DNA of 64,000 nt from Candidatus Omnitrophota bacterium (GTDB taxonomy: Bacteria; Omnitrophota; Gorgyraeia; Pluralincolimonadales; Pluralincolimonadaceae): assembly GCA_030695925.1 (NCBI GenBank), contig JAUYOH010000109.1:32566-96565 (forward strand), given 5' to 3'. The notes beneath the pieces were generated by a model. The model was not told the origin of the DNA and did no database searches. It saw nothing but the letters and a program-made list of their open reading frames with translations. A program made the position numbers and the translations under genes. How positions within the stretch are numbered: position 1 is the first letter of the stretch; the number at the start of each line of letters is the position of its first letter. Below are positions 1-64,000 of the stretch, piece after piece.

Positions 1-19
1 AATTAACATCATTGGCGAA

Positions 20-48
20 ACTATAACATAGCAAATAAGATTTGTCAA
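20..48 (-). promoter_or_regulatory. Sigma-70-type promoter firing leftward out of the window
   Basis: The minus strand reads TTGACA (48..43), a 17-nt spacer, then the extended -10 TGtTATAGT (hexamer 25..20). It begins 8 nt after the PHP-gene stop. It shares the CTTGACAAATC context with the promoters at 15818 and 24470. Confidence 0.6.
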
Positions 49-55
49 GAGAAAT

Positions 56-697
56 TTAAAATTTTTTTAGCAATTGTGAAGAATTTTTAAAGACCGCGTG
101 CGCCTGTGCCTCCGTAAGCCCGCTTCCCAGTATGATTGACATGGCGGTATCGCGTGTGATCAGATCCTTGGGGCCGTGGGCATCCGTATTTAAGATAAGT
201 TTTGCCTTTGCCTCGCGTGCCACCCGCGCGACATGGCCGTTAGTGAGAGAATGTCCTGTCTTCGCGGTCAGTTCAAGGCATATCTCCCGCCTTACCGCGA
301 CCTTCGCGTCCCTTAATGTAATCAATCCCGGATGGGCGAGTATATCTATATCGCATTCAAGCGCGCAGGCGTTTGTGCCGGGGATGACGGGCTCTACTAT
401 TGTCTCACCGTGGACTATCACTAATTTTATCCCGTTAGCCCTCGCGTATTTTATCAGGGACGGGAAATCCTTTGGCGGGACGTGCGTAAGCTCGATACCC
501 GGTACGACCTTTATCTTTGATGAGGTAAGAATCCGCGAGGCTTTTACTATTCGCGGGACGATAAAGTCGATGTTAGATATATCGGCGTGGTCGGCGATGC
601 CTATCGCTTTATAGCCGATAGCATATGCCCTTCTGACCAGTTCGGACGGCAGCAGTGCCCCGTCGCTTAATAATGAATGAGTATGTAAGTCTATCAT
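56..697 (-). CDS. PHP-domain metal-dependent phosphoesterase (histidinol-phosphatase-like family)
   Basis: The motifs MIDLHTHSLLSDG, IADHADIS and NTDAHGP are typical of PHP domains. I moved the start from 817 to the internal ATG at 697. The first 40 codons of the tracked ORF run through two hairpins, and its ATG (815..817) overlaps the CCA end of tRNA-Arg. Confidence 0.8.
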   Translation of the reverse strand: MIDLHTHSLLSDGALLPSELVRRAYAIGYKAIGIADHADISNIDFIVPRIVKASRILTSSKIKVVPGIELTHVPPKDFPSLIKYARANGIKLVIVHGETIVEPVIPGTNACALECDIDILAHPGLITLRDAKVAVRREICLELTAKTGHSLTNGHVARVAREAKAKLILNTDAHGPKDLITRDTAMSIILGSGLTEAQAHAVFKNSSQLLKKF

Positions 698-729
698 AAG
701 GTTCTCGTTATTAAAGCGTAAAGTACTCT

Positions 730-813
730 CCCCATCTGATTTGTTTCGGTCTCTATTGTAGACCAGAAACAAATCAATGCGATGGGGATGGTTTGGCTGC
801 GTAGCAGCCAAAC
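730..813 (-). other. Two consecutive stem-loops in the spacer between tRNA-Arg and the PHP gene
   Basis: Hairpin A spans 730..787. It has 22 paired positions (730-751 with 761-787), a 9-nt loop, a 1-nt bulge and a 4-nt bulge. Hairpin B spans 791..813, with a perfect 10-bp stem gtttggctgc/gcagccaaac and a 3-nt loop, starting 4 nt after the tRNA 3' end. Neither is followed by a U-run. Confidence 0.6.
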
Positions 814-816
814 TCA

Positions 817-893
817 TGGTGGGCCTGAGAGGACTCGAACCTCCCGCACGCGGTTTAGGAAACCGCTGCTCTATCCTGATGAGCTACAGGCCC
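817..893 (-). tRNA. tRNA-Arg (anticodon CCT)
   Basis: The reverse complement folds as a cloverleaf: acceptor GGGCCTG/CAGGCCC, D arm GCTC..GAGC, anticodon arm GCGGT-TTCCTAA-ACCGC, T arm GGAGG-TTCGAGT-CCTCT. The CCA end is encoded. Confidence 0.93.
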
Positions 894-897
894 AATT

Positions 898-1431
898 TTA
901 AAACTTTATCAAAGAGAATATCTTGCGGCCTTTAAGACGGTCGCGGCCTTTAAGAAAACCCAATTCTATAAGGAAAGCGACTTCCGCCACTTCCCCTTTT
1001 GAGCGCTCTATGAGGTCGCAGACGGCGTTCATCGTTCCGCCTGTCGCCAGAAGGTCATCTACCACAAGGACCTTATCGTCTGGTTTGATAGCGTCCTTAT
1101 GCATTTCCAGCGAGTCCTTGCCGTATTCCAGTTCATATTCAACCGAGTTGGTCTCATAGGGAAGTTTCCCCTTCTTACGGACAGGGACTATTCCGGCGCC
1201 GAGTTGGTACGCCACGACACTACCCAGTATGAACCCTCTTGCCTCGATAGCTACTACCTTATCTATCTTCTTGTCCTTATACCTCTCGACGATACAGTCT
1301 ATCGCTTCCCTGAATTTTCTTCCGTCTTTCAGGAGAGTGGTTATATCCTTGAATATGATCCCCTTCTTCGGGAAATCCGGGATATCGCGGATCGAGTTTT
1401 TAAGCTCCTCTATCAATTTCTCCCTTTCCAT
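898..1431 (-). CDS. apt: Adenine phosphoribosyltransferase
   Basis: 177 aa. It has the PRPP-binding motif [13 protein letters not shown] and an Apt-type N-terminus ([15 protein letters not shown]). Confidence 0.93.
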
Positions 1432-2240
1432 TATTTGAGCTCCTGCGTGATGATGTTCTTTCTTAATTTTCTGATGGCCGCTTTTTCTATCTGTCTGACC
1501 CTTTCCCTCGTGATCTTAAAGCGGTCAGCGACCTCTTCAAGGGTATGCGTGACATCGTCCTTCAAACCGAATCTCATATTCAATATCTCCAGCTCTCTTT
1601 TGTTCATCTTGGTAAGAAGGTCCGCGATTTTCTCCTGGCGCAGATAATTGGAGAGTTCTTCCGTCGGCGAGGCGGCCTTTGAATCCTCTATCATGTCCAT
1701 GACCGTTCCGCTGTCATCTTCGCCGACCGGCGCCTCAAGAGATGTCGGCTGCGTCATTGCCCTGTCTAACTCCTCAACTTTTTTAACCGTAATCTTCATC
1801 GATTTGGCGATCTCAGACGTCGAGGGCTTCCTGCCTAACTTCTGCGATAATTTTTCCTTTATCTTCTTCCATTTAGAGGCTAGTTCCATCATATAAACAG
1901 GGACCCTGATCGTCTTACCCTGATTGGCGACCGCGCGCAGGACATATTGTTTTATCCACCACGCGGCGTAGGTCGAGAACCTAAATCCCTTTTTAGGATT
2001 ATATTTCGTCACCGCCTTCATGAGGCCGAGGTTGCCCTCTTCGATCAAATCCAGAAGCGGCACGCCGAAATAACTGTACTTTTTCGCTATGCTCACCACA
2101 AGGCGCAGGTTTGCCTGTATCATCTTCTTCTTGGCGTTGGCGTCGCCCCTCTTGATTTTTTTCGCTAAGTCGAGTTCTTCCTCAGCCGTTAAGAGAGGTA
2201 TCCTCTCTATATCCTTAAGATACGCCTTGATCGAGTCCAT
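1431..2240 (-). CDS. RNA polymerase sigma factor, RpoD/SigA-like, lacking region 1.1
   Basis: 269 aa. The protein starts at region 1.2 ([28 protein letters not shown]). Region 2.3/2.4 reads [22 protein letters not shown], and region 4.2 reads [20 protein letters not shown]. Its genomic position mirrors sigA in the Bacillus-type arrangement. Confidence 0.85.
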
Positions 2241-2246
2241 ATTTGG

Positions 2247-4979
2247 CTACTTTCCTTCTTTTAATACCGCCTGCGCGGCGGCTAATCGCGCAATCGGTAC
2301 CCTGAAAGGCGAACAGCTTACGTAATTCATGCCGACGCGGTGACAAAACTCCACCGAGCGGGGATCTCCGCCGTGTTCGCCGCATATACCGACCTCAAGG
2401 TTTTTTCTGGTCTTTCTTCCGCGTTCGATACCGATCTTTATGATCTCACCTATGCCCTCTTGGTCTATCGTCTGGAAGGGGTCCTCGGGCAATATGCCTT
2501 TCTTTATATAATCCGGCAGGAATCCGCCTATATCATCGCGCGAAAAACCGAATCCCATCTGCGTCATGTCGTTGGTGCCGAACGAGAAGAATTGCGCCAC
2601 CTTCGCCAGTTTATCGGCGACGATAGAAGCCCTCGGGATCTCTATCATGGTACCGAACATATGCTTTATGCCTTTGAGATTATACTTGGCAAGCACTTCC
2701 CCGTAGGACTTCTTCGCAATCGCCAGTTGGTCCTCGAGTTCCTTTACGTCGCAGACGACCGGGATCATGATTTCGGGGTAAGGTTTCTTGCCTTCCTTTA
2801 TAAGTTCCGCCGCGGCCTCAAATATAGCCCTTATCTGCATAGCGCTTATCTCAGGGTATGTAACGCCAAGGCGTACGCCGCGGTGACCCATCATCGGATT
2901 GGATTCATGCAGGTTCTCGGCGCGTTTTGAGAGTTCATCCATAGAGATGTTCAGGTCTTTCGCCAATTCCTCGAGTTTATCCTGTTCGCGCGGAACGAAC
3001 TCATGCAGAGGCGGGTCAAGCAGTCTTATTACAACGGGATAACCGTTCATCGCCTCGAGCGTGCCCTTGATGTCTTTTTTAACATAAGGAAACAACTCGT
3101 CCACTGCCTTCACCCTCTCCTGCTCTGTCTTCGAGACTATCATCTTCCTTAATATGAATAGCGGCTCATTGGAGCCTTTTCCGTAGAACATATGCTCGGT
3201 CCTGAAGAGGCCTATGCCTTCGGCGCCGAATTGACGCGCCCTTCTTGCGTCCTCGGGAGTCTCGGCATTGGTCCTTACGCCCAGTTTCTTTATTGAATCG
3301 CAGACCTTAAGGAAACCGAAGAGCAAATCGTTTTCCTCGGAGGCATCTATCATCGGAAGTTTGCCTTCATAGACGACACCCTTGGTGCCGTTTAGGGTGA
3401 GCCAGTCGCCTTCATTGAAGGTTTTTCCGTCTGAGCGCATCTGTTTTTTATTATAATCTACATGCAGGCCGCCGCAGCCAACGATGCAGCATTTGCCCCA
3501 GCCACGCGCGACAAGCGCCGCGTGTGAAGTCATGCCGCCGCGCGCGGTCAGGATCGCCTCGGCAGCGCGCATCCCGTCGACATCCTCGGGATTTGTCTCT
3601 TCGCGGACGAGTATTACTTTCTTGCCCTGTTTATGCCACTCGACGGCATCGGCCGCTGAGAATACTATCTGGCCGCAAGCGCCGCCCGGCCCTGCAGGCA
3701 GGCCCTTCGCGACAGGCTTACTGGCCTTCTCGGCCTTAGGGTCGATGACCGGATGCAATAACTCATCCAATTGTGACGGCGTGACTCGCATTACCGCCGT
3801 CCCCTTATCTATCAATTTCTCTTTTAACATGTCCATGGCCATGCGGACCGCGGCCGGTCCGTTTCTCTTTCCGGAACGGCACTGAAGCATAAATAACCTG
3901 TCTTTCTCGATCGTGAACTCGATATCCTGCATATCATGATAATGTTTTTCAAGGCGACTGCGGAAATCGAGCAGGTCCCTGTAAAGTTTCGGCATAACCT
4001 CTTCAAGCGTTTTGAGATCTTTGTTGTGCTCGGATTTCGAGTATTTGTTTATCGGAGAGGGAGTGCGGATACCCGCGACAACATCCTCGCCCTGCGCATT
4101 TATAAGATATTCGCCGTAGAATCCGTTTTCGCCGTTTCCGGGATTACGTGTAAAGGCCACCCCCGTCGCGGAATCCTCGCCCATATTACCGAAGACCATC
4201 GTCTGGACATTCACGGCAGTACCCCACTCTTCAGGGATACCCTCGATACGGCGGTAACTTATGGCACGTTTTCCGTTCCATGACGCGAATACGGCGCCTA
4301 TTCCGCCCCACAACTGTTCCATGGGGTCATCGGGGAATTCCTTCTTTAATACTTCCTTTACCCTCGCCTTAAACTGGCTACAGAGGACTTTCAGGTCATC
4401 GGCGGTCAGGTCCGTATCATTTGAATAACCTTTCTCCTTCTTCATCCTGTCCATTAGCCTCTCAAACTGCTTGCGGATTCCCTGATCGTCGGCCGGCTCG
4501 ATACCCGCTGCCTTTTCCATGACGACGTCTGAATACATCATTATCAGGCGCCGGTAGGCGTCATACACAAAACGTGTATTGCCGCCGCTTTGCCTGACAA
4601 GGCCGGGTATTGTCTTCTCGGTAAGCCCGACGTTTAGGACTGTCTCCATCATTCCGGGCATGGACTTTCGCGCTCCGGAACGGACAGATACCAATAAAGG
4701 ATTAGCCGGGTCTCCGAACTTTCTTCCCATCAATTTCTCGACCTGCGCCAGTGCTTTTCCTACTTCGCCTTTGAGCACAGAAGGATATGTCTTCTTGTTC
4801 TGATAATAATATATGCAAACTTCGGTGGTGATGGTAAATCCGGGCGGTACAGGAAGCCTTAAGTCCTTATGACCCGCCATCTCCGCCAGGTTGGCGCCTT
4901 TGCCACCCAGCAGATTCTTCATGCTTTCGTTGCCGTCAGCCTTGCCGCCACCGAAAGAATAGACGTATTTTGTTGCCAT
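2247..4979 (-). CDS. ppdK: Pyruvate, phosphate dikinase
   Basis: 910 aa. It has the phospho-histidine loop GGMTSHAALVARGWG, the C-terminal PEP-utilising motif FFSFGTNDMTQ, and a typical N-terminus (LLGGKGANLAEM). Confidence 0.95.
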   Translation of the reverse strand: MATKYVYSFGGGKADGNESMKNLLGGKGANLAEMAGHKDLRLPVPPGFTITTEVCIYYYQNKKTYPSVLKGEVGKALAQVEKLMGRKFGDPANPLLVSVRSGARKSMPGMMETVLNVGLTEKTIPGLVRQSGGNTRFVYDAYRRLIMMYSDVVMEKAAGIEPADDQGIRKQFERLMDRMKKEKGYSNDTDLTADDLKVLCSQFKARVKEVLKKEFPDDPMEQLWGGIGAVFASWNGKRAISYRRIEGIPEEWGTAVNVQTMVFGNMGEDSATGVAFTRNPGNGENGFYGEYLINAQGEDVVAGIRTPSPINKYSKSEHNKDLKTLEEVMPKLYRDLLDFRSRLEKHYHDMQDIEFTIEKDRLFMLQCRSGKRNGPAAVRMAMDMLKEKLIDKGTAVMRVTPSQLDELLHPVIDPKAEKASKPVAKGLPAGPGGACGQIVFSAADAVEWHKQGKKVILVREETNPEDVDGMRAAEAILTARGGMTSHAALVARGWGKCCIVGCGGLHVDYNKKQMRSDGKTFNEGDWLTLNGTKGVVYEGKLPMIDASEENDLLFGFLKVCDSIKKLGVRTNAETPEDARRARQFGAEGIGLFRTEHMFYGKGSNEPLFILRKMIVSKTEQERVKAVDELFPYVKKDIKGTLEAMNGYPVVIRLLDPPLHEFVPREQDKLEELAKDLNISMDELSKRAENLHESNPMMGHRGVRLGVTYPEISAMQIRAIFEAAAELIKEGKKPYPEIMIPVVCDVKELEDQLAIAKKSYGEVLAKYNLKGIKHMFGTMIEIPRASIVADKLAKVAQFFSFGTNDMTQMGFGFSRDDIGGFLPDYIKKGILPEDPFQTIDQEGIGEIIKIGIERGRKTRKNLEVGICGEHGGDPRSVEFCHRVGMNYVSCSPFRVPIARLAAAQAVLKEGK

Positions 4980-5011
4980 TGCTTTTAAAACCCTCTCTTT
5001 CTTTATTTGCC

Positions 5012-6322
5012 CTATGCTAACTTCTCTTCTAAATAGTTTTTTAAATTATCTATGGAAACCCGTTCCTGCTGCATCGTATCTCTGTGGCGCACCGTTACCT
5101 GTTTATCTTCCAGCGATTGTACGTCCACGGTTACGCAATAAAGCGTGCCGACTTCGTCCTGCCGGCGGTAAAGCTTGCCGATGGCGCCGGTGTCATCATA
5201 TACCGTAACCACGCTCTTCTTTAAATTCCGGGCGATCTTTTTTGCCAACTCGACTATTTCCGGGCGATTCCTTAAAAGCGGCAGCACCGCCACCTTTACC
5301 GGTGCTAAATCTTTATGCAGTTTTAAGACTACTCGCAGGTCATCCTTGACCTTCTCTTCATTATAAGCATCCACCAGTAATGCCAGGACGCTCCTGTCTA
5401 CCCCGCCGGAAGGCTCAATAATATAAGGGTAAAACCTCTCTTTTGCCACATTGTCAAAATATTGCAGGTCTTTGCCGCTTGCCTGGCTATGCTGCCTTAA
5501 ATCAAAATCCGTGCGGTTGGCTATCCCCTCTAATTCGCTCCAACCAAAAGGGAAATTATATTCTATATCGGTGCAGGCCTTGGCGTAATGTGCCAGTTCA
5601 TCCTTTCCGTGCGGATGCTGGCGTAAATTATCTTTTCTGATGCCTAAGTTAAGGTACCAGTTAAAACGCGCTTCAATCCACTCCTCTAATTTTTCATCCG
5701 CTTCTTCGGGGCGGACAAAATACTCTATCTCCATCTGTTCGAACTCACGCGTGCGAAAAGTAAAGTTGCCGGGCGTGATCTCGTTGCGGAAGGCTTTGCC
5801 GATCTGCGCCAGGCCAAAAGGTAGTTTGGGATGCTTTGAGTCCAGGATATTCAGGAAATTTACAAACATCCCCTGCGCGGTCTCGGGCCGAAGATAAATT
5901 GAACTCGCCGCATCTTCCACCGCGCCCTGATGCGTTTTAAACATCAGGTTAAACGGCCGCGCCTCGGTCAGTTCGCCGCCGCATTCAGGGCATTTTTTCC
6001 TCTCTTTTATATCCGCAACCTTAAACCTTTTTTTACAGGATTTACAATCGCTCTTTAAATCAAAAAAGTTCTCTACGTGGCCGGAGGCCTCCCATACCTT
6101 AGGGTGCATGAGGATTGCCGCGTCCATCCCGAATACGTCATCCCGTTCATAGACCACGGACTTCCACCAAGAACGCTTAAGATTGTTTTTTAGCTCCACG
6201 CCATAAGGGCCGTAATCCCAGGTGTTGCTTAAGCCGCCGTAAATCTCGGATGAATGGAAGATAAAACCCCGGCGCTTGCACAATGAAACAACTTTGTCCA
6301 TCAAGTTTTCACTCATAGGCAT
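5012..6322 (-). CDS. glyQS: Glycine--tRNA ligase (dimeric alpha2 type)
   Basis: 436 aa. It carries class II motifs, including FRNEITPGNFTFRTREFEQME, and a C-terminal anticodon-binding domain. Confidence 0.93.
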   Translation of the reverse strand: MPMSENLMDKVVSLCKRRGFIFHSSEIYGGLSNTWDYGPYGVELKNNLKRSWWKSVVYERDDVFGMDAAILMHPKVWEASGHVENFFDLKSDCKSCKKRFKVADIKERKKCPECGGELTEARPFNLMFKTHQGAVEDAASSIYLRPETAQGMFVNFLNILDSKHPKLPFGLAQIGKAFRNEITPGNFTFRTREFEQMEIEYFVRPEEADEKLEEWIEARFNWYLNLGIRKDNLRQHPHGKDELAHYAKACTDIEYNFPFGWSELEGIANRTDFDLRQHSQASGKDLQYFDNVAKERFYPYIIEPSGGVDRSVLALLVDAYNEEKVKDDLRVVLKLHKDLAPVKVAVLPLLRNRPEIVELAKKIARNLKKSVVTVYDDTGAIGKLYRRQDEVGTLYCVTVDVQSLEDKQVTVRHRDTMQQERVSIDNLKNYLEEKLA

Positions 6323-6356
6323 AACCTGTTATATTTAGCATAGATTGAATAAAATA

Positions 6357-7031
6357 TCAAGCAAATCGTCTTTTCAGCTTTTGGATTTCCCTCAGGAATT
6401 TTTTCGATTTGACCGGCCTCTCCAAATGTGATTCCAATAGTTTATCTACCAATAGGCCGAGTTCCTCTTCTATCGATCTCGATATCTTGAATTTTAATAA
6501 CGCGTCCAACTTGGCATTCTGCAAATGATTCAGGGTCTGTACCGTTCCCCTCCTTACCATCTGCGTGCGGGGGTCTTCCGACGGCGCGAATCCAAGAGAC
6601 GAAAGAAGCCGCACCTCGAATATCCGTGTTATCTTATTCGCGTCTTCCCCCGCAGAGAGCAATTTAAACGACCTGTAGAGCAATTCATAGATTTCGGTAT
6701 TCTTTTCGTTCGACTCGGTCATCGCGTCGACCAGCTCGATGAGATATGTCGCGTGCGCGAGCGCGCTTAAATTCTTGCGGATCCCGAAGAACCCGTCCGT
6801 CAGGTCGCATTGGGTTATATTGTTGAACTCGCTCTTTGTCTTTTCATAGAACACGATCTTGTTCAGGCTGAATAATTCCGCGAGGCTGCCGTATTTTGAC
6901 CTTTCCGCGCGTATGCCTTTTAAGATCCCCTTTATCTTACCGAAGTCATTCGAGTAAAAAGTTGCTAGGATGCTCGTCTCTCTAAGGTCCTTACGATTTA
7001 ATACAAAGGCCTCAGTAGTCTGGATTGCCAT
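6357..7031 (-). CDS. recO: DNA repair protein RecO
   Basis: 224 aa. The N-terminal OB-fold region (EAFVLNRKDLRETS) and the position after the ybeY-dgkA block fit RecO. Confidence 0.85.
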   Translation of the reverse strand: MAIQTTEAFVLNRKDLRETSILATFYSNDFGKIKGILKGIRAERSKYGSLAELFSLNKIVFYEKTKSEFNNITQCDLTDGFFGIRKNLSALAHATYLIELVDAMTESNEKNTEIYELLYRSFKLLSAGEDANKITRIFEVRLLSSLGFAPSEDPRTQMVRRGTVQTLNHLQNAKLDALLKFKISRSIEEELGLLVDKLLESHLERPVKSKKFLREIQKLKRRFA

Positions 7032-7048
7032 TTATTTTAAGAGGCAGA

Positions 7049-7696
7049 TCACGTATGCTCATTTTTCTTTACGCTGATCCTATCAGGTAAAGGAACTATC
7101 CCTCCCGATATCACCAGTTTCAGCCCTTCCTCGATCGTCATATCCAGATTGATAAGTTCCTCCTCGGGGACCAGTATCAGGAATCCTGAAAGAGGAGTAG
7201 GTGTCGTGGGTATAAGCACGCTGACCAATTTCTCCACGGTTTTATCCTGAACCTCTTCCTTGGCTTCAGAGGTAACAAATCCGATTGAGTAGATACCTTT
7301 ACGGGGATACTGGACAAGCACTACGCGTTTGAATATCCATTTTGAATGGCCCAGGAAAGCCTTGCTCATCTCTCTCACGGCGCTGTATATCTTACCTATC
7401 ATAGGCACCTTAAAGAAGAGCTTTTCAAGATATGAAAAGAACGTCCTTAATAGTAAAACTCTTGTGCCGTAACCTATGAGTACTATTATGAGGACTATTA
7501 GTATAAAAAGCGTGCCCCTCATAAGATACTCAAGCATAACATTGCCTAATAGGTATGGTTTTAGTCTACCCGCTATCGGCTCCAGCAACAGAAGATTCGT
7601 CTTGATCACCACGAATCTTATAAGCAGGATCGTTACTACTGCCGGCAGGAGGACTATCAAACCCGTAAAAAAGTTTTTCCTTAAACGCTTAAACAT
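7049..7696 (-). CDS. DUF502-family membrane protein
   Basis: 215 aa. It has two N-terminal TM helices and the conserved stretch VLVQYPRKGIYSIGFVT...IPTTPTPLSGFL, characteristic of DUF502. Confidence 0.7.
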   Translation of the reverse strand: MFKRLRKNFFTGLIVLLPAVVTILLIRFVVIKTNLLLLEPIAGRLKPYLLGNVMLEYLMRGTLFILIVLIIVLIGYGTRVLLLRTFFSYLEKLFFKVPMIGKIYSAVREMSKAFLGHSKWIFKRVVLVQYPRKGIYSIGFVTSEAKEEVQDKTVEKLVSVLIPTTPTPLSGFLILVPEEELINLDMTIEEGLKLVISGGIVPLPDRISVKKNEHT

Positions 7697-7701
7697 ATCT
7701 C

Positions 7702-8409
7702 TTAACCTCTATATAATAACTGGAACATTAAAATTGTCACTAGTATCCCGATTGCGGAGCCCGCCACGACGTCCCAGATGGTGTGGAGCCCTTTTCTTAT
7801 CCGTGAGGCGGCCAATAACGTGGCCATTATAAATACCAGACTGATGACCATGATGTCATCGGACAGAAAAGCCGTCACCGTAAAGATAGAAAATCCGACC
7901 GCCGAATGCCCGCTTGGCATTCCTCCTCTTAAAGGCGTCCCTTTATGGAACAAAGTTTTAAGCGCTATCACGATGCCGATGATTAACGTTAAAGCGACCG
8001 CGGTAATATGCCATGGAGACTGCCGTATTTTTAGAAAGACGTCGGATATGTTGATGACCTTTACGGTCTTAAAGAATATGAGATATCCTACGATGACAGC
8101 ATAGACCGCCGTTATAAAGACACATCCCGCCGCTATATCCTTTGCCATCTTCGCCATGTGGTGAAATTCCTTGGTGAATATATCCACTGCGAGTTCTATA
8201 GAAGTGTTAAACATCTCAGCCACCAAAACGAGAGTCACCGCGCTTAAGAGAAGTATGAAATCGACTCTGTCGAGGCCCAAGATCATACCGAGGGCGATGA
8301 CTATTATACCGACAGCAAGATGGATGCGCATATTCCGCTGTGTCTTTAGCGTATGCTTCAACCCCTCTATGGCATAATTAAAAGACTCTGTAAGGCCGCG
8401 TTTTCTCAT
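7702..8409 (-). CDS. dgkA: Fusion of prokaryotic diacylglycerol/undecaprenol kinase (DgkA) and PAP2 lipid phosphatase
   Basis: The N-terminal half has DgkA motifs (FNYAIEGL, VAEMFNTSIELAVD, AKDIAAG). The C-terminal half has PAP2 motifs (PSGHSA and SRIRKGLHTIWD). The stop/start overlaps ybeY by 4 nt. Confidence 0.85.
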   Translation of the reverse strand: MRKRGLTESFNYAIEGLKHTLKTQRNMRIHLAVGIIVIALGMILGLDRVDFILLLSAVTLVLVAEMFNTSIELAVDIFTKEFHHMAKMAKDIAAGCVFITAVYAVIVGYLIFFKTVKVINISDVFLKIRQSPWHITAVALTLIIGIVIALKTLFHKGTPLRGGMPSGHSAVGFSIFTVTAFLSDDIMVISLVFIMATLLAASRIRKGLHTIWDVVAGSAIGILVTILMFQLLYRG

Positions 8410-8849
8410 AGTCGTTTAAGAAGTCCTGCCTCCATTCTCCTCATCTTCTTCCTTGCGGAAGCGGTCGTATCCTTAAGACCCAATAAGTGGAGTATGCCGT
8501 GTATTATGTATAAAGATATTTCTTTTTTTACGGTAGAATCGAAATATCCTGAGTTCTTTCTCGCCGTCTCCACCGATATCACGATATCGCCGAGTATCTC
8601 GCGGTGGATCTTATTTCCGGCACCCTCACGCATAGGAAACGCCAGGCAATCCGTCGGCCTGTCTATCCCCCGGTACTTAAGATTCATCTTCCGCATCTTC
8701 GCGTCATTCACGAAAAATATACAGACCTTGGCGTTCTTCTCTTTCAGTATGGATAATATCTTCTCCGCCAGCCGCTCTATCTTTGCTTTTGATAGTGGTA
8801 ATCTTATTTTTTCGCTTATTACGGATACGCGGCCGCCATTAATGGCCAT
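8406..8849 (-). CDS. ybeY: rRNA maturation endoribonuclease YbeY
   Basis: 147 aa with the zinc motif HGILHLLGLKD. Confidence 0.9.
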   Translation of the reverse strand: MAINGGRVSVISEKIRLPLSKAKIERLAEKILSILKEKNAKVCIFFVNDAKMRKMNLKYRGIDRPTDCLAFPMREGAGNKIHREILGDIVISVETARKNSGYFDSTVKKEISLYIIHGILHLLGLKDTTASARKKMRRMEAGLLKRL

Positions 8850-10878
8850 TCTTCTGATTTCCGTTCGGATACTGGATTCTTGTGTGGTATACGCCGGTTA
8901 AGACCTTTGTGAAAGTCAGCGCTATCATATTCAGGTCCTTTAATGTCAGTTCGCATTCGTCCAACTGGCCGTCTATGAACTTGTTGTTTATTATCCTGCG
9001 CACCAGTTCCTCGAGATTCGCCGGTGTCGGATTAGCGAGTGTGCGCGAGGCCGCCTCGACCGAATCCGCCAGATGGACGATGGCCGTCTCTTTGGTCTGG
9101 GGTTTCGGCCCGGGATAACGGAAACCCTCTTCTTCCAGTTTAGCAAGGTCCTCGACTGACTCAAGGGCGCGCTGATAAAAATAATATATAAGGCCGGTAC
9201 CGTGATGCTGCTCGATGAAATCAAGTAATGCCCTGTTGAGATGCGCCTTCTTGGCTTTCTCGAGCCCCTCCTTTACGTGATTTATGATTATTAGGCTTGA
9301 CATCGTGGGCTCAAGTTTGTCATGCTGACTTTCTGTTATCGGCTGGTTTTCCGCGAAATATTCCGATTTCTCGACTTTACCTATATCATGATAGTATGCC
9401 CCGACTCTAGCCAAAAGGCCGTTCGCGCCTATGGTATCGCAGGCGGCTTCGGCCAGATTTCCGACTATGAGGCTATGGTGATAAGTGCCCGGCGCCTTTA
9501 ATATCAATTCTTTCAGTAACGGATTATTCGGGTCCGCCAACTCAAGGAGCGTGATGTTCGTCGTTATCTGCGAGATGGATTCGAATATGTGGAGGGTGCC
9601 CGTAACTATGGCGCCCACAGCAAAACCGTTTACGAGAAACCACAGGGAATCCTTAAAGATAAGGGATGCCTCGATATTATTCAATATCCCCAGACCGATA
9701 ACGCAGAAGACATTGGTAACTCCGACGAAGATACCCGCCTTGAATAGCTGCGACCTTCTTCTTACTCCTCTGACGGCGTATACGCCGATGATGCTGCCCG
9801 CGAGGAATATCAGGGTGGAGTCAAATTTCTCGCCTGCGATAAGGCCGGCCAGGAAGCTGGAGACTACGGCTATGACTATAGCGGGCCGCGCCCCCAACAG
9901 CAAGGCGATCAGCATAGGGCCTATCGCGACGGGTACAAAATAAGCCGGCCCCTCGGACAAAGATATACCTTTACCTATCGCGGCCACGGTCAATATGATA
10001 AAAGATAGGAGTATAAGATGCCTGTTATTCAAATATATTTTGGGTTCATAATACACGAAGTATATGGACAAGACCACTATCAGGACCACCACGATTAAAG
10101 AGATCCCGAAGACGGACAGCGCGAACCGTTCTCCTTCCAGCGACATCGAACGGATCGTTTCCAGTTTCGCCACATGAAAATGCGTGAACCTCTCCCCCTT
10201 TTGGATTATGATCTCATCCTTTTTGACGTCTATAAGTTTCTTTTGGGGTTCGGTAGCGGCTATCGCTTTCTCGCGGCGGGCAGAGGTCTCCACGATATTG
10301 GATTTCAGGTTTGGCGCTAATGCCTTGACCGCTACTGCCGATGCCAATTGCGGCTTTGATTCCTCGGGGGTTTTTAAGTCTTTGACCGCGGTGTTAAATT
10401 CAGTTTTAGAACTTAAATTCCTTATCGTTATCGTCTCTTTACCTTGTTTTGTAAGGTTCTCTTTCTCTTGCGGCGAGATTATCCCCTGCGAGAATATAGC
10501 CGCTAATTTATTCAGGAGAGCCGTTTCATCCTTCTCCGATTCGGGCGATTGCGATGAGGCAAAAAAGTTTTTTACGCTTTGCGCGGCCTTCTCGTATACA
10601 TCGGCATCTATGTCGTAAACATCCTTTACGCCGAGCGCCGCGGTTTCCTTCATCTTTTCCGTTTTTTCGACATCGATGCCGGCATCGTAAGAGAAGTCAA
10701 ACGGCGCGTATATGTCCCTTTCGGATACCTTTCCTATCTGGGGCAGGCTCCCATACGGTATTCTGCCGACGTATATTATAAAGATTAGCGCCGCGCACGT
10801 CATTATGGCGATAAAGAGTTTTATCGCCACGCTCGATGGCATAGGTTTAGGTTTTTTAAGGATGTCTTTATATCGCAT
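8839..10878 (-). CDS. 7TM-HD membrane phosphohydrolase (PgpH/YqfF family, HDIG domain)
   Basis: 679 aa. It has an extracellular N-terminal domain, a multi-TM block, and a C-terminal HD domain (HHSLIVGNLAE, GAYYHDIGK, IEQHHG). It sits in the conserved phoH-pgpH-ybeY context. Confidence 0.88.
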   Translation of the reverse strand: MRYKDILKKPKPMPSSVAIKLFIAIMTCAALIFIIYVGRIPYGSLPQIGKVSERDIYAPFDFSYDAGIDVEKTEKMKETAALGVKDVYDIDADVYEKAAQSVKNFFASSQSPESEKDETALLNKLAAIFSQGIISPQEKENLTKQGKETITIRNLSSKTEFNTAVKDLKTPEESKPQLASAVAVKALAPNLKSNIVETSARREKAIAATEPQKKLIDVKKDEIIIQKGERFTHFHVAKLETIRSMSLEGERFALSVFGISLIVVVLIVVLSIYFVYYEPKIYLNNRHLILLSFIILTVAAIGKGISLSEGPAYFVPVAIGPMLIALLLGARPAIVIAVVSSFLAGLIAGEKFDSTLIFLAGSIIGVYAVRGVRRRSQLFKAGIFVGVTNVFCVIGLGILNNIEASLIFKDSLWFLVNGFAVGAIVTGTLHIFESISQITTNITLLELADPNNPLLKELILKAPGTYHHSLIVGNLAEAACDTIGANGLLARVGAYYHDIGKVEKSEYFAENQPITESQHDKLEPTMSSLIIINHVKEGLEKAKKAHLNRALLDFIEQHHGTGLIYYFYQRALESVEDLAKLEEEGFRYPGPKPQTKETAIVHLADSVEAASRTLANPTPANLEELVRRIINNKFIDGQLDECELTLKDLNMIALTFTKVLTGVYHTRIQYPNGNQKNGH

Positions 10879-10880
10879 CT

Positions 10881-11831
10881 TTATTTCCCGTTGTATTTGT
10901 CATACGCCTTTATTATATCCTGAACAAGTTCGTGTCGCACGACATCATCGCCAGAGAAGTGTATAAACTTGATCCCTTCGATATCCTTCAGGACCTCTTC
11001 GGCCTGTAAAAGGCCGACGGCTTTTCCTCTGGGCAGGTCGCTCTGCGTCACGTCTCCGGTTATCACAGTCTTTGAGTCGAAACCGAGCCTCGTCAGGAAC
11101 ATCTTCATCTGTTCGGCAGTCGCGTTTTGCGCCTCATCCAGTATTATGAAAGCGTCGTTAAGTGTCCTGCCGCGCATGTACGCCAGAGGAGCGACCTCGA
11201 TAACGCCTCTTCCCAGGAACCTCTCGACTTTATCCATATCCATCATCTCATAAAGCGCGTCATAGAGCGGCCTTAAATACGGCGATATCTTCTCCTCGAG
11301 ATCACCCGGCAGAAAACCTAAACTCTCACCCGCTTCGACCGCGGGTCGCGTCAATACGATCCGGCTTACATGCCCTAATTTCAGGGCGTTTATAGCCATT
11401 GCCATCGCGAGGTATGTCTTGCCTGTCCCCGCCGGACCGATCCCGAAGACGATATCAAACTGCCTTATCGCGTCGACGTAGGCCTTCTGGCCGCTTGTCT
11501 TAGGCGTCACAAATTGTTTCTTCGATAAGATCTCTATCTTGTCGAGATAGATGGAGTGTAGGTCGAGTTCAACCTGTTGATGTATCGCCTTTATGGCGTA
11601 AAGGATCTCGTGCTGCCTTATGGGGCGGCCTATCCTTATTATATCAAGGACCTGTTCAAATAGGCGCGAGGTGTTTGCCACGTCCTTTTCGGCGCCGCTT
11701 ATCGTAAGGTTCTCTCCGCGCGCGATTATCTTTACGCCGAACTCCCTCTCGATCAGTTTTAAGTTCTCATCATGGCGGCCGAAGAGTATACGGGCTTCCT
11801 CGTCGCTTAATAATTTAAAGACCTTTTCCAT
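10881..11831 (-). CDS. phoH: PhoH-family ATPase
   Basis: 316 aa. It has Walker A GPAGTGKT, a KH-like N-terminus, and IILDEAQN. Confidence 0.92.
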   Translation of the reverse strand: MEKVFKLLSDEEARILFGRHDENLKLIEREFGVKIIARGENLTISGAEKDVANTSRLFEQVLDIIRIGRPIRQHEILYAIKAIHQQVELDLHSIYLDKIEILSKKQFVTPKTSGQKAYVDAIRQFDIVFGIGPAGTGKTYLAMAMAINALKLGHVSRIVLTRPAVEAGESLGFLPGDLEEKISPYLRPLYDALYEMMDMDKVERFLGRGVIEVAPLAYMRGRTLNDAFIILDEAQNATAEQMKMFLTRLGFDSKTVITGDVTQSDLPRGKAVGLLQAEEVLKDIEGIKFIHFSGDDVVRHELVQDIIKAYDKYNGK

Positions 11832-11838
11832 ATGGCCG

Positions 11839-12390
11839 TTACTTTATGTATTCGCTTTCCCTTACCTTTATGCTCTCCAGTTTCGGTATCTTAAGGACTA
11901 TTCCCGGCCGGACCCTATCCGGCGTTCTTAGGACATCCTTGTTAGCGTCAAAGATCCTCTTCCATTTTTTCGTCGTGCCGAAAAATTTCATCGATATCTT
12001 CTGGAGTGTATCGCTTTTTTGGACGGTATAATTCGTAAACTCCTCTTTCTCTTCTATCTCGACGGTCGTTACTCCAGTATCCTCTTCCGTGACCGACGTG
12101 CCGTAGTTTACGCCGGATGATGGAGCAGGTTTTTCCTGCGTGGCTTTCTTCGGCACACGGCTTTCCTCTGTTACAGACGGAAACTCGACCTGTACTTCAT
12201 AATATTTCCTGGTCGTTTTCCTCTCTCCTCCGCCCGAGACGTACGGCGGCGGTGTCCCCTGTAGATATCCTCTGTTGCCGCTGACCCCTTGGTCAACCCT
12301 TTCTCTTTCTATTAATTTCGTATTTACCGAACAACCCGCGAGGGCTGCAACAAAAGTCGCAACTGCCAAAAATACAAATAACCTTTTCAT
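11839..12390 (-). CDS. LysM-domain lipoprotein
   Basis: The signal peptide ends in the lipobox LAGC. The C-terminal LysM reads YTVQKSDTLQKISMKFFG...IFDANKDVL..PDRVRPGIVLKIP. Confidence 0.75.
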   Translation of the reverse strand: MKRLFVFLAVATFVAALAGCSVNTKLIERERVDQGVSGNRGYLQGTPPPYVSGGGERKTTRKYYEVQVEFPSVTEESRVPKKATQEKPAPSSGVNYGTSVTEEDTGVTTVEIEEKEEFTNYTVQKSDTLQKISMKFFGTTKKWKRIFDANKDVLRTPDRVRPGIVLKIPKLESIKVRESEYIK

Positions 12391-12407
12391 CCCGCCGCTC
12401 CTTTCTT

Positions 12408-14174
12408 TTATTTTTTCAAGGTCAATCCGAGTTCTTTTAATTGCTTCTCCGATACATCCGAAGGCGCGCCGGTCATAAAGCAGGCCGCTTTTTGCGTCTT
12501 CGGGAAAGCGATGACATCTCGTATGCTCGCCGAACCGGTCATCATCGCTATTAACCTGTCAAGGCCGGGGGCGATTCCGCCGTGCGGCGGCGCTCCATAA
12601 GAGAAGGCCTCAAGCAAGAATCCGAATCTAGCTTTCGTTTCCTCATCGCTTAATCCTATTGCCTTGAATATCCGTGATTGCGTCTGCCTGTCATGGATCC
12701 TTATCGACCCGGAACTGATCTCGACACCGTTTAAGACAAGGTCATACGCTTTGGCCCTTACCCTTTGCGGATCGCTCTCGATAAATTGGAGATCCTCCTC
12801 GTAAGGCGCCGTAAAGGGATGATGTTCCGCCTCCCATCGCTTCTCTTCCTCGTTATACTTAAACCACGGAAATTCGACGACCCAGAGGAAGTTAAAACTG
12901 TTCTTGGATATCAGGCCATATTTTTCCGCTATCGCAAGCCTTAACTGGGCGAGCACTTCGTTTACGGTATTTTTCTTATCCGCGACCATAAGTATCAGGT
13001 CACCCTTCGATGCCTCCGTCTTTTTAAGTAGCGCCTTTATCCGTCCTTCGTCAAAGAATTTCGCGATAGGGGACTCGACGTGACCGTCGGTTACGTCGCC
13101 GGCCTTAAACCACGCAAGTCCCTTTGCGCCTAGTTTGATAGCCAGTTCCGTTAATACGTCTATCTCGCTTCTTGAGATATCCGCTTTTCCTTTAAAATTC
13201 AGCGCCTTTACTATCCCACCGGCCCCTATTACCTTCTCGAAGGTCTGAAATTGACCGCCTTTCAGGATATCGGTTAAGTCCACAAGCTCCATGCCGAATC
13301 TGGTATCGGGTTTGTCTGTTCCGAACCTATCTACGGCCTCGTGGTATTTCAACCTCGGGAAAGGCGTCTTCAGGTCAAGGCCGATCGCTTCCTTAAATAT
13401 CTCCTTCATCAGGCGTTCGGTAAGGTCGAGTATATCGTCCACGTCGATAAAGGACATCTCGATATCAATCTGTGTGAATTCCGGCTGCCTGTCCGCCCTT
13501 AGATCCTCGTCCCTGAAACATTTCGCTATCTGGAAATATTTGTCCATTCCCGCGACCATCAATATCTGCTTGAATAATTGCGGAGACTGCGGAAGGGCGA
13601 AGAATTTTCCGGGATTGACCCTGCTCGGGACTAGATAATCCCTCGCGCCCTCAGGGGTCGATTTGGTCAATATCGGCGTCTCGACCTCGATAAAACCTTC
13701 TTTATCGAGAAAATTACGCGTGATCTGGCAGACTTTATGCCTGATGATCAATTTGTCTCTCGCGGGTTTGCGTCTCAGATCCAGAAACCTATAAGTAAAA
13801 CGCAATTCTTCCGATATCTGGCTGTCGTCTTCTATCTCGAACGGCGGCGTCTGCGCGGCGTTTAGGACAGTTACCGAAGTCGCCTCGACCTCTATCTCTC
13901 CGGTCTTTATCTTAGGATTTTCCGTTCCTTTGGGGCGGTTTCTTACCTGCCCCTCGACTGCTACGACATACTCATTCCTTAAGTCCTGTGCCGTATGATG
14001 CAGCTCTTTTGATTTTTCCGGGTTAAATACGACCTGAGTTATGCCTTCCCTGTCCCGTAAGTCTATAAAGATAAGCCCGCCGTGGTCGCGTCTCCTGTGG
14101 ACCCAGCCGGCGAGTATTACATCTTTTCCCGTGTCTTTTCCTGTCAGTTCACCGCAGGTGTGAGTTCGTTTCAT
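12408..14174 (-). CDS. aspS: Aspartate--tRNA ligase
   Basis: 588 aa. It has class IIb motifs (FRDEDLRADRQPEFTQID, GGIAPGLDR) and an N-terminal OB fold. Confidence 0.95.
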   Translation of the reverse strand: MKRTHTCGELTGKDTGKDVILAGWVHRRRDHGGLIFIDLRDREGITQVVFNPEKSKELHHTAQDLRNEYVVAVEGQVRNRPKGTENPKIKTGEIEVEATSVTVLNAAQTPPFEIEDDSQISEELRFTYRFLDLRRKPARDKLIIRHKVCQITRNFLDKEGFIEVETPILTKSTPEGARDYLVPSRVNPGKFFALPQSPQLFKQILMVAGMDKYFQIAKCFRDEDLRADRQPEFTQIDIEMSFIDVDDILDLTERLMKEIFKEAIGLDLKTPFPRLKYHEAVDRFGTDKPDTRFGMELVDLTDILKGGQFQTFEKVIGAGGIVKALNFKGKADISRSEIDVLTELAIKLGAKGLAWFKAGDVTDGHVESPIAKFFDEGRIKALLKKTEASKGDLILMVADKKNTVNEVLAQLRLAIAEKYGLISKNSFNFLWVVEFPWFKYNEEEKRWEAEHHPFTAPYEEDLQFIESDPQRVRAKAYDLVLNGVEISSGSIRIHDRQTQSRIFKAIGLSDEETKARFGFLLEAFSYGAPPHGGIAPGLDRLIAMMTGSASIRDVIAFPKTQKAACFMTGAPSDVSEKQLKELGLTLKK

Positions 14175-15449
14175 CTATTTCGTCAGCATCCTTTCGATCT
14201 CGGATACAAAACTGCGTTCAGGTATACTCGATTGTTCTTTTGTATGCATATTCCTTACGGTTATAGAATGATTTTTTATCTCATCCCCTCCGATTAGAGC
14301 GGCGAGCCTCGCTCCGATCTTGTCGGCCGCTCTCATCTGCGCTTTAAGGGACCGGCCCTCGTAATCTATATCGGCGGATATCCCGGCCTTACGCAGTTCC
14401 ATTACCAGTCTAAATCCAAGTCTATACGCCTCATCACCGATCGTAGCGATGAATATATCTATCCCTTCTTTACCTGTTGGGATATCATGTATAGCCATCG
14501 CGGCTCTTTCCATCCCTATCGCGAAACCGCACGCACCCTTCTCCGGGCCACCTAAGTCGGATACGAGATTATCATATCGGCCGCCTGCAGCAATGGCGTC
14601 CTGCGCCCCGAGCTTATGATGGGTAACTTCAAAGGTCGTCTTTGTGTAATAGTCCAGACCCCTTACCAGATGAGGCTCTATCTGATAATCTATCCTTAAG
14701 ATGTCCAAGGCACTCCTTACCGAATCGAAATGTGTCTTGCATTCCGGACACAAATAAGCCTCTGTCCCCTGAAAGATCTTCCGGATCGCGTTCTTGCACC
14801 TTTCTTCTTTACAATCAAGTACCCTTAGGACATTCTTATCATAGCGGACCTTGCAATCGTCGCAGAAATCATTTATTTTTCCTTCGAGCGATTCGCGAAG
14901 TCCGGCAGAGAGATTATTTTTATCCTTGGTACAGCCTAACGAGTTTAACTTTATCTTATAACCTACGACATTAAATGAGTCCAATATCGCGACCAAGAGG
15001 GCTATTACTTCCGCGTCCAGATTCGGATTATAAGAACCTATCGCTTCAACCCCTATCTGGTGGAATTGTCTGGCCCGGCCTGCTTGAGGACGTTCCGCGC
15101 GGAACATCGGGCCGATATAAAATAACTTAGCCAGACCCGTATTTTTATCCATCCCATGCTCAAGGTAAGCCCTCACCACCGATGCCGTCGCTTCGGGCCT
15201 TAGACTGATGGAACGCTCTCCTCTGTCGAGGAAAGTATACATCTGTTTCTCGACTATGTCCGTCCCCTGTCCTATAGAGCGGACAAAGAGCGACGATTCT
15301 TCTATGATGGGCGTCCTCATCTCGCTGAAGCCGAAACAGGCGAAGCCCTTTCTGGCCTTCTCTTCGAGAGCCGTCCATAATCTTGCTTCTTCAGGCAGGA
15401 GATCTTTCGTCCCCCGCAAAGCTTGTATTTGCGTTTTAATTTCTTTCAT
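14175..15449 (-). CDS. hisS: Histidine--tRNA ligase
   Basis: 424 aa with the motifs GTKDLLPEE, FRAERPQAGRARQFHQ and AAGGRYD. Confidence 0.95.
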   Translation of the reverse strand: MKEIKTQIQALRGTKDLLPEEARLWTALEEKARKGFACFGFSEMRTPIIEESSLFVRSIGQGTDIVEKQMYTFLDRGERSISLRPEATASVVRAYLEHGMDKNTGLAKLFYIGPMFRAERPQAGRARQFHQIGVEAIGSYNPNLDAEVIALLVAILDSFNVVGYKIKLNSLGCTKDKNNLSAGLRESLEGKINDFCDDCKVRYDKNVLRVLDCKEERCKNAIRKIFQGTEAYLCPECKTHFDSVRSALDILRIDYQIEPHLVRGLDYYTKTTFEVTHHKLGAQDAIAAGGRYDNLVSDLGGPEKGACGFAIGMERAAMAIHDIPTGKEGIDIFIATIGDEAYRLGFRLVMELRKAGISADIDYEGRSLKAQMRAADKIGARLAALIGGDEIKNHSITVRNMHTKEQSSIPERSFVSEIERMLTK

Positions 15450-15470
15450 AAGGGAAAATAGCGGCAGGTA

Positions 15471-15743
15471 TTATTTAACTTTTTGTTTCATGATCAGTCC
15501 CGGCTTAAAGACAGCTACTTTTTTAGGCGGGACAGGAACAGTTACGCCGGTGCGGGGATTTCTGCCCATTCTTCCGCGCCGGGACTTTACCTTAAATATG
15601 CCGAAATTCCTAAGTTCGACGGTCTCGCCGCCGGCCAACGCCTCGATTATCATATCAAGGACACGTTGGGTCACCAGCTTTACGTCGACTTGTTTGAGAC
15701 CCGTCTCATTAGCGATCTGCAGTACTATCTCTTTTTTAGTCAT
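15471..15743 (-). CDS. HU/IHF-family DNA-binding protein
   Basis: The motif RNPRTGVTVPVPPKKVAVFKPG marks the DNA-binding arm. I set the start at ATG 15743 (MTKKEIV), which is preceded by TAAGGAGG. The longer tracked ORF (to 15818) would overlap the dnaE 3' end and the promoter. Confidence 0.85.
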   Translation of the reverse strand: MTKKEIVLQIANETGLKQVDVKLVTQRVLDMIIEALAGGETVELRNFGIFKVKSRRGRMGRNPRTGVTVPVPPKKVAVFKPGLIMKQKVK

Positions 15744-15789
15744 CGGCTGCCTCCTTATCTCGTAACTTATTATAGCTATTGTATTTAGT

Positions 15790-15818
15790 AAATTATCATT
15801 TTTAAGGAGATTTGTCAA
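15790..15818 (-). promoter_or_regulatory. Sigma-70-type promoter for the HU/IHF gene, embedded in the dnaE 3' end
   Basis: The minus strand reads TTGACA (15818..15813, containing the dnaE TGA stop), a 17-nt spacer, then the extended -10 TGaTAATTT (hexamer 15795..15790). Confidence 0.55.
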
Positions 15819-18800
15819 GTCTTAAACGAGACCGCTCCTTCGCCCAACAGTTTCTCTATCTCAGTGGTCAGACTATCGGATGGTTCCACCTTAAGTCTTT
15901 CTTCCACAGATACTTCTACTCTTTTCCCGTCAGCCATCTTAAAGTTCAGATAGACGGGCGCCGTACCCGGATGTGACTCCAAGATCGACTTTAGGACCGT
16001 AAGCGCCTTCTCGTCTATTCCTGTGGTCGAGAGATTTATTATTATTGCCTGAATGTATTTCTTCTGCAGTTCCTCAAAAGGTATTACGTCATTGGCGATC
16101 AGTTTAGGGCGTTCTTCTCTTAGGTTTACCCTGCCCTTGACGCAGATTATGGCGTCTTTCCTGATGAATTTCTCGGTAGTCGCGAAGGTCTTGGGAAAGA
16201 CCAGGACTTCGGCCTTCCCGCTTAGGTCTTCCAGATTTATGATGGCCATCTTCTCATTCTTGGCTTTTGTGATGGTGAACTTGACCTTGGATATTATCCC
16301 GCCGAGTGCGACCTCTTCTTCCGCCCTTCTCTTGCCGAGGTCTTTTATCGAACAAGTGGCGTAGGCCCTCAGCAGTTTCTCATATTTCGCCAGAGGATGC
16401 CCTGTTATATAAAAACCCAGCATCTCTTTCTCATATGCCAAGAGCTGGCTCTCCGGCCATTCTAGTATCTTTGGGACCTCGTGCCTTCTTGTGTGGACTT
16501 TCGCGTGGCTGTCGAATTCGCCGAAGAAAGACAACTGTCCGCTTTGCCGTTCTTTATGCGAGACGGAACCCGCCTCAAGACAGCCGTCGAGTATCGCCGT
16601 CAATTGCGACCTGTGCAAGCCAAAACCATCCATCGCCCCGCATTTTATGAGGCTCTCGAGCACTTTTCTGTTGACAAGGCGCAGATCGACATGCTCGCAA
16701 AAGTCATAGAGCGTCTTGAATTTTCCGACTCTGTTTCTTGCGGTCACTATCGAGTCAATCGCACCCTGCCCCACATTCTTTACCGCGCTTAACCCGAACC
16801 TTATCGCGTCCTCCACCACCGTGAATTTCGCGAAACTTTCGTTTACGTTAGGCGGCAGGATCTTAATTCCCATCCTCTCGGCCTCATCGATATAGAACGC
16901 CACCTTCTCAATATTGTCCCGCTCCGAGGTAAGAAGGGCCGTCATGAACTCAACGGGATAGTTTGCCTTCAGATACGCGGTCCTGTATGAGATGAGGGCG
17001 TAAGCCGTCGAATGGGACTTATTAAAACCATAGCCCGCGAAATATTCTATAAGGTTGAATATCTTCTCTGCCGTCCTCTTATCTATGTCTTTCTTCGCCG
17101 CGCCTTCGATAAAACTGGACCTGGCCTGTTCCATATCTTCCGGGATCTTCTTGCCCATCGCGCGGCGAAGGCTGTCGGCCTGAGACATCGTGAATCCCGC
17201 CAGCTCCGAGGCTATCCTCATCACCTGTTCCTGATAGACGATGATACCGTAAGTCTCTTTAAGGATTGTTTCGAGCGTTTTATGGTCGTATTTTATCGGC
17301 ACGAGGCCGTGTTTTCTTTTTATGAAGTCTTCGACCATGCCGCTTCCTATCGGGCCGGGTCGGTAAAGCGCCAAGATAGCGATGATGTCCTCGAATTTAT
17401 TTGGGTGGAGTTTCTTTAAGAGTTCGCGCATCCCCGAACTTTCTAACTGGAAGATCCCAAACGATTCGGCGTTGGATAATGACGCGAATGTCTTGGGATC
17501 ATCCATCCGGATCTTCTCTATATCGATCCCTACTGCCTTGATCCGTTTTATTATCTTTATGGTCTCATCTATGACCGTGAGGGTGCGTAAACCGAGGAAA
17601 TCCATTTTAAGCAGGCCTATCTTCTCGAGGGACTTCATCTCATACCCGGTTGAGATCTGGTCTTCGCTTGATTTGAAGAGCGGTATATAATTGGTAAGCG
17701 GCTCATCGGATATGACTACACCTGCCGCGTGAGTCGACGCGTGGCGTGTCAGGCCTTCAAGCGCCAGTGAGGTCTCGATGAGTTGCTTTATCTTCGGGTC
17801 TACTTTATAGAGGTTTCGCAGTTCGGGCTCATATTTTAAGGCCTTATCGAGCGTCATCTCCGGTTCCTGCGGGACGAGTTTCGCGATCCTGTCGACCTCA
17901 CCGTAGCTAATTCCCATGACCCGCCCCACATCCCTTATTACGGCGCGCGCCTGCATAGTCCCAAACGTTATTACCTGGGCTACATTATCTTTGGAATATT
18001 TTTCGATGACGTAATTAATGACCTCGCTCCTTCGCTCGTAGCAAAAATCTATATCTATATCGGGAAGGCTTACCCTGTCCGGATTTAAGAACCTCTCGAA
18101 GATGAGGTCGTATTTCAACGGGTCCAGGTCTGTTATGCCGAGGGCGTAACTTACGACACTCCCCGCCGCCGAACCCCTTCCCGGCCCGACCGGAATGCCC
18201 GCGGATTTGGCGTAACTAATGAAATCCCAGGCGATCAGGAAATAGCTCGTGAACCCCGCCTCTTTAATGATCTTTAATTCATGTTCCACTCTGTCGTGGA
18301 TCTCTTTATCCGTTACTTCATAGCGTTTCTTCAGGCCGTTCTCGACCAGTTCCTTTAGGTATTGTTCGCGGGTCTTTCCTTCCGGCGGCGTGAAATGCGG
18401 AAGATGTGTCTTATTGAATTCCAGCTCGAGATTGCATTTCTCGGCGATCTCCACGGTAGAGTTTATCGCCTGAGGCGCTTCGGCGAAGAATTCTTTCATC
18501 TCATCCGGCGACTTGAAGTAGAACTCGTCGGTCTGAAACTTCATATGGTTGGGATCGTCTAAGGTAGTCTGGGTCTGTATACAGAGAAGCGCTTCATGGG
18601 CGCGGGCGTCTTTCTTCGCGATATAATGGACGTCCGCTGTCGCGACAAGAGGCAGGTCAATCTCTTTTGAGAGTCTTATGAGACCTGCGTTTGCCGTATC
18701 CTGCTCCGGGATCAGATTCTTCTGCAGTTCGAGGTAGAAATTCCCGGTTCCGAATATATCCTTGTATTGCGAAGCGACGGCCTTCGCTTCGTTATATTGG

Positions 18801-19258
18801 TTTTTTACGAGAAGACGCGGTATCTCTCCATGCAGGCAGGCCGATTGCGCGATCAACCCCTCGGAGTATTGAGAGAGGAGTTCTTTATCCACGCGGGGCC
18901 TGTAATAGAACCCTTCGAGATAACCCAAGGAGACAAGTTTCATCAGGTTCCTATATCCCGTCTCGTCTTTTGCCAGGAGTATCAGATGGTAAGAGGCCTC
19001 CTGTATCCCCTGAGATGATTTATCAAACCGGGAACCGGGGGCGACGTATATCTCGCAGCCTATGATCGGCTTGACGCCGTTCTTCATCGCCTCCGTATAA
19101 AATTCTATGGCGCCAAACATATTACCGTGGTCGGTGATGGCGACTGCGGGCATCTTGTATTCACGGGCCAGGCCGATGAGGTCCGGTATCTTGCAGGCAC
19201 CGTCAAGAAGGCTGAACTGTGTATGTACGTGCGTATGGACGAAGTGCGAATGATTCAT
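15815..19258 (-). CDS. dnaE: DNA polymerase III alpha subunit
   Basis: 1147 aa. It has an N-terminal PHP domain (HTHVHTQFSLLDG), a polymerase core, and an OB fold. Confidence 0.96.
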   Translation of the reverse strand: MNHSHFVHTHVHTQFSLLDGACKIPDLIGLAREYKMPAVAITDHGNMFGAIEFYTEAMKNGVKPIIGCEIYVAPGSRFDKSSQGIQEASYHLILLAKDETGYRNLMKLVSLGYLEGFYYRPRVDKELLSQYSEGLIAQSACLHGEIPRLLVKNQYNEAKAVASQYKDIFGTGNFYLELQKNLIPEQDTANAGLIRLSKEIDLPLVATADVHYIAKKDARAHEALLCIQTQTTLDDPNHMKFQTDEFYFKSPDEMKEFFAEAPQAINSTVEIAEKCNLELEFNKTHLPHFTPPEGKTREQYLKELVENGLKKRYEVTDKEIHDRVEHELKIIKEAGFTSYFLIAWDFISYAKSAGIPVGPGRGSAAGSVVSYALGITDLDPLKYDLIFERFLNPDRVSLPDIDIDFCYERRSEVINYVIEKYSKDNVAQVITFGTMQARAVIRDVGRVMGISYGEVDRIAKLVPQEPEMTLDKALKYEPELRNLYKVDPKIKQLIETSLALEGLTRHASTHAAGVVISDEPLTNYIPLFKSSEDQISTGYEMKSLEKIGLLKMDFLGLRTLTVIDETIKIIKRIKAVGIDIEKIRMDDPKTFASLSNAESFGIFQLESSGMRELLKKLHPNKFEDIIAILALYRPGPIGSGMVEDFIKRKHGLVPIKYDHKTLETILKETYGIIVYQEQVMRIASELAGFTMSQADSLRRAMGKKIPEDMEQARSSFIEGAAKKDIDKRTAEKIFNLIEYFAGYGFNKSHSTAYALISYRTAYLKANYPVEFMTALLTSERDNIEKVAFYIDEAERMGIKILPPNVNESFAKFTVVEDAIRFGLSAVKNVGQGAIDSIVTARNRVGKFKTLYDFCEHVDLRLVNRKVLESLIKCGAMDGFGLHRSQLTAILDGCLEAGSVSHKERQSGQLSFFGEFDSHAKVHTRRHEVPKILEWPESQLLAYEKEMLGFYITGHPLAKYEKLLRAYATCSIKDLGKRRAEEEVALGGIISKVKFTITKAKNEKMAIINLEDLSGKAEVLVFPKTFATTEKFIRKDAIICVKGRVNLREERPKLIANDVIPFEELQKKYIQAIIINLSTTGIDEKALTVLKSILESHPGTAPVYLNFKMADGKRVEVSVEERLKVEPSDSLTTEIEKLLGEGAVSFKT

Positions 19259-19267
19259 CGTAAAACC

Positions 19268-20812
19268 CTATTCCCATTCTATCGTTGAGGGAGGCTTGGA
19301 ACTGATATCGTATACCACGCGGTTGACTCCCCTTACTTCGTTGATTATCCTGTTGGAGATCTTACCTAATAGTTCGTAGGGGAGCTTTGCCCAATCCGCG
19401 GTCATGCCGTCGACGCTGTTTACCGCGCGCAGGGCTATCACGTTCTCATACGTCCTCTCGTCCCCCATGACACCGACGGTCTTTATGGGCAGGAGGACCG
19501 CGAAAGACTGCCAGACCTTTCTGTAAAATCCGGCTTTCTTGATCTCGTTTAATACTATCGCGTCGACTTCCCTTAAGAGGTCGAGGCGCGCTTTAGTGAT
19601 ATCGCCGATTATCCTTATCGCTAATCCGGGCCCCGGAAACGGCTGACGTAATGTTATCTCTTCCGAGAGCCCCAATTCCTTGCCGACCTGCCGCACTTCA
19701 TCTTTGAATAATTCGCGCAGCGGCTCAACAAGTTTAAATTTCATGTTTAACGGCAAGCCGCCTACGTTGTGGTGAGTTTTTATGGTCGCCGACGGCCCCC
19801 CAAAAGCGGATTTTGATTCTATCACATCCGGGTATAATGTCCCCTGCGCCAGATAGCCTATCCTGCCCATCTTGCGCGCTTCCTCTTCGAATGTGCGGAT
19901 AAATTCATACCCGATTACCTTGCGTTTCTTTTCGGGGTCGGTCACTCCTTTGAGCGTTTTTAGGAATCTTTTTTCGGCGTTGACATAACGCAGGTTTATA
20001 TGAAAATGCTTCCGGAATGTCTTCTTTACGCGTTCGGCTTCCCCTTTCCTCAGTAAACCGTTATTGATGAATATGCAGGTCAACTGTCTGTCGATCGCCT
20101 TGTTTATCAATACGGCGGCGACCGACGAATCCACCCCTCCGGAGAGGCCGCATACCACTTTTTCTTTACCGACCGTACTTTTTATGCCGGCAACGGATTC
20201 ATTGATGAAGGATTTTGCCGACCACGTGCCCCTGCATCCGCAGACTTTAAATAAAAAATTGGCTATTATCCTGTTTCCTTTCGGCGTGTGGGCGACCTCG
20301 GGATGGAATTGTACTCCGTAGAACTTCCTCTCTTTATCGGCTATGACGGCGTACTTAGTATTCGAGGTATGGCCGATCTTCTTAAAACCGGGGGGCAGTT
20401 TCGAGACGAAATCGCCGTGGCTCATCCAGCATATTATCTTTTTATCTAATCCGGAGAAGAGGCCCCTAAAGTCGTCTATCGTCAGTTCAGCGCGGCCATA
20501 TTCACGGTGCCTTGCCCTAGTGACCTTCCCTCCGAGCATATGCGCCATCGCCTGCATCCCATAACAGATACCCAATATCGGGATGCCGAGTTCAAATATT
20601 TCTTTTCGCGGCCTCGGCACATTCGAGCCGTATATCGAGGCAGGCCCTCCGGAGAGTATGAGGCCTTTGGGGTTTATCCGTCTTATCTCTCGCGCGGTTA
20701 TATTATGCGGGACGATCCTTGAAAATACCTTGTTCTCTCTTATCCTGCGAGCTATCAGCTGGTTATACTGAGAGCCGAAGTCCAAGACCAACATAACTTC
20801 TTGCTGAGGCAT
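19268..20812 (-). CDS. guaA: GMP synthase (glutamine-hydrolysing)
   Basis: 514 aa. It has a GATase domain (ILGICYGMQ), the ATP-PPase P-loop (GLSGGVDSS), and the C-terminal STIEWE. Confidence 0.96.
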
Positions 20813-20815
20813 TGA

Positions 20816-21976
20816 TCACTTCCCCATTCCAACCCTTTGGACTCGTTGGAATATCTTTCCTTCTGTCTGGATGGAAGGAGCTACTATTATCTCTGTCTTC
20901 TGGAATTCTTTTATATTTCCGGCGCCTACCGAGCCCATCGAAGTCTCCAAGGCACCCATAAGGTTCTGTGAGCCGTCGTCGAACCGGGCCGGCCCGAATA
21001 AGATCTCTTCGAGTGTGCCCGTTGTGCCGACATGTATACGTGTCCCTCTCGGAAGGTTCGCGTGCGGAGTGGCCATACCCCAGTGATATCCTCTGCCGGG
21101 CGCCTCTATCGCTCTGGCGAAGGCCGAACCGACCATTACGGCGTCCGAACCGCAGGCGAACGCCTTGCAGATATCTCCGCCTATCCTCATACCTCCGTCA
21201 GTGATTATAGGGATGTATCTTTTCGTCTTTTTGTAATAGGTGTCACGCGCGGCCGCGCAATCTATTGTCGCGGTGACCTGCGGGACGCCGATGCCTAAAA
21301 CTCCTCTTGTCGTGCAAGCCGCGCCCGGGCCGATTCCGACTAATAGCGCGGAGGCCCCCGTTCCCATAAGCTCAAGCGCTACTTCATAACTCACACAGTT
21401 TCCGACGATGACCGGGATCTTCATGGACTTGCAGAATTTCTTTATATCGAGGGCCTTATATTCTTTTGAGATATGCTTTACCGTGCTTACCGTTGACTGG
21501 ACGACAAAGATGTCGGCGCCCGCGCTCTGGGCGATCTTTCCGAATTTCTCCGCGCGCTGCGGGATGGCGCTTACGACTGCCGATGCGCCGCCCTGTTTTA
21601 TCTGGCGGATCCTTTTTTCGATTAATTTTTCCTGAATAGGTTTGGTATAAATGGATTGAATTATTTCGGTTGCTCTGTCGGGGTCGGCCTTGACCAACTG
21701 GTCGAGGACTTCATCCGGATCTTCGTATCTTGTCTGGACGCCTTCAAGGTTTAAGACTGCGATTCCGCCGAGTTTACCCATCGCGATAGCGAATTTTACA
21801 TCGACGACACCGTCCATCGCCGCGGCAAGAATGGGCACCTTAAATTTCTTACCGTCTATTTTCCATGTCGTATCCACTTCGGTGGGGTTGATCGTGACTT
21901 TTCCGGGGGCAAGGGCTATCTCATCGAATCCGTAGCAGCGGCGGGCTTTCCTTCCGATTCCTATATATTGACCCAT
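20816..21976 (-). CDS. IMP dehydrogenase-family protein without a CBS subdomain (GuaB3-like)
   Basis: It has an IMPDH-type barrel, the catalytic-loop-like GIGPGAACTTR, and GGMRIGGDICKAFACGSDAVMVGS, but no CBS pair. I set the start at ATG 21976 (MGQYIG), preceded by TAAGGAGG. The tracked start at 22024 has no ribosome-binding site. Confidence 0.8.
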   Translation of the reverse strand: MGQYIGIGRKARRCYGFDEIALAPGKVTINPTEVDTTWKIDGKKFKVPILAAAMDGVVDVKFAIAMGKLGGIAVLNLEGVQTRYEDPDEVLDQLVKADPDRATEIIQSIYTKPIQEKLIEKRIRQIKQGGASAVVSAIPQRAEKFGKIAQSAGADIFVVQSTVSTVKHISKEYKALDIKKFCKSMKIPVIVGNCVSYEVALELMGTGASALLVGIGPGAACTTRGVLGIGVPQVTATIDCAAARDTYYKKTKRYIPIITDGGMRIGGDICKAFACGSDAVMVGSAFARAIEAPGRGYHWGMATPHANLPRGTRIHVGTTGTLEEILFGPARFDDGSQNLMGALETSMGSVGAGNIKEFQKTEIIVAPSIQTEGKIFQRVQRVGMGK

Positions 21977-22015
21977 GAACCGTGACCTCCTTAACTTTAT
22001 AAATGATAGACATAT

Positions 22016-22044
22016 ATGATACAAAAACGGCTCCGGAAAGTCAA
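22016..22044 (-). promoter_or_regulatory. Candidate promoter for guaB3-guaA-dnaE
   Basis: The minus strand reads TTGACT (22044..22039), a 17-nt spacer, then TATCAT (22021..22016). It lies directly after the groES2 terminator. Confidence 0.4.
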
Positions 22045-22081
22045 TAAAAAAGCCCCCTGACCTTATATCAGGGGGCTTTTT
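22045..22081 (-). terminator. Rho-independent terminator after the second groES
   Basis: A perfect 10-bp stem agccccctga/tcagggggct (22051-22060 with 22068-22077) has a 7-nt loop. It is flanked by an A-run and a T-run, so it carries a U-tract on the minus-strand transcript and is formally bidirectional. Confidence 0.8.
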
Positions 22082-22093
22082 AAAAAACGCCGA

Positions 22094-22381
22094 TTACTTG
22101 ACTATCGCCAGGATGTCATCGGCCTCGATTATGAGGTATTCCTTGTCATTGACCTTGACTTCGCTTCCGGAATATTTCCCGAAGATGATGATGTCGCCTG
22201 CTTTTACCTCGGGAGCGACTACTTTTCCGTTTGCGAGAGTCTTGCCCGAGCCGACCGCGATAACTTTCGCTTCCTGCGGCTTCTCCTTGGCCGTGTCAGG
22301 CAGGATTATCCCGCCTTTTGTTTTGTCCTCGGCCTTTAATATCTCGACTATTACTTTATCGCCAATTGGTCTTAAGTTCAT
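22094..22381 (-). CDS. groES: Co-chaperonin GroES, second copy (downstream of groEL)
   Basis: 95 aa. The mobile loop reads [25 protein letters not shown] lies upstream of the ATG. Confidence 0.92.
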
Positions 22382-22396
22382 TAAACTTCCTCCTTA

Positions 22397-24034
<1,638 letters not shown>

Positions 24035-24047
24035 TTACCTCCTCCTT

Positions 24048-24338
24048 TTAGTCCTTCAATATCGCCAAAACGTCACTTTCCTTTAATATCAGGAGATCCT
24101 CGTCCTTGTATTTTATCTCTGTCCCGCCATACCTGCCGTATAAGACCGTATCACCGGCTTTCACTTCCAGTTCCTTTACCTTGCCGTCATCAAGCAATTT
24201 GCCTTTGCCGACAGCGACTACCTTGGCCTGCTGGGGCTTTTCCTGCGCCGTGTCAGGAACGATAATGCCGCCTTTTGTCTTCTCCTCAACACTCAAGGGT
24301 TTTACTAAAATCCTGTCTCCTAATGGTATAACCGCCAT
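24048..24338 (-). CDS. groES: Co-chaperonin GroES, first copy (upstream of groEL)
   Basis: 96 aa. The mobile loop reads [19 protein letters not shown]. Confidence 0.93.
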
Positions 24339-24404
24339 TTACGCACCTCCTTAACAATTTTTGGCTTAATTTAACCTAGGACAACTAGATTATTTAAGAG
24401 GATT

Positions 24405-24431
24405 TTAGCACTCCTAGTACGGGAGTGCTAA
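24405..24431 (-). promoter_or_regulatory. CIRCE operator (HrcA binding site)
   Basis: This is a perfect match to the CIRCE consensus TTAGCACTC-N9-GAGTGCTAA. It lies between the promoter and groES. Confidence 0.93.
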
Positions 24432-24442
24432 TTCTTGGCGAT

Positions 24443-24470
24443 ATTATACGCCTTTTGAGGATTTTGTCAA
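24443..24470 (-). promoter_or_regulatory. Sigma-70 consensus promoter of the groES-groEL-groES unit
   Basis: The minus strand reads TTGACA (24470..24465), a 16-nt spacer, then TATAAT (24448..24443). It lies 11 nt upstream of CIRCE and starts 10 nt after the coaX stop. Confidence 0.8.
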
Positions 24471-24479
24471 GAAAAATTT

Positions 24480-25211
24480 TTATTTTAAGGACTTCTCGTA
24501 GATTAGCCGTAACCCCTGGAGGGTCAGATTCGGGTCCACTTTAGGTATCGATCTTGAGAATTTGGACATGAGTCGGGCATGGCCACCGGTTGCGATGACG
24601 CGCATCGGGCCGTATTTCGTTCTTAGCTTCGCCACAAGGCCATCGCACAGCACGCCGAAGCCGTTGAAGATTCCGCTCTTCATGCTGCTTACGGTATCTC
24701 TTCCCACCAACTCTTTAGGAGCCGATACCTTTATTATAGGAAGGAGTGCCGCCTGTTTTGAGAGCGCCCTTACCGAGGTCTCGATGCCGGGCACGATGAT
24801 CCCGCCGAGATAATCCCCTTTCTTTGATATGATGTCGAAGGTTATAGCCGTGCCGAAATCAATGACTATCGCGGGACAGCTGTAGAGTTCTTTTACCGCG
24901 ACAGCATCGACTAATCTATCCTGCCCCACTTGTCTCGGGTTGCGATAAAGATTTTTAATCGGCGCTTTGATATTTTCGCCCAATACAAGCGGGCGGATAT
25001 TATATTTCTTGGCGACCATTTTTTTAACTACCGGCGTCGCCTTCGGCACAACACTTGATATTATCGCGGCATCGATATTCCCTGGCAATCTTATCGTCTT
25101 TTTTAATAAAACGCTCTCTGTCGAAATTTTCCAAGTGGATTTTAATCTTTTCCCTTGGAATACTCCGAAGGCGATACTTGTATTCCCTATATCTATTGTA
25201 AGCAGCATCAT
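24480..25211 (-). CDS. coaX: Type III pantothenate kinase
   Basis: 243 aa with the motifs LTIDIGNTS, IDFGTA and GGHA. Confidence 0.9.
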   Translation of the reverse strand: MMLLTIDIGNTSIAFGVFQGKRLKSTWKISTESVLLKKTIRLPGNIDAAIISSVVPKATPVVKKMVAKKYNIRPLVLGENIKAPIKNLYRNPRQVGQDRLVDAVAVKELYSCPAIVIDFGTAITFDIISKKGDYLGGIIVPGIETSVRALSKQAALLPIIKVSAPKELVGRDTVSSMKSGIFNGFGVLCDGLVAKLRTKYGPMRVIATGGHARLMSKFSRSIPKVDPNLTLQGLRLIYEKSLK

Positions 25212-26167
25212 CTCACCATTATCACATCGCCGGCAGTGACTTTTTCGGTAAAGCCCGAGTCAAGCCGGATTACGAGCGCCCCGTTTAAGTCGAGGTCAAC
25301 GGCATAGCCCTCGATCTTCTTATCCTGACACACCACCTTTACCCTCTCGCCGAGCATATACGAGAGGTTGCGCCATTCGGTTATGATTTGCTCGAATCCC
25401 TTTTCCCTGAATAAATGGTACTGATGTTCTATCTCCCGTAAAAGTTCTCTTGTCAGTTCAACGCGCGAGACCGCCTCGCCCAATTCGGATTTAAGCGATG
25501 AGGCGCCTTTCGGAAGATTTTCCTTGTCCGTGTTTACGTTTATACCAATTCCGATAACGACGTATTTGACCGTGTTCACCTCGGCGCTCATCTCGGTCAA
25601 TATACCGCAGACCTTGTGGCCGTTCACCATGATATCATTCGGCCATTTGATAAGGGCGGGCAAGTCCGTAATTTTTCTTATCGCACTCGCGACGGCAATC
25701 GCTGACATTAATGTTATCTTGGAGGCATGTGTGGGCGAGATCTTAGGCCTCAGGATAAACGAGAGATATATTCCCTTGCCTTTAGGTGATGACCACTCTC
25801 TGCCTAACCTTCCGCGGCCTTTCGACTGCCCTTCACTGAATACCGCTGTGCCCTCAGGCGAACCCGACTCTGCCAGCTTTTGGGCGATGTCATTAGTGGA
25901 GCCGGTAGATTCGTAGGAATGGATCTGTTTCCCGATGATTTTTGTGCCGAGGCGATAAGAGATCTCTTCGGCTGTCAATTTGTCGGGTGTCGCCGTCAGG
26001 CGATAGCCTACGTGCGGCTCGCCGGTTATCTCATAGCCCTCTTTACGCAGCTGCTCGATGTGCTTCCATACCGCGGCGCGCGAGATCTTCAGTTTCTCGC
26101 TTATTTCTTCCCCTGATATAAATTCGCCGTTTGATGTGCGGAATATATTTAAGATCTTATCGTCCAT
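25208..26167 (-). CDS. birA: Bifunctional biotin--[acetyl-CoA-carboxylase] ligase / transcriptional repressor BirA
   Basis: 319 aa. It has an N-terminal wHTH (ISGEEISEKLKISRAAVWKHIEQL) and the ligase motif GRGRLGREW. Confidence 0.9.
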   Translation of the reverse strand: MDDKILNIFRTSNGEFISGEEISEKLKISRAAVWKHIEQLRKEGYEITGEPHVGYRLTATPDKLTAEEISYRLGTKIIGKQIHSYESTGSTNDIAQKLAESGSPEGTAVFSEGQSKGRGRLGREWSSPKGKGIYLSFILRPKISPTHASKITLMSAIAVASAIRKITDLPALIKWPNDIMVNGHKVCGILTEMSAEVNTVKYVVIGIGINVNTDKENLPKGASSLKSELGEAVSRVELTRELLREIEHQYHLFREKGFEQIITEWRNLSYMLGERVKVVCQDKKIEGYAVDLDLNGALVIRLDSGFTEKVTAGDVIMVR

Positions 26168-28147
26168 TTAAGGTTTTACCTGTAATTTTTTCTTTAGCGA
26201 GGCGATCTGGTCGCGGATGACGGTCGCTTTCTCGAATTGCAGGTTCCTCGCCGCGAGGTCCATCTCGTATTCGAGGTCCTCTATCGCTTTCTCGAACTCA
26301 TAACCGTCGGACGGGATCCCTGCCGCTTCAAGTTCCACCTCGCGCGCCTCATCGAGCATCTCGATACCTTCGCGGATCGCCTTCTCGATGGATCTTGGCG
26401 TAATATTATTCTTCTTATTATACTCCATTTGCAGGTTTCGTCTACGGTTAGTTTCGTCTATCGCGCGCTTGAGTGAGCCGGTTATCGTATCGGCATACAT
26501 TATGACCTGTCCGTTTATGTGGCGCGCCGCGCGTCCCGCGACCTGGATGAGCGAAGTCTCAGACCTTAAGAACCCTTCTTTGTCCGCGTCCAATACCGCT
26601 ACAAGCGATACTTCGGGCAGGTCAAGGCCTTCCCTCAAGAGATTTACGCCGACAAGGCAGTCAAATTGCCCAAGGCGCAGCTCTTTGAGGATCTTTACCC
26701 TTTCTATCGTGTCTATATCCGAGTGGATGTATTTAACGCGGAGATTTAACTCTTCGAGATAAGACGATAAATCCTCTGCCATTCGTTTTGTCAGGGTGGT
26801 AACGAGGACACGCTCTTTCTTTTGCGCGCGCTCTTTGACCTGCTGTATCAGGTCGTCTACCTGTTTTTCTGTCGGCTTGATGATGATATCGGGATCTATC
26901 AGGCCTGTCGGCCGGATAAGCTGCTCGACGACCTTGGCGCCGCATTTTACTATCTCGTATTGCGAGGGTGTGGCCGAGGCGAATATGACCTCTTTTACCA
27001 GCCCCTCAAATTCATCTAATCGAAGCGGCCTGTTGTCAAGGCACGATGGAAGCCGGAATCCGTATTCGACAAGCGTCTTTTTTCTCGCGCGGTCGCCTTT
27101 ATACATACCCCTTATCTGCGGGACGGTCACGTGCGACTCATCTATTATAGTCAGGAAATCATCCGGGAAATAATCTATAAGGCAATATGGCCGGCTGCCC
27201 GCGGGACGCCCGGTCAAATGGCGCGAATAATTCTCTATCCCGTGGCAATAGCCGATCTCGCGCAGCATCTCCATATCATATTTCGTGCGCTGTTCAAGAC
27301 GCTGCGCCTCAAGAAGCTTTCCCTTTGAACGGAAGAATTCCAGCTGTTCGGCAAGTTCTTCATTAATTACTTTAATGGCGTCTTCTATCCTGCCCGGCGC
27401 GGTTATAAAATGCTTGGCCGGATATACGGTGACGCGCTCTCTTCTTCCTATTATTTTTCCCGAGATGGAGTTGAATTCCTGTATCTTCTCTATTTCGTCG
27501 CCGAAGAACTCGATCCTTATCGCCTCTTCTTTATAGGCGGGGAATATCTCGACCGTATCGCCGCGTACCCTGACTTTGCCGCGGGTGAATTCAACGTCAT
27601 TGCGTTCGTATTGGATATTTATAAGCCGGCGGAGCGCCTCATCCCTGTCCACCTTCTGGCCTTCTTCCAGCGAGACGAGCATCTCGGCGTAATCTTCAGG
27701 CGAACCGAGGTTATAAATGCAGGAGACGCTGGCGACTATTATTACGTCCCTTCGCGACATAAGCGAGGATGTGGCCGAGAGGCGCAGGCGGTCGAGGCGG
27801 TCATTTATTGAAGAGTCTTTCTCTATATAGGTGTCTGTCTGCGGGATATATGCCTCGGGCTGGTAGTAATCGTAGTAACTCACGAAATACTCGACCGCGT
27901 TCTCCGGGAAAAATTCCTTGAACTCGCTGTATAACTGGGCGGCAAGAGTTTTATTGTGGGATATGACGAGCGTGGGTTTACCGGCCTTCTCTATGACATT
28001 GGCAAGCGTAAAGGTCTTGCCCGAACCGGTAACGCCGAGAAGCGTTTGGTAACGTTTGCCGTTGATGAGCCCTTCAGAGAGGGCTTTTATCGCCTGCGGC
28101 TGGTCACCGGCAGGCTTAAAGGAGGAAGCGAGTTTGAGCTTCGCCAT
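26168..28147 (-). CDS. uvrB: Excinuclease ABC subunit B
   Basis: 659 aa. It has Walker A GVTGSGKT, helicase motifs, and a C-terminal UVR domain ([11 protein letters not shown]). Confidence 0.96.
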
Positions 28148-28148
28148 A

Positions 28149-30998
28149 TTAGAATTTGACTTCTAATTCTTTTGTATCCGCGGGAATCTCGATTTTTTTC
28201 TTCCCTATGGTCAGGATGTATCCTTCGGGTGGAGGTGTTGTGGCGGCATCAAGCGTCAATTTCAGAAAACCTTTATTGCGGAAACTCTGGACCTTGAAAC
28301 CAATCTTGCCAAAATAAGTCGGCGCATTTTTGATTTCAATGATCTTGCCGTCGTCAAGCCAAGCCTCAGGCACGCATGACAAAAGGATTAATTTATTCCC
28401 GTCCTCGCGCAAGAGCATGTCGCGCAGGAGAAGCACGTAATGCGCCGCCGACCAGCCGTGCGGGACGTCTCCGATTATGCCTTCGGACATCTCCCTTAGG
28501 CCTTTATTGTTTAGTCTGCTCGGCATCGCTTCCATCCATCCGCCCGGACAGGATTGGTGTTCTATCCCCCACTCGATATTCTTTAACGCGACGTCCTCCA
28601 TTCCCAGGTAGATCAAAGGATGCGCCAGTTTAAAATTATACCCCCAGAATACTTTTTCGTATTCCACAAACCACGCGCCGTCGTAATCCGTGAATTTGCC
28701 GGCATTCTGCCAATACTGTTCATACGATTTTTTAAAGAGGCTCATCGGGACAGGTATCCCCATATTCTGTCCGGGGAACATCGCCGGCCGATGCGCCCAA
28801 GCCATCTGTGTATCGCCTAGAATCCTATGCTCCCCATCAACAATGCGCATTTCCTTAGGCCAGTAATCCGCGAAGCCGGGCATGTATTCAAGCCCTTCTT
28901 TCTTCATTACCTTTTCTATGCTTGTTGTGGTGGCCTTAAGCAGGCTTTCGTATTCCTCTTTAATCCATTTGGCGTCATTTTCTTTACCGAGTTTCTCCGC
29001 GGCTTCCCATCCGGATTTAAGGCCCACGATCGCCCACCAATCATCGACGTATAGATACGCGGGAATCTTGAAATTATCCTGACTTACCCCTTTCGGCAGA
29101 AGGCCGTAGGCGGGATCATCTTTCGGTAATTCAAGCTGTTTTGCGCGCAATTTCCTGATGAGTTCGCAACCGGATTTTATTCGCGGGTAGACGGCCTCGA
29201 GATATGCCTTGTCTTTCGTTAGACGGTAGTGCTCGTAAAGCCCAAAAATGCTTCCGCCGAGCTCATCGACATATCCCCCGCCTTCGGCGTAATTGAAATA
29301 ATCCGTGGAGTCGCGCGCTTCTTCCGTAAGCCCCGCCTTATCGAGCGCGTTATCCATATCGACGGCATCGTGCAGGAAGAATGAGGTATATTCGTATGGG
29401 CCGGGGAACAATTTGTTCTGTTCATCCATTATGAGGATATAATAAAGCGATGAGTAGAAGCAGTCGCTGTATCTCTTGTCTGGCAGAGTCAGTTCCAGCG
29501 GAACGCGGCCTTTCCAGTATTTTATAGTTAGTTCAAACGCCTCGTCAAAACTCAAGTCCTTTATCTCGTTAAAATTAAGATCGTGGCCTTCACCCGCCGG
29601 GACAACAAAATCGAACATCTCGGTCTGGCCGGCCTTGATCTTTCTATTATAAGATAGCGCGTCCTTTATGTCCTTTCCGATGGGACCGTCTGCCCTCTCG
29701 TCAAGAAAAAGCCGCGCCGCGCCGTTTATTTTGACTGTATGATCGTTGTCATATTCTATTGTCTTCATATCCTCGATTTTCCATTTCGGATAGAGCGGGT
29801 TTGGGCGGATGACCGCGTAAATCGAGATATCCTTATCCTTCTTTCCGGTATTCTTGACGGATACCCGCGCGTAATTCATTACCTTGCCTATCTTCCCATC
29901 CCACCACGAAAAGACCGTCGTCTGCGATTCAAGTTCTCCGCTCTTCCACGACACGATAGTGACGGGATAGCCGCCGTCTATGAGTCTCCAATTTGTCGCC
30001 AAGGTCTCGGGCGTATAAAGCAGGTCTTTCTCATGGTCATAGGCCCAGAAACTCACGCGGAACGGGTACGGATAACACGCGAATGAACCATCCTTTCCTA
30101 TAAATGTCTTGAAACGGTTCCCTTCCCATCCGGCAAGTCCGCGGGCTTTATCAAGGCTTTTGTGTTTGGCGATGTCTTCCCAGTCTTTAAGATGAATCTC
30201 TTTCATAGTGTATCCTTTCCCATTATTGCTGTTTTCGCAATCGATTTTAAGGTAACGTTTGCTCCTTATATTGACGTATATCTTATCCAAACCGCCTTTG
30301 CCGCTGTTCTGTTCATATATGGTATTCCATGTTTTTTTATCCGAAGACACTTCGATCTTGTACCAAGTCGCGTAGTCTTCTCCCCAGTCTATAAATATGC
30401 CGCCCAAATTTTTCTCTTTTTTGAATTCAATTTCCAACCATGCTTTGTCTGTTTTTCCGCTCCGCCACATGGTCTGCGTATCGCCATCCATCGCATCCTC
30501 AGGCCGGTTTCCCTTGCTTGAGTAGGAAGCGGTTATAGGCATCTCTTCTTCCGCGCCTTTTATCCTGACTTCCCACAGGGAATAACCCCATTGCGTACCC
30601 CGTTCACTGAGGGATATCTTTATAAATCTGGCCCTTTTCTTCCCGAAGTAGATATCGTCTGTCAGGCCGTCGCCTTCAGCAGTCGTGTAAACATTCCTCC
30701 ATAACTTTCCGTCCTCAGAGAGCAGTATATCATACGATTTTCCGTAGGCGGCTTCCCAATACAACGTAAGGCCGACTATATCCTTGGCCTCTCCCATATC
30801 TATAAGCAGCCATTGACGGTCGGAGAATTGGCTGCCCCACCGGGTCTGCATATTGTCGTCGAGGGCTCTTGCGGCGGAGTTAGACTCGTTTTCGCTTGAG
30901 GAGGCGGTTACTGTAACGGCCGCGCGCAGGCTAGCGGGGTTAAACGCGTAAAAGATCAATGATAAAGAAAGTAATATCCCTAATCTGGTTCTTATCAA
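28149..30998 (-). CDS. Secreted protein with two discoidin (F5/8 type C, CBM32-like) domains and a C-terminal six-hairpin-glycosidase-like region
   Basis: 949 aa. It has a signal peptide (cleavage near SLRA/AV). Two discoidin-like units are present (NMQTRWGS...WLLIDMG and [10 protein letters not shown]...AWLEIEF). The C-terminal half has alpha/alpha-barrel-like features ([47 protein letters not shown]). The catalytic family is not assignable by eye. Confidence 0.6.
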
Positions 30999-31009
30999 GG
31001 GGACTATCC

Positions 31010-33775
31010 TTATTTATTGCGAAGCAGTTTAATGATATTATCCAGTGAATCCTTGCCGGCGATATAATCAATCGTGAAACTTTTGCTTTCCCCCGGCTTA
31101 AGGGTTATCTTCCCCGAGATCTGTTCCATCGTAAAGAAATTCTCGCCTTCCCAAATACCTATTTTTTCAATAAACGACCTGTCGAAGGTTTGTCCAAAAT
31201 ATTCTCCGGTCTTTGAATTATACGCCAGCATCCAATTTTCCGTCGGAATATAATGCGTTTTTGTAAGGCTCGGCGAATAATTCTTCTTTACCTGGGAGGG
31301 AACGACAAATACGTCTTCAGGGCCGGCCTCAACTCCAAGCGCCAGATCGGGGTGATTTGACCAATAGACCTCTTTTGGCTGATCTGTCATGTTCCGCAGT
31401 TCATACCGCAGTCCTATGAAAGGTGAATCAGAACGTACAGTAATCCCCCTCTGAATAAAGAGGTTATCTTTTGTTCTTGCCGAGAGGATTACTGAGGCCG
31501 CGTCTCCCTCGCGAGCGACGACGCGGTAATCCCAGTCGTTATTCCAAACGGCGCCGGGCCATTCCCCCGGAAAGGTATCATTTATTCCGCCATATTCCGC
31601 CCACTTATCACCGGTATCTCCTTTGGTTTTTTTCATTTTCGGATAATCCAGGAAAAGCTGGTTCCTGCCCGAAGGCCTGTCGATGACGGCTAATATCCTT
31701 CCTCCGATTGACGGCGTACAGTGTAATTCCGTCAGGCCGTTCCCAAGCACGAGATCCGTTGAGCCATCCTGATTGATATCACCTTCCAGGACCGCCGCTT
31801 TATTCTTGGGGAGAACGGCGAAGGGCTCCTTGATCGTATATCTGTATGTGCCTGAAATAATAGAGACGGTCAGCATGCCGTCAGGAGAGGCGCCTTTGGG
31901 CGCTTTAAGCGTGAAAGGCACTGATATCTTTCCCTCTTTCGGGATTTCTTTGAGTATCGTAGCGGGTTTCACGGTCCAACCTTCCGTAGCGGCAAAAGTA
32001 ATTTTCGCGGATTCTGATTTCTTCCCCCTGGAATCCAATTCAAGATTAAGTCTCTCGCCCTTGCCTGCGCGTAACAGATTTACGGGCCCTATATCCGCGT
32101 ATAGATGGTCTTGAAGTACGGTTATATATACCAAATTCGAAGTAACAGGCGCGTGTGAAGAAAGTACCCTCGCCGTCAGCCACCCGGATATCTCGGCGGC
32201 GTCTTCGGGAATTTGGACTTGGAATATCTCGGTTTTTTCTTCACGGGGTTCGAGTGAGACGGTCTTTTCGGTTTTAACCAACCATTGCCGCGGAATACCG
32301 TAGCAATCGACCTGGATAACGGCAGAGACGCTTTCATCATACGGGTTTTTGATGCGCAAGGTAAAATCAACGGTCTCTCCTAAAACTGCCCTCGCCGAGG
32401 CGGAGCTAAGGGCCACCGCTATTTTTTTGTCTATCGGCAGCTTATTCTCCTCGTCTTCGGCGATAGCGCGCGCTTCCGCCAGCGATTTTTCCGAGCCGAT
32501 ACGATTATGCTGAAGGAAGGAATCAACGCATCTATCCGTATTGTTCTCTATCTCGGATAAGATCTCCGGCGAGACCTTTTCGCTCTCCCTGAGGCGTTCG
32601 GTCAGTTTCCTTAGAGCGTATATTTTTTGGGGCAGATCAAGGGACCTTCCGTATATCGCGGGACCACCATACCGGTTGGCATATTCTGAAGTGATCTTCA
32701 GATAGAGGTCGCCATACTCTTCTGTAGGCTCGACCGTGCTTCCTTCGGTAAAATCGTTCCATGTGACGATCTGTATAAAACCGGCGCCATAGCGGATGGC
32801 CTCATCAAAGTTATCCCGGTATTCCTGCCCATTCCGGCGGGGGATTACAGCAATACCTCCTCCCCAGCCCTGACAGGCGGTATTATCAAAACCGGGATTG
32901 GCTATTCCGGCTATAAGCTTGATCTTGCCTTCTTTTAACAATTTCCGGGATTCTTCCATAAACGCGACCCTGTCGCTCTTCATCCCTATCCATGGAAATA
33001 CGGAGTCAGTCGAAGCGATGAATCCTGCTTCTTCTATGGATTTTTTCCAATGGTATTGATGGTCATGAATAAAAAAGGGCCTGTAATCCCTCAGGTAATC
33101 TATGATCTCTTTCCATTCGCCGGGACCAAATGAAGTCTGTTCTATGGAATCGCCCGTTACATACCACCAACCGAAGTTAGAGAGGACAGGCCTTCCGTTT
33201 ATCTTAAGGTAAGCATCGCTCGGCGCGTATTTCGACATAACTTCCTTTAACGTTTCTTTGGCGAAATCAACGGCTTCTTTTCTGCTGTTAAAATTTTGGT
33301 AAGGGGGGAATGAACATTTATCATCAAAGTTAATGCATATCTTAAAGTTAAGGCGTTCGGCTACTTTCAAGAGCTGCTCAAACCCTTTGTCTTCCTGCTT
33401 TCGCACGCCCTTATCGCGGAAACCGTACCAATTGACCATGAATCCGTCTATGCCGGCTTCTTTGGCGAGAAGGATATGATATTCCAAGACATCGGGATCT
33501 GTCGAATCGTAAGGCCCTATTACGGGGTAGTGGACCGCGGCGATATTCCGGCGGCCGTCAGCCAGAAAGTAATCAGGGTCATGCTGTTTGTCGGCGCTAA
33601 TACCCTGCATTATAAATTTCCACTGATACCATTGGCCGCTTGTCTCAGGCACGCCGAACCATGTCATATAATGGGCAATGAAGAGCGGTCTTTGTCCGGC
33701 GCTTGTCTTTTCCTCCGCTCCTGAGAGATTGAAGAGGAACAGAAGCATAAAAAATACGGGGGTTATCCTTCGCAT
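31010..33775 (-). CDS. Secreted multidomain protein with an N-terminal GH99/GH71-like TIM-barrel region, two NEW3/CARDB-like beta-sandwich units and a mutarotase-like C-terminus
   Basis: 921 aa. After the signal peptide come FIAHYMTWFG, VHYPVIGPYDSTDPDVLEYH..AGIDGFMVNWYG and IVTWNDFTEGSTVEP, which resemble GH99/GH71-type barrels. Two units in the middle (VDFTLRIKNP.. and ITFAATEGWTVKP..) are NEW3/CARDB-like. The C-terminal stretch LHCTPSIGGRILAV is DUF4380/mutarotase-like. The domain names are tentative. Confidence 0.55.
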   Translation of the reverse strand: MRRITPVFFMLLFLFNLSGAEEKTSAGQRPLFIAHYMTWFGVPETSGQWYQWKFIMQGISADKQHDPDYFLADGRRNIAAVHYPVIGPYDSTDPDVLEYHILLAKEAGIDGFMVNWYGFRDKGVRKQEDKGFEQLLKVAERLNFKICINFDDKCSFPPYQNFNSRKEAVDFAKETLKEVMSKYAPSDAYLKINGRPVLSNFGWWYVTGDSIEQTSFGPGEWKEIIDYLRDYRPFFIHDHQYHWKKSIEEAGFIASTDSVFPWIGMKSDRVAFMEESRKLLKEGKIKLIAGIANPGFDNTACQGWGGGIAVIPRRNGQEYRDNFDEAIRYGAGFIQIVTWNDFTEGSTVEPTEEYGDLYLKITSEYANRYGGPAIYGRSLDLPQKIYALRKLTERLRESEKVSPEILSEIENNTDRCVDSFLQHNRIGSEKSLAEARAIAEDEENKLPIDKKIAVALSSASARAVLGETVDFTLRIKNPYDESVSAVIQVDCYGIPRQWLVKTEKTVSLEPREEKTEIFQVQIPEDAAEISGWLTARVLSSHAPVTSNLVYITVLQDHLYADIGPVNLLRAGKGERLNLELDSRGKKSESAKITFAATEGWTVKPATILKEIPKEGKISVPFTLKAPKGASPDGMLTVSIISGTYRYTIKEPFAVLPKNKAAVLEGDINQDGSTDLVLGNGLTELHCTPSIGGRILAVIDRPSGRNQLFLDYPKMKKTKGDTGDKWAEYGGINDTFPGEWPGAVWNNDWDYRVVAREGDAASVILSARTKDNLFIQRGITVRSDSPFIGLRYELRNMTDQPKEVYWSNHPDLALGVEAGPEDVFVVPSQVKKNYSPSLTKTHYIPTENWMLAYNSKTGEYFGQTFDRSFIEKIGIWEGENFFTMEQISGKITLKPGESKSFTIDYIAGKDSLDNIIKLLRNK

Positions 33776-33776
33776 C

Positions 33777-34463
33777 CTATTTTATTATTTCCAATGAAAA
33801 ATCTATCGGCTTTGCGGAATGAGTGATGGCACCGACCGAGATCATATCTACCCCTGTGGCGGCGATCTTTCTGACGTTATTTAAAGAAACGCCGCCCGAG
33901 ACCTCAAGTTTGATGTCAGACCTTAAGGAACGCAGCAATTTAACGGCGGCTTTTATCTCTTTTATGCCCATATTATCGAGCATTATGATATCGGGAGTTA
34001 ATTTAATGGCTTCTTTTAATTCTTTCAGGTTTGAGATTTCTACTTCAGTCTTTACGCATCTTTTCTTGTATTTTCTTATCGTATGACAAAGCACAGCCCA
34101 GTCGTAATCAACTGCCTTCAAATGATTATCTTTTATCAGAACTTGGTCATGCAGCCCTAACCTGTGGTTATAACCGCCTCCTGCCGTCACGGCATATTTC
34201 TCGAGCAGTCGTAGCCCCGGCGTCGTCTTGCGTGTATCCATGATCTTTGTCTTGTACGGCCTTATCTTATTAACGAATTGAGAAGTCAATGTCGCTATGC
34301 CTGACAGCCGGCTTAGGAAATTTAACGCGGATCTCTCCGCGCTTAATATGGATCGGACATCTCCCTCGACGAAAGATATAACCGCATTAGCCCCGAAAGT
34401 CTTTCCGTCTTGAATCAGCGGCATGAACTTTATCTTTGGGTTGAGCAGTTTAAAAGCCGCCAT
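33777..34463 (-). CDS. nadC: Nicotinate-nucleotide pyrophosphorylase (carboxylating); the true start is upstream and unresolved
   Basis: NadC motifs are present (ERSALNFLSRLSGIATLT, DTRKTTPGLR, GGGYNHRLGL, IMLDN). The coordinates give the minimal ATG-initiated ORF. The same frame stays open to 34739 and encodes the conserved NadC N-terminus (EVFEAVRRALAEDIGRGDITT) with no ATG/GTG/TTG (see findings). Confidence 0.85.
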   Translation of the reverse strand: MAAFKLLNPKIKFMPLIQDGKTFGANAVISFVEGDVRSILSAERSALNFLSRLSGIATLTSQFVNKIRPYKTKIMDTRKTTPGLRLLEKYAVTAGGGYNHRLGLHDQVLIKDNHLKAVDYDWAVLCHTIRKYKKRCVKTEVEISNLKELKEAIKLTPDIIMLDNMGIKEIKAAVKLLRSLRSDIKLEVSGGVSLNNVRKIAATGVDMISVGAITHSAKPIDFSLEIIK

Positions 34464-34618
34464 AGAAACGGATATACCGGCAATAACACCCGGCTCTTTC
34501 GCTATGATTTCGGCCCGGACCGTCTCCGGCTTGGGAAAGACAGCCGCGGTCGTTATGTCGCCGCGGCCGATATCCTCGGCAAGCGCGCGACGGACGGCCT
34601 CAAATACCTCTTTCCTGT

Positions 34619-37270
34619 TTAATTCTCTAACCGTTTTAAGACCTCCTTTAATTTGTCCGATGTAATCTTTATCTCGCTTAATTTCGCCTTTTCGGAATCG
34701 ACGACCTCTTTTGGCGCCCTCTTTATGAAATTCTCGTTTTTAAGTTTGGCTTCGGTCGCTCTCATCCACTTTTCAATCTCTCCTATACGCCCCATTATCC
34801 TCTTTCTTTCGCTCTCGAGGTCTATCAGCCCCTCGAGAGGGACTGCTATCTCGCAGTCGCCGACTACCGCTACCGACGAGGCCTTTGGCCGTTCGAGCTT
34901 CAGGCCCGCCTTAACGGCCTCGGCTTTCGCAAGTGATTTTATATAATCTTCGCATTTTCCGATAGTCGCCAGACTTTTATTATTCGCGGTAGATATGATC
35001 ACTTTGCAGGATTTTTGAGGGGGGATATTTACCTCGGCGCGGATATTCCTGATGGCGGTTATTATGCCTATCGCGAGGTCCATCTCTCCCTCGGCCTTCT
35101 TATCTATCAGGTCCTTCTGCAGGTGCGGCCATGGCTGGATCATTATGGAATCCCTCTTATGCGGCAAGAGAGACCATATCTCCTCGGTAATGAACGGCAT
35201 AAAGGGGTGCAGCATCCTCATGCTCTTTTCCAGCACTTTATATAAAATTACCTGTGTAGCCTTTTCTTTTATACGGCCTTTGGTTATCTCTAAATACCAG
35301 TCGCAATATTTATGCCAGATAAACTCATATAATAGATTTGCCGCCTCATTAAATCTGTATGACGCCAGCGCCTTGTCCAGATCCTCCAGCGTCGTGTAGA
35401 GATTGCTGAGTATCCATCTGTCCGCAAGCGGCAAATCGGCATTTTTATACAGGACGCATAGATCCGTATCTACCTCTTCGGACAGGTTGTTTATGACGAA
35501 CCGCGCCGCGTTCCAGATCTTATTCGCGAAATTCCTGCCTGACTGGAATTTCTCTTTTGACAGAAATACATCCTGTCCGACGGCAGTGATAGAAATTATG
35601 CTGAACCTGAGGGCGTCGGCGCCGAACTCATTTATTATCTCGAGAGGATCGATGATATTGCCGAGCGACTTTGACATCTTCGCGCCCGTCTCGTCCCGCA
35701 CGGTCCCGTGAATATAGACATCCTTAAAAGGCGCTTCGCCCATGAACTCATAACCGGCCATGATCATGCGCGCGACCCAGAAGAATATTATCTCCTGCGC
35801 GGTGACAAGCGCTGAAGTGGGGTAAAAATATTTTAGGTCTTCCGTTTTTTCCGGCCAGCCGAAGGTGGAAAACGGCCAAAGCCATGAGGAGAACCATGTA
35901 TCGAGCACGTCCTCGTCCTGCACGATATCCGTCGCGCCGCAATCAGGACATTTCTGAGGACTTATTTTCGACACTATTGTTCCCTTCTTTTTATCGGAGG
36001 CATTCTGGCATTTCTTACAATAATACACAGGCAAGCGATGCCCCCACCATATCTGTCTTGATATGCACCAGTCGCGGATGTTTTCCATCCAGTCGAGATA
36101 AACTTTAGTCCATCTTTCCGGATAGAACTTTATCTTTCCTGTCTTGACCGCTTCTATGCCGGATTTGGCCAGCGGTTTCATCTTGACGAACCACTGCAGA
36201 GATAGATACGGCTCGACAACCGTGTGGCATCTGTAGCAATGCCCTACCGAATGCGCATGAGGCTCGGTCTTTTCGAGAAGCTTTAATTCTTTGAGGTCCT
36301 CTAGGATCGTCTCGCGCGCTTCGAACCTGTCCATCCCGGCGTAATCCCCCGCGTTCTTGTTCATCGTGCCGTCGGGGTTCATCACGAGTATCGGCTCGAG
36401 GTTATGGCGGATGCCCATCTGAAAGTCATTCGGGTCGTGCGCCGGAGTCACCTTTACCGCGCCGGTCCCAAAGTCGGGGTCGACGATATCGTCCGCGATA
36501 ACCTTGATCTCCCTGTTCATCAGCGGAAGTATAAGCGTCTTTCCTAGGAGGTTCTTATATCTTGGATCCTTCGGATTGACCGCGACCGCCACATCGCCGA
36601 GCATCGTCTCCGGACGGGTCGTCGCGACTGTGATATATCTCTTCTCTCCCTTCACGGGGTATCTTATGTAATATAGAAGGCTGTTTAAATCCTTATGCTG
36701 GGCTTCCTCATCGCTTAACGCCGTCTGGCATCTCGGACACCAGTTTATGATGTAATTCCCGCGGTAGATCAGGCCTTTTTCGTAAAGCCGCACGAATACC
36801 TCAAGGACCGCATTCGATAGCCCTTCGTCCATCGTAAAGCGGGTGCGGTCCCAGTCGCAGGAGCAGCCGAGCCTTTTTAACTGGGATATTATGGTGGAGC
36901 CGTATTCCTCCCTCCACTGCCAGACGCGTTTGACGAATTTCTCGCGTCCGAGGTCATGACGCCTGATACCTTCTTTCGCGAGCATCTTCTCGACGACGTT
37001 CTGTGTGGCTATGCCGGCGTGGTCTGTTCCGGGAAGCCACTGCGCGTTATAGCCCTGCATCCTCTTCCATCTTATCAGGATGTCCTGAACGGTATTATTC
37101 AGGGCGTGGCCCATATGCAGGATTCCGGTGATATTAGGCGGAGGGATGACTATTGTATACGGCTTCTTCTTGGCATCGGGCTTGGCATGAAAAAACTTCT
37201 TCTCTTCCCAGACCTTATACCATTTGTCTTCCGTAGACTTGGGATTATAGACAGACGGGATCTCGCGCAT
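34619..37270 (-). CDS. valS: Valine--tRNA ligase
   Basis: 883 aa. It has the HIGH motif (PNITGILHMGH), KMSKS, and a C-terminal coiled coil. Confidence 0.96.
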   Translation of the reverse strand: MREIPSVYNPKSTEDKWYKVWEEKKFFHAKPDAKKKPYTIVIPPPNITGILHMGHALNNTVQDILIRWKRMQGYNAQWLPGTDHAGIATQNVVEKMLAKEGIRRHDLGREKFVKRVWQWREEYGSTIISQLKRLGCSCDWDRTRFTMDEGLSNAVLEVFVRLYEKGLIYRGNYIINWCPRCQTALSDEEAQHKDLNSLLYYIRYPVKGEKRYITVATTRPETMLGDVAVAVNPKDPRYKNLLGKTLILPLMNREIKVIADDIVDPDFGTGAVKVTPAHDPNDFQMGIRHNLEPILVMNPDGTMNKNAGDYAGMDRFEARETILEDLKELKLLEKTEPHAHSVGHCYRCHTVVEPYLSLQWFVKMKPLAKSGIEAVKTGKIKFYPERWTKVYLDWMENIRDWCISRQIWWGHRLPVYYCKKCQNASDKKKGTIVSKISPQKCPDCGATDIVQDEDVLDTWFSSWLWPFSTFGWPEKTEDLKYFYPTSALVTAQEIIFFWVARMIMAGYEFMGEAPFKDVYIHGTVRDETGAKMSKSLGNIIDPLEIINEFGADALRFSIISITAVGQDVFLSKEKFQSGRNFANKIWNAARFVINNLSEEVDTDLCVLYKNADLPLADRWILSNLYTTLEDLDKALASYRFNEAANLLYEFIWHKYCDWYLEITKGRIKEKATQVILYKVLEKSMRMLHPFMPFITEEIWSLLPHKRDSIMIQPWPHLQKDLIDKKAEGEMDLAIGIITAIRNIRAEVNIPPQKSCKVIISTANNKSLATIGKCEDYIKSLAKAEAVKAGLKLERPKASSVAVVGDCEIAVPLEGLIDLESERKRIMGRIGEIEKWMRATEAKLKNENFIKRAPKEVVDSEKAKLSEIKITSDKLKEVLKRLEN

Positions 37271-37271
37271 T

Positions 37272-38837
37272 TTATGATTTGCGGTCTTTGAGCAGTTTAT
37301 ACTCTATCGAATCTACCAACGCGTCCCACGACGCCTCGATCATATTCTCGGATACGCCGATAGTCCACCATGAATCCTTCGCGTCCTGCGATTGAATAAG
37401 CACCCTGACCTTGGCCGCGGTGCCTGCTTTTTCCTCAAGCACCCTTACCTTGAAGTCGGATAGACGCATTTCCGCGAGTCTAGGATAAAATTCCAGGAGA
37501 GCCTTGCGCAGAGCGTTATCAAGGGCGTTGACAGGGCCGTCCCCTTCGGCCGCGGTATGTTCTTCGATCTTGTTGACTTTGATTTTGATTGTCGCTTCGG
37601 AAATAAGCTTCCCTCCGCGGTGTTCTGTGACAACTTTAAACCCTTCCAGTTCAAAGAATCTCTTATATTTCTTAAAGGCGCGTTGTAATAGCAATTCAAA
37701 GGAGCCCTCGGCGGCCTCAAAATGATATCCTTCATGCTCTAGCTTCTGCAATAATTTCAGGATCTTCTTGGTCTTGGGCGCTTCTTTCGTAAGGTCGAGC
37801 TCGAGCGCTTTCGCTTTCAGGAGGATTGAACTCTTACCGGAGAGCTCCGATACCAAGAGCCTTCTCTTGTTTCCTACCAGATGCGGTTCGATATGTTCAT
37901 AGGTGACCGGATTCTTCATTATCGCGTTGATATGGATCCCGCCCTTATGCGCGAAAGCGGTATTCCCGACGAACGGCTGATTTTCGCGCTGTTTGACATT
38001 GCTTATCTCCGCGACATAGCGCGATGTTTCCGTGAGTTCTTTAAGTTTATTGTCAGCGATACAATCGATCCCAAGTTTTAATTTAAGGTTACCGATGATA
38101 GAAACAAGGTCCGCGTTTCCGCAGCGTTCACCGTATCCGTTAAACGTTCCCTGCACATGGACGCATCCCGCCTCTACCGCGGACACCGAATTGGCGACAG
38201 CCATATCACAATCATTATGGCAATGGACGCCTAAGGGGCGGTTCAATTTGGCACCCACTTCTTTGACGATTTCCGTAAATTCAGAAGTGATAGTGCCTCC
38301 GTTGGTATCGCAGAGGATGATGCACTCAGTGCCCGCATCGACAGCGGCAAAGAGCGTCTTTAGGGCGTATTCGGGATTATTCTTATATCCGTCAAAGAAG
38401 TGCTCGGCGTCATAGAATACCGTCTTGCCTTTCGACTTAAGATATGCGACGGTGTCACTTATCATCTTCAGGTTCTCTTCGAGGGGGACGCGGAATACAT
38501 CTCTTACGTGCAGGTCCCAGCTCTTCCCGAAGATGGTGACTATCTTTGTCCCGGCCTCAAGGAGTCCGCGGACATTGGCATCTTTGCCTACGCTTGTATT
38601 TGCCCTGCGTGTCGAGCCGAAGGCGACGACAACGGCATTATTTAATTTCATCTTCTTGGCCGCCCTGAAGAAGGCCATATCCTTCGGATTGGAACCCGGC
38701 CATCCCCCCTCGATATAATGGATGCCCAGATGATCCAGTTTTTCCGCGATGCGGACCTTATCGGTGACGGAATACGAGATCCCTTCGGTCTGCGCTCCAT
38801 CACGCAATGTGGTATCGTAAAGTTTTACCTCTTTCAT
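37272..38837 (-). CDS. cimA: (R)-citramalate synthase (LeuA/CimA family)
   Basis: 521 aa. The N-terminus reads [18 protein letters not shown] and a C-terminal LeuA-dimer regulatory domain is present. The length and motifs fit the CimA-type subgroup, but substrate specificity is not provable from sequence alone. Confidence 0.75.
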
Positions 38838-38853
38838 TTTGTCATGCCCTTAT

Positions 38854-40077
38854 TTATCTTACTTTCTTCAGTCCAAACTCATCGTGAAGCGTCCTAAGCG
38901 CCGTCTCGGAGTGACGCTTTTCAATCACACAGGATATCTTTATCTCGGAGGTGGATATCATCTCTATGTTTATCTTCTTTGATGCCAACGCCCTGAACAT
39001 CCTCGCGGCGATACCCGAATGGCTGCGCATCCCTATCCCTACTATGGAGACCTTAGCTATATTCTCGTCTTTGATGACCTCTCCGGCGCCGACTTCCCTC
39101 GCGACTTTCCTGGCGACCTTGATCGTCTTTGCAAGGTCCTCTTTCAGGACGGTAAAGGATATATCGGTCGTCCCGGTCCGGCTCACGTTTTGCACTATCA
39201 TGTCTATTACTATGTTATTTACCGCGAGCTCTTTGAATATTATGGCCGCGATTCCGGGCTTATCCGGCACATCGCAAATAGTGACTTTCGCCTCGTCCTT
39301 CTGCAGGGCGATGCCGCTTACGTCTATCTTCTCCATCGACTTTACCTCCTTGGAAATGATCGTGCCGTCCACATTGGAAAAACTCGAACGGACGTGTATA
39401 GGAACGCCATAGCGTTTTCCGTATTCGACCGACCTCGGCTGCATAACTTTGGCGCCAAGTGAAGCGAGCTCGAGCATCTCGTCGTAACTTATCCTTGAGA
39501 GCTTTTTCGCGTCTTTTACTATCCTTGGATCGGCGGTGTAAACGCCGTCGACGTCGGTATATATCTCGCATATCTTGGCACCCAAGGCTTTCGCGAGGGC
39601 TACGGCGGTCAGGTCGCTTCCGCCGCGGCCTAAAGTCGTGATCTCCTTATTTATGCTTACACCCTGGAATCCCGCCACGACGACGACCTTGCCGTTCTTT
39701 AATTCCTCCCTTATCCTATCCGCCGATATATTCAATATCCTCGCTTTAGTGTGAGAGGCATCCGTGATTATACCTACCTGCGCCCCCGTAAAAGATATGG
39801 CGGGGACTCTCAATTCGTGTATCGCCATAGCCAGGAGGGCGCACGATATCTGCTCGCCGGTGGAGATAAGCATATCCATCTCGCGCTCAGAGGGGTCATC
39901 GGTGATTTTGGAAGCGAGTTCTATCAATTCGTCCGTCGTATCGCCCAATGCCGAGACGACTACGACTACGCCATATCCCCGTTTCTTATAACTGACGACC
40001 CGCTTCGCTACGTTCTTGATCCTCTCCGGATTCGCTACTGAAGAACCGCCGTATTTCTGAACGATTAAAGTCCCCAC
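38854..40077 (-). CDS. lysC: Aspartate kinase (monofunctional, two ACT domains)
   Basis: 407 aa with the motifs VQKYGGSS and TLGRGGSDLTA and C-terminal ACT repeats. It has a GTG start. Confidence 0.93.
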   Translation of the reverse strand: MGTLIVQKYGGSSVANPERIKNVAKRVVSYKKRGYGVVVVVSALGDTTDELIELASKITDDPSEREMDMLISTGEQISCALLAMAIHELRVPAISFTGAQVGIITDASHTKARILNISADRIREELKNGKVVVVAGFQGVSINKEITTLGRGGSDLTAVALAKALGAKICEIYTDVDGVYTADPRIVKDAKKLSRISYDEMLELASLGAKVMQPRSVEYGKRYGVPIHVRSSFSNVDGTIISKEVKSMEKIDVSGIALQKDEAKVTICDVPDKPGIAAIIFKELAVNNIVIDMIVQNVSRTGTTDISFTVLKEDLAKTIKVARKVAREVGAGEVIKDENIAKVSIVGIGMRSHSGIAARMFRALASKKINIEMISTSEIKISCVIEKRHSETALRTLHDEFGLKKVR

Positions 40078-40096
40078 TTTTACTCGGATACCCTCC

Positions 40097-41296
40097 TTAC
40101 TTTTTTATCAGATACTCCATAAGTTCGTGCCCGCGCTCAAAGACGAATTTGCTGTTCTTCGCGACCGCCTCGCTAAAGACAGGGGTCTCGTCCGGTTCTA
40201 TGTCTTTTCCATAGACCACGAACGGGACCGGCTCAGCGGTATGCGTCCTAAGAGAGACGGGGGTCGGATGGTCCGGCAATACCGCCAATCTGAAATTCTT
40301 GAGCTTCTTAAAGCGGTCTAAGATCGCTCCCACCACAAATCTGTCGAAATTCTCGATCGCCCCTATCTTCGCGCGCAGGTCGCCGTTATGCCCCGCCTCA
40401 TCGGGCGCCTCGACGTGGACAAATACAAAATCTCTGTCCCTTAGGGAGTTCAGCGCGTATTTCGCCTTTCCCTGATAATTGGTATCATAATATCCTGTCG
40501 CGCCGGGGACATCGACGACATTTAGCCCCACGATCTTTCCTATCCCCTTTATCAGGTCCACCGCGGAGATGACCGAGCCCTCGACACCGAATTTATCCTT
40601 GAACTTCGGCATATCGGTCTCTATCCCCTGACCCCAAAGCCAGATCATATTCGCCGGATTTTCCCTTAGGTCTATCCTGACCCTGTTTATCTCGTGGCCC
40701 GCGAGAAGCAATCTGGAATCTTCCATCAATTTAATCAGGAACTCGGCACCCTCGCCATTAGGAAGATGCTCTTTTATCCTTGACCCCATAATATCATGAG
40801 GCGGGAAACACTTTATCTTCAGCAACGCCTCTCTGAGTGGCTTATCGCGAACGACCATCAGATGACGATAGCTTACTCCCGGATAAAATCTTGCCTTATC
40901 AGAGCCGAGGTTCTTATCCAAAAACTTTATTAGTGTGGCGGCTTCTTCCGAACTTATGTGTCCCGCGGAATAATCCACCATCTTCTCTTGGTCAACTGTG
41001 ACAACATTACACCTGAACGCGATATCGTCAGGTCCGAGAGCTATCCCCATGTTCGCCGCCTCAAGCGGACCCCTCCCGGAATAATATTTTAAGGGGTCAT
41101 ATCCTAAGATCGAGAGGTTCGCCACATCAGAGGCGGGTGAAAAATCTTTCGGGATCGTATGGATCAGGCCGACCTTTCCGTTCTTCGCCAGATAATTCAT
41201 ATTGGGTATCTTGGCGACTTCAAGCGGAGTCTTCTCACCGAGCTCACGGATCGGATAATCCGCCATCCCGTCCCCTACCAAAACCAGGTATTTCAT
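40097..41296 (-). CDS. Cofactor-independent phosphoglycerate mutase-like protein (archaeal ApgM-type, 'proposed homoserine kinase' family)
   Basis: 399 aa. It belongs to the alkaline-phosphatase superfamily, with the motifs LVGDGMAD, PASDVANLS and HVEAPDEAGHNGD. It lies between lysC and thrC. Confidence 0.8.
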   Translation of the reverse strand: MKYLVLVGDGMADYPIRELGEKTPLEVAKIPNMNYLAKNGKVGLIHTIPKDFSPASDVANLSILGYDPLKYYSGRGPLEAANMGIALGPDDIAFRCNVVTVDQEKMVDYSAGHISSEEAATLIKFLDKNLGSDKARFYPGVSYRHLMVVRDKPLREALLKIKCFPPHDIMGSRIKEHLPNGEGAEFLIKLMEDSRLLLAGHEINRVRIDLRENPANMIWLWGQGIETDMPKFKDKFGVEGSVISAVDLIKGIGKIVGLNVVDVPGATGYYDTNYQGKAKYALNSLRDRDFVFVHVEAPDEAGHNGDLRAKIGAIENFDRFVVGAILDRFKKLKNFRLAVLPDHPTPVSLRTHTAEPVPFVVYGKDIEPDETPVFSEAVAKNSKFVFERGHELMEYLIKK

Positions 41297-41297
41297 C

Positions 41298-42362
41298 TCA
41301 TATCCCTATCGCCCTTACCACAGAGTCTATATCGGCCTTTATTATCTTGGGTTTCTTAAGCGACGCGATAGCCCTGTCCGGATCCTTAAGCCCGTGTCCG
41401 GTCAAGACGCAGACTATCTTTATCTTCTTCGCCGGTCTTTTCCTGAAGAGCCCCTTTCTTGAGAGTTTCAATAATCCCGCCACCGATGCCGCCGAAGCCG
41501 GCTCGGCAAATATACCCTCCTTACAGGCCAATATCTTATAGGCGGAGAGGATTTCTTTGTCGGAGACCATATCGATCGCGCCGCCCGACTCATCACGCGC
41601 CGCCTCGGCCTTCTTCCAACTGGCCGGGTTCCCGATCCTGATGGCGGTGGCGATAGTCTCGGGATTTTTTATTAGCCTTCCCCTGACTATCGGCGCCGCG
41701 CCCTCGGCCTGAAATCCCATCATCTTCGGCAGAGACTTTATCTTACCCGCCGCCTTATACTCTTTGTATCCTTTCCAGTATGCGGTTATATTCCCGGCGT
41801 TTCCGACCGGGATGAAATGAAGATCCGGACTGCCTTCCAATACTTCACAGATCTCAAAGGCACCTGTCTTCTGGCCTTCTATCCGGAACGGGTTTAGCGA
41901 ATTGACCAAGGTTATCGGATACCTGTTGGTTATCTCTTTGACGAGATTAAGGGCCTCATCAAAATTTCCGTCTACGGCTAAGACTTCGGCTCCATGGATC
42001 AATGCCTGCGCTAATTTTCCGAGGGCGATCTTCCCGTTCGGTATCAGCACAAAGCATTTGATACCGGCTTTCGCGGCATACGCGGCGGCTGAGGCGGAAG
42101 TATTTCCGGTTGAGGCGCACATTATCGCTTTAGATCCTTCCTCTAATGCCTTGGAGACCGCGACGGTCATACCCCTATCCTTGAACGAGCCGGTAGGGTT
42201 GGCTCCGTCGAATTTTAGATACACCTCGTATCCTTTGCCTATCCTATCGCTTAGGTTCGCGGAATAAATTAAAGGGGTGTTCCCCTCATTTAAAGTGACG
42301 ACCGGAGTCTTGCCCGAGACCGGCAGATATTTTCTGTATCTCTCAATGATACCTTTCCACAT
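41298..42362 (-). CDS. thrC: Threonine synthase
   Basis: 354 aa with the PLP lysine motif PTGSFKDRG. Confidence 0.93.
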
Positions 42363-42364
42363 AT

Positions 42365-43657
42365 TTATCTCTCTACCCTTATCGCGACGGTCTTTCGCCT
42401 GATGGCCGAAAGATTGTCTATCTCCTCGAGCGCCTGCCGCATATTCTTTTCCTTGGCCTCGTGAGTCATAAGGACGACCGGTACTATACGGGCTTTTCTC
42501 CTCTCTTTCTGCCCCACACTCGAGATAGATATCTTATGGCGTCCCAAAATCCCCGCGACTTTCGCGAGGACGCCGGGTTTGTCTATACACGAGATGCGGA
42601 TATAGTACCTTGCTTCGATCTCGTCTATCTTCCTTATCTTCTTGATGGATTTATTCTTCATATAAATAGGCACCCTGCCGACCGAGTTGGACCTTAAATC
42701 GCGCGCAAGGTCCACTATGTCGCTTACGACAGAGCTCGCGGCCGGGCCTTGACCGGCGCCCCTGCCGTAAAAGAGAGCGCCGCCGACCATGTCTCCATGC
42801 ACGTAAATGGCGTTATAGACGCCGTCGACGCTCGATAAAAGATGTTCCTTTGATAGCAGCGTCGGATGGACTCTTACCTCAAGTTCGCCGTCCACATTCT
42901 TGGCGATCGCGAGTAATTTTACGGAATAACCGAATTCTTCGGCATATTTGATATCGTTCTGCGAGATATCAAGTATACCTTCGACATAGATATCCTCCGG
43001 CTTAACGGCTTTACCGAAACCCAGTAAGGTCAGGATCGCCAGTTTATGCGCGGAATCACGGCCTTCGATATCGAGCGATGGGTTGCGCTCGGCATAACCT
43101 TTCTTCTTCGCCTCCAGAAGCGCGTCGGAAAAACTTAAACCCTCGGCGGCCATAGACGATAATATATAATTCGAGGTGCCGTTTACTATCCCCAGTATGG
43201 TGTCTATCTCGTTTGCGACAAGGCCCTCGCGTAAAGACTTGATTATCGGTATCCCGCCTCCTACCGAGGCCTCAAAGAATATCTCGACTCCGGCTTTCTT
43301 GGCGGCTTCGAATATCTCCTCGCCCGACTCGGAAAGCAACGCCTTGTTCGCGGTGACGACGTGCTGGCCGCTCTTTATCGCTTTCAGGATAAATTCCTTG
43401 GCGGGATGGATACCGCCCATGAGCTCTACGACCACATCTATATCGGGGTTACCGAGGATTTTATTGACATCAGTGGTCAATAATTTCTTATTTACCTTGA
43501 TATTTCTTTTTCTTCGGAACTCCTTATCGCATATCGCCTTTAAGACGATACGAGCCCCGACCTGCCGCTCCAATTGGGCGGACTTCTCCAGAAGCGCCCT
43601 CGCGACACCGACGCCTACGGTCCCGAACCCTATTAAACCTACGTTTATCTTTTCCAT
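42365..43657 (-). CDS. hom: Homoserine dehydrogenase
   Basis: It has the Rossmann motif [12 protein letters not shown] and a C-terminal ACT domain. I set the start at ATG 43657 (MEKINVG), because the tracked start at 43723 would overlap tRNA-Pro. Confidence 0.92.
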
Positions 43658-43678
43658 TTCCTTACCTCTTTTATAAAA

Positions 43679-43755
43679 TGGTCGGGGCGAGCGGACTTGA
43701 ACCGCTGACCACTTGTACCCCATACAAGTGCTCTACCAAACTGAGCCACGCCCCG
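43679..43755 (-). tRNA. tRNA-Pro (anticodon GGG)
   Basis: The reverse complement folds as a cloverleaf: acceptor CGGGGCG/CGCCCCG, D arm GCTC..GAGC, anticodon arm CTTGT-ATGGGGT-ACAAG (G37), T arm AGCGG-TTCAAGT-CCGCT. The CCA end is encoded. Confidence 0.9.
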
Positions 43756-43834
43756 CCCTTTTGGTCAATTTTATATAGAATTTAGAACTTTAATTATAGC
43801 AGATTTTTTTGAAGCTGTATAGAGGGATTTTGCT

Positions 43835-44842
43835 TTAGAGTTCCGCTTTTCTTTCTCTTGTCATCAGGTCGCGGACAGCCGCTTTGGGGTCTTTACCTTC
43901 GTAGATCACGGCGTATATTTGCTCTGAGATCGGCATCTCCACACCGTACTTTTTGCGGAGTTCGTAACAGGAATTGGCGGTTACCGCACCTTCGACGACC
44001 ATCTCGGTAGCCTTAAGGACGTCCTGAGGCTTCTTTCCTTTTCCTATCTCCTCACCGAACCATCTGTTTCTTCCGTGGGAACTGACACATGTCGTCATAA
44101 GGTCGCCGAGACCGCTTATACCGTAGAAAGTCTCCTGCCTGGCCCCCATCTTTATGCCGAGCCGCGCGACCTCGACAATACCTCTTACGAGCAATCCGGC
44201 CTTCGTGTTCACGCCGAATCCGAGCCCGTCGGATATGCCGGCGGCGATGGCGATAACGTTCTTCAGGGAACCACCTAACTCTACGCCTATGATATCGTTA
44301 TTGGTATAGACCCTGAAATTATCCGCCATAAATAAATCCTGTATCTCTTTTGCCGTATCCTCGTCCTCAGATGCGGCGACGACTGTCGTCGGAAGCCCTC
44401 TCGCGACCTCGTATGAGATAGTCGGGCCGGATAGAACGCCTATCTTGACCGGGCCGAGTATCTCGCGGACGACCTCTGACATCCTCTTCAATGTTTTGTT
44501 CTCGATGCCTTTCGATACACTCACAAAGATTTTATCCGCAAAATCGGTCCTGACATCTTTAAGCCGTCGCGACACATCCCGCATATACTGTGAAGGAACA
44601 GCTAAGACCATGATATTAGCGCCGCTGACCGCTTCGGAAAGGTCCGAGGTAAGCGATATCCCGGATGGGATCTTGACACCGGGAAGAAATTTTATGTTTT
44701 CCCGATTGGCCTTCATGGATTCTACATACTCGGGAAATATTCCCCAGAGATTTACCTTGGCCCCATTTTTATTGAGGAGTATAGCCAATGTCGTTCCCCA
44801 ACCGCCGTCTCCGATAACAGCAACGTTTCCAGGTTTTTTCAT
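43835..44842 (-). CDS. gpsA: NAD(P)H-dependent glycerol-3-phosphate dehydrogenase
   Basis: 335 aa with the motifs VIGDGGWGT and GSLKNVIAIAAG. Confidence 0.94.
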   Translation of the reverse strand: MKKPGNVAVIGDGGWGTTLAILLNKNGAKVNLWGIFPEYVESMKANRENIKFLPGVKIPSGISLTSDLSEAVSGANIMVLAVPSQYMRDVSRRLKDVRTDFADKIFVSVSKGIENKTLKRMSEVVREILGPVKIGVLSGPTISYEVARGLPTTVVAASEDEDTAKEIQDLFMADNFRVYTNNDIIGVELGGSLKNVIAIAAGISDGLGFGVNTKAGLLVRGIVEVARLGIKMGARQETFYGISGLGDLMTTCVSSHGRNRWFGEEIGKGKKPQDVLKATEMVVEGAVTANSCYELRKKYGVEMPISEQIYAVIYEGKDPKAAVRDLMTRERKAEL

Positions 44843-45453
44843 TTTTTCTTAAAGGAGATCCTGTTTTCTTCGCCGCGGACAAGCCGCTTGATATTCGGGT
44901 AATGCTTATACACGGTTACAGCACATATTAAAGAACCGAAGATGACATATGAAGCCGGCCTCGATAAGATCGAGAATATCACCGGTATCGCGGCAGCGGT
45001 CGCTATTGAAGCTAATGAGACATACCTCTTCCACGCAAAAACCGCGACCCACACAAGTAAGCCCCATAAAAATACGTCGGGTGCCGCCCCTATGAATACT
45101 CCTGCCGAAGTCGCCACTCCTTTCCCCCCCTTGAATCCCAAGAATACACTCCAGATATGGCCGACTATAGCCATAAATCCCAGTATCATGCCATAAGTCG
45201 CCGGCTCGATTGCAACACCGAGTCTTAAGAAGAGTTTCGCGACCAGAGCGACACAGATAAGGCCCTTCAATATATCGATAATGAGGACCAGTAAGCCGGG
45301 CAATTTTCCGACGACGCGATAGGTATTCGTGGCACCCACATTGCCGCTTCCGAATTGCCTGATATCGATCCCTTTTAATGCCTTGGCGAAGAGATAACTC
45401 GTCGGTATCGAGCCGATCAGGTAACATAGGACTAATGAGGTCGTTAATATCAT
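44839..45453 (-). CDS. plsY: Glycerol-3-phosphate acyltransferase PlsY
   Basis: 204 aa. It has the motifs YLIGSIP, GSGNVGATN and KGGKGVAT and is multi-TM. Confidence 0.93.
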   Translation of the reverse strand: MILTTSLVLCYLIGSIPTSYLFAKALKGIDIRQFGSGNVGATNTYRVVGKLPGLLVLIIDILKGLICVALVAKLFLRLGVAIEPATYGMILGFMAIVGHIWSVFLGFKGGKGVATSAGVFIGAAPDVFLWGLLVWVAVFAWKRYVSLASIATAAAIPVIFSILSRPASYVIFGSLICAVTVYKHYPNIKRLVRGEENRISFKKK

Positions 45454-45454
45454 C

Positions 45455-46006
45455 CTATTTCTTTCCGTGGTTACCGTTTAAGAGCCGCGCGCCGCGTATT
45501 AGGTAATTTATGCCCGAAAGCAGGGTAAAGATGACCGCCAGATTCCATACGTATTCCGAATGTTTATACAGCAAGAGCACGCTTATTATAGTCGCCATCT
45601 GAAAAAATGTCGTTATCTTCCCGAGCGGACTCGGCGAGATCTTGACGTCACCCGACATAAGAAATATCACCACCACACCTAAGACAATAAATAGGTCGCG
45701 GCTTACGACGATTATAGGCATCCATAACGGCAATTTGATGTCGGCGGGCCAGTTCGCCAAACTTATGAAAGCGGTGATCAGGAGGAGTTTGTCGGCGATT
45801 GGGTCGAGTATGGTCCCGAGCATCGTCTTCTGTTTCAATACGCGGGCCAGAAAACCGTCAAGGGCATCAGTCAAGACCGCGAGGCCGAATATGCCCAGCG
45901 CCACAAACCTTAAATAATCATGCTCGGGTTTGTAGTAAAGGACGCAACCGATGAAAAACGGCGTAAGCAAGATCCTTAATATAGAGATCCTGTTGGCTAA
46001 GTTCAT
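45455..46006 (-). CDS. pgsA: CDP-diacylglycerol--glycerol-3-phosphate 3-phosphatidyltransferase
   Basis: 183 aa with the CDP-alcohol phosphatidyltransferase motif DALDGFLAR...GTILDPIADK. Confidence 0.88.
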   Translation of the reverse strand: MNLANRISILRILLTPFFIGCVLYYKPEHDYLRFVALGIFGLAVLTDALDGFLARVLKQKTMLGTILDPIADKLLLITAFISLANWPADIKLPLWMPIIVVSRDLFIVLGVVVIFLMSGDVKISPSPLGKITTFFQMATIISVLLLYKHSEYVWNLAVIFTLLSGINYLIRGARLLNGNHGKK

Positions 46007-46009
46007 TTT

Positions 46010-46594
46010 CTATTTATCAGTTAAGAGCTGAATCCTTTTCGGCGGCCATATTATCACTACCGCTTTGCCGATAAGATAATTCTTTGGGACGAAACCCCAG
46101 TACCTGCTGTCTTTGCTCGAGGCGGAATTATCACCTAATACAAAATAGCTGTCTTTCGGGACCTTGATCGGTTTTCCCTCCACGCCGAAATCTCCCCTGT
46201 TATAGTAATAGACCTTCCTGAACGCCGGCGGCTCATCTATTACCTTGCCGTCAACCAGCAATTTCCCGTTAGATATCTCGACCGTCTCTCCTTCAGAAGC
46301 GATAAACCTCTTAATAAAAAACTTCGCGCGATCCTCCGGAGAGATAAAGACCACGATCTCGCCCCTCTTTGGCTCTCTTACGCCCGGAAGCCTTACGTTT
46401 ATAAAGGGTACCCTCGGCCCGTATATGAATTTTACCACAACCAGCCTGTCGCCTACAAGCAGAGTCGGTATCATCGAGCCTGACGGGATCTTGTAGAGTT
46501 CAAAGACAAAAACTTTTATAATGCCGGCCAGCAATAAAGCTATTATGACGATCTCGATAGTTTCCCTCAACCACGATTTTTTCTTTTTATTCAT
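46010..46594 (-). CDS. lepB: Signal peptidase I
   Basis: 194 aa with the motifs SGSMIPTL and GDNSASSKDSRYWG. Confidence 0.93.
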   Translation of the reverse strand: MNKKKKSWLRETIEIVIIALLLAGIIKVFVFELYKIPSGSMIPTLLVGDRLVVVKFIYGPRVPFINVRLPGVREPKRGEIVVFISPEDRAKFFIKRFIASEGETVEISNGKLLVDGKVIDEPPAFRKVYYYNRGDFGVEGKPIKVPKDSYFVLGDNSASSKDSRYWGFVPKNYLIGKAVVIIWPPKRIQLLTDK

Positions 46595-46603
46595 ATTTTT
46601 CCT

Positions 46604-48397
46604 TTATAGTTTTAAGACAGCCATAAAGGCCTCTTGAGGGATCTCGACCTTTCCGAATTGCTTCATCCTCTTCTTGCCCTCTTTCTGTTTCTCCCAAAGT
46701 TTGCGTTTCCTTGTTATGTCGCCGCCGTAACACTTCGCGGTGACGTTTTTACCGGCTGGCCTTACGGTCTCTCGCGCGATTATCCGGCCGCCTATCGCGG
46801 CCTGTAACGCGACCTCGAACAATTGCCGCGGTATCAGCTCTTTTAATTTTAATACTAATTGATTGCCCTTTGCCTGCGCGTTGTCCTTATGGATGATGAA
46901 TGAGAGCGCGTCGCACGGCTTTCCGTTTATCAGGATATCGAGCTTGACCAGTTCGCTTGGGGAGTAGCCCTTGAACTCATAATCCAGTGAACCGTATCCC
47001 TTCGTCATTGACTTTATTTTATCATAAAAATCCACGATTATCTCGGAAAGAGGAAACTCGTAGACAAGCATAGCCCGTTGCGGGTCGAGATACTCAGTCG
47101 ATTTATAAATCCCTCTTCTCTCCTGCGATAACTGCATCACACTTCCCAGCGAATCGGCGGGCGTTATTATAAAAGCCCGTATGTACGGCTCTTCTATGTC
47201 GTCTATCTCCTGCGACGGCGGAAGCTTACTCGGATTCTCTATCTCTACTTCCTCGCCCGTTCTCTTTTTCACCTTATAGACCACGCTCGGAGTGGTGGCG
47301 ATCAGGTTTAAATTGTATTCCCTTTCAAGCCTCTCTTGGACTATCTCCATATGCAAAAGCCCGAGAAAACCGCACCGGAACCCGAAACCGAACGAGACAG
47401 ATGACTCAGGTTCATATGTAAACGAGGAGTCGCTTAATTCCAGTTTCTCGAGCGCTTCCCTTAAAAATGGAAAATCCTTCGCGTTGACGGGATACAAGCC
47501 GCAATAGACGAGCGGCCTTACTTTTTTATATCCCGGAAGCGGGTCATTCGTGGGATTCTTAAAATCGGTGACCGTGTCTCCCACGTGAACGTCCTTCGGG
47601 TTCTTTATATTGCAGGTTATATAACCGACTTCTCCGCAGGATAACTCGTCTACGACGACAGCGCCCGGCTTAAAGATGCCGACTTCCTCGACCTCATAGA
47701 CGTTACCGGTCCCCATCATCCTTATCTTCATCCCGCGCCTTATCGAACCGTTCTTCAACCTGATATAGACCACCACACCCTTAAAGGTGTCGAAGGCTGA
47801 GTCAAAGATAAGCGCCTGCAGTACATTTTCTCTTTCGCCTTTCGGCGGCGGTATGAGTTTTACGATGGACTCGAGGATCTCGTCCGTTCCGATGCCGGTC
47901 TTCGCGCTCGCGAGGATCGGCTCTATCTCCTTCAAATGCAATGTCTCTTTCAACTGCTGGCGGACCCTCTCGGGTTCGGCGTTCGTAAGGTCTATCTTAT
48001 TTATTATCGGGATTATGGTCAAATTATGTTCGCGTGCCAGGTAAAGATTCGCGACGGTCTGCGCTTCGACACCCTGCGCGGCGTCGACCACCAGAAGCGC
48101 TCCCTCGCAGGCGGCCAGCGCCTTCGATACCTCATACGTGAAATCCACATGCCCCGGCGTATCGATCAGGTTCAGGATATAATCTTTCCCATCCTTACCG
48201 CTATAATTTAATCGGACCGCCTTTGCCTTTATCGTGATGCCGCGCTCGCGTTCCAAGTCCATGTCATCTAAGACCTGGTCCCTGAATTCCCGCAGTGAGA
48301 TAGCACCGGTCTTAAGGAGCAGCCTGTCGGCTAATGTGGATTTCCCGTGGTCTATATGAGCGATTATGCAGAAATTGCGTATTAACGATTTATCCAT
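46604..48397 (-). CDS. lepA: Elongation factor 4
   Basis: 597 aa. It has the GTPase motifs [14 protein letters not shown] and NKID and a LepA C-terminal domain. Confidence 0.96.
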
Positions 48398-49839
48398 CAG
48401 GTAACTATCTTTGACAACTTATCGATTATATTGATGAGGCACTTGGCTTCCTTCTCCGTGTGCGCTTCGCTGTATACCCTTAATATCGGCTCTGTGCCTG
48501 AAGGCCTTATCAAGAGCCAGCTCTCGTCCTCGAAGATGAACTTCATGCCGTCCCTCGTGTTTACCTCTAAGATTTTTCTTTTGAATATCTTCTTGGCATC
48601 CTTGCCCTGAAGTTTCGCAAACAGGGCGCTTACAACCTTCTCCCTCGTCTTCATCGATATCTCGACGTCCTGCCTGTGATAACGGAATTTTCCGAACCTC
48701 TTCTCCATATCGTCGAGTAGTGCCAGTATGGATTTCTTCTCCTGCTGCATCATCTCGACCAAGAGAAGCCCGGTAAGTATTCCGTCTCTTTCGGGTATAT
48801 AATTCTTTACCCCTATACCACCGGATTCTTCGCCTCCGACAAGGACATTCTCCCGCTGCATTAGTTTCGCGATGTGCTTGAATCCAACCGGTGTCTCAAA
48901 AAACTTGAGGTTATAATGCTTGGCTATCTTGTTCATCAGCATCGGCCCCGCGATATTCTTTACCAAAGCGCCTCTCCAGTGCCTGTTCTCAATGAAATGC
49001 AGGGCAATAAGGCACATTATTTCGCCGGGAGTGATGAATCTGCCGCCGGGCGCCACCGCGCCTACCCTGTCCGCGTCGCCGTCCGTGGCTACCCCTATAT
49101 CATATTTGCCTTTCTTCATCATCTCCATAAGCTTAGGCATATTATGCGGCAGAGGTTCGGGCTTTAATCCTTCAAAGGAAGGGTTCGGCTCGGCGTTTAT
49201 GGTATCAAGCTTTATCTTTGTCCCTTTGAGGACATCGCCGTGATAACTGTTGCCCGCGCCGTGCATGGCTTCGGCCACAACCTTTAAGTTGCAATTTTTC
49301 AGCAGGTCCAAATCGAGGTATTTCCTTACCGTCTCGATATACTTTGGTATCGGGTTGATGACCTCTATCTTCCTGGTCTTTACGCCCTCTTCAAGCGATA
49401 TCGTCTTTACCTTGTTCTTATAAAGGAATGCTTCTACTTTCTGCGTTACTGTCTGGTCCGCCGGTGAACCAAATTGCGTCTTTATCTTCAGCCCGTTGAA
49501 GCGTCCGGGATTGTGGCTCGCGGTTATTATCAGGCCGCCGTTTAATCCGAGAAGCCGGATATTAAGGCTTGTCGTCGGCGTAGGCGAAGGCCTGTCCGAG
49601 AGATAGACCTTTATGCCGTTTGCCGCGAGGACTTCGGCGACCGCCTGCGCGAACTTATCGGAGAGAAAACGGGTGTCATAGCCTACTATGATCCTTCGCG
49701 GCGCCTTGAATTGTTTATTGAAATAATCGGCGCAGGCCTGAGCCACTGTCCGCAGGTTCTCAAAGGTGAAATCATCCGCGATTAACCCCCTCCATCCGTC
49801 TGTGCCGAACTTTATCTTTTGTATCTCCGCTTTTTTCAT
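48397..49839 (-). CDS. Alpha-D-phosphohexomutase (phosphoglucomutase/phosphomannomutase family)
   Basis: 480 aa. It has FGTDGWRG, the phosphoserine loop [11 protein letters not shown], the metal loop ATDGDADR, and GEESGG. Confidence 0.88.
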
Positions 49840-50897
49840 TTCGTTCCCTCCCGAGCTGACATAAGCGCGTATATCTTACCCAAGTCCTCCATAGTTATAA
49901 GTCCCGCCAACTTCCCCGCGTCCATTATAGGTATCGCCCGCAGCCCGGACTCCTCCATAAGCTTATGTATCTTCGTCAGCGAGTCCAATAGGCCTGCCGA
50001 AGGAAAATCTTTTATCATTATATCTCTTACCGTCTTATCAAGCCCGAATTGGTGTATGGCCGAGATGATATTGGCTCTGGTCACGATACCGGCGAGAGCG
50101 CCGCTATCAAGGACCGGAAAATCTTCCTGATGGCTGTGAAAGATCATCTCAAGCACCTTTGAGAGTTTCGTATCCGGCCCCACGCTTAAATATCCGTTAG
50201 GCAGGATATCCTTTACCTTGAGCCTCTTTAGCGTCTCGGTTATCTCGACATGCGAGGCCTCCTGAGTCGCCGATATATAGACAAAGAAAGCGATTATGAG
50301 TAACCAGATGTTTCCGGTCATAATCCCCCATGCCACAAACAGAAATATAAATAAGTAACCGAAACCAACCGCTATCCTCGTGGCTTTCTGCAATGTCATT
50401 ACACGCGCCAAGAGAGCGCGCAGGATCCTTCCTCCATCCATCGGGAATGCAGGCAATAAATTAAAGACGGCAAGTAAGATATTAAGCCAGTAAAGATAAG
50501 CGATCACGTGAGGCCAAGTAGTAAGATTCATTGAAAAAAATATGTCAGGCCCCAGAAAACGATAAGCGGGATAATATAATATCGCGGCCAGGATTATATT
50601 AAATAAAGGGCCCGCTATCGCTATCCTGAACTCCTGATAGGGTTTATCGGGTATTGAACCCATTGAAGCAACGCCGCCTATCGGCAACAGGATGATCGTA
50701 TCGGCTCTTACCCCGAATTTCTTTGCTTGAAGCGCATGGCATAACTCATGTAAGGTCACGCAAACAAAAACTCCGAGTATCAGGACGACACCTTTTACTC
50801 CCATGCTAAGCCAGAATAGTATCGGAAGGATAAGAAAGGATATGTGCATCTCCACAGATATACCGAACACCCTGAAAAGTTTTATGGAATTTTTCAT
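49836..50897 (-). CDS. Site-2 (M50) metalloprotease with tandem CBS domains
   Basis: 353 aa. It has HELCHAL (HExxH), a multi-TM region, the second motif PMDGGR, and two C-terminal CBS units. Confidence 0.85.
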   Translation of the reverse strand: MKNSIKLFRVFGISVEMHISFLILPILFWLSMGVKGVVLILGVFVCVTLHELCHALQAKKFGVRADTIILLPIGGVASMGSIPDKPYQEFRIAIAGPLFNIILAAILYYPAYRFLGPDIFFSMNLTTWPHVIAYLYWLNILLAVFNLLPAFPMDGGRILRALLARVMTLQKATRIAVGFGYLFIFLFVAWGIMTGNIWLLIIAFFVYISATQEASHVEITETLKRLKVKDILPNGYLSVGPDTKLSKVLEMIFHSHQEDFPVLDSGALAGIVTRANIISAIHQFGLDKTVRDIMIKDFPSAGLLDSLTKIHKLMEESGLRAIPIMDAGKLAGLITMEDLGKIYALMSAREGTK

Positions 50898-52165
50898 GTT
50901 AGCGTCAAGGCCTCCGAGATACTTCTTTCTTCCGCTTTATTTATCGGACCTATCAAAGCTAAGTTTAAGCCGGCGTCATTGAATACCCTCTTAGCCACAC
51001 GCCTTATATCATCAGGCGTAATCTTATCTATCTTGCCCAGTATCTCCCCGGGAGTCAGTATCCTTCCGTCGGCGGACATATATTCCCCCATCCATAACAT
51101 ATGGTCTACCGTATCCTCAAGCCCGAGGAGCAATTGTCCTCTGTAGAATTCTTTTCCCCTCTCGAATTCATCCCTTCCGACGGGCTTTGTCTTTATCTTC
51201 TTTAGCTCTTTTGTCATAAGGTCCAGGGATTTAACTACCTTCTTTGTGTCCAGCCCCGCCGATATCAGGAAAGCGCCCGTGTCATAAAATTTCTTCGTGT
51301 GGGTGCCTATCTCATATACCAGCCCCCGCCTCTCACGCAACTCGCGGAAGAGACGGCTTGACATATTGCCGCCCAAGATTATATGTAAGAGGGTTAAGAC
51401 ATATCTGTCCGGGTCATTGCGGCCGAAAGCGTGTACCCCCATAGCAAGATGAGTCTGCTCCGTCTGTTTGGATAGGATATTTAGTCGCGGCCTCTTTTGT
51501 CTTTCCGTCGCTTTCTTAAAGGCGGACTTATGCCCTTTGCTGGCGGTTTTAAAATGTTCTTCACAAGAGTCAAAGAAATCGCGATACCTCATATTGCCGC
51601 ACGCCGCTATCACGATATTGCTTGGATTATAAAACCTGTCTTTATAACCGCGGATACCTTTGCGCGTTATCGCGCCTACCGTCTCGACGGTGCCGGCGAG
51701 ATTCCTGCCGAGCGGCTGTCCCGGCCAAAGCATCTCAACTAAAAGGTCATGGACGTGATGCGACGGCAGATCAAGGTACATCTTGATCTCTTCTTTTATA
51801 ACGGTCCTTTCTTTCTCGATATCCTCTAGTGAAAGCCGCGCGTTTAATACCATATCGGATAAGACGTCAAGCGCGGTCCCCATATCCCTGTTTAATACCT
51901 TGACGAGATAACACGTGAATTCCTCGGAGGTGAAACCGTTCATCGCTCCGCCCCTGCCCTCAATGGCTTCCTTTATCTCTTCCGCGGACCTCTTGAACGT
52001 CCCCTTAAACAAGAGATGCTCGAGAAAATGCGATATACCGCCTTCTCTCTTTGATTCATAGCGCGCGCCGGCGTTTATCCAAACTCCTATTGATAACGAA
52101 TCCCTCTCCGGCATGATATGCCCGGCGCAGCGTATCCCGTTTTTTAGCGTATTTAATTCATACAT
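50894..52165 (-). CDS. M16-family (pitrilysin-like) zinc peptidase
   Basis: 423 aa with the inverted zinc motif HFLEHLLFKG and a conserved downstream Glu region. Confidence 0.85.
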   Translation of the reverse strand: MYELNTLKNGIRCAGHIMPERDSLSIGVWINAGARYESKREGGISHFLEHLLFKGTFKRSAEEIKEAIEGRGGAMNGFTSEEFTCYLVKVLNRDMGTALDVLSDMVLNARLSLEDIEKERTVIKEEIKMYLDLPSHHVHDLLVEMLWPGQPLGRNLAGTVETVGAITRKGIRGYKDRFYNPSNIVIAACGNMRYRDFFDSCEEHFKTASKGHKSAFKKATERQKRPRLNILSKQTEQTHLAMGVHAFGRNDPDRYVLTLLHIILGGNMSSRLFRELRERRGLVYEIGTHTKKFYDTGAFLISAGLDTKKVVKSLDLMTKELKKIKTKPVGRDEFERGKEFYRGQLLLGLEDTVDHMLWMGEYMSADGRILTPGEILGKIDKITPDDIRRVAKRVFNDAGLNLALIGPINKAEERSISEALTLT

Positions 52166-52166
52166 T

Positions 52167-52595
52167 TTATTTTGAATTCTTTAGTCTCTCAAGATACGAT
52201 TCCAGTATCAATTGCGCGGCGATCTTATCTATAACGCCCTTGCGTTTTTTTCTGGAGACATCCGAGGAGATCAGAAACTTCTCGCTCTCTTTAGTCGATA
52301 ACCGTTCATCATAAGTGACTACGGGGATATTTAGTCCGGAACTTACGGTCTCGACAAACTCGGTGACTTTTTTCGCGCTCTCCCCTTTGGTGCCGTCCAT
52401 ATTTATCGGCATACCGACTACTATCGATTCCGCCTTATACTCGTCTATATATTTCTTTACTTCGTTTATATCGTCTTCTATATTTTTTCTTGTTATGACA
52501 CCCGCTCCCTGCGCCGTTATCCCTAAGGGATCGCTTACAGCCACACCTATCCGTTTCTGTCCGACATCTAAAGCGAGGATCCGGGCTATAGGCAT
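52167..52595 (-). CDS. ruvX: Holliday-junction-resolvase-like nuclease RuvX/YqgF
   Basis: 142 aa with the motifs ILALDVGQKRIGVA and DERLST. Confidence 0.9.
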   Translation of the reverse strand: MPIARILALDVGQKRIGVAVSDPLGITAQGAGVITRKNIEDDINEVKKYIDEYKAESIVVGMPINMDGTKGESAKKVTEFVETVSSGLNIPVVTYDERLSTKESEKFLISSDVSRKKRKGVIDKIAAQLILESYLERLKNSK

Positions 52596-53581
52596 TTCTT
52601 AAGGTTTTCGTCTTCTTTAAGGAGGGCTACGAGCCGCTTTACGTCCTGCGCCCTGTCGCGGCTGCAGACGAGGACACAATCGCCGTCCTGCACGATAATT
52701 AGGCCCGAGACCCCGACAGTGCCGATAACGCCTTTTTCGGAGACGACCAGAGAATCTTTCGTGTCGACTCCTTTGTGCGCGCCAAGAATAAAGTTGCCGC
52801 AGGCATCGGTCTTTAAATGGCGGGCTAGCGAGTCCCATGAACCCAGATCGTCCCAGTAGAATTTGCCCTCTACCGCGAAGATGCGCTTTTCCTTCTCCAG
52901 GATACCGTAATCTATCGAGATCTCCTCAAGGCGGGGATAAAGATTATTAAGGCTGTTGTTAAAACCGAAACGCCCTATGCTCGGCTCGATCAGCTGCAGC
53001 CCGAGATAGAGGCGCGGCAGGTGGTCCTTGATGGCGCCTAATATGCTCGAGGCCTTCCATATGAACATGCCGCTGTTCCAATAATATCGCTTCTCTCTCA
53101 AGAACTTGACCGCCGTCGGAAGGTTCGGCTTTTCAACAAAAGCATTTATCCTGTGGACTCTTGCCTTGAGGCCGGGCCCCTTGATCTTAAACTGCCCGCT
53201 GGTATCTATCTTTAAATAACCGTAGCCGGTAGCGGGAAATGTCGGCTTGACGCCGATCGTCACCAAACCGTTCGATGTCCGGGCCACTTCCACGCCGGTC
53301 TTAAGGGTATTTATAAACCGCTCCTTCTCCTTTATCAGGTGGTCCGAGGGAAGGACTATCATTATCGCTTGCGGGTCCTTCTTTTTTATGATCATAGCAG
53401 CCAGTCCGACCGCCGGGGCGGTATTCCTTGAGGCCGGCTCGGCGATGATATTCTTTACGAGCGGCAGGTCTGCTTTTATCGAGCCCAACTGCTCTTTATT
53501 CGTGATGACATAAATCCGCTCATATGGCACCAGCGTCTTTATCCTGTCCACCGTCTCCTGTACCAAAGAGTGCTTGCCCAT
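52586..53581 (-). CDS. Mannose-1-phosphate guanylyltransferase-like nucleotidyltransferase; the true start is upstream (probably ATC at 53680)
   Basis: The coordinates give the minimal ATG ORF. The same frame is open up to the stop at 53693-53695. It encodes the essential N-terminal nucleotide-binding loop YAVIIAGGKGERFWPKSRIKTPKQTLKL upstream of that ATG, with no canonical start codon (see findings). Confidence 0.8.
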   Translation of the reverse strand: MGKHSLVQETVDRIKTLVPYERIYVITNKEQLGSIKADLPLVKNIIAEPASRNTAPAVGLAAMIIKKKDPQAIMIVLPSDHLIKEKERFINTLKTGVEVARTSNGLVTIGVKPTFPATGYGYLKIDTSGQFKIKGPGLKARVHRINAFVEKPNLPTAVKFLREKRYYWNSGMFIWKASSILGAIKDHLPRLYLGLQLIEPSIGRFGFNNSLNNLYPRLEEISIDYGILEKEKRIFAVEGKFYWDDLGSWDSLARHLKTDACGNFILGAHKGVDTKDSLVVSEKGVIGTVGVSGLIIVQDGDCVLVCSRDRAQDVKRLVALLKEDENLKKCL

Positions 53582-53672
53582 TAATTTCAGGGTCTGCTTC
53601 GGCGTCTTTATCCTGCTCTTGGGCCAGAACCGCTCGCCTTTGCCGCCCGCTATTATGACCGCGTAAATATTC

Positions 53673-54470
53673 TTATCGATGGGTAGCCTCTCCTAATTTT
53701 TTAACATATCTTCCTACGGCATCGAGCAGGTCCTTTCTGCCTGCGTGCTTCTCTATGAGCTTGACCATCGCGGAACCGACAATGACGCCGTCGGCGACCT
53801 TACTGATCTGCCTTACCTGCTCGGGTGTCGATACGCCGAAGCCGACACAAATTGGTTTCTTGGTATATTTTTTTATGATGCGGACGCGTGAGATAATCTC
53901 ATCGGGAAGTTTTGCGCGCGCGCCGGTAATCCCGGTCAATGAGACGTAATAAATAAATCCTTTTGATTTGTTAGAGACCAACTTAATCCGCTCTTTTGTG
54001 CTTGTCGGGCTTAAAAGAAAGATGGTGGAAAACTTTTTGCCTTTTGAGGTAGTTATTAATTCACCGGCTTCCTCAGGAGGCAGGTCAGGGACAATCACCC
54101 CGTCAACGCCGCTCCTCTCACAATCCGAGACGAACTTTTTCAAGCCGTATCTCAATACCGGATTGTAATAAGTCATAAGGACTATCGGGATACCGGTTGA
54201 GACGCGCAAACTACGCACCAGCTTGATTATATCCCGCAATTTCGTGCCGCGCTTAAGCGCCCTCTCGGATGACGCCTGTATTGTAGGGCCGTCGGCTATC
54301 GGGTCGGAGAAAGGGACTCCGAGTTCTATTATATCCGCGTCGCTTTTGGACAATCCAAGGACGAGCCTCTTTGTCGTCGATAAACCGAAATCTCCGGCGG
54401 TTATAAAGACGATGAGCGCCTTTTTTCCTCGCTTCTTTAATTCAGTGAATTTTTTATCTATTCTGTTCAT
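53673..54470 (-). CDS. trpA: Tryptophan synthase alpha chain
   Basis: 265 aa with the motifs [17 protein letters not shown] and GFGVS. It has an ATGA overlap with trpB. Confidence 0.95.
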
Positions 54471-55675
54471 GATTTGTCATTCCCGCGCAAGCGGGAATCC
54501 AGTATCTTCGCCACCATATCGACGTCCTTATCACCCCTGCCCGAAAGGCAGACGATGACGATATCGTTCTTCTTCATCTTGCGCGCTGTCTTGACTAAAT
54601 ACGCGATCGCGTGAGAAGACTCAAGCGCCGGAATGATACCTTCGACTTCGGATAACAACCGGAACGCGTCTAACGCCTCTTTGTCGGTAACAGAGACGTA
54701 TTGTGCCCTGCCGATAGATTTAAAGTAAGAATGCTCCGGTCCTACCCCGGGATAATCAAGGCCTGCCGAGACCGAATGCGCTATCTTTATCTGCCCGTAC
54801 TTATCCTGCAACACATAACTCTTGCTGCCGTGCAGGACGCCCACATCGCCTCTTTCTAATGTCGCCGCGTGCTGACCCGATGACAGCCCGCGTCCCGCCG
54901 CTTCAACGCCGATGAATTTTACCCTTTTATCGTTAAAGAATTCATAAAATAATCCCATTGAATTCGAGCCGCCGCCGACACAGGCCATAAGATAATCGGG
55001 AAGCCTGCCTTCCGATTTAAGGATCTGCCGTTTGGCTTCTTTGCCTATGACCGACTGGAAATCCCTGACCATCATCGGAAAAGGATGCGGCCCGGCGACA
55101 GAGCCGATGCAGTAATGAGTCGTCCTTACGTTCGTGACCCAATCCCTCATCGCCTCATTCATCGCGTCTTTTAAGGTCTTGCTGCCGCTTCCGACGGGCC
55201 TGACTTTTGAGCCCAAGAGGCGCATCCTGAATACGTTAAGCGCCTGCCGCCGCATATCCTCCTCGCCCATAAATATCTCGCACTCAAGCCCGAATAACGC
55301 GGCGACTGTAGCGGTCGCTACACCGTGCTGGCCGGCCCCGGTCTCCGCGATAATGCGTGACTTACCCATCCTTAAAGTAAGAAGCCCTTGTCCTAACGTA
55401 TTGTTTATCTTGTGTGAGCCGGTATGAAGAAGGTCCTCGCGTTTTAAGTATATCTTTGGTCCCTTTAACGCTTTGGTAAGATGTCCGGCATAATAAAGCG
55501 GGCTTGGCCTTCCCGCATAATTAGTGAGGTAGGATTTAAGATCTTCCTTGAACCGGCGGTCCCGCTTGGCCTTATTATACTCGCGCTCTAACTCGTCGAG
55601 CGCGGCCATAAGAGTCTCGGGGACGTATTTACCGCCAAAGATGCCGAAATGCCCCTTCTTATCAGGTAGTTTCAC
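54467..55675 (-). CDS. trpB: Tryptophan synthase beta chain
   Basis: 402 aa with the motifs HTGSHKINN (PLP lysine), GGGSN and CLSGRGDKD. It has a GTG start. The last roughly 9 residues (SRLRGNDKS) are encoded by a palindromic element. Confidence 0.95.
54479..54498. repeat. REP-like palindrome with a GCAA (GNRA) loop at the trpB/trpA junction
   Basis: The sequence attcccgc-gcaa-gcgggaat forms a perfect 8-bp stem. It reads VIPAQAGIQ on the plus strand and DSRLRGN in the trpB frame. This is the only complete copy in the window. Confidence 0.7.
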
Positions 55676-55710
55676 GTCATAACCCCTTTATTTTAACTGA
55701 ATAAAGGTAA

Positions 55711-55739
55711 AGTTTAGCACAGATTATCAGAGTAGTCAA
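55711..55739 (-). promoter_or_regulatory. Candidate promoter of the trpB-led gene array
   Basis: The minus strand reads TTGACT (55739..55734), a 17-nt spacer, then the extended -10 TGcTAAACT (hexamer 55716..55711). It lies in the 86-nt gap upstream of the trpB GTG. Confidence 0.5.
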
Positions 55740-55761
55740 TTGATATTACGAGGAAGGATTG

Positions 55762-56046
55762 TTATTTAGTGAGGATCTCTATCCGGGAATTGCTTTTTTC
55801 TTTGTGCTGAAGAGCGAGGCGCTCGTCGATTATCAAATTGATCTGCTCCTTTAAGGTGTTAGGTGCTACCTTAAAGGATGGGTCATTCTTTAATCTTAAC
55901 GCGAGCGCCTGTTTCAGGTCTTTGTTATATATGGGTTCGCCGTTTACAGTCGCGATTATTTTATCCGCGGGCTTAGTTGCAACTGGCTTTGCCTTTCCGC
56001 AACCAATTAATAAAAGGCCAATTAATATTATTGCCGTAATGCGCAC
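55762..56046 (-). CDS. Small lipoprotein resembling the N-terminal chaperone domain of SurA/PrsA
   Basis: 94 aa. It has a GTG start preceded by AGGAAA and the lipobox LLIGC. The stretch KIIATVNGEPIYNKDLKQAL resembles SurA_N/PrsA N-terminal segments. No PPIase domain is present. Confidence 0.6.
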   Translation of the reverse strand: MRITAIILIGLLLIGCGKAKPVATKPADKIIATVNGEPIYNKDLKQALALRLKNDPSFKVAPNTLKEQINLIIDERLALQHKEKSNSRIEILTK

Positions 56047-56071
56047 TAATTTATTTCCTAAATTTAAGTTG

Positions 56072-59000
56072 TTATGGAACTAGTGGAGGCGCTTCCCAAG
56101 TCCCAGCGCCAACGCCTGTCAATGTCCCGGAATCTGCCCCTGTATATGTGCCACCGGCCTGTCCCGTGATAGCGGCACTATTGACTGTACCGGTGACATC
56201 GGCAAGCCATTGGCCATCACTCCATTGAGAACCCGTCAAGGTGACATTCCCGTTATCCACAGCAACTGACCAGCTGTCTGATGTCGAGCCGGTGTAATTT
56301 CCGTTTATCAACGCCGCCCAAATGCCGCTTAAAGCCTCCGAGGCGCTAGCGTACATACTGATGTCCATCGTAGCGTTAATCGCACCGCCGTCGGTGAAAC
56401 CGCCCGCTCCCTGAAGCAGTGAGGAATATGTCTCTGTTATAGGCACAGATACCATCTGGGCTAATGCCTCGTTATCAAAACCGAGGATGCCAGGATCCAA
56501 CTGCGCTAATTCAATCCATTCACCAACTCCGACTGCCTGCCATGTAGTATCTACTGCTTCATAAGTACCAATGACGTCACCCGTCACTGAACCAACATTA
56601 AATGTGATGAGGTTGCCATCTTGGTCAAATTCCTCAAGGCCGAACCAGACACCTTTAAAATCACCGTCGAGAATCCCATTTTCCCAATCACCGTTTAACG
56701 TTCCTAACCAATAACCATCAGTTCCTTCAAAACCATCCTGTGCCCCACCCATAGCTAATCTGAAAGGCGAATTTGGCTCGGTATAGGTTCCTTCTAAATA
56801 AGCAGCCCAGATGCCCCAGTCTTGTTCTGAGATAATATTAAAAATACCAAGAGCCATTCCCTCAATTGAAACTACCTCAAGTGTTCCACCGCTTACAAAA
56901 CTGCCAAGACCCGTTCCGAAAAACTCACTTTCAATAGGTTCGGATAAAGGATCGATAGCACCCATTTCATTAAATACGCCGATGCTTTCTCCAATCCAGG
57001 TATCGCCACCTTCATCATATGTTCCAAAGACATCGCCTCTAATTAGGCCTACCATATCCTCGTCCGGTATATTTATATAGAGACCGCGTAAAGCGCCACG
57101 GATTTCGCCATTTAACCAGCTACCACCTGTAATTCCAATCCATTCACCATCAGCAGGACCAAACTTTCCGTCTCCATAAATTTCTGCCATCCAAATAGTA
57201 GAATTCTCAGGATTATCATAGGAATTAGGTCCTCCTTGGAGTTTCAAGTCATAGATACCCCAGGGTTGAGCTATCGTTCCATCGTCGATAAAATGAGTAT
57301 CGCCCCAATAAGTTTCACCTTCTATTAAGCTAGTATCACCTTCGGCGAAACCTCCAAAGAGTTCCGCAGTGAAATCGCCAGTCCCAATATTAAAATCAAC
57401 GAAATCTTGAGGGCTGATTCCTAAATCCGCGGCTTGTGCCATCTGAGTAGGAGTTAACGTGCCTTCTGCCATCCACATCTCTAAGGATGGATAGTAATTA
57501 CCTGAGACATCTCCCCTTAATACGCCGGCATTTCCTGATGGGTCCATATATAAAGCTGCTACTGCGCCGTCCATAATTTCATTATTCCATATTCCTGCTG
57601 TAACGCCAGCGAATGCACCACCATCCTGCGTTATATAATCGCTATATACATATGTGTTCCAGAATTTGGGCTGTTCTTCCGATATTCCATACAAATAGTA
57701 TTCACCCATCGCAAGGATTGGGAACGATTCTGCATTCCACCAATTAGGTGTAGTAGAGCCAATTAATCCATATTCTGAGCCGGCCCAATCAGGATATCCC
57801 CCGTCATTATAGTAAAGACTGTCTTCTTCCCAGTAACCGCTGAAGGTAAGCGGCTCTTCGGTGAAAGTTCCTAATGCAATTGCCTCCCAAGTATAATCAT
57901 AATCGGTATCGAAACTCCCAAGGACATTTCCTTCGATTGTGCCGAGAGCAGTTTGGGTTAGATATTGTCCTTCGAGTTCGCCTGCAATCCTTTGTTCTGA
58001 CCACTGAGTGCCTGTAATAGTTGCGAGCCAGTATTCATCATCTAACCCTCTCCATTGGTCTCCACCGAGATTAAGCGTCCAATTATTTGATGTTGAATCA
58101 TCGTAGTATCCGCCAAGTTCAATGTTATATATGCCCCATGGCTCTGGATTGCCTCCTTTGACGAGCCAAGTTGTGTAACTGCCTAAATATCCGTATCCGT
58201 AGTCATTGGATACCTCATATATACTATAATCATTATATATCTCACCGCCGCCTATAGTGTTAAAGCCGCCATTCAAGTAGCCGTCTATATCGTTCCAGTC
58301 GGAATTATAAGAGATTGGATTGTAGCCTTCTGCCCTCTTCGTTGCGGTCATTGAACCGTCTGCCTGCCACATATCAAGTTCAGGATAGTAATCTCCGTCG
58401 AAGGTTCCTTCTAATGTACCTGCCTTGCCTGATGTATCGATATAGAGACTAACTAACATACCCTCTAAAGAATTGGTCCTTCCTGCTATGAAGCCATCAG
58501 GAATTTCGCTTTCATCTGCATAACTTCCATATAAAGAACCCCACCAAGTGATGTAGTCGTCAGGATATGTTTCACCCATAAGAGTTATATCGACTGTTTT
58601 TGTCCCAACCGACGGAAAAGGAGATTCAGTTGCGCCAATTAAGCCATAGTGATAGTCATAGGTCTCTAGATAAACGCCATCCCCATCATCATAGCCATAG
58701 TGATATCTGGCATCTATCTCTGCGCTCCAGGCAAGCGGCTCTTCTGAATATGACCCTATAGTCGTTGCAATCCAGGTCCCCGTAATTCCTCTATTCACAC
58801 CGAATAAATCGCCCTCAATTGTGCCAAGGTTTTCGTACGAAAGATAGTTACCGCTTACATCTCCTCTAATTTCGTTATTTTGCCACGTTCCAGATATATC
58901 GGTAAGCCAGTAAGAATCCCCATCTCCACTATAGTCGGTTCCGCCCATAACTGCAGACCATTCTGTGGGAATTATTAGATTTTCATCTTTATCAAGATAA

Positions 59001-62000
59001 CCCGGATTAATATAATAATTTCCATTTCCTAATTTTATATCGAAGATACCCCAACCTGCATCTTCACCGATAGAGTAACGATACGCATAATCTTGCCACC
59101 TATCCTCATCGAAGTACGGCGCACCGTAGATATAACTTCCTTCATAACCAAAGTTGCCGTATAATCCTCGAATGTCGATGTTGTCCTGATCTATATATCC
59201 ATTTAGATCTCTTGGAGCAATGCCGATATTTTGTGCTAACTCCGTTGGCGTTAATGTGCCTTCGGCTTCCCACATTTCAATACCGGGGTAATAATTACCT
59301 GAGACATCGCCTCTTAGTACGCCGGCATTATATCCTCCGTTACCGTCGGGTGCGATATAAATAGATGCTACAGCACCATCCATAATTTCGTCTTTCCAAA
59401 TACCGCCTGTGTAGCCCCAGAACGCGCCGCCGTCTAATGTTGTATTGTTACTCTCTGGTGCGTTGTAGCTTTGTATCGGTGTGTTCCAAATGTAGCGCTC
59501 TGATTGTTCTCCATCCCAATATTCACCCATTGCAAGGAATTCGAATCCATCTACATTTTGATTCCACCATTCAGGTGTGGTAGAGCCGATGAGCCCATAA
59601 TCTTCGCCAGCCCTTTCAATATCTCCATTATTATTATAGTAGAGACTGTCTTCGCCCCAGTAACCTGAAAAGGTAAGAGGTGTGCCTTCCCAAGTGCCAA
59701 GGCCGACCGCCTGCCAGTCGCCATAACCACCATTATCCTCGTATACGCCGAGGATTTCTCCATCGAGGGTGCCCATCTTTGTGCGAGTTAAGAATGTTCC
59801 GTGCAATTCTGCAGTTATATCGTTCCAAATGCCATTTGTTATATCAGCAATCCAGTAGCCGGAGTCGTTGCTGCCAATGCCGTCGCTATATTCAGGATCG
59901 GATAAAGAGGCATTGTCTGGATCGGGCGGGGTTCCAACGAGATCCGCTAATAACTGCCAAGACGGATCCCATGTGCCGTTTATGGGCGCGCCGTAGTCTT
60001 GATAATCAGAGCCGTTATATGTGCCATTTCCATAGTATTCGATGTAATAGTTGGCTTGGTCTGGCCTATAGTAGCTTAGATAGCCATAGGTGCCGTTGGC
60101 ATAATACCTATAGGAGTAATAGCCGCCGTCTGAGTAATTGTACTGCCCCTCATGATACATGGTCGGATTATAAGCGCCGAAGGAGTCGTTTCCGCCCATC
60201 ACAGCGGACCAAGAGGTATCGGAATTCCGACCAGAGAATTCTCCATCAAAGGTCTGTCCATATATGCCCCAGTTTTGGGCAACCCCACCTTCATAATCTA
60301 CTATGGACATAGTTGTAAGACTATCCCAACCGGTGATCTCTCCGCCGCTGTTGGTAAATGAACCAGCAAGCCTCCCGTCGTCATAGTTAGGCCATACAGA
60401 ATCATATAAATCTTCGGCAGTCACACCTACATCTATAGCAGGTGCCATCCGGACTTTGGTAAGTTCGCCTCCGAGTAGATATCCAACATAATTTGAATAT
60501 GCGCCGGTTAAATTCCCTGATAAAATCCCTGCATTCCCACTGGGATCTATATATAGGGCTTTTACCAAGCCTTTTAACTCGTCATCAGCGCCGATACCTC
60601 CTGTCATGCCGTAGAACGCGCCGCCATCATACGTAGTGTATGTTTCATTAAATGGATCCGCGCTATATAAGGTATCTCCACCGCTAAACCATGTAAATGG
60701 CTCACTGCCATAATTATTGAATCTACCTATTGAAACTAAATCGAAAGGTTCTGCATTCCATAAATCCCCTAAGGTTCCAATCAGGCCTGAGAAATATCCC
60801 CAATTATCGTTATAAATAGAATTATATAGCTGTCCGCTTGAAGTAAGTGTTTCTTCTTCAAACCCGCCGAGGCCTACACCTTCGAAATCAAAAGAAGAGC
60901 TTGGCGTATATGCCCCTAAAATTGTTCCGTAATAAACGCCTAATTTCTCGTAATCAAGATAGGTGCCAAACACATCTATCCGAAGTAAGTCATCTAAATT
61001 ATCTATCCCTTCGAATGCGGAGAAGAAGTAGCCACCGTTATTGTAATTTCCACCTGCTACGCCAATCCAGGTTGATAGATCATCCGGCCTGTCGTATGTT
61101 CCTCTGTGTATCTCTCTCCAGATTCCCCAATCCTCACCCTCTATTTTCTTCATTTCCTTGTAGAATTCGGTATCAAGGTAACCGCCATCAAATGAAACAT
61201 ATAACTCCCCGCCGCCGCTTCCATTAACGATGGCATCGGAAAGATCCTGAGGTAAAACATCGGTTGCGGCCTTTGGAATAATATATAGATCGCCGTCTCC
61301 GCTAAAAATTCCTGCTCCATTCGGACCGGACATATAGCCGAACAAATGTCCGGAAGTTCCAGAAGAATCTATATAAATAAAGGAAAGGGCTCCTTCCCAG
61401 CTGCTTCCCCACGAACCGCCTACCCAACCAAGTAAAGCATTATCTCCAACCTCTATTGCCGGGACCTCACCGAACCACAAACGTCTTTCATTAGGATTGG
61501 AATATGTGCCGGCTATAGTAAAATCTTCCGGGACCGGAGTGCCGGGCCACGGTGATATTGTAAGCGCATCTGTATAACTTGTAAGAGTCGCGCTGAAAGA
61601 GCTGTCCGCGTCTTCCTGAAAAGAGCCATAATTTCCAAACAACCCTGTGAAATTGGCTTGAAGAGTCGGAGTTAAGGTATCTCCTGTAGTAGTTGTGCCA
61701 CCGGTATCGCCATTGCCATCAGTAGGGTTATCATCTGTAATAGGCTTGTCGTCAAAGACCGTCGTATCGCCGCCGGTGTCTCCGCCGGTATCCCCGCCCG
61801 TGTCTTCACCTGTATCTTCCCCGCCTGTATCGCCGCCGGGTGCAGAATATCCCTCACCGCCGCCTTCACCCTCCCATCCTTCCTGCCATTCTGACTGCTG
61901 CTCATCTGACGGCGGAGCAGGAGGCGAAACGTTTCCTTGGTCATCTGCCGAAGAACTGTTTCCGGCAGCTACGGTCTGTATGACTCCTGATACTACGTTT

Positions 62001-63094
62001 TGGACGGTCCCATTTCCACCTTCAAAATACGCAGTAGTTAAACTTGGCAGGATATTAAGGAATAAAATAGTGCCTCGCACGGCCGCGACAGCGGTCGGGG
62101 TCTTTACCTCAAATTTTGAATTGCCCTTTAGTTTCTGGACCTGCGCCCTTATCTTCCCATGGCTGGATTCCAGTAAATTCTCATAATCTCCGGTCTTTAG
62201 ATCCTTCGATAATTTCTGAAGTTTAAGCTCTGAATTTGGTTTCAGATTTATAAGGTTGCCGTTTTCTAACTTGATCTCTATCTTACCGTCATCTTTCGTC
62301 TCTATGACGTCGCCGGCATTAAGGACCTCATTTATCTTCGCGTCATGCCAGGTCAGCGCGCCGCGACTTCTTATCCGCGCGCTTCCTGAAACCTTGACAA
62401 CGATAGCCGTCATATCTTCCGGTTTGGAATATCCTTCAGCAGATAGGGGTTTTCCCTCTTTTATCTTTGCTATCTGTGTGTCCGCCTCGTGGCCCTTTCT
62501 CTCCATCGCAAGAAGAGCTCTGGGAGCTATCGGAGGCTGGTCAGTAGATATAAGAGTCGCATCTCCCGCGGCAACGTCTACAGGCTTCTCGGAGAGCGAA
62601 GTATTGGCCACCGAGACCTTGCCGTCTAACACTACCACACCTGTCGAGGATTTCTGGTAGATAACAAATAAGTCCGTCCCCTTGACGCTACCCGAAGCAT
62701 TCGGGGTGTTGATTATAAAATTGTCCTTCGCGGCCGATTTCGATACTGTAGCCCTTATCTTCCCACGCTCTATATTCAGGACCGCGGCTATCCTTTTTCC
62801 CTGCGCGTCTAACTGGTAATCTTTTATCTCTACACGGGTCTTCTCGGCAAGCTTGACCACGGTATTGTCGGTAAATGTTATCTCGGCTTTAGAGGCGCTC
62901 TTCGTCCTTATAATGTCTCCGACCGAGATTACGGCCCCTTCCTCGGCAGGCCGCGCTTCGCTCTGGCCCGGCTGAAGGATATCTACCTTGCCCTCAATAG
63001 CCGTGACCTTGCCAATTTCTCCCGCAAAGGCGAACGCGCTTGCCATAAGAACCCCGACGGCAAAAACCGTTAACTTTACAATCCGTCTTTTCAT
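56072..63094 (-). CDS. Giant secreted repeat protein with a signal peptide, two FecR domains, a GDTGG linker and about 1,900 aa of W/Y/G/D-rich repeats
   Basis: This is a single uninterrupted ORF. The likely start is ATG 63094 (MKRRIVKL..AFAFA|GE signal peptide), preceded by TAGGAG with an 8-nt spacer. The tracked TTG at 63118 overlaps the OMP stop and has no ribosome-binding site. FecR-like units lie at about 63010-62534 and 62401-61943 (GDIIRTKSASKAEITFTDNTVVKL; GDVIETKDDGKIEIKLENGNLINL). I saw no Cys when reading the translation. I recognised no C-terminal sorting signal. Confidence 0.85.
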   Translation of the reverse strand: MKRRIVKLTVFAVGVLMASAFAFAGEIGKVTAIEGKVDILQPGQSEARPAEEGAVISVGDIIRTKSASKAEITFTDNTVVKLAEKTRVEIKDYQLDAQGKRIAAVLNIERGKIRATVSKSAAKDNFIINTPNASGSVKGTDLFVIYQKSSTGVVVLDGKVSVANTSLSEKPVDVAAGDATLISTDQPPIAPRALLAMERKGHEADTQIAKIKEGKPLSAEGYSKPEDMTAIVVKVSGSARIRSRGALTWHDAKINEVLNAGDVIETKDDGKIEIKLENGNLINLKPNSELKLQKLSKDLKTGDYENLLESSHGKIRAQVQKLKGNSKFEVKTPTAVAAVRGTILFLNILPSLTTAYFEGGNGTVQNVVSGVIQTVAAGNSSSADDQGNVSPPAPPSDEQQSEWQEGWEGEGGGEGYSAPGGDTGGEDTGEDTGGDTGGDTGGDTTVFDDKPITDDNPTDGNGDTGGTTTTGDTLTPTLQANFTGLFGNYGSFQEDADSSFSATLTSYTDALTISPWPGTPVPEDFTIAGTYSNPNERRLWFGEVPAIEVGDNALLGWVGGSWGSSWEGALSFIYIDSSGTSGHLFGYMSGPNGAGIFSGDGDLYIIPKAATDVLPQDLSDAIVNGSGGGELYVSFDGGYLDTEFYKEMKKIEGEDWGIWREIHRGTYDRPDDLSTWIGVAGGNYNNGGYFFSAFEGIDNLDDLLRIDVFGTYLDYEKLGVYYGTILGAYTPSSSFDFEGVGLGGFEEETLTSSGQLYNSIYNDNWGYFSGLIGTLGDLWNAEPFDLVSIGRFNNYGSEPFTWFSGGDTLYSADPFNETYTTYDGGAFYGMTGGIGADDELKGLVKALYIDPSGNAGILSGNLTGAYSNYVGYLLGGELTKVRMAPAIDVGVTAEDLYDSVWPNYDDGRLAGSFTNSGGEITGWDSLTTMSIVDYEGGVAQNWGIYGQTFDGEFSGRNSDTSWSAVMGGNDSFGAYNPTMYHEGQYNYSDGGYYSYRYYANGTYGYLSYYRPDQANYYIEYYGNGTYNGSDYQDYGAPINGTWDPSWQLLADLVGTPPDPDNASLSDPEYSDGIGSNDSGYWIADITNGIWNDITAELHGTFLTRTKMGTLDGEILGVYEDNGGYGDWQAVGLGTWEGTPLTFSGYWGEDSLYYNNNGDIERAGEDYGLIGSTTPEWWNQNVDGFEFLAMGEYWDGEQSERYIWNTPIQSYNAPESNNTTLDGGAFWGYTGGIWKDEIMDGAVASIYIAPDGNGGYNAGVLRGDVSGNYYPGIEMWEAEGTLTPTELAQNIGIAPRDLNGYIDQDNIDIRGLYGNFGYEGSYIYGAPYFDEDRWQDYAYRYSIGEDAGWGIFDIKLGNGNYYINPGYLDKDENLIIPTEWSAVMGGTDYSGDGDSYWLTDISGTWQNNEIRGDVSGNYLSYENLGTIEGDLFGVNRGITGTWIATTIGSYSEEPLAWSAEIDARYHYGYDDGDGVYLETYDYHYGLIGATESPFPSVGTKTVDITLMGETYPDDYITWWGSLYGSYADESEIPDGFIAGRTNSLEGMLVSLYIDTSGKAGTLEGTFDGDYYPELDMWQADGSMTATKRAEGYNPISYNSDWNDIDGYLNGGFNTIGGGEIYNDYSIYEVSNDYGYGYLGSYTTWLVKGGNPEPWGIYNIELGGYYDDSTSNNWTLNLGGDQWRGLDDEYWLATITGTQWSEQRIAGELEGQYLTQTALGTIEGNVLGSFDTDYDYTWEAIALGTFTEEPLTFSGYWEEDSLYYNDGGYPDWAGSEYGLIGSTTPNWWNAESFPILAMGEYYLYGISEEQPKFWNTYVYSDYITQDGGAFAGVTAGIWNNEIMDGAVAALYMDPSGNAGVLRGDVSGNYYPSLEMWMAEGTLTPTQMAQAADLGISPQDFVDFNIGTGDFTAELFGGFAEGDTSLIEGETYWGDTHFIDDGTIAQPWGIYDLKLQGGPNSYDNPENSTIWMAEIYGDGKFGPADGEWIGITGGSWLNGEIRGALRGLYINIPDEDMVGLIRGDVFGTYDEGGDTWIGESIGVFNEMGAIDPLSEPIESEFFGTGLGSFVSGGTLEVVSIEGMALGIFNIISEQDWGIWAAYLEGTYTEPNSPFRLAMGGAQDGFEGTDGYWLGTLNGDWENGILDGDFKGVWFGLEEFDQDGNLITFNVGSVTGDVIGTYEAVDTTWQAVGVGEWIELAQLDPGILGFDNEALAQMVSVPITETYSSLLQGAGGFTDGGAINATMDISMYASASEALSGIWAALINGNYTGSTSDSWSVAVDNGNVTLTGSQWSDGQWLADVTGTVNSAAITGQAGGTYTGADSGTLTGVGAGTWEAPPLVP
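61763..61837 (-). repeat. Tandem acidic Gly/Thr oligopeptide repeat (GGDTGGEDTGEDTGGDTGGDTGGDT) in the giant protein
   Basis: This is a 75-nt degenerate tandem repeat with a period of 12-15 nt. It lies between the FecR region and the repeat body. Its mirror image creates the spurious PPVSPP ORF on the plus strand. Confidence 0.8.
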
Positions 63095-63114
63095 CTGAAG
63101 ATCTCCTATTTTAA

Positions 63115-64000
63115 TCAAAATTTATACTCGACTCCTAAACTGTATATACTCCTGTCATAATCATATATGGCGATATTAGAATGGTCTTTAACGTAGGTGT
63201 ATCTAAATTGCAATTCCGCCGCCTTCCAGAAATTGTACGCCAACATCGAAGATGCAGTAAGAACCTTGTCGTGTCTCTTTACGTTAAATATCGTATTACT
63301 ATTATCGAAATTCTGAAGGAAAGCATCCCCGGCTAAGCTTAACTTGAACTTCTCTAAGAAAGGATACAATACCGACGCGGTAAACCTGTTTCCGAGATAT
63401 TCCCAGTTTATGCCTTCGGTATCTTCTTTATTTATGCCGTAATGCAGGCCGAGGAAACCTTTGTTCTCGGCGAAGAAGAAGAAATATCCGAGCCCTCCGC
63501 TGTAATCATCAGAATTCCTGTCCTCATCCGCGATTGTCGGCGTGCGCGCGTAATCCTTATCCTGATACTTGAAATTACCCTGAAACATATGGTTCTTTCC
63601 GACTATTAAATTAGCCAGGGGGCTTACGCTTATGGTAGTCAGATATTTTTCCCTCCCGACATCCGTATAATTGTATGATGTCGCAACACCAAGCGTGGCC
63701 TTATCAAGATAATAATTCGGAGTGACGCTGACCGTGTGGCTTAAGACGTCATAGGCGCCTATCTTATTCTGATGGGAGAGGTACATCGAATACTGGGGTT
63801 CTATGACCAGCCTCTCGGCGACCTTCTGCCGGTATTGCCCCATAAAAGTAATTACCTCTCTCCAGTCGGATTCATTTGTGATGCCCGTGGCAAGGGTATC
63901 GTCGCCGGGTTTAAGGAGCACATTGGTATCATATTGCCCGGAGACATTGAGCGTCGCCCTGAACGGCCTCTCGGCCTTCTCTTTTCTATTGAGGGCTTCC
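63115..64000 (-). CDS. Outer-membrane beta-barrel protein (5' end beyond the window edge)
   Basis: The frame is open from 64000 down to the TGA at 63115, so the tracked GTG at 63921 is internal. It shows alternating amphipathic beta-strand patterns rich in Y/G/N/D and a C-terminal beta-signal ending in SLGVEYKF. The stop lies 20 nt upstream of the giant-gene ATG. Confidence 0.75.
   Translation of the reverse strand, partial: EALNRKEKAERPFRATLNVSGQYDTNVLLKPGDDTLATGITNESDWREVITFMGQYRQKVAERLVIEPQYSMYLSHQNKIGAYDVLSHTVSVTPNYYLDKATLGVATSYNYTDVGREKYLTTISVSPLANLIVGKNHMFQGNFKYQDKDYARTPTIADEDRNSDDYSGGLGYFFFFAENKGFLGLHYGINKEDTEGINWEYLGNRFTASVLYPFLEKFKLSLAGDAFLQNFDNSNTIFNVKRHDKVLTASSMLAYNFWKAAELQFRYTYVKDHSNIAIYDYDRSIYSLGVEYKF

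Follow-up and report, generated by a model that had tools for sequence, protein, structure and literature searches.

How does a very large Sec-dependent protein, encoded between an outer-membrane protein (OMP) and a small lipoprotein, function in the cell envelope, and is it exported? The question is raised by the end of a 64,000-nt stretch of DNA (the window) from an uncultured Omnitrophota bacterium, where the three genes are co-directional on the minus strand. A preliminary description had taken them for one unit and for a candidate of an undescribed system that exports and anchors a giant surface protein. The features of the locus are:

63115..64000, minus strand: 3' part of the OMP gene, C-terminal 294 codons, cut at the window end (translation)
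63095..63114, minus strand: 20-nt spacer between the OMP gene and the giant gene, with a TAGGAGA ribosome-binding site (sequence read)
63026..63094, minus strand: Sec signal peptide of the giant protein, MKRRIVKLTVFAVGVLMASAFAFA then GEIGK... (translation; cleavage site judged by eye)
61895..63025, minus strand: FecR head made of two FecR domains in tandem, at about aa 30-193 and aa 232-393 (Pfam PF04773, self-BLAST)
61655..61894, minus strand: low-complexity linker at about aa 400-480, rich in Gly, Thr and Asp, with GDTGG repeats (G 27%, T 21%, D 16%)
56444..61654, minus strand: acidic Gly/Asp/Tyr/Trp-rich diverged beta-repeats, about 1,740 aa (self-BLAST, composition, AlphaFold)
56075..56443, minus strand: C-terminal domain of 123 aa, conserved, predicted to have eight strands (AlphaFold, family alignment)
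55762..56046, minus strand: 94-aa lipoprotein, GTG start, lipobox LIGC, mini SurA_N-like (translation, Pfam, ortholog alignment)
55711..55739 (10308-10336 of contig L001), minus strand: weak sigma-70-like site, TTGACT-17-TAAACT, in the interval between the lipoprotein gene and trpB (9/12 match)

Gene layout and composition

The giant gene (ORF 56072-63094, minus strand, ATG at 63094) encodes 2,340 aa and is followed after 25 nt by the lipoprotein gene. Both spacings, the good ribosome-binding site before the giant gene and the ...YSLGVEYKF C-terminus of the OMP were as first described. The promoter-like element that had been placed after the unit is present, but it is weak, and 1.2 sites with 9/12 matches are expected by chance in the stretch that holds it. 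It is likely the downstream boundary of the three-gene unit. A strong promoter-like site (11/12) lies immediately 5' of the OMP gene. The block had also been judged A+T-rich by eye. For the giant gene, compared with the 36 other genes of the window, the clear deviation is in GC3 (42.4% vs 59.2 +/- 4.2%, about 4 SD low), whereas total GC is only mildly low (46.6% vs 49.3 +/- 2.2%).

The outer-membrane protein

We recovered the complete OMP gene, as had been suggested, from contig L001 (positions 1415-2932), which matches the window without a difference along 11,876 nt. It encodes 505 aa: a signal peptide, a TPR domain of about 190 aa (residues ~33-220, Pfam TPR matches) that lies beyond base 64000, and a beta-barrel (224-504) predicted by AlphaFold to have 14 strands (pLDDT 90). 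The modelled combination of TPR and 14-strand barrel is the architecture of Slam/DUF560 proteins. At the sequence level the homology to their family, SlipAM (PF04575), is distant and is reached through orthologs. Those that are 41-52% identical to the OMP pass the SlipAM threshold (barrels 31-42 bits, gathering score 22), with an alignment that is collinear and near full length on the barrels, and 17 of the 26 OMP members match TPR_Slam weakly. Against a Slam reading, the window OMP itself falls below the SlipAM threshold, its best Pfam match being DUF2860 (23.2 bits), and the barrel also resembles BBP2_2/EpsL and DUF2860. The PF04575 dataset, according to its authors, also took in PgaA-type polysaccharide porins (bioRxiv 10.1101/2020.01.20.912956). 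None of the NCBIfam models tested on the OMP passed. Among the surface-display analogies drawn earlier, that with Slam/DUF560 is upheld because of the TPR and 14-strand barrel and of the orthologs above threshold. Domain searches found no TPS domain, POTRA, RTX, autotransporter or PEP-CTERM features, in line with the preliminary description.

The partner proteins

The two FecR domains proposed at the start of the giant protein were recovered by Pfam in two stretches (PF04773, 105.5 bits, E 2e-30) and align with each other (self-BLAST, E 3e-15). The FecR head gave sub-threshold NCBIfam matches to Lsa33, LipL45 and the LapA retention module (the latter with 36.7 bits for a cutoff of 50, E 4e-9). 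The LapA match is consistent with the earlier idea that the head may be a periplasmic anchor. The repeat region is strongly acidic (D+E 15%, K+R 2.8%) and aligns with itself at a smallest offset of about 150 aa and at larger ones of about 300, 390 and 610 aa (self-BLAST). It matched no Pfam family, and its 40 homologs are nearly all FecR-headed. Residues 1741-2340 are predicted to be all-beta, with long meander strands (AlphaFold).

All complete partner homologs begin with a signal peptide, and FecR comes right after it. Some add Big_13, PKD, HYR or TSP3-type domains, which are typical of extracellular proteins. The C-terminal domain (eight strands in the AlphaFold model, pLDDT ~90) is present in 145 representative clusters and can be aligned across Omnitrophota and Syntrophales. 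In 126 of 135 representatives its end lies at most 15 residues from the C-terminus; 66 of 73 long members have a FecR head at the N-terminus. It has no sequence match in Pfam or PDB and no sequence similarity to TbpBBD-type cargo barrels, the latter counting against the Slam reading. We regard it as a candidate targeting or terminal domain. The family has fixed ends and a variable middle: Sec signal, N-terminal FecR head, variable acidic beta-repeats and conserved C-terminal domain. The preliminary description spoke of a giant cargo, but giant size is not essential to the module: partners encoded at OMP loci range from 2,642 down to 256 aa. The smallest in which both end modules were checked (413 aa) consists of signal peptide, FecR and C-terminal domain.

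A conserved gene neighbourhood

We analysed 80 loci from Omnitrophota, Desulfobacterota, Nitrospirota and Nitrospinota, of which 73 were assessable for synteny, a check that the preliminary description had called for. A same-strand FecR-domain gene lies just downstream of the OMP gene in 68 of these 73, within 300 nt in 59. The synteny is near-obligate, and the same order is kept in Syntrophales, with Skp downstream. This pairing of OMP and FecR partner has not been described previously. Conservation extends to the third gene, since the lipoprotein is 51-65% identical to orthologs in matching position. Its reported likeness to SurA/PrsA is borne out by the orthologs: one of 265 aa, in L013, passes SurA_N_3 (31.9 bits, cutoff 27.2), whereas the 94-aa protein itself stays below the cutoff (17.8 bits). 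The alignment indicates that it is an internally deleted form of the 265-aa lipoproteins at the equivalent position elsewhere. It also weakly matches the N-terminus of EpsD. Among the 80 loci, 26 have a SurA_N-like gene and six have Skp, the holdase required for Slam1-mediated translocation of TbpB (PMC9090332).

The initial three-gene picture, which included no signalling, has to be revised. A CHASE2-PP2C sensor gene lies directly upstream of the OMP gene, just outside the window (beyond base 64000). CHASE2 sensor genes, with PP2C or cyclase outputs, occur in 11 of the 26 well-flanked loci and are mostly adjacent; their absence from the other 15 counts against a reading linked to CHASE2. In two loci the genes for the OMP, a short FecR protein and a CHASE2 cyclase are consecutive (L072, with the 413-aa partner, and L050, with a partner of 944 aa). 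LuxR/VpsT-type regulator genes are inserted in some loci. A PilZ gene is found nearby in the Omnitrophota gene block.

A proposed mechanism and its alternatives

Our proposal is that the OMP-FecR module probably serves to display and anchor a giant surface protein, which would also signal inward. The giant protein would cross the inner membrane by Sec export, and its two N-terminal FecR domains would fold in the periplasm. The linker, repeats and C-terminal domain would be held unfolded by holdases, namely the SurA_N-like lipoprotein in the source bacterium and, in its relatives, Skp, a full-length SurA_N-like protein or both. This part would thread the 14-strand barrel of the TPR-bearing OMP, probably with the C-terminus first, and fold outside. 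The folded FecR head would be unable to pass the barrel and would therefore stay in the periplasm as a stopper, tethering the giant protein to the cell. There it may touch the membrane phosphatase encoded next to the OMP, at its periplasmic CHASE2 domain, in which case surface events could be relayed inward. The FecR-CHASE2 operons of other bacteria and the OMP that feeds CHASE2 cyclases in S. meliloti, both cited below, speak for such a link. That the giant protein is translocated, which end enters the barrel first, that FecR anchors it and that FecR touches CHASE2 are all inferred. We give about an even chance to the reading as a whole, i.e., a divergent system resembling type XI secretion (T11SS, Slam/DUF560) with a new class of cargo, and with export, anchoring and CHASE2 contact as proposed. 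Against it, known T11SS are proteobacterial and have much smaller cargo (PMC12282271). The module represents a diverged branch within an OMP superfamily that is already known, and not the wholly undescribed export system first suggested; what would be new is the cargo class.

The main rival, unlikely in our view but to be taken seriously, is a complex that signals across the envelope, with no export. The OMP would take up or sense a signal from outside, as porin or receptor, and the FecR protein would be a wholly periplasmic adaptor between the TPR domain of the OMP and the CHASE2 sensor, its repeats serving as scaffold or binding surface. This would parallel the logic of FecA-FecR, and FecR is a periplasmic signalling domain in classical systems. 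The consecutive trio of L072 and L050 and the LuxR/VpsT-type regulators fit such a complex. FecR-CHASE2 operons are also known elsewhere (PMC5192318, PMC5498481), in Burkholderia and Pseudomonas without such an OMP (PMC5192318), and in S. meliloti the OMP NsrA feeds CHASE2 cyclases, whose NsrA-dependent activation is documented (PMC13001267). However, it is difficult to see how a periplasm would accommodate an acidic beta-repeat region of about 1,860 aa, which in relatives reaches about 3,000 aa. Translocation accounts better for the conserved domain that the partner family carries at the very C-terminus, for the extracellular-type Ig, PKD and HYR domains of homologs and for dedicated holdase genes (Skp, SurA_N-like). 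Moreover, the closest full-length family match of the OMP is a translocon, not a receptor, and the signalling complex would lack its CHASE2 sensor at most well-flanked loci.

A second alternative, which we consider improbable, makes the OMP a porin for exopolysaccharide export, related in type to BcsC/PgaA/PelB or EpsL, and the FecR protein a periplasmic or surface accessory of matrix production. BcsC and PelBC are the top Foldseek matches of the OMP model, and porins of the BcsC/PgaA/PelB class also fuse TPR to an outer-membrane barrel. The weak matches of the OMP to EpsL, BBP2_2, PrsT and PgaA, the EpsD-like N-terminus of the lipoprotein and the PilZ gene point the same way. Yet the EpsL, PrsT and PgaA matches are all far under their cutoffs, and the TPR region spans about 190 aa and not the 400-800 of the much longer arrays in these porins. 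The barrel of the OMP has 14 strands, compared with 16 in PgaA/HmsH homologs (bioRxiv 10.1101/2020.01.20.912956). Other polysaccharide porins of the BcsC/PgaA/PelB class have barrels of 16-18 strands. The FecR protein is the only near-invariant neighbour of the OMP. Porins of this class always come with synthase genes, and no glycosyltransferase, synthase, Wza or Wzx gene was found in any annotated neighbourhood examined.

Least probable is that the beta-rich C-terminal region is itself embedded in the outer membrane as one or more barrels, with the TPR-OMP, Skp and SurA-like proteins as a dedicated assembly pathway instead of a secretion pore: the long antiparallel meander strands of the AlphaFold model (10-17 residues, about eight per 120-150 aa) and the classical role of Skp and SurA in OMP biogenesis would suit it, as would the best Foldseek matches of the 600-residue model (ushers, BamA and LptD), but these are very poor and, because TM-scores are ~0.1, amount to no real fold match, partner C-termini (...WEAPPLVP, ...AGVAK) have no aromatic beta-signal, the repeats are highly acidic, and a single chain with a dozen membrane barrels in tandem is not known.

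Comparison with known systems

The nearest known system that we compared with the module is T11SS/Slam, whose cargo includes TbpB, fHbp, NilC, hemophilin and Pls. Both have a single OMP of about 500 aa with periplasmic TPR domain and 14-strand barrel, an adjacent gene for a Sec-dependent cargo (putative in the module) with a variable "effector" part and a conserved beta-rich C-terminal domain, and a Skp-type holdase; several OMP/cargo pairs are possible in one genome. Unlike the proteobacterial Slam, the module occurs in Omnitrophota, Desulfobacterota, Nitrospirota and Nitrospinota, its OMP in the window scores below SlipAM, and chaperone and CHASE2 sensor genes belong to the locus of the FecR partner. 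Compared with Slam cargo, the partner starts with a FecR head and lacks a lipid anchor, its C-terminal domain shows no sequence relationship with TbpBBD or lipoprotein C, and its size reaches 2,000-3,700 aa.

LapA/MpIBP-type adhesins are also giant, repetitive and acidic surface proteins, and the N-terminal module of the partner, with its sub-threshold likeness to the LapA retention module, would similarly plug or anchor in the OMP. LapA is nonetheless a type I substrate. It lacks a Sec signal and relies on an RTX-type signal at its C-terminus and on a TolC-like pore together with the ABC and MFP partners of that pore, none of which the module has. As in FecA-FecR-FecI, a periplasmic FecR domain would be coupled to an outer-membrane barrel and to a signalling step at the inner membrane, but the module lacks the anti-sigma N-domain, transmembrane helix, ECF sigma gene and TonB-dependent transducer. 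A further comparison is with the FecR-CHASE2 pairs, i.e., COG4254 LysM-FecR with a CHASE2 histidine kinase in Burkholderia and P. aeruginosa (PA4035-36), and smc02177 (FecR) with the CHASE2 cyclase CyaD1 in S. meliloti. There too, the gene of a secreted FecR protein without anti-sigma domain adjoins that of a CHASE2 membrane sensor, with periplasmic CHASE2 and varied output domains. These pairs have LysM instead of the Slam-like OMP, giant repeat extension and C-terminal domain, whereas in the module it is the OMP, and not CHASE2, that is the most constant partner of FecR.

Organisation of the module

The three genes are encoded on the minus strand, and re-reading the sequence confirmed the coordinates, spacings, protein length and end motif reported in the preliminary description:

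63115-63117 (stop codon), minus strand: end of the C-terminal 294 codons of the outer-membrane protein (OMP) gene, product ending ...YSLGVEYKF
20 nt before the ATG at 63094, minus strand: spacer between the OMP gene and the giant gene, with TAGGAGA
63094 (ATG) to 56072, minus strand: giant gene, 2,340 aa
25 nt, minus strand: spacer between the giant gene and the lipoprotein gene
56046-55762, minus strand: lipoprotein gene, 94 aa, GTG start, lipobox LIGC

The full OMP gene, which continues beyond position 64000, was recovered from the Logan contig SRR13727529_1315 (locus L001). This contig matches the window without a difference for 11,876 nt, reaches beyond it, and gives an OMP of 505 aa. A gene for a 632-aa membrane protein with CHASE2 and SpoIIE/PP2C domains lies 85 nt upstream of the OMP gene, outside the window. 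Within this 85-nt gap, at L001:1338-1366 (about 680-710 nt past window position 64000), is the best-matching sigma-70-like site of the region, TTGACA-17-TATATT, which has an upstream TG and agrees with the consensus at 11/12 positions. Hence, the OMP, giant and lipoprotein genes plausibly form a single transcript, as initially suggested. The promoter-like element previously placed after the lipoprotein gene is a weak match (9/12).

The next genes past the lipoprotein gene are trpB and then trpA. The whole block (PilZ, M48 peptidase, helicase, CHASE2-PP2C, OMP, giant gene, lipoprotein) is placed between trpF and trpB and interrupts the trpEGDCF / trpBA operon, likewise in the related Omnitrophota loci L002 and L003.

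The block, with its DEAD/helicase gene, is contained in L087:1-19518, from the same genome, which covers window positions 53673-64000 and continues for about 10 kb outside the window. Relatives vary around it: L002 has additional genes for an M20 peptidase and an MFS transporter ahead of trpB. In L003 and L004, an ORF of 141-174 aa without Pfam match lies on the opposite strand between the CHASE2-PP2C and OMP genes (L003:5770-6294, minus strand), in a gap of 718 nt that measures 85 nt in the genome of the window.

The outer-membrane protein

The OMP combines a periplasmic TPR region with a barrel. Residues ~35-200 are TPR repeats (TPR_2, TPR_16 and TPR_1 of Pfam, E 1e-18 to 1e-14), and the AlphaFold model (30 homologs, pLDDT 90) has 11 helices at residues 33-220 and 14 beta-strands at residues 224-504 according to DSSP. 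Foldseek searches of the PDB matched this model to BcsC and PelBC, which have TPR and barrel, and at the barrel level to the 14-strand OmpG and CymA; no Slam chain was among the sequence and fold matches of the OMP in the PDB. Against PDB sequences the full-length profile matched TPR proteins only, and the barrel-only profile matched nothing.

The preliminary description had proposed a Slam/DUF560-type or two-partner logic for this protein. The window OMP has no match to SlipAM (PF04575, the DUF560 barrel) at E<=1; its best Pfam barrel match is DUF2860 (23.2 bits, slightly over the family cutoff), and BBP2_2 is sub-threshold. Barrel domains from 12 family members with 38-63% identity to the window OMP were scanned as well, and six of these 12 orthologous barrels matched SlipAM. 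The four that we examined singly (41-52% identical to the window barrel) scored 42.3, 36.4, 35.5 and 31.3 bits, for a gathering score of 22 bits, with collinear alignments covering from positions 104-285 (shortest) to 3-282 (longest) of the 288 positions of the model. BBP2_2 matched all 12 barrels and DUF2860 nine of them, chiefly in the C-terminal part of the barrel, and weak TPR_Slam matches were found in 17 of the 26 full-length family members. NCBIfam gave only EpsL, PrsT and PgaA, all far sub-threshold. The architecture thus agrees with the Slam proposal, and the SlipAM threshold is passed by orthologs, not by the window OMP itself. We conclude, from sequence and predicted structure, that the OMP has a Slam architecture and is probably a distant relative of the DUF560 family, with membership at the curated threshold for the orthologs only.

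The two-partner proposal fared differently. TpsB proteins are of the Omp85 type, with 16 strands and POTRA domains, and their TpsA cargo carries a TPS domain at the N-terminus. Here the barrel has 14 strands, the periplasmic part is made of TPR, and there is no POTRA, ShlB or TPS match in Pfam.

The giant protein and its family

The giant protein starts with a Sec signal peptide followed directly by two FecR domains, at residues 30-193 and 232-393 (PF04773, 105.5 bits, Pfam), in agreement with the original annotation. A low-complexity, GDTGG-type linker is found next to a repeat region of ~1,740 aa that is acidic (D+E 15%, K+R 2.8%) and rich in Gly, Asp, Tyr and Trp. The repeats are diverged: self-alignment offsets (smallest ~150 aa, larger ~300, 390 and 610 aa) were obtained by BLAST of fragments against the whole protein, since whole-protein self-BLAST gave the identity match alone. 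AlphaFold predicts residues 1741-2340 to be all-beta, with long meander strands (pLDDT 76). The last 123 residues form a C-terminal domain with eight predicted strands (pLDDT ~90). The cargo of type XI secretion systems (T11SS) has a C-terminal 8-stranded barrel of the TbpBBD or lipoprotein C type; the domain of the giant protein has no sequence match to TbpBBD, to any other Pfam family or to PDB sequences. Foldseek was uninformative for the 600-residue multi-domain C-terminal model (TM-scores of ~0.1 to large membrane barrels).

The FecR head has no match among PDB sequences, and a further homology search with it returned only metagenomic fragments and no model organism. Its sub-threshold NCBIfam matches are to the Leptospira FecR-type proteins Lsa33 and LipL45, and to the LapA-type retention module NF033682 (36.7 bits for a cutoff of 50, E 4e-9, residues 29-94).

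Searching with the repeat region, we found 40 proteins of 1,000-3,200 aa in MAGs of Omnitrophota and Syntrophales. Nearly all have FecR, and some add Big_13, PKD, HYR or related Ig-like domains. All complete members of the family have a signal peptide followed at once by a FecR motif, and a conserved C-terminal module is common to all. The exhaustive search with the C-terminal domain gave 145 representative clusters, where the domain ends at most 15 residues from the C-terminus in 126 of 135 (median 4); 66 of the 73 proteins with at least 800 aa carry the N-terminal FecR head. The partner family therefore keeps both termini constant, with a variable region between them. Among the partners that we inspected at both ends, the smallest (413 aa, locus L072) consists of signal peptide, FecR and C-terminal domain only.

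Conservation of the module across phyla

The OMP family has at least 212 close homologs. Scanning one genome per GTDB species, we identified 183 OMP relatives, and analysed the best 80 of these 183 loci with home-made phmmer queries. These 80 loci are from Omnitrophota, Desulfobacterota ('Deltaproteobacteria', Syntrophales, Desulfobacterales), Nitrospirota/Thermodesulfovibrionales and Nitrospinota, with no cultured organism among them. In 73 loci the sequence continues for 600 nt or more after the OMP gene, and in 68 of these the OMP gene is followed by a same-strand gene encoding a FecR protein with a signal peptide, at a distance of 300 nt or less in 59 of the 73. The pairing of OMP and FecR protein noticed in the window is thus recurrent. 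The complete partners are 256-2,642 aa long.

A SurA_N-like lipoprotein gene (~265 aa) was found somewhere in 26 of the 80 loci, usually immediately 3' of the partner, and a Skp/OmpH gene in six; the Syntrophales locus L005 has a Skp/OmpH gene as well. The lipoprotein of the window had been described as SurA-like. On SurA_N_3 (cutoff 27.2), its 265-aa ortholog in locus L013 passes with 31.9 bits and the 94-aa form reaches 17.8 bits; no rotamase (parvulin PPIase) domain was detected in either. The 94-aa lipoprotein can be aligned to two parts of the 265-aa lipoproteins, their first ~85 residues and their last strand; it lacks the middle 170 residues, and it is kept at the same position in the closest relatives. 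By this alignment, it is an internally deleted form of the longer lipoproteins.

Association with CHASE2 sensors

A CHASE2 gene is present in 11 of the 26 loci (42%) having at least 6 kb on both flanks, usually immediately upstream of the OMP gene or directly after the FecR gene. The output domain is PP2C in some of these genes and an adenylate/guanylate cyclase in others. Pairs of FecR and CHASE2 genes occur repeatedly in bacteria that are not related (PMC5192318, PMC5498481), and CHASE2 cyclases receive their input from an OMP in S. meliloti (PMC13001267). The locus of the window has such a pair (COG4254-type), with a secreted FecR protein and the CHASE2-SpoIIE gene 85 nt upstream of the OMP gene; no LysM domain was found in the giant protein (Pfam). 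The recurring pairs, the 42% adjacency and the S. meliloti case suggest that the FecR head may be the periplasmic partner of CHASE2. According to a 2016 paper, no factors recognised by CHASE2 domains were known (PMC5192318), and the FecR-CHASE2 adjacency provides a testable partner for these sensors. The repetition of this adjacency suggests that the FecR domain serves more widely than in iron signalling, as a general module for periplasmic coupling.

The giant protein differs from FecR-type anti-sigma factors. It has no cytoplasmic anti-sigma domain or transmembrane helix, as the signal peptide is directly followed by FecR, and it scores 14.7 bits on the FecR equivalog PRK09774 (cutoff 385). 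Its neighbours are CHASE2-PP2C, the Slam-like OMP, the lipoprotein and trpBA, not the ECF sigma factor and TonB transducer of Fec-type signalling. Published T11SS co-occurrence tables list FecR only beside ECF sigma-factor (Sigma70_r2/r4) and TonB domains, which we read as the classical Fec-type iron-signalling context.

Other known secretion routes were also set aside. We found no defining domain of two-partner secretion, autotransporters, T1SS or T9SS (Pfam, NCBIfam). For a LapA-type T1SS in particular, the Sec signal is present, RTX gave no match, and no ABC, MFP or TolC genes are among the neighbours. We rejected a link to PEP-CTERM/exosortase, as the PrsT, EpsL and EpsD matches are weak and far below cutoffs, the giant protein lacks a PEP-CTERM tail, and the neighbourhood tables contain no exosortase family match.

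A putative export and anchoring mechanism

Slam1 is a translocon that moves unfolded Sec-exported cargo over the outer membrane, with Skp needed as a holdase (PMC9090332). The module resembles the Slam system: a Slam-like OMP is encoded next to a Sec-dependent partner that ends in a conserved beta domain, and holdase genes are present. It differs from that system by the addition of a fixed N-terminal FecR head. Because it mirrors the Slam logic with this addition, we propose that the repeat region and the C-terminal domain would cross the outer membrane via the OMP and fold outside, while the folded FecR tandem would stay in the periplasm as a stopper, where it may contact the CHASE2 domain. 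We infer translocation, threading direction, anchoring and FecR-CHASE2 contact from sequence and modelled structures. In LapA-type adhesins, an N-terminal retention module acts as a stopper, and we liken the FecR head to it on the basis of this general knowledge and of the sub-threshold match.

The module might instead be a signalling complex without export, which would fit the short FecR partners and the link to CHASE2. Against it stand the repeat region, which is large and acidic, the conserved domain, which is strictly terminal, the extracellular-type domains of relatives and the holdase genes. A polysaccharide porin is a less suitable explanation. Foldseek did rank BcsC and PelBC among the matches and EpsL and PgaA matched weakly, but these scores are very low (NCBIfam, 16-37 bits vs a cutoff of 275 for EpsL, 15-18 bits vs 367 for PgaA), the OMP has 14 strands and a short TPR region (~190 aa) where BcsC/PgaA/PelB porins are expected to have 16-18 strands and a long one, and the annotated neighbourhoods have no synthase gene. 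Finally, the repeats could be membrane-embedded barrels with a dedicated assembly pathway, but the aromatic C-terminal signal is absent and there is no true fold match.

The export reading can be extended to a trans-envelope contact sensor, which we regard as rather improbable in its entirety. The giant protein would be threaded via the Slam-like barrel, its surface repeats would bind a partner cell or substrate, and its FecR head would be a direct ligand or co-receptor of CHASE2, such that binding or pulling at the surface switches the PP2C phosphatase or nucleotide cyclase. If true, this would give CHASE2 a defined input; type XI secretion would no longer be limited to Proteobacteria and would include a mode of anchoring analogous to that of LapA.

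The significance of these results is argued from sequence, synteny and predicted structure. T11SS are restricted to Proteobacteria in the literature consulted; we found no paper with both DUF560 and FecR, and neither FecR nor CHASE2 is mentioned in the Omnitrophota giant-gene papers that we checked. The OMP superfamily was known already; the class of cargo, the phyla concerned and the way the module is coupled to CHASE2 sensors are new. Should the export reading be right, Slam-type (type XI) translocons would reach beyond Proteobacteria and beyond small lipoprotein/hemophore cargo. They would handle surface proteins of several thousand residues in Omnitrophota, Desulfobacterota, Nitrospirota and Nitrospinota, with another recognition and anchoring logic, i.e., the FecR head and the new C-terminal domain. 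Omnitrophota cells are tiny and possibly host-dependent, and the surface protein would then be a candidate factor for attaching one cell to another. A role in contact with partners is hinted at by the related versions that syntrophic Deltaproteobacteria-type lineages carry.

Composition and additional observations

The three-gene block had been described as more A+T-rich than its flanks, which for the giant gene is clear at its third codon positions (GC3 42.4% vs 59.2 +/- 4.2% in the 36 other window genes, ~4 SD below) but only mild for its overall GC (46.6% vs 49.3 +/- 2.2%, ~1.2 SD below). Amino-acid or codon bias of the repeats, low expression and foreign origin are candidate explanations for the low GC3. 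The minus strand carries all 38 kept ORFs of at least 200 aa in the window (1-64000). The GC skew stays negative across the whole window, and the cumulative skew declines steadily; together with the one-strand ORFs, this is the expectation for one replichore with a strong gene-strand bias.

Three MAGs encode two separate OMP/FecR modules each (L015/L032, L035/L054 and L028/L055), which suggests that the system has expanded by paralogy inside single genomes. The OMP and FecR genes of some Desulfobacterota loci are separated by an inserted gene for a LuxR/GerE-type regulator of 223-229 aa that has a VpsT-like receiver domain (L069:11516-12205 and L086:11487-12158).
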